This document shows, in pieces, positions 1 through 20,000 of a DNA stretch of 20,000 bases (position 1 is its first letter; each line of letters begins with the position of its first letter). Both the position numbers and the translations under genes were made by a program. Below the pieces are notes generated by a model that was given only the letters and a program-made list of their open reading frames with translations, was not told the DNA's origin and did no database searches. This stretch comes from an uncultured virus (IMG/VR IMGVR_UViG_3300025770_000015). Its lineage: Duplodnaviria > Heunggongvirae > Uroviricota > Caudoviricetes. The stretch lies in IMG/VR virus record IMGVR_UViG_3300025770_000015. One strand, given 5' to 3'.

Positions 1-2
1 AG

Positions 3-2066
3 GGTCAAGGCTTCACCTATCAGCCTAATGGTGGTGCTTATACCACCATCTGCAACTCATCTCAGTGTGTGGACGCAAGTCCTGCACAGGTGAAGGCTCT
101 CCTCTCAGCACCCTCTGTGCGAGAGATCAACGCTCAAGGAGAGATCAAGATGCCCTATGAGGCTGAAGCTCTCCCCATCTTGCGTGGTATGCCAGGTGCG
201 AGGTGGGATGGTGATCTGAAGTGTTGGACTGTAAGCCTCGCTCCGAAGGATCGTGAGCGTGTGATGGAAGGGGTTAAGCGTCTTAACCTCAGTTTCCCCA
301 TCGGGTTTGATGGTGTTCAGCACGACAGCACTGTCTTAGACGCTATCACTCGTGCAAAGAGTGGTGGGGCGTACACCTATCAGCTTGATGGTGTGAAGTT
401 CCTTAGTTCTCACGAAAACTGCCTCCTCGCAGATGACATGGGCTTGGGTAAGACACTCCAAGCTCTCATGGCTATCGAAGAGGGTGGTCGAGCAATCGTA
501 ATCTGCCCTGCAACCTTGAAGCTCAATTGGGCGAACGAGGTTCGCAAATGGAGATCTGATCTCTCCCCAGTGGTCTGTAAAGGTCGCAAGGGTTTCAAAC
601 TCCCTCAAGCTAACGAGGTGGTCATCATCAACTATGACATCTTGCCTACCGAGATGACCCCTACATCTCAGTGGGGCGATGACTCTGAGAATGTGCCACA
701 AGCGTGGCGTGATGTACTTGCAAAGACCGTCCTCATCGCTGATGAGGCACACCTCTGTAAGAGCCACAAAGCTATGCGTAGCAAGCGTACAAAGGTTTTG
801 AGCAACCTCTGTCAGCGATCTTGGGCAATGACAGGGACTCCACTCTTGAGCAAGGGTTTTGACCTTTGGGGAGTGGTCAGCACCTTCGGAATGGGTCGCA
901 CAGTGTTTGGTGGATTCAAAGGGTTCATCAGAGACATGAACGGTTATAAGAACTATCATGGGGGGTATGAGTTCGGCACACCTAACCCATGTGTACCTGA
1001 GAAGCTCCGTAGGGTCATGCTTAGACGACTCAAGACAGAGGTACTCACAAGCCTCCCTCCTAAGACTTACCAAGATGTACTTGTCGAGGTAGGCTCAAAG
1101 CGTCTGCTCAAGATGAGTGAGAAGATGCTCAAGGCAATGAAAGAGCATGGCTCAAGCTCACTACCCGACTTTAGCGAGTTTAGTCGAATCCGAGCCGAGC
1201 TTGCAAAGTCTCGTATCTCTGCTCTTGAAGAGATGGTAGAGAGCTTTGAGGAGGCTAACGAGCCTGTGGTCGTGTTCTCAGCACATCGTGCCCCTATCGA
1301 AGCTATGGCGAAGCGTCATGGTTGGGCTGTCATCATGGGTGATACTCATCAGTCTGACCGAGAGGACGCAGTACAAGCCTTCCAAGCAGGTATGCTCAAG
1401 GGTATCGCTTGCACCATCAAGGCAGGTGGTGTCGGGATCACGCTCACCAAAGCAAGCAAGATGATCTTCTGTGATCAAGAGTGGAATCCAGCTCTTAATC
1501 TTCAAGCCGAAGACCGTATCTGTCGTATCGGTCAAACGGCACAAAACCTTCAGTACATCCGACTCGTCAGCGACTGTGCTATGGATCTCCATGTCCTTAA
1601 GCTCATCGACAAGAAGAAGGCTCTCATCAAGGCTTCGATTGAGAAGGAATGTGGAGCTTTGACCTCTACCACTAGGACTAAGGGAGTGGCGATCAAACAA
1701 GAGACTCGCTCAGAGCGTGATGCAAGGGTAACTAAAGCTATCGCACAACAGGCTCAAAATGAGGTTCTAAGCCAAATCCCTGTGTGGACTAGTGTAATCC
1801 CCTCAAAGATCCTCAATCGTTCAGTAGACACTAATATACAAGCTCAAATCATCACTGCAAGTGAGGCTCTCGATGGAGCGTGTGATGGAGCGACTGATAA
1901 AGACGGAATGGGATTTAACAAACCCGATTCTTATGTGATGAAGAACATCAACTCAAGCGGTATGCTTCACGACCTCGACCAACAAGACCTCCTCAAGTAC
2001 ACATGGTCTAAGTTGATCAAATATCGAGGGCAAATCGGTCAAGTAGCACCAAGCCTGTTCATCTGA
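3..2066 (+). CDS. SNF2/SWI2-family helicase with N-terminal HARP-like domain (SMARCAL1-like); 5'-partial
   Basis: Motif I LLADDMGLGKT, Ia ICPATLKLNW, II ADEAH, III MTGTP, LRRLK, V AGGVGITLT and VI QAEDRICRIGQ are present. The N-terminal segment PYEAEALPILRGMPGARWDGDLKCW resembles HARP. The frame is open from position 3 (GQGFTYQPNGGAYTTICNSSQC), so the GTG at 69 is probably not the real start. Confidence 0.92.
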   Translation, partial: GQGFTYQPNGGAYTTICNSSQCVDASPAQVKALLSAPSVREINAQGEIKMPYEAEALPILRGMPGARWDGDLKCWTVSLAPKDRERVMEGVKRLNLSFPIGFDGVQHDSTVLDAITRAKSGGAYTYQLDGVKFLSSHENCLLADDMGLGKTLQALMAIEEGGRAIVICPATLKLNWANEVRKWRSDLSPVVCKGRKGFKLPQANEVVIINYDILPTEMTPTSQWGDDSENVPQAWRDVLAKTVLIADEAHLCKSHKAMRSKRTKVLSNLCQRSWAMTGTPLLSKGFDLWGVVSTFGMGRTVFGGFKGFIRDMNGYKNYHGGYEFGTPNPCVPEKLRRVMLRRLKTEVLTSLPPKTYQDVLVEVGSKRLLKMSEKMLKAMKEHGSSSLPDFSEFSRIRAELAKSRISALEEMVESFEEANEPVVVFSAHRAPIEAMAKRHGWAVIMGDTHQSDREDAVQAFQAGMLKGIACTIKAGGVGITLTKASKMIFCDQEWNPALNLQAEDRICRIGQTAQNLQYIRLVSDCAMDLHVLKLIDKKKALIKASIEKECGALTSTTRTKGVAIKQETRSERDARVTKAIAQQAQNEVLSQIPVWTSVIPSKILNRSVDTNIQAQIITASEALDGACDGATDKDGMGFNKPDSYVMKNINSSGMLHDLDQQDLLKYTWSKLIKYRGQIGQVAPSLFI

Positions 2067-2149
2067 AAGGAGAGCAAGAATGGATTTATAATAGCGTATT
2101 CATATAAGTATTAACACAACAACAAAACACTCTATAAGGAGAATCACAA

Positions 2150-4111
2150 ATGCCACACTCACCATTAACAGACAAAAACCCCACTCATTACTTGAAAAGG
2201 TTCGGGCGTGATGTCCATCCTTCTCAACACTTAAGAGAATTGGTACAAAACGCTATCGAGTCAGAAGCGACTAAGATTGACATCCTAAATGAACCCACAT
2301 TAGCGAAAAAAGACATCCTCAAACTTTGTGTTCGAGATAACGGTGCGGGTATGACCGCAAGCGAGATGTACAAATACCTTGGTTCGATGAACTCAAGTTC
2401 TAAGTCATCGAACTCAGACCCACACGAAAACTATGGGATTGGAGCTAAAGTTACAACTGCCCATAACAATCCTTATGGTGTGGTTTTTATGTCATGGACA
2501 AAGGGTAATCCTGTGGGGAACTTGGTCTGGCTTTCACTTGAAAATGATCGCTTTGGAATGAAGTCATTCCCTATCACAGATGAGTTTGAAGATGAAGATG
2601 GAGAGGTGTTCACTGAGACCTCAGACATTGTTTCTTACATTGACGGTAAAGCCACGAATGTAATCCCACTCCACCATGAAGACTATGGAGACTTTACTGT
2701 GGATGGAGTAAACTGGAATAAACATAAACCCAGATGTGGGCATGGTTCTGTCGTGGTTCTTATGGGTAAAAGTCTTGAGGACAACTCTTGGACTGATACT
2801 GAAGGTAAACTTTATTCTGCTAGGGGTGTTTCTCATTATCTCAATCAGAGATACGCATATATCCCCAAAGACACAAAGATTAAAGTGCTAAGAGGCAAGG
2901 GTAAATTACAATTACGGGTAGAGGGTCTACTAGCGACTTTTAGAGCAAAAGGATTCCTAAAAAGCCAATCGTTCGTTGAATGTCCAGATGGATTCAAAGT
3001 GGAAGTATTGATCACCGAAAAGCATTCTACTTGGAGAGAAAAACAAGGCAAAGAGTCTCGCAAACAGTTTGGAGGAAGCTCTCCATTACTCAGTTTCTTT
3101 GAAGTCAAAGACATTGAAAAGGGTTTTGTAGCTGTTCAATACAAGAGTGAAAAGACTACCGAACTTTATAATATACAGAGGGGGATTAATACTGCTAGGG
3201 ATTGGGGCTTGAGTTGTGAATCAGTGATCCCAAATGTGAAGTTAATCGTACACCCTCCACAGTTAGATGATACTAATCAAACTAAGGGAGTCTACCCGAA
3301 TGAAGGTAGAGATCAGCTCTTGTGGCGAGACTATGGGAGTTTAAAGGGGTCGGGTCGTAAACTTGATCTTAGTAAAGTAAGAGAACACTTTATTAATAAT
3401 ATGCCCCAAGAGTTGAGATCCTTGATCGACAATGCCTATGAAGGTTATCAAGGCAAGCAACTTGATATCACAAAGATCTTAAATCGCTGGAAAAGCATCT
3501 TTAAATCGAGAAATAATTTGGATGCTGTTATAGAGTCTCATGCTAAGGGAGATATTAACTTCGACCCCACAGGTATGGGGGGTACTAAAGAGTACGACAA
3601 AAAAGAGGTTGGAGACTCTAAAGGGGGGGTGCGTAAAGGACTTGAGAGCGGAGGACATGGGCATACGGGGGATGAAGAGAATAAAAAAGGCAAGGTTAAA
3701 GGTAGGAAAAGAAAGACAAAGAAGCAAAAAGACATCATTATCAGGTGGGAAACTAAAAGAGACATTGGATTTGATAGTACCAAGACAGAAGAAAAGTTCC
3801 TCTTCTTTGCAGTGGAAGACACTGACAGGATCGTGGTAACTGGAAACCCAAACCATGACCTTATTAAAGAGGTACTAGCTTTCTTTGTGGTCGAGAATAA
3901 AAAAGTACCAAAAGTCTTCATCCATGAGACAATAAAAGAGGTATATGAGGGTGAACTTCAATCTTACATCTTACACCTTCTTAACTTCAATAAGAAGAAA
4001 GGCTCTTCTGTCACCCCTTATCTCACCCACGAGACATTACAATCTAAGTTTATGGGGTGTCATATGCTATGGGGGAAAATTTCAAGGAAGATCAACAATA
4101 GGTTTAGATGA
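2150..4111 (+). CDS. GHKL (HATPase_c, MORC/Hsp90-like) ATPase domain protein
   Basis: GHKL motifs LRELVQNAIE, VRDNGAGM, NYGIGAK and GSVVVL. RBS AAGGAG lies upstream. A Lys/Gly-rich linker precedes the C-terminal domain. Confidence 0.8.
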   Translation: MPHSPLTDKNPTHYLKRFGRDVHPSQHLRELVQNAIESEATKIDILNEPTLAKKDILKLCVRDNGAGMTASEMYKYLGSMNSSSKSSNSDPHENYGIGAKVTTAHNNPYGVVFMSWTKGNPVGNLVWLSLENDRFGMKSFPITDEFEDEDGEVFTETSDIVSYIDGKATNVIPLHHEDYGDFTVDGVNWNKHKPRCGHGSVVVLMGKSLEDNSWTDTEGKLYSARGVSHYLNQRYAYIPKDTKIKVLRGKGKLQLRVEGLLATFRAKGFLKSQSFVECPDGFKVEVLITEKHSTWREKQGKESRKQFGGSSPLLSFFEVKDIEKGFVAVQYKSEKTTELYNIQRGINTARDWGLSCESVIPNVKLIVHPPQLDDTNQTKGVYPNEGRDQLLWRDYGSLKGSGRKLDLSKVREHFINNMPQELRSLIDNAYEGYQGKQLDITKILNRWKSIFKSRNNLDAVIESHAKGDINFDPTGMGGTKEYDKKEVGDSKGGVRKGLESGGHGHTGDEENKKGKVKGRKRKTKKQKDIIIRWETKRDIGFDSTKTEEKFLFFAVEDTDRIVVTGNPNHDLIKEVLAFFVVENKKVPKVFIHETIKEVYEGELQSYILHLLNFNKKKGSSVTPYLTHETLQSKFMGCHMLWGKISRKINNRFR

Positions 4112-6529
4112 TTAACTGCACTTCCCATAACCACAATCGGTACATGAAACACACCCGTCTTGATAGATCAACGAGTCGTTTCCACAGTCATCACATCTTT
4201 TATCACTGGGTACTTCTCCGTTCTCTATATACCCTTTCAAGATACGAGCAATGCACTTACTGAAGCTGAACATATCGCTGTTTCGATCTTTCAAGAGTTG
4301 CTCGACCATAAACTTAGCTTTTGCTCCATGTCTCAAACCTAATGAGATCATACGAGCAAAGGCTAAGTTATTTGGGTTATTGAAGACTGAGACTACATCC
4401 TTTATGACTAGCCCTTCATCTCCAATATGCAGATCATACTTACCGTTTTGAGTTTTGAACTGACGCTTAGAGATTTTCCCTGTGGTGTACTTCTTAGGGA
4501 TCTCTATCAAACTCGCTTTCCCCCCAAATATCTCATATGGTTTATCTTCAAGCAACCCGACTAAAATGATCCATTTCTCACTTTGAATCTGAGAGTAATG
4601 AATATCACACTCAAGTAGAGCAGGTCGTTTTGGAGCTTGGTTTTGTGGGAAAGTTTCTTTTTCTTTCTTTGTCACCAAGACACCAGATCTTGAACCATCA
4701 ACATAAACAGTGACCCCTTTTAACTTTAGTCTCCAAGATTTCAAGTATATTTCACTGACCGTTTCCTCTGTCGTGTCTGAGGGGAGATTTATTGTGGATG
4801 AGATAGCATGGTCAATATGCTGTTGAATGGTTGCCTGGATCTCTACTCTTTTTTCCCATTTGATATTCTGACTTTCAGTGAAGAAATCTGGTAATGGTTG
4901 ATCTGGATTTAATGTTTTCCACTCTAAGATGTTGTGGTGGAACACTTCGTACTCATCCCAAACATCACCGACATCATCTACAAAACTTTTTTCAGTTTTG
5001 TTCTTCTCTTCAATCTTCCTTCTTCGCACATAAGAATTACGAAAGACGGGTTCTAATCCAGAACTTGTCTGAGACATTAGAGAAACACTACCTGTTGGAG
5101 CGTTAGTCAAGATGCTGATGTTTCTTCGCCCATGCAGTTTGATCCCATCTTGGATTTCTTGAGGAAGAGACTTTATGAAGAGGTTGTCTTTTTCTAAGTC
5201 ATAATTGAAAGCTGGGAACGCACCTCGTTCTTGAGCTAGGTTTATGCTCTCTTTATACGCTTCACATTTAAGAGTCTTGTAGATCTCATCTGTTATTTTT
5301 AAAGCCTCATCACTATCATAGGGAAGATTAAGCCTAGCGAGTGCGTCAGCTAATCCATGAGTTCCTAATCCTGTGCGTCTACCATTTTCACAAGCAGTCA
5401 GTAGCTTTCCCCATAGGCTCTTTTCATCTTCGGTGTCTGATATTTGAATCAGGTTAGAGAGCTTTTCTAATTCTAACTCTACAAGATCATCGGAGAGTCT
5501 CATCGCACTTTGTACCGTTTTTGAGAAGTCCTCAAAGTTAAAAGCGGGATACTCTTCAAACGCATTTAGCACAAAGTGTTTCAGGTTGATGGAAATCAAC
5601 CTACAAGAGTCATAAGCGGACAAGGGGATTTCGGCACAAGGATTTGTGCATATCGTTTTGAACTCTGGATATGCATTTGCAGGTAGGTAGTTTAAAATGT
5701 TATCCCACATCAAGAGTCCAGGTTCTGCTGTAGTTTTAGCCGAACGAACAATTGTTTCCCATAGATCCTTCGCAGAAATCGTCTTTGTATGTGTTGGGGA
5801 TTCACTCTCCACAGGATACTGGAGTGTGAAATCTGAATCAGACTCCACGGCCTTCATGAACTCATCATTGATCCTGATGCTAATGTTAGCACCTGTCACT
5901 TTTGTGAGGTCATTCTTCATTGTGGTGAAGTTTTCGATGTCGGGGTGTCTGATGTCCATAGAGAGCATCAAAGCTCCTCTTCGACCATTCTGACCAACCA
6001 TGCGACAGACATGACTGTAGAAGTCGGCAAAGCTCCAAGCACCAGTAGTTGTACCCGCTGAATTTGAAACTTTAGAACCAGAGGGTCTTAATGAACTCAA
6101 ATCGAGTCCAACACCACACCTTCTTTTAAAGAGGTTAGCGAGATCTCGCCCTGCATTCATGATGCTACTCATGTCATCACTTGGAGACTCCACAACCACA
6201 CAATTTGAGAGAGAGGTATTTATTTGGTTGTTACCGATCCCCATCATAGGAGATCCTTGAGGTACGATCTTCTTAAAATCTTTTAACAAGTCATAGATGT
6301 CTTCCTCACTCATTTGTCCATCATTGGAAAACTTTGATTCGATCCTCGCAAATTCTGCACTTAATCTCTGGTGCATTTGATCTGGAGTTACCTCTAAGAA
6401 CTCCCCATGCTTATTCTTCAACGCATACTTTGAAACCCAGACCTGACTTGCCAAAGAATCCCCGTTAAAGTACCTTAATGATTCTTCGGACACCTTACTT
6501 AAAGAATACTCACCATTCATTATCCACAT
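4112..6529 (-). CDS. nrdJ: Class II adenosylcobalamin-dependent ribonucleotide reductase
   Basis: SLSNCVV, RRCGVG, TNPCAEI (catalytic N-C-E), RRTGLG, NAPTGS and SSGLEP are present, plus a C-terminal extension ending in CxxC...CxxC. There is no adjacent nrdB. ATG 6520 is better spaced from the RBS than 6529. Confidence 0.92.
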   Translation of the reverse strand: MWIMNGEYSLSKVSEESLRYFNGDSLASQVWVSKYALKNKHGEFLEVTPDQMHQRLSAEFARIESKFSNDGQMSEEDIYDLLKDFKKIVPQGSPMMGIGNNQINTSLSNCVVVESPSDDMSSIMNAGRDLANLFKRRCGVGLDLSSLRPSGSKVSNSAGTTTGAWSFADFYSHVCRMVGQNGRRGALMLSMDIRHPDIENFTTMKNDLTKVTGANISIRINDEFMKAVESDSDFTLQYPVESESPTHTKTISAKDLWETIVRSAKTTAEPGLLMWDNILNYLPANAYPEFKTICTNPCAEIPLSAYDSCRLISINLKHFVLNAFEEYPAFNFEDFSKTVQSAMRLSDDLVELELEKLSNLIQISDTEDEKSLWGKLLTACENGRRTGLGTHGLADALARLNLPYDSDEALKITDEIYKTLKCEAYKESINLAQERGAFPAFNYDLEKDNLFIKSLPQEIQDGIKLHGRRNISILTNAPTGSVSLMSQTSSGLEPVFRNSYVRRRKIEEKNKTEKSFVDDVGDVWDEYEVFHHNILEWKTLNPDQPLPDFFTESQNIKWEKRVEIQATIQQHIDHAISSTINLPSDTTEETVSEIYLKSWRLKLKGVTVYVDGSRSGVLVTKKEKETFPQNQAPKRPALLECDIHYSQIQSEKWIILVGLLEDKPYEIFGGKASLIEIPKKYTTGKISKRQFKTQNGKYDLHIGDEGLVIKDVVSVFNNPNNLAFARMISLGLRHGAKAKFMVEQLLKDRNSDMFSFSKCIARILKGYIENGEVPSDKRCDDCGNDSLIYQDGCVSCTDCGYGKCS

Positions 6530-6632
6530 ACCTTTCGATGTTTAGAAACTTAGTTCAAAAATAAGTTTGTTGAACCCCCCACCTTAAAAAGTACCAACCA
6601 AAGGAGGGTTTCAAAGAGGGTGTATTTATTAA

Positions 6633-7568
6633 CTATAAAATACCAAGCACTCCGACTTTAAATTTCAACCAGGAACTCCTACCACCAGAAACCACATTGT
6701 TTTCGCACTCATAAAGCACATTTAGAAGTCTTCTCAGATTAACAACCCCCCCAAAAGTATAAATCTTGGGTGTCATAAAGTTTTTTATGGCATAAGGATT
6801 TTTCCCTAAATCTTCTGCGATATGATCCAAAGACATCTTTGCTTCCACTCGCAGACCTACCTCAAGTAGGTTGATACAGTTCGACAATAAGATCCCATTA
6901 CAGACTGCCATCGTTTGATCTGTCTTGGACGAACGCTCTATCTTTTCACAAACCTTGATGAACGCTTTATGATTCCTCTCCATGATCGCATTTGAAAGAT
7001 CAATAAAGCTCGCTTCTGTTAAGTCAGAAATCAAGTTCATTACAATGTTGGGAGTGATCTCTTCTTCTTCCCCCACTGCATAAACATATTTGACGACTTC
7101 CCATCGTAAAGCACCAAGATCAATCCCTACACGATTAACAATTGCACGACACAACACAGGGTCGATCTTCTTCGCATACTTTCCAACATACTTATGCAAC
7201 CAATCACTCGCCCATTCTTTTTTCTGATCCTCATATTGAGGTTCGTCTAGTTTACGATTCAGATAACCTTCTAAGGCTTTCGGTAAACGATCATTCGTGT
7301 GAACTACTAAGACCTCACTACCACTCCTCGATTTGAGGTGCTGTTCTAACTTCTTGTTCTTTGTTGGATTGGTCAACACCACAAAGATCGGGTCGGTATC
7401 AAATAAACCAGATTCAAAAGATGATGTAAGATCATCTGTCTTAGCGTCTACCTCACGAACATCATATCCATTAGCCCGATACTCAAGGGTGATGTCTCTA
7501 GCTGTCAACTCAATCCACTGTTTTGATGACCCATATAAGACCATCACATTCTCATCATTCCCTCTCAT
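6633..7568 (-). CDS. DNA polymerase III delta-like (HolA-like) clamp-loader subunit
   Basis: The size (311 aa), N-terminal VLYG, SGLF, VGIDLGALRWEVVK (cf. G.dl..l..E..KL), ITPNIV, FIDLSNAI and LGKNPYAIK match the HolA pattern. It is translationally coupled to the upstream delta'-like gene. Confidence 0.75.
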   Translation of the reverse strand: MRGNDENVMVLYGSSKQWIELTARDITLEYRANGYDVREVDAKTDDLTSSFESGLFDTDPIFVVLTNPTKNKKLEQHLKSRSGSEVLVVHTNDRLPKALEGYLNRKLDEPQYEDQKKEWASDWLHKYVGKYAKKIDPVLCRAIVNRVGIDLGALRWEVVKYVYAVGEEEEITPNIVMNLISDLTEASFIDLSNAIMERNHKAFIKVCEKIERSSKTDQTMAVCNGILLSNCINLLEVGLRVEAKMSLDHIAEDLGKNPYAIKNFMTPKIYTFGGVVNLRRLLNVLYECENNVVSGGRSSWLKFKVGVLGIL

Positions 7569-8149
7569 TATTTAACCCCCAAGAAATAACCATATACGCA
7601 CACTTTGCGTATATGAGGTCGTTTAAGGACTGCTTTAAGTTCATCGTCATAACGCTCTACCAACCCCTCATCAACCAACACATCCACATATGCTTCAAGA
7701 AAAGCTCTATGTTGCCCCTTTTCGATCTTTTTAAGACAATCAGATACTAGGACAAGGTTTTCATCTAAAGTAGCCTTAGAGAGCGTTTTAGCGTCCTCAT
7801 AAAGTGGGTGTTGAGGTTGAGGCTGATAATGAAACCTCTCCCCACATCTTGAACGAATGGTTTCGGGTACAGAACCATAGTCTCTAGCCCATAAGATCAG
7901 TTCGGGGGCTGAGGGGTAGGGTTCTTCAATCCTCTTAAGTAAGATATCTAAGGTTTGAGGATTCGCTTCGTCAAGAGGACCTGCTACTAAGAGAGGATTA
8001 TCATGAGGCCAAACTTGAGAGTACATCTCCACAAGCTCTTTAACAGCGTCAGTCTTTAAGTCTTGATAGGGAGGTTTGATGAGGGTTTTCCCCTCCATGA
8101 GGTCAGATAAAGCCCTCTCTACTCCCGATCCATGATGTATAAACAGCAT
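7568..8149 (-). CDS. Shortened delta'-like (HolB/DnaX family) clamp-loader subunit
   Basis: TLDILLKRIEEP (cf. NaLLKtLEEP) and VPETIRSRC (SRC arginine-finger motif). Strong RBS AAAGGAG. No Walker A motif is visible. Confidence 0.7.
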   Translation of the reverse strand: MLFIHHGSGVERALSDLMEGKTLIKPPYQDLKTDAVKELVEMYSQVWPHDNPLLVAGPLDEANPQTLDILLKRIEEPYPSAPELILWARDYGSVPETIRSRCGERFHYQPQPQHPLYEDAKTLSKATLDENLVLVSDCLKKIEKGQHRAFLEAYVDVLVDEGLVERYDDELKAVLKRPHIRKVCVYGYFLGVK

Positions 8150-8214
8150 ATAGTCTCCTTTCTTTTACTCTTATAGGTTTTACCCTTTACATCAACTCGT
8201 AAGTTTCATATAAG

Positions 8215-8480
8215 AGTGATCGTGTCATCCCTTTGGGGAGTTGTCTCTAGTCCTCTTAAGTGAGATCAAGACAGGAGATGGATAACAACCATTAGGTGGG
8301 ATAGTCTACTTGTAGTACGCACCTAACGACACAAGATTAACTGTTCATACGCCGTGGCTTACATATATCCCTAACCTCTTAGTCGAGATTGGGTATGCTC
8401 CAGGGGAGAAGATCTGACTTAATACACTTGTTAAGTTTCATTCTAGGAATACCTCAACTAGATCAGATTAGTCTCTTGCC
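8215..8480 (+). ncRNA. Candidate structured non-coding RNA, family unknown
   Basis: The region is ORF-free and has nested stems: GTGTC/GACAC (8222/8328), GTTGTC/GATAAC, TTAGGTG/CACCTAA, CCTAA/TTGGG, CAGGGGA/TCTCTTG, GATCTGA/TCAGATT and CTTAAT/GTTAAG. G-U wobbles work on the + strand. TATAAG lies just upstream. Confidence 0.45.
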
Positions 8481-8496
8481 CGTAACTTACATTAGA

Positions 8497-8838
8497 TACT
8501 CTTTAGAGTAGATAAACTCTTAGAGGAGTATACTCTAAGAGTTAGTAAGATACGAAGTATCGCTAGAGTTAAAAATAATACTAAGAAAAAAACTACAACA
8601 ACTTTAACTGTTACAAGTTCAAGTTCTACATCTACGAATATAGCTTCAGCTAATATGAGTTCTTCTACTATATGTCCTATAACATCTTAACCTACATCTT
8701 CTACATCTTCGATTCTTCCAGATGTATGTCTTTTAAAGACACCTTATCAGTAAGGATAAGGTATCAAAAGATAGTATTTCCTCTTAGTAAACAGAGGAAA
8801 TACGATATAATCTCTCTAAGATACTAAGAGAGAGATTA
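8497..8838. repeat. AT-rich array of perfect inverted repeats plus CTACATCT direct repeats (candidate replication origin)
   Basis: Inverted repeats at 8497-8510, 8515-8543 (11 bp), 8549-8561, 8702-8726, 8727-8741, 8741-8762, 8762-8773, 8774-8803 (10 bp) and 8808-8838 (10 bp). CTACATCT occurs at 8626, 8692 and 8701. Confidence 0.75.
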
Positions 8839-8847
8839 ATAGAAAAA

Positions 8848-9171
8848 ATGAAATTAATAGAAATCAACCTATCTGGAACAAAGGAAGAAAAGGTAAAGAG
8901 TTTATGTGAAGCTCTTAGCAGGAGGTTCTCAGGTTGTACTCTCTACAGGACTATCGGTTATTGGAGTGATGAGGGTTATCTGTTTAAGGAATCTTATGAG
9001 GGTATCAAAGAGGAACAGGGGTATGGGATAAAGGTCTTAATAGAAGAAGATCTTGATCAAGTGGAAAAGATCATAAGAACCTACTTATCGGAAACAGAAA
9101 TAAACTGGGTTCAAGTAGTCTCTTATAGGGTAGATATTCATCATGTAAACTTGGGGAGTTTAAGGGGGTAG
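8848..9171 (+). CDS. Small hypothetical protein, possible PII-like fold
   Basis: 107-aa ORF with an F.G.T.....G.W...EE pattern and a weak RBS. Confidence 0.6.
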   Translation: MKLIEINLSGTKEEKVKSLCEALSRRFSGCTLYRTIGYWSDEGYLFKESYEGIKEEQGYGIKVLIEEDLDQVEKIIRTYLSETEINWVQVVSYRVDIHHVNLGSLRG

Positions 9172-9219
9172 TTCATATAAAGGTAAGTGAACTACCGACC
9201 TAAAAGGAGACTCACCCTT

Positions 9220-9567
9220 ATGAGTGATGTAAAAGATTTAAAAGAGCAGATCGTTCGTATCCGAAATTATACTGAGATTTCACAAATCACAGTCAGTCGA
9301 AGTGTAAAGATGCCTAGAGGTGGGGGGGATGTTTTTGTATCATTAACAGGCAACTATGGGGATCAAAATGAGTGTGTTGGTCCAGGTCTAAGTTTAGAGG
9401 ATGCAAGGGTTGCAACTCATTTACTTGGACTTGAAGCAAATATCATGGCTTTTCAACAAGCTCATTCAGCAGGTATCTTATCGGGGGAGCAATGCGAGAG
9501 TGCTATCCGACACACAAAGAACAACTTTGGTCAGCTCCTTATGAACCTAGATGGAGATAAAAAATGA
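9220..9567 (+). CDS. Hypothetical protein
   Basis: The ATG at 9220 follows AAAAGGAG and is preferred over the GTG at 9187. It overlaps the next gene by ATGA. Confidence 0.75.
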   Translation: MSDVKDLKEQIVRIRNYTEISQITVSRSVKMPRGGGDVFVSLTGNYGDQNECVGPGLSLEDARVATHLLGLEANIMAFQQAHSAGILSGEQCESAIRHTKNNFGQLLMNLDGDKK

Positions 9568-10403
9568 TTGAACAAGCGTATATTGATCGCATTTATGCAC
9601 GACTTACGGAGATGGATGTCGTGTTAGACGCAGATCCTATTGAGTTTGGGCCTAGTCGGTTAAATTATAAAGTGTCTATCGTGCGTGGACACCTTTCCTC
9701 GACTGAAAAGATTTTCATGGAAGTCAGCCATAACCTCCAAAAATTCAAGCGTGATCTGTTGATCAAAAATACCGAGTATTCACTTGAGCAAACACAGCTC
9801 ATTGCTAATGATCCTCATGTGCGTTCGGGTCGATCTCAAAAAGAGCGAGAAGCCTTAGCGGCAACTCGACTTGTCCATATCCAATCTAAGATCAACGACC
9901 ACACGCTCTCCTCACATGACCTTGAGGACTTGATGACGGTTATCAAGGCAAAGCGTACAGACCTTAAAGACATTCAAGGTCGATTACGAGATCAGCTCAA
10001 GTTATGCCAAGAACAGATCGCTCTTGGACAGCGTTGGGGTTCAAAGACAATGACCTCTAAGACATTCAATGATCCGAATGTTATCTCTACTGAAGTCAAC
10101 ACAGCTAAACTTGTCGATCAGTTTATCACTCAGCGTCAAAACGCAGAAGCCAAAGTCGACCAGCAGGCTGAACAAATGACACAGGCAGAGCAACTATCAG
10201 TCAAGCGAGAATCAATATCTGCTGATGATGAACTTGCAGTCGCTTTGGCTCAAGCACCAACAGAAAGCACCCCTTTAAATGGCACAAATACCACAGCCAA
10301 TGAGGATGAGATCAATGGCTTTGTAAAGACTCCTTTGGAGGATATTGATACGAATGTTGATGCGATTGACCTTGACGACCTTTTTGCTGAGTTTGGTGGG
10401 TAG
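9564..10403 (+). CDS. Coiled-coil protein with acidic C-terminal tail (possibly a UvsY-like recombination mediator)
   Basis: RBS GGAG and ATGA coupling. The long helical region contains SQKEREALA and the protein ends in DAIDLDDLFAEFGG. The function is an inference. Confidence 0.6.
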   Translation: MIEQAYIDRIYARLTEMDVVLDADPIEFGPSRLNYKVSIVRGHLSSTEKIFMEVSHNLQKFKRDLLIKNTEYSLEQTQLIANDPHVRSGRSQKEREALAATRLVHIQSKINDHTLSSHDLEDLMTVIKAKRTDLKDIQGRLRDQLKLCQEQIALGQRWGSKTMTSKTFNDPNVISTEVNTAKLVDQFITQRQNAEAKVDQQAEQMTQAEQLSVKRESISADDELAVALAQAPTESTPLNGTNTTANEDEINGFVKTPLEDIDTNVDAIDLDDLFAEFGG

Positions 10404-10490
10404 GACACTCAAGGTAGAGTTCTTTTGCATTGAGCATGACCTGAAGGGCATTAAACAAATCTTATAGAAGAGACTCGATAAAGAAGATTT

Positions 10491-10514
10491 AAGGGTTCGT
10501 CTTTGAACCTTTTT
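10491..10514 (+). terminator. Probable intrinsic terminator
   Basis: AAGGGTTC-GTCTTT-GAACCTTTTT, downstream of the 9564-10403 gene. Confidence 0.5.
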
Positions 10515-10606
10515 CTTGTCTCTTTGATTTCTCTGACTGGCTTCGCTGAATCTTCGCTACAACAAAGCGTACAGCATATCAATAGTATATAAGTCAGTTT
10601 CATCAG

Positions 10607-10643
10607 AAAAACCCCCCATTGTTAAATTATGAACATAGGGAGT
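10607..10643 (-). terminator. Probable intrinsic terminator
   Basis: The minus strand reads ACTCCCTATGTTC-ATAATTT-AACAATGGGGGGT-TTTT, just after the stop at 10660. Confidence 0.6.
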
Positions 10644-10659
10644 ATTTAATGATTATAAA

Positions 10660-11196
10660 TCAAATCTTGAGTGGGTCTCCGTTGTCGTCAAAAAGACGCT
10701 CAACATCAAATGAACCATCCTCTGATACTTTCATGCTCCATAGGTCTTTGGTCGCTTTGTGTACAAGAGTGGACTCACCACCTGCTTGACTTAAAAAGCT
10801 CGCTGAAAGATTAGGTCCACTCAACACAATAAAGTGGTCATTGATGTTTGCCACTTTCATACTCGCTACACGCAAAAAGTTAGCAGGAATACGATCAATC
10901 TTATTCCGACCATCGAACTTAACGAACACTTCACCATCAAGAGAGGTAACATCACCTGTTGCGGTCTTAACAGATACAACAGTTCCCTTAGTACCAGATG
11001 TCGGTAGTTGTCCAGGTAGTATAACACCGTTATTAGTGTGAGATACTACACGCATACCGTCATCAAAGTTAAGTGCTTCTCTTGTGTTCTGACGACCACG
11101 ATCTGTTAGATCAGAAATCCTAGTTTCAAGAACCGCGTCCATGCTTGAGGTCTTTTGAAACGACCCGAATACAATGTCATTTTCTTTCATAACCAT
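10660..11196 (-). CDS. Hypothetical protein, probably late-expressed or virion-associated
   Basis: 178-aa ORF with RBS AGGAG and a promoter-motif variant upstream. It contains KTSS, RVAS and KVAN motifs. Confidence 0.75.
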   Translation of the reverse strand: MVMKENDIVFGSFQKTSSMDAVLETRISDLTDRGRQNTREALNFDDGMRVVSHTNNGVILPGQLPTSGTKGTVVSVKTATGDVTSLDGEVFVKFDGRNKIDRIPANFLRVASMKVANINDHFIVLSGPNLSASFLSQAGGESTLVHKATKDLWSMKVSEDGSFDVERLFDDNGDPLKI

Positions 11197-11235
11197 TCTC
11201 CTATTGTGAATAGAGTGTTTGATTATGTGGGCGAT

Positions 11236-11247
11236 ATAAAGAGACTA
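11236..11247 (-). promoter_or_regulatory. Putative late-promoter motif variant TAGTCTCTTTAT
   Basis: 10/12 match to TAGTTTATTTAT, 39 nt upstream of ATG 11196. Confidence 0.5.
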
Positions 11248-11397
11248 TTAAACTCTCTCGTATTTGAGGACTACCTCAAGGCACTTCTCTGGGTTCATCC
11301 AAAGATCACGCTTTAGGAGTTGTTTGATTTGCTCCTTAATGCTTGTGTGTTTGAGATAAATACTCTCCAACATTCCCATAAGTCCATCGACTCTTTC
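11248..11397 (-). pseudogene. Fragment resembling the C-terminus of a ClpP-type protease
   Basis: An open frame not in the ORF track reads ERVDGLMGMLESIYLKHTSIKEQIKQLLKRDLWMNPEKCLEVVLKYERV*. The HT...EQI.....RD spacing resembles the ClpP C-terminal helices. There is no N-terminal catalytic region. Confidence 0.5.
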
Positions 11398-11820
11398 TCA
11401 TCTACTCTCACGAATAATGTAAAAACCCTCTAACCAAGCTAAAACTAGAGGTCTTAGCGATTTTGTTGCTATTGGGGAAAAACAATCTGGCATTTTCCGA
11501 TGCCCTAAGATGCAGTGGTCTTTTTTATACGAAAGGCAGTGGTCTTTTTCATCACACGCTTTGGATACATCGAGGAGTTTTAGACATCCTCTCGGATCTC
11601 TAAGGTTTTGGTTCATCAGTGGTGTTGTGAACCCTCTCATCGCTTGATCAAGTACTTCGTGAGACACTTCGGGTATTAAACGCTCAACAGATGTTCCTAT
11701 CAAGTCCGAAAACTCTCCCCAATTTGTACTCTCATATGGAAGGATCTTAGCAATCTTAGGGTTATTCCAGTTTTTATCCTTGAGTGTCATAAAGATTAGC
11801 CCATCTCTACGATACATCAT
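11398..11820 (-). CDS. Hypothetical protein with a Cys-rich segment
   Basis: 140-aa ORF coupled to the upstream gene (TAATG overlap), with five Cys in the C-terminal half. Confidence 0.7.
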   Translation of the reverse strand: MMYRRDGLIFMTLKDKNWNNPKIAKILPYESTNWGEFSDLIGTSVERLIPEVSHEVLDQAMRGFTTPLMNQNLRDPRGCLKLLDVSKACDEKDHCLSYKKDHCILGHRKMPDCFSPIATKSLRPLVLAWLEGFYIIRESR

Positions 11821-12140
11821 TAATGATATACCTTTGATTCTTCAATCGCTTTGATCTCTTCTAAGCAAAGGTTAGCTAGGTCTTCTGTTAAGATCCCCTC
11901 TGAGGTTAGATGATCCACCACCAAAGGGAGGACAGTACCTATAAGTAGTACAGGTTGGTTTTCACCTTGGTTGTCTGGAGTTACTACAACCTGCATTTCT
12001 GGGAATATCTCACTGATACCCATCATTCGCCCTATGTAGAACCATATCCTAATTAGTTCTTCTTTAGAATCTGATTGATTGACAATCTGATTAAGTATGG
12101 TCTGCAATACTGTAACAGGATCTATTGAGTCGTTATCCAT
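11820..12140 (-). CDS. Hypothetical protein
   Basis: 106-aa ORF with RBS GAAGGGA upstream. Confidence 0.7.
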   Translation of the reverse strand: MDNDSIDPVTVLQTILNQIVNQSDSKEELIRIWFYIGRMMGISEIFPEMQVVVTPDNQGENQPVLLIGTVLPLVVDHLTSEGILTEDLANLCLEEIKAIEESKVYH

Positions 12141-12190
12141 GACATATCCCTTCTTTTTGTCAGAAGGGATAATATCTAAAGACTACAAAC

Positions 12191-12481
12191 TTACCTTCCG
12201 AACAAACACCTAGATTTTACCTCATTGAGCATGGATTCAATCTTATTGAACTGATCTAAAAATTGTTGGTAAGGTAGAAGCACACTTTCACCACTAAGAC
12301 CATCTAGCATTTCTGAAGCGTCCTCAAGTAGTTTTTGAACCTCACGATTTTCTCTAAGAAATTCATGACCCACAAAATTCTCTTTGATTGAATAGAGTCT
12401 ACCTAGATTTTCATCTAGGTTTTCTTTTACCTTTTGAAACATCTTAGTCTTTGAGAGATGGCGATCAGCGTTTTTCACCAT
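12191..12481 (-). CDS. Hypothetical helical protein
   Basis: 96-aa ORF overlapping the stop of the WGR gene, with AAAGGA upstream. Confidence 0.65.
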   Translation of the reverse strand: MVKNADRHLSKTKMFQKVKENLDENLGRLYSIKENFVGHEFLRENREVQKLLEDASEMLDGLSGESVLLPYQQFLDQFNKIESMLNEVKSRCLFGR

Positions 12482-14214
12482 CCTTTTTTTTTATTCCTTC
12501 TTAGTGAAGCTCTTCTACGACCACCAGTCATAGCACCATCAAGTTTACGCATAAGTTTCTGTAGACTCTTAATTGCATTGCGAGTACGAACCTCAATAGG
12601 TTGACGACCTGCACGACCAGTTCCTTGGATACGGTCAAGTACGAGTTTAATTTCTGAAGCACTCTCTTGTGAAAGCTGATCTCGGTTAGTGCTGAGTGAA
12701 CGCTGTGTTGACATAAGTTGTGCAACAGCCCTCTCATCAACGATACCGTCCTCGTTAAAAGATGTAATCGCCGCACGAATGACAGAGATAGTATCTGTGA
12801 TCATACCCTGTGCGTAAGCGATGTCTTGGTTCTGCCAAGGTCCAGGTGTTGAAGTAAGACCGATAGGGTATTTACCATAGAGAGGTCCACTTTTACGATG
12901 TTCACCACGCTGTGAGAACGCAGAGACATAACCCTTTTTGAGCTTAGACTTGAGTTGCTTTGCAAAAAACATCTCGGCATCATAAGAGTCCATAAATGAT
13001 TTGTCAGAACTGCGACCAGTTGAACCGAGGCGACCATAAAGAATTTCTACTGTTGAACCATTGATGACCATCTCGTAGAACTTGCTCTTGTTCTCAGACT
13101 CACCGATGAGATAAAGCATACAAGAGGTAGCGTCAGCGATTGAGCGACCATCGTGATAAGCAGTGCCTGAGCGAACTCCTTCAAGTTGTGGTTTACCTGC
13201 GGCTTCACGAGTCATGCGAGCTGTACGGTTGAGGTTTCCTTCAAGACGAGCAATCCTCATCTCAAGATTTCTGATTACTTCACTAGCTGATTTACGCATA
13301 GTGTTTCCTTTCTTTAGAAGCCTTCTGACTTCATCTTTAGAATAAGAGTTGTTGAGCCTACGCTCATTTCTGTAGATGAGATGACGCAATCGCTTACGCT
13401 CCTCATCATTGAGTGAATCAATGCCTCTACGCTGACCTTTATTGATAAGCATAAAGTCATCTCGTGATAGATTAACATTGGATTTAAGATCTGCAAGTAA
13501 CTTAGACTCTGGAGAGGACTGACTAGCAATGATCTCTTCAACTACATTCATTTGTCTTTCAGAGAGCTGAATACGATCTTCAGCTTTAGACTTGAGTTGA
13601 GCCAAGAAACGATTACGAGGGTCGAGTTCAAGTGCTTCTTCAATACGAACGAGCTGATTGTTAGGCTGATTTCCAACCATCTGTACAGCATCAAGCTTTT
13701 CGTCTATAACTTCAAGTTGTCTCTCGGAAAGCTCTCGCCCTCCCATAAGCTGGTCATAAAGGCTTCTGTAGAAACGATTTGTTGGTTGCATTGCGATTAA
13801 CTCATTGAGTTTCATCAAGATTTCTTGGTCTGGGTCTTCAATACGCTCTTCAGTATCGATTAGGATCTCTTCTACTCGATACCCAAGAGGTTCTCCGTGT
13901 TCAAGATACTCAAGAATACCTTTCCACCAATCGCTGTTTGGATTAAGTGCAAGTACTGCTTGCACACGATCAATACTCTCCATATCTCGAAATTTCCCTG
14001 GGAAGTCTACCTTTAACTGTATTAAACCCTCCCGTATAGACATACCGTCAATGCTTCTCACAAGAGTCACAAGTACAGAGTCCCCTTTTTTATTCAACTT
14101 GACTTCAAACTCATCAAAGTTGATCAAGGCATTGTCTCTCCTAGACTCCATTTCAAGCATCTCTAGTGCTTCGCCTACTGTGGTATTGTAGAATATAATC
14201 TGGTTTTCTTTCAT
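12475..14214 (-). CDS. Multidomain protein: N-terminal helical repeats, shared leader peptide, WGR domain
   Basis: WGR pattern at aa ~365-430: NKSKFYEMVI...VEILYGRLGSTG...AEMFFAKQLKSKLKKGY. LSERQ repeats are present. Internal ATG 13299 has its own RBS. Confidence 0.8.
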   Translation of the reverse strand: MKENQIIFYNTTVGEALEMLEMESRRDNALINFDEFEVKLNKKGDSVLVTLVRSIDGMSIREGLIQLKVDFPGKFRDMESIDRVQAVLALNPNSDWWKGILEYLEHGEPLGYRVEEILIDTEERIEDPDQEILMKLNELIAMQPTNRFYRSLYDQLMGGRELSERQLEVIDEKLDAVQMVGNQPNNQLVRIEEALELDPRNRFLAQLKSKAEDRIQLSERQMNVVEEIIASQSSPESKLLADLKSNVNLSRDDFMLINKGQRRGIDSLNDEERKRLRHLIYRNERRLNNSYSKDEVRRLLKKGNTMRKSASEVIRNLEMRIARLEGNLNRTARMTREAAGKPQLEGVRSGTAYHDGRSIADATSCMLYLIGESENKSKFYEMVINGSTVEILYGRLGSTGRSSDKSFMDSYDAEMFFAKQLKSKLKKGYVSAFSQRGEHRKSGPLYGKYPIGLTSTPGPWQNQDIAYAQGMITDTISVIRAAITSFNEDGIVDERAVAQLMSTQRSLSTNRDQLSQESASEIKLVLDRIQGTGRAGRQPIEVRTRNAIKSLQKLMRKLDGAMTGGRRRASLRRNKKKGW

Positions 14215-14246
14215 TATAAGACCCCTTTGCTTTTAAAAGGGGGGTT

Positions 14247-14258
14247 ATAAATAAACTA
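14247..14258 (-). promoter_or_regulatory. Putative late-promoter motif TAGTTTATTTAT
   Basis: Exact copy, 32 nt upstream of ATG 14214. Confidence 0.65.
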
Positions 14259-14271
14259 CAAAAAGGAACAC

Positions 14272-14784
14272 ATGAAAATCTTAAAAGTCACAGCCGAAAA
14301 ACAAGAGTCTATCAACAGGACACTCGAAAATATCTTAAGTGAACATCTAATGCTCACACAGATGTACTCTTTCGAGGGGTCAGATAAAGATTTACTACAA
14401 GTCGCGGAGTTTTCTTCTACTTGTCTTGAACACCTTAGTAATATCCTTATTAGCGATACAGACATTACATGGAATTGGAAAGCGTATCAAAAGGCTCGTA
14501 AAGACTTCTCCGAGAAGCCTACCCCTCAAACCAAAGAGAAGTTGATCCTTCATATTCAGTTCAATCTTGGTGTGCATGAGTCATCTCTCCACACAGGGGA
14601 AAAGTGGGAGTTAGTAGAGGACAAAAATGGGTACTTAAAGTTTAAGTCTGTTTACCCTAACAAGTTTCACATAAGTTTGGGTCAGTTAGAGGACTTAAAG
14701 AAATCATATCCGTTTGTTGATGATGTTATATACAATCAAGATGGACTCTACATTCAGTACAACGAGGTGCAAAATGACACATGA
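14272..14784 (+). CDS. Hypothetical protein
   Basis: 170-aa ORF with RBS AAAGGA. Confidence 0.75.
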   Translation: MKILKVTAEKQESINRTLENILSEHLMLTQMYSFEGSDKDLLQVAEFSSTCLEHLSNILISDTDITWNWKAYQKARKDFSEKPTPQTKEKLILHIQFNLGVHESSLHTGEKWELVEDKNGYLKFKSVYPNKFHISLGQLEDLKKSYPFVDDVIYNQDGLYIQYNEVQNDT

Positions 14785-15058
14785 TGAGATAATAACCAAA
14801 TGGCAGTCTTTGTTTACAGACGAGTACGGAGAACCGACACTCACATACCTTGAAGTATCTGAGTCTTGGTATCTATTGATTGATACTTTATGTAGTCAGA
14901 TCCAAAGTCACCTCATGCAAACACCCGATGTCAGCCCTGTGCAGGTCGTTCAAATCAAAGAGAAGTTTGGAGGGTTGAGGTTTTATACTAACAACCAGGA
15001 TCTTTACATAGACGGACTAATTCAAATGGCTGAGGCTTACAGTTACCATATTGTTTGA
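14774..15058 (+). CDS. Conserved phage hypothetical protein (QxKEKFGGLRFY type)
   Basis: The ATG at 14774 follows GAGG and is preferred over the TTG at 14714. The motif VVQIKEKFGGLRFY is common in uncharacterised phage proteins. Confidence 0.75.
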   Translation: MTHDEIITKWQSLFTDEYGEPTLTYLEVSESWYLLIDTLCSQIQSHLMQTPDVSPVQVVQIKEKFGGLRFYTNNQDLYIDGLIQMAEAYSYHIV

Positions 15059-15070
15059 TAGTTATTTTAT
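15059..15070 (+). promoter_or_regulatory. Putative late-promoter motif variant TAGTTATTTTAT
   Basis: 10/12 match, 28 nt upstream of ATG 15099, heading the two-gene unit that includes the portal. Confidence 0.5.
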
Positions 15071-15098
15071 ACTCTCGCTTTCACAAAGGGAGTATATT

Positions 15099-15365
15099 AT
15101 GTCATTACCTAGAGAACGAAAAAGAGCAGATTATCGAGTGATCGCTCGTATCTTGCAACTGAGTCATGGACAGGGAAACCCAAAAGACTCTTTGCTTGAA
15201 AATACTTCTATTGTATTTACTCTAAAGGGGGGGTCATGGGTATTATTCTTTGAAGGACACCCAAAACACAGCAAACTACTTAAAATAGTGATAAAAGCTG
15301 TCGTAAAACATAAGAAGGATCAACATGAGCGAAGAAATAGATGCAAAACCAGTCGGGAAGATTAA
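15099..15365 (+). CDS. Small basic hypothetical protein upstream of the portal
   Basis: The ATG at 15099 follows AAGGGAG and is preferred over the TTG at 15051. Confidence 0.65.
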   Translation: MSLPRERKRADYRVIARILQLSHGQGNPKDSLLENTSIVFTLKGGSWVLFFEGHPKHSKLLKIVIKAVVKHKKDQHERRNRCKTSRED

Positions 15366-17001
15366 ACCTCGATCTAAAGCAACCACTCGTAAGCTCAGTC
15401 CTGCTGAGATGAAATCGAGGGTGAAGATAGCGATGACTACAGGTGGCTCTATGATGGGGTCGGGTGGAAACTTCTATTCTCCAGAGCTATCGACAGACTT
15501 TCTTGAGCTACCTCAAAGTCAAGACGAACAACGCAACTACTTTAGGTTCTTCTATCGCACTGACCCATTCGTTGGTCAGGCGATTGACCTACATACAGAG
15601 CTACCCCTCTCTAAGATCAGATTAGGATTACCTAAAGCTCGCAATAGAGATATGGCGTATGAAGCTCTAAGGTTTTGTGAAAAGTGGTCTAAGCGAGTAG
15701 GTCTTCTTCATCGGTTAATAGAAATCTTACATGAGTTCAATCTACTTGGTGAGGCGTTTGTCTTTTGTGAAGACAATAACCCCGATGTGCCTCAAGAGAT
15801 CACACATAGTGGTCGAAATGTCCTCAAAGAAGATGGCGAAGCGTTTACCGAGTGGACTGAGTATGAGGACGCAGATGAACGAGCTTTCAAATGGCTTAAA
15901 AGGAATTATAAAGGTTGGACTGGTCTTAGAATCCTTCCACCAGAGCAAGTTCACATGGAGAGTTTTCCTTTCACTAGTGAGAAGATCATCCAACTTATTC
16001 CCGATAGTAAAACTCGTGATGTAGTTGAACGAGCTTCGGTTAATGACCCCTCTGCTCTTCGTATCGTGGACTCTATGCCAGGTGATGTTGTTGAAGCTAT
16101 CCGAGATGGTCGCAACATTGATCTCAACACCGATCCCGATCAAGGTTCATTCGTTTACTATATGGCTCGTAAGAAATCACAATATGAGCCTCGTGGACAC
16201 TCTATGCTTGAGCGTTGTCTTCGTGTCCTCGTTTATCGAGATAAGTTAAGACAGGCACAAACCTCAATCGCTTCAAGACACATGACTCCTATCCGTCTTG
16301 TTTATGCAGAGGATATGGATGCGTCTGATGTCGAAGAGTTGAGAGATCAAGTGGATCTTGCATTACAAGACCCAGACTACTCGATCATCGCTAACTTTCA
16401 AGTATCTTGGGAAGAAATGGGTGCAGACTCTCGCTTATTAGAACTATCGGGTGAATATGACATGACCGACCGACAAATGTATGCTGGTCTAGGTGTTACT
16501 GAATCTCTGTTGTCGGGTGAGTCTAGTTATAGTGGCGACAGGATCAACCTAGAAGTCATCAACACACGCTATATGCTTATGCGTGAGGTTCTTCAAGAGA
16601 TGGTTGAGGAGAACATCTTGAAGCCAATGTGTAGACGAATGGGTTTCGTTGAAGAAGATGAAGATGGGGATGAAATTGTCGTACACCCAACTCTTAGCTT
16701 CACTAGACTTGGATTGCGAGATAACCAAGATACCTTTGATGCTCTCTTTAATCTGTATCAGAAGGGTTCATTGGACATTGATGTCATCTTAGAACTTCTT
16801 AATGTCGATCCTATGACCACTAAAGCTAAACTTGAGCGTGATATGTGGACACTCAACGATAGTCAGTTTAATGAGGTTCTTAGAGGGGTCTATGGTGAAG
16901 CTGGTCGTATGTTAGCCGAGAATACCGAAGCGATTGAACTCATCGCTAAGAATCTTGGCTTAAAGTACAACCCACCAGAAGAAGAAGGTGGTCGTTTCTA
17001 A
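15325..17001 (+). CDS. Phage portal protein
   Basis: 558 aa with portal-like architecture: FYRTDPFVGQAIDL, LLGEAFVF, ILPPEQV, ARKKSQYEPRGHSMLERC, AGLGVTESLLSG-ESSYS, ENILKPM and a C-terminal LELLNVDP. RBS AAGGA. Confidence 0.8.
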   Translation: MSEEIDAKPVGKIKPRSKATTRKLSPAEMKSRVKIAMTTGGSMMGSGGNFYSPELSTDFLELPQSQDEQRNYFRFFYRTDPFVGQAIDLHTELPLSKIRLGLPKARNRDMAYEALRFCEKWSKRVGLLHRLIEILHEFNLLGEAFVFCEDNNPDVPQEITHSGRNVLKEDGEAFTEWTEYEDADERAFKWLKRNYKGWTGLRILPPEQVHMESFPFTSEKIIQLIPDSKTRDVVERASVNDPSALRIVDSMPGDVVEAIRDGRNIDLNTDPDQGSFVYYMARKKSQYEPRGHSMLERCLRVLVYRDKLRQAQTSIASRHMTPIRLVYAEDMDASDVEELRDQVDLALQDPDYSIIANFQVSWEEMGADSRLLELSGEYDMTDRQMYAGLGVTESLLSGESSYSGDRINLEVINTRYMLMREVLQEMVEENILKPMCRRMGFVEEDEDGDEIVVHPTLSFTRLGLRDNQDTFDALFNLYQKGSLDIDVILELLNVDPMTTKAKLERDMWTLNDSQFNEVLRGVYGEAGRMLAENTEAIELIAKNLGLKYNPPEEEGGRF

Positions 17002-17013
17002 TAGTTTATTTAT
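17002..17013 (+). promoter_or_regulatory. Putative late-promoter motif TAGTTTATTTAT
   Basis: Exact copy directly after the portal stop, 51 nt upstream of ATG 17065. Confidence 0.65.
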
Positions 17014-17064
17014 GAGTGATCTTAAGTGATCTCTTTAACCACAAACTTGAATGGAGAAACCATT

Positions 17065-17394
17065 ATGAGAAGATCTGCAACCGAAGTTATTAATGACCTT
17101 GAGATGAGAATCGCAAGGCTTGAAAAAGAAGCAAAAGAAGCAAATGATCTTCTTTTTTCGATAAATGAGGATGAGTGGGCAATGCTTGCAGAACTGCACG
17201 AAAATTTATCGAGCCGCGGCCCTTTACAAGATCTAAAGTCAGGTTTGCCAAGTCATGTTCAGAAAGATTTTTCTAAAGTCTTACAACGAGGTAAGAACGA
17301 TTATGTTACAAAGGAACTTTTAAATTACTCAAAGGCGGTACGAGCCGAGCAATCTAAGTTAAAAGATTCACTCGGCAATATTCTGGGTATCTAA
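17065..17394 (+). CDS. Hypothetical protein beginning with the shared leader peptide MRRSATEVINDLEMRIARLE
   Basis: The ATG at 17065 follows GGAG and is preferred over the GTG at 17026, giving 109 aa. Confidence 0.8.
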   Translation: MRRSATEVINDLEMRIARLEKEAKEANDLLFSINEDEWAMLAELHENLSSRGPLQDLKSGLPSHVQKDFSKVLQRGKNDYVTKELLNYSKAVRAEQSKLKDSLGNILGI

Positions 17395-17407
17395 TAAGGT
17401 TTCTTCT

Positions 17408-17917
17408 TTAAGAGAGAGCCTTATATAGCTTCTCCCATTGACGAACCTTTGAGTCCTCTATCGATGAGAGCATATTGAACACCTCCCAATAGCGTAAGGT
17501 GTCATCATAATCCTCTCTCCTAGAGGTTTTCTCGTTTAATAGACCCTCTACCCTACGCACAAGTATTTCTTTGCGTGTAGGGTCTTCATAGGTGTCCTCA
17601 AAGATGTCCTTCTTAGGTTCGTACTTCCACACCTCAAGCCCATACTTACGCTCTAAGGCTGTGCAAGCTCTACCAAAGTCGAGACCCTCTTTCTCCATAA
17701 CCGTTGCGATGGAGTCTCGTACCTTACCACAAGCGAAACAGAACCATGTGTTAGTCTCTGGGTAAACACGGGCAGAAGGTGCATTATCTGAACCATCTCC
17801 ATGTAGATCACAACGGAACTGTTGTTGGTGATCTCGACCATGTACATCATAGTTGTAGGCACTCAAGACAGACAGGATGGGGATCTTTTCTTTAATCCTA
17901 TCTGCTCTCTTGCTCAT
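17408..17917 (-). CDS. Stand-alone CHC2 zinc-finger protein (DnaG primase zinc-binding domain)
   Basis: CDLH...DNAPSARV...WFCFACG...D....VMEKEGLDF..A...L. No TOPRIM domain follows. Confidence 0.85.
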   Translation of the reverse strand: MSKRADRIKEKIPILSVLSAYNYDVHGRDHQQQFRCDLHGDGSDNAPSARVYPETNTWFCFACGKVRDSIATVMEKEGLDFGRACTALERKYGLEVWKYEPKKDIFEDTYEDPTRKEILVRRVEGLLNEKTSRREDYDDTLRYWEVFNMLSSIEDSKVRQWEKLYKALS

Positions 17918-18147
17918 TTCGCACCTTTTCTCATCACTCTTCTTAGTGTGCCGTAGCGTTCGTTACTCATACTTTTTATGATACAGTCACCCAACTTTAA
18001 CTCGGTTGGTGGGGGTTTTTTATCTACATAGATTGTGAGTTTATTTAACTCACAAATGTGAACCTCCACTATTCGTGTGGAGTTCAAAAAAATCATGTAC
18101 CCCAATAACGCAATAAATGTGATTAGTCCTAGTGCGTCATAATTCAT
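17914..18147 (-). CDS. Small protein with an N-terminal transmembrane or signal segment
   Basis: RBS AAGGAG, hydrophobic ALGLITFIALLGYMIFL, and ATGA coupling to the zinc-finger gene. Confidence 0.7.
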   Translation of the reverse strand: MNYDALGLITFIALLGYMIFLNSTRIVEVHICELNKLTIYVDKKPPPTELKLGDCIIKSMSNERYGTLRRVMRKGAK

Positions 18148-18199
18148 CTCATTCTCCTTTTACTTCGTACTTCTTTAATCAGTTATATATTTTAGGTGA

Positions 18200-18443
18200 C
18201 AAAACACCCCGACTCTCCTAAGAGAAGCCGAAGTGTCGGGCAAGTGAGCTGACCTCGCCAAGCATATCTGAGTCTGCGTAAAGCCCAATCGCGAGAAGAA
18301 TCTCACATCCTGGCTCAACCCCCCCTTTTGGGATTGAACCTACGACATGAGGTCAGAATCACTCATATCGACCACTACCCAATCTAGGGAGGTTTACCTT
18401 TACAACAGCATAAAGGCTTTGTCGTGGGTTAGTGGTATCACCC
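18200..18443 (-). ncRNA. Candidate structured non-coding RNA with TATAAT promoter and terminator hairpin
   Basis: TATAAT at 18455-18450. The 5' GGGUGA pairs with the 3' UUGCCC, and there are multiple internal stems with G-U wobbles on the minus strand. A ~15-bp terminal hairpin (18237-18203) ends in UUUUG. Confidence 0.65.
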
Positions 18444-18478
18444 AACTGTATTATACAATAAATAAGGGGTTACAGTTA

Positions 18479-18490
18479 TAGTTTATTTAT
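18479..18490 (+). promoter_or_regulatory. Putative late-promoter motif TAGTTTATTTAT
   Basis: Exact copy, 30 nt upstream of GTG 18521. Confidence 0.65.
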
Positions 18491-18520
18491 CATCACACAA
18501 GGTAAAGTAAAGGGGTCATC

Positions 18521-20000
18521 GTGCAGAATAAAACAAGTAGGATAAGAGTACCTAAACCATTGGTACGAGAGATTGTATCACATATATTCAGCCAAGTAGG
18601 TGTCTATAATGACCTCAGTATAAGTGTCTCAGTACCATCTCCACCGAGAGTTCATAGGTATCTTGCAGACTTAGACTTGAGAGTGGAGATAATACCTCCG
18701 AGTGCGTCTAGGAAGTTAGAATTTGAGGCTAAATACGATCCGACTAACTCTGTCATTTATGTAAATCTACCTTATTTAGAGAGTCGCTACGAAGGTAGAG
18801 AACTTGAACAATCTCTCTACAAAGTAGTCGCTCACGAGCTTGTTCATGTATATCAAATCCTCTATACAAGATCACGAGATAGCGATCCCAATGCAGTAAA
18901 CCCAACAGCAGGACTTCCTGGTCTTAGAGAGAGAACTCCACAATATAGGCAAGAAGAAGGCGACATACTTCACCATCGCCTAGACGATAATGAGTTTTAC
19001 CCACGCTTAGAGGATACGATCAATGCTATTAAATTTGTACTAAAGAGGAATCCTGGAAAATTAGTTGAAATAGTCTCTTATGTCTTAGGTGAGTCAAGTC
19101 GCCCTGTATATAGGTCTAAGCATTTAAAAGAGCCTATAGAATGGCTCATAGCTTTAGATAGATACGCACCTAGAAAGTTCATCAAAGCTGTAAGGAAGAT
19201 TAAGAATGAGTTCCCCGAAACAGCTAAACTTACCCGTCAAGCCGATTTCTTTAGACAGGTTAGCCCACCCGATGAACTGAGTACCTTTAGCAATGGCACA
19301 CCCACGGGTAAAGGTACAGATCTTGAAGATAAGGGTGAGGGGTCACAACTGCCTAATGGAGATGGGGCTAGGGACATAGGTCGTCCTAGCCCCGACTCAC
19401 CGAATCTCAAATCAAGAAATCTTGATCGTTCTGAGTCATATGGCAGGAAACCCGCTGAAAAACAAGACTTTGGTTATGTTCATGATAGTGGTAGCGGTAG
19501 TGCTAGGGTTATCCCTTATGATAGTGGTTTTGCGAACAACTCATCTCCTCTGAGAAAAGCATCCTCCAAAGTTAAACCCATGTTTTTAGGGTCTGACGGG
19601 TCAGCGATGGCTTATGATTTCTACTTTATGCGAGTCGAAAAAGACTACTATTATCACTACACATACAGAGATCGTGCTGATGAGATCATTGAAGATGGAC
19701 ATCTAAGACCTAACTTCTACAAAGACCAGCCTGGTGCTAAAGGTGTGTTCGCTATTTCTGGATCTTATGGGCAAGTGGTTACGAGTCTTCAAGTCAGTGG
19801 TTCTAGGAAAGAACACATGGATAAAATCGTAGCTCTCAAGTTTAAGACTAGAACTGAGCCTAAGTATGGATATCCCGAAGAAGTCATTTGGGATAAGCCT
19901 GTGAAACTTATTCGACCAGAGATTGTGGGCGTTTCAAAAGCAGTATCCGATCTGAACCGAAATGAAGACTTGGGAGAGAACTTCAAGGTGTTTTACGACT
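18521..20000 (+). CDS. 3'-partial multidomain protein: zincin metallopeptidase-like domain plus ADP-ribosyltransferase-like domain
   Basis: Missing from the ORF track because it has no stop inside the window. It starts at a GTG after AAGGGG and is open for 493 codons (MQNKTSRIRVPKPLV...). HELVH is at 18833-18847 with downstream DNEFYP. YYHYT...IIEDGHLRP...GVFAIS...PEEVIW begins at ~19649. Confidence 0.85.
   Translation, partial: MQNKTSRIRVPKPLVREIVSHIFSQVGVYNDLSISVSVPSPPRVHRYLADLDLRVEIIPPSASRKLEFEAKYDPTNSVIYVNLPYLESRYEGRELEQSLYKVVAHELVHVYQILYTRSRDSDPNAVNPTAGLPGLRERTPQYRQEEGDILHHRLDDNEFYPRLEDTINAIKFVLKRNPGKLVEIVSYVLGESSRPVYRSKHLKEPIEWLIALDRYAPRKFIKAVRKIKNEFPETAKLTRQADFFRQVSPPDELSTFSNGTPTGKGTDLEDKGEGSQLPNGDGARDIGRPSPDSPNLKSRNLDRSESYGRKPAEKQDFGYVHDSGSGSARVIPYDSGFANNSSPLRKASSKVKPMFLGSDGSAMAYDFYFMRVEKDYYYHYTYRDRADEIIEDGHLRPNFYKDQPGAKGVFAISGSYGQVVTSLQVSGSRKEHMDKIVALKFKTRTEPKYGYPEEVIWDKPVKLIRPEIVGVSKAVSDLNRNEDLGENFKVFYD

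What the first reader, a model, noticed from the sequence alone, without database searches (positions are those of the whole stretch)
18200..18455. ~245-nt structured RNA with its own promoter and terminator, no recognisable family
Seen on the minus strand: TATAAT, then a closing stem GGGUGA/UUGCCC (18443/18238). Domain 1 is ACCACUA.CCCA/UGGGUAGUGGU enclosing the hairpin GCCUUUAUG..UGUAAAGGU. Domain 2 is AGUGA..CUGACCUC/GAGGUCAG.UCACU enclosing GGUUCAAUCCC-AAAA-GGGGGGGUUGAGCC, GUGAGA/UCUCGC and UUGGG/CUCAG. A ~15-bp hairpin and UUUUG follow. The many G-U pairs would be A-C mismatches on the + strand, which indicates selection on RNA. Inference: a phage ncRNA, or an attenuator leader for the membrane protein and primase zinc-finger genes downstream.
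Basis: partly seen in the sequence, partly recalled or inferred. Interest (0 to 1): 0.75.

Follow-up and report, generated by a model that had tools for sequence, protein, structure and literature searches.

The report
Orphan two-fold RNA of giant phage
A small group of uncultured giant phages carries a conserved, protein-free RNA gene of about 245 bases that matches no known RNA family, seems able to adopt two competing folds, and probably shares a short core with two other unknown RNAs among the phage's tRNA genes; what it does has not been shown.

Summary
The RNA is real. The minus strand folds at z -4.46, and seven variants from one narrow jumbo-phage clade keep 98% of paired cells, with two-sided changes in 5-6 pairs. 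Rfam has no match. The scan noted this same RNA before on another record (e1-5368274).

The attenuator idea is unlikely. The promoter is a phage motif (66 copies in a complete relative), a second copy follows the RNA in 4 of 7 variants, the next gene differs between variants, and there is no U tract.

Best reading: a stand-alone, early-type phage RNA whose module binds a protein, with folding gating access. Expression, partner and host are untested.

The parts
18463..18473 (-). Phage promoter-type motif GTAACCCCTTA in front of the RNA
   Evidence: Kept in the homologs that reach it; 66 matches of GTAACCC[CT][CT] in G001, most just before short non-structural ORFs. Promoter function and early timing are inferred.
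18450..18455 (-). TATAAT hexamer
   Evidence: Present in 6 of 6 variants that reach it; no sigma-70 -35 partner found.
18201..18446 (-). Structured non-coding RNA, about 245 nt; 5' end somewhere between 18452 and 18443 (inferred)
   Evidence: z -4.46; 7 variants; 82.6% identical to L005, against 55.6% for the next gene, 87.7% for the zinc-finger gene and 69.6% for the start of the divergent gene.
18421..18446 (-).
   Evidence: 6 pairs, 97% of cells paired, one one-sided change; favoured in the ensembles of L005, L006, L067.
18371..18436 (-). PK1: the H1 loop (18436-18430) pairs with 18377-18371; likely H-type pseudoknot enclosing H2 and H3
   Evidence: 7 pairs, 98% paired, one one-sided change, one mismatch in L067. 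Coexistence with H1 is inferred from geometry.
18396..18417 (-). H2 hairpin
   Evidence: 8 pairs, 100% paired, U-A to C-G on both sides in 2 of 7.
18343..18370 (-).
   Evidence: 95% paired, 1 two-sided and 5 one-sided pairs; probability 0.54-0.97 in transcripts cut just after it.
18242..18364 (-).
   Evidence: 14 pairs, 100% paired in 7 of 7, 4 one-sided changes, none two-sided; favoured at equilibrium in 6 of 7.
18312..18340 (-). H5 hairpin (looks like a tRNA T arm but is a paired stem)
   Evidence: 11 pairs, 3 adjacent two-sided changes in L065.
18291..18306 (-). H6, variable hairpin
   Evidence: Different in this variant; L069 carries a 26-nt insertion here.
18246..18286 (-). 41-nt core module closed by GGGCU / AGCUC; look-alikes in two tRNA-cluster RNAs of G001
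18234..18284 (-). 51-nt invariant block
   Evidence: 0 of 20,000 column permutations reach this run in 7 rows; 54 nt, p 5e-5, in the 3 rows found without using it. Four rows were found through a 20-mer inside it.
18203..18237 (-). Terminal 15-pair hairpin; 3' stabiliser or weak terminator, no U tract
   Evidence: 99% paired, 1 two-sided and 5 one-sided pairs; not listed by the terminator scan.
18190..18200 (-). Worn second copy of the promoter motif, in front of the downstream genes
   Evidence: Full copy at this place in L005, L006, L067, L068.
17914..18147 (-). 77-aa ORF with a hydrophobic N-terminus (neighbour, not part of the RNA)
   Evidence: No Pfam family.
17408..17917 (-). 169-aa CHC2 zinc-finger protein (neighbour)
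   Evidence: PF01807, E 1.3e-10.
18479..18490 (+). Second motif class (TAGTTTATTTAT) before the divergent 784-aa ORF that starts at 18521

Best explanation
A stand-alone non-coding RNA gene of a jumbo phage, read from a phage early-type promoter and ending in a protective hairpin. Its working part is most likely the 41-nt 3' core module, which I read as a docking site for a protein (a scaffold or decoy RNA), because a similar module recurs in two otherwise different RNAs in the phage's tRNA cluster. In this RNA the module can form only when hairpin H4 is formed (state A). The alternative long helix B takes the module's 3' strand and closes it (state B). H4 forms first during transcription and B is favoured at equilibrium, so the RNA would expose the module for a time, or when a partner holds it. 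Shown: conservation, covariation of local hairpins, full pairing of both H4 and B, promoter layout. Inferred: transcription, the two states in the cell, homology of the module, protein binding.
For: Covariation and 98% pairing on 7 variants. H4: 1 two-sided and 5 one-sided pairs; B: 14 pairs in 7 of 7 with 4 one-sided changes. H4 probability 0.44-0.97 before the 3' block is made, 0.17 or less in 6 of 7 full-length RNAs. A 51-nt invariant block, as expected if one strand serves two folds. A descriptor taken from the window's core finds exactly two more places in G001, both in ORF-free structured stretches between tRNA genes; 123 shuffles gave a mean of 0.073 and never two. Each isolated core is predicted with the same closing helix; across 5 cores that helix is 100% paired with 2 two-sided pairs. 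Own promoter motif, and a second one for the downstream genes in 4 of 7.
Against: No expression data. Only 7 closely related variants, so few independent changes; the shuffle control does not remove relatedness. B and the class I core helix show no two-sided change within the 7. State A lies 1.3-2.2 kcal/mol above B in 3 variants but 7.8-13.4 above in 4 (pseudoknots and non-standard pairs are not scored). The isolated cores fold no better than shuffles (z +1.2 to -1.2). Module homology is mixed: by sequence profile alone class II scores E about 7; left out in turn, class I is found at E 0.0056 (partly circular), class II at 0.65, class III not at all. No protein partner was identified.
Confidence: 0.4

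Rival explanations
1. One compact fold rather than a switch: H1 with PK1, and H4 with a 5-bp pseudoknot from its loop to the 3' block. The RNA is a rigid double-pseudoknot scaffold, like the larger orphan phage RNAs.
For: This model keeps 98.1% of 526 cells paired with 6 two-sided pairs, one more than the nested fold. Both L065 changes in the H4 loop keep pairing with the 3' block.
Against: It does not explain why the other 9 pairs of helix B are complementary in 7 of 7, and it breaks the core helix seen in the paralogues.
Confidence: 0.25
2. The shared module is the core of an undescribed small ribozyme that cuts or processes RNA; the copies between tRNA genes help release tRNAs, and in this RNA the H4/B exchange turns it on or off.
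For: Conserved unpaired letters around a conserved helix with unlike peripheries; classes II and III lie between tRNA genes; tRNA-adjacent ribozymes are known in phages (PMC10879173, passages).
Against: No Rfam ribozyme match. The cores lie more than 200 nt downstream of the preceding tRNA, whereas theta ribozymes cut at the tRNA end. This RNA has no tRNA near it. Weak predicted stability of the core.
Confidence: 0.1
3. A cis-acting leader (attenuator or riboswitch) for the downstream genes.
For: Two exclusive folds, a strong 3' hairpin, and the 77-aa gene lies first to third downstream in all 7 variants. The second promoter copy is worn in the window, L069 and L065.
Against: The terminal hairpin forms in both states and has no U tract; a full promoter motif follows it in 4 of 7; the first gene differs; a relative has the same genes without the RNA.
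Confidence: 0.1
4. A decayed or captured known RNA (tRNA, tmRNA piece, group I intron, SRP RNA, 5S rRNA).
For: Short look-alike words: a T-arm-like run in H5 and a P7-like word in the core (resemblances recalled, not from a call).
Against: ARAGORN and Rfam find nothing. The T-loop letters change in pairs in L065, and the would-be P7 partner changes with the terminal hairpin in L065 and L068. No significant likeness to E. coli 5S or 4.5S RNA or T4 rnaC/rnaD in 16 comparisons (lowest p 0.047). Purifying selection argues against decay.
Confidence: 0.05
5. The RNA is real, but the likeness to the two tRNA-cluster RNAs is chance, and the invariant block has another job, such as pairing with a host RNA.
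For: Mixed leave-one-out results; the three RNAs differ outside the core.
Against: Descriptor test, an identical 8-nt spacing of two motifs in all three, paired changes in the closing helix. No shared or complementary stretch above 14 nt in G001; the host is unknown, so host targets were not tested.
Confidence: 0.1

Closest known systems
GOLLD and ROOL RNAs (bioRxiv 10.1101/2024.12.08.627333, passages read)
   Same: Large structured phage RNAs of unknown function, often near tRNA islands, with pseudoknots and no known protein partner (ROOL). The two look-alike RNAs here lie inside a tRNA cluster.
   Different: The examples in that paper are 659 nt (ROOL) and often over 800 nt (GOLLD); this RNA is about 245 nt, has no Rfam match and lies far from the tRNAs (74 kb against 173-180 kb in G001). 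Nothing shows multimers.
T4 rnaC and rnaD (species 1 and 2 RNAs; PMC9697503, passages read)
   Same: Small stable phage RNAs of unknown function; encoded in the tRNA cluster, like classes II and III.
   Different: 139 and 119 nt, classed as late RNAs, different predicted folds, no significant sequence or model match.
Theta (minimal HDV-like) ribozymes (PMC10879173, passages read)
   Same: Small RNA modules beside phage tRNAs; HDV-like ribozymes also have two pseudoknots.
   Different: No Rfam match; here the two candidate pseudoknots are in tandem rather than nested; no tRNA adjoins this RNA.
Transcriptional attenuators and riboswitches (general knowledge)
   Same: Two exclusive folds set during transcription and a 3' hairpin.
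   Different: The 3' hairpin is present in both folds, has no U tract, and the downstream genes have their own promoter motif in 4 of 7 variants.

Membership tests
Any Rfam 15 family | Covariance-model score at the gathering threshold | tested here: not met
   Whole window at E<=5: 3 hits, none in the RNA. 271 nt at E<=10: 2 hits at 15 and 12.9 bits against thresholds 36 and 70.
tRNA / tRNA-like | Cloverleaf with unpaired T loop and CCA end | tested here: not met
   ARAGORN finds none; the T-loop-like letters sit in helix H5 and change on both sides in L065.
tmRNA | tRNA-like domain plus tag reading frame | tested here: not met
   ARAGORN finds no tmRNA; no Rfam match.
Group I intron | P3-P7 core with G-binding site inside an interrupted gene | tested here: not met
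   No Rfam match; the candidate P7 partner changes with the terminal hairpin in L065 and L068; no interrupted gene. The core definition is recalled.
SRP RNA | S-domain helix with the Ffh-binding loops | tested here: not met
   No Rfam match; no significant likeness to E. coli 4.5S RNA (p 0.09-0.68; no model hit).
GOLLD / ROOL | Family covariance model and length of about 600-800 nt or more | tested here: not met
   No Rfam match for this RNA or for classes II and III; 245 nt.
GOLLD / ROOL | Protein-free multimeric cage | not testable with these tools
   Needs mass photometry or cryo-EM.
T4 rnaC / rnaD | Sequence and fold homology | tested here: not met
   lowest p 0.047 among 16 comparisons.
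OMEGA, CRISPR or retron guide RNAs | Neighbouring TnpB/IscB/Cas or reverse transcriptase gene | tested here: inconclusive
   None among 15 window proteins or 93 of 116 clade-specific ORFs of G001; the other G001 ORFs and the divergent 784-aa ORF were not scanned.
Transcriptional attenuator | Intrinsic terminator with U tract that forms in only one state | tested here: not met
   No U tract; hairpin present in both states.
Self-cleaving ribozyme (new class) | Site-specific cleavage in vitro | not testable with these tools
   Needs a cleavage assay.

The most novel reading that the evidence does not exclude
The 41-44-nt module is the active core of an undescribed class of phage RNA (a new ribozyme or a new protein-capturing motif) that one phage uses three times in different frames, twice among its tRNA genes; in this copy it is switched off by strand exchange between hairpin H4 and helix B, making it a self-timing trans-acting RNA.
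Probability: 0.15. Interest if true: 0.85.

Novelty: new member of a known kind. Interest (0 to 1): 0.55.

Why it matters
Orphan phage RNAs such as GOLLD, ROOL and T4 rnaC/rnaD still have no known function. This one is small enough to make and probe in vitro, has seven natural variants, and offers two sharp tests: whether it switches between two folds, and whether a short module shared with two tRNA-cluster RNAs binds a protein or cuts RNA. A positive result would give a new RNA module and a route into what jumbo phages do with non-coding RNA. The family is narrow (one clade) and its host is unknown, which limits its reach for now.

Tried and rejected
Expression: no RNA holder was listed; four RNA runs of the same studies laid 0 contigs on 17400-19400. 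This is no evidence either way.

Wider family: blastn found nothing in phages or plasmids. Model R1 found full-length copies in 2 of 45 portal-related records and in 1 of 7 that are at least 90% complete. Pattern scans of viral contigs gave no class I variant beyond those known: 18 of 23 loci, 1 of 9, 19 of 27, 1 of 12 and 8 of 13 were unrelated. All 6 hits in cellular genomes lay inside ORFs of 500 codons or more. The core model R3 found nothing new in 49 records; its one weak extra hit lay in coding DNA.

Model R2 was built with a mis-registered structure and not used. The script had an off-by-one error and was redone.

A 15-codon ORF in the 3' block was considered and dropped: its letters are invariant at all codon positions and its changes follow the hairpin. 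A pairing of the H2 5' strand with the core was dropped because it competes with the covarying H2.

Host: not identified.

Literature: five searches (listings only) showed no paper on this RNA. For Fremin et al. (PMC10690425) I read passages and searched 6 supplementary files without a hit; 3 files were not searched, so pieces of this RNA may be among its 8,495 IMG/VR candidates.

Full report
Setting. The window lies in an 83,364-base virus record estimated 27% complete; complete relatives are about 300-375 kb. The portal protein matches an uncultured 485-kb phage at 67% and an annotated portal at 37%. The finding sits in a gap between a divergent 784-aa ORF starting at 18521 and a 77-aa ORF followed by a CHC2 zinc-finger gene. 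Runs of the same studies are labelled marine or seawater metagenome. The host is unknown.

The observation. The minus strand folds at z -4.46 with 0 of 200 shuffles as good; the plus strand at z -1.99. That score alone is not rare in these phages: 24 of 298 tests on ORF-free gaps of three relatives reached -4.5 or lower. Rfam and ARAGORN give nothing. The promoter and terminator scans list neither element.

Homologs. The zinc-finger protein led to 8 loci, 5 with the RNA: three identical to the window, plus L005 and L006. A 20-mer scan of metagenome contigs gave 6 loci, 4 of them new variants. That makes 7 distinct sequences. A covariance model found full-length copies in 2 of 45 portal-related records. 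L008 has the same gene order with no RNA in the gap. Nothing was found in phage or plasmid collections, and the 6 pattern hits in cellular genomes were inside long ORFs. The family is confined to one clade in the collections searched.

Selection on structure. A 51-nt block is invariant; the run is also significant in the three rows found without using it (p 5e-5). With only 7 related sequences these counts rest on few events.

Two helices were missed. H1 pairs the 5' end with 18428-18421, and its loop is the strand that pairs with 18377-18371, which gives a likely H-type pseudoknot. H4 (18370-18343) has 9 pairs, one two-sided and five one-sided changes. H4 uses the same letters as the long helix B, which is fully paired in 7 of 7 with four one-sided changes. 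In folding calculations H4 dominates until the 3' block is made (0.44-0.97) and is then displaced in 6 of 7. Forcing H4 plus the core helix costs 1.3-2.2 kcal/mol in three variants and 7.8-13.4 in four. So both pairings look selected. Whether they alternate, or H4 stays with a short pseudoknot, cannot be told from these data.

Promoter and neighbours. TATAAT lies inside a longer phage motif; GTAACCC[CT][CT] occurs 66 times in G001, mostly just ahead of short non-structural ORFs, so I infer an early-type phage promoter. If so, the start falls a few bases before 18446 and H1 is complete (inference). A full second copy follows the terminal hairpin in 4 of 7 variants, and the first downstream ORF is one of three different genes. 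The terminal hairpin forms in both folds and lacks a U tract. These points favour a stand-alone RNA over an attenuator.

A shared module. The tRNA cluster of G001 holds two further ORF-free folded stretches: class II at L107:15261-15650 (z -5.75) and class III at L107:14270-14572 (z -2.99). Both recur in records G047 and G048, and neither has an Rfam match. I noticed class II by eye; class III was the best, non-significant, hit of the model in 9 kb (E 0.14), and its 5' motif lay outside that hit. All three carry the same two motifs exactly 8 nt apart inside a 5-bp closing helix that is fully paired with two two-sided pairs. Against this: a sequence profile scores class II at E about 7; leave-one-out finds class I at E 0.0056, class II at 0.65 and class III not at all; isolated cores fold no better than shuffles. 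I put homology of the module at about 70%. All three together are seen in one record only, G001.

Mechanism. The module's closing helix needs the strand that helix B takes, so the module can form only with H4. The simplest reading that covers the invariant block, the two folds and the paralogues is a trans-acting RNA whose protein-docking module is exposed in state A and hidden in state B (0.40). Rivals: one rigid double-pseudoknot scaffold (0.25), a new small ribozyme (0.10), a leader (0.10), chance likeness of the module (0.10), a decayed known RNA (0.05). No partner was found: Pfam scans of 93 of 116 clade-specific G001 ORFs showed no Cas, TnpB, reverse transcriptase, Ro60 or SmpB family; RNA-related hits were a poly(A) polymerase/CCA-type head domain and an RNA-repair HAD domain.

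Comparison with what is known. It resembles, in setting only, GOLLD and ROOL (bioRxiv 10.1101/2024.12.08.627333, passages) and T4 rnaC/rnaD, described as RNAs of unknown function (PMC9697503, passages). Direct tests against rnaC, rnaD, 5S and 4.5S RNA were negative. Theta ribozymes cut at tRNA ends (PMC10879173, passages), which does not fit. Five literature searches showed no paper on this RNA, but three supplementary files of the IMG/VR structured-RNA catalogue (PMC10690425) could not be searched.

Verdict. A real, conserved, uncatalogued phage RNA; a new family within a known kind (orphan structured phage RNAs). Expression and function are untested. Interest 0.55.

Noticed in passing
L107:15261-15650 (+) (G001; also L167, L168): ORF-free folded RNA of about 390 nt between a tRNA-like gene and tRNA-Tyr; z -5.75, no Rfam match; the two variants differ by a paired change in one hairpin.
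   Followed up: partly
L107:14270-14572 (+): ORF-free stretch of about 300 nt after tRNA-Arg(TCT), predicted as a long interrupted helix closing a multi-branch loop; no Rfam match.
   Followed up: partly
L107:14172-14275 (+): A roughly 100-nt tRNA-like element with paired ends, a T-arm-like hairpin, a CCA end and an unusually long internal hairpin; missed by ARAGORN and Rfam.
   Followed up: no
L107:15190-15260 (+): tRNA-like gene with an undetermined anticodon, found only with ARAGORN's relaxed setting.
   Followed up: no
L107:13450-14097 (+): A further ORF-free, hairpin-rich stretch between two tRNA-Arg genes.
   Followed up: no
G001 tiles L099-L117; window 18463-18473: A strongly conserved phage promoter-type motif, 66 copies in G001 against 11 in G004 and 4 in G034, densest among short genes in tiles L115-L117.
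   Followed up: partly
G000 (many ORFs, e.g. window 17026-17394): Many unrelated ORFs begin with the same short leader peptide (MRRSASE-like), often behind the second motif class.
   Followed up: no
L181:~620-800 (-): A chance hit of the core pattern in another virus contig looks like a hammerhead ribozyme (motif recalled, not tested).
   Followed up: no
L113:2884-15570 (-): Cluster of several DNA methyltransferase-like genes with thymidylate synthase-like, PLP-dependent and asparagine synthase/QueC-like genes in G001 and G002, suggesting a base-modification pathway.
   Followed up: no
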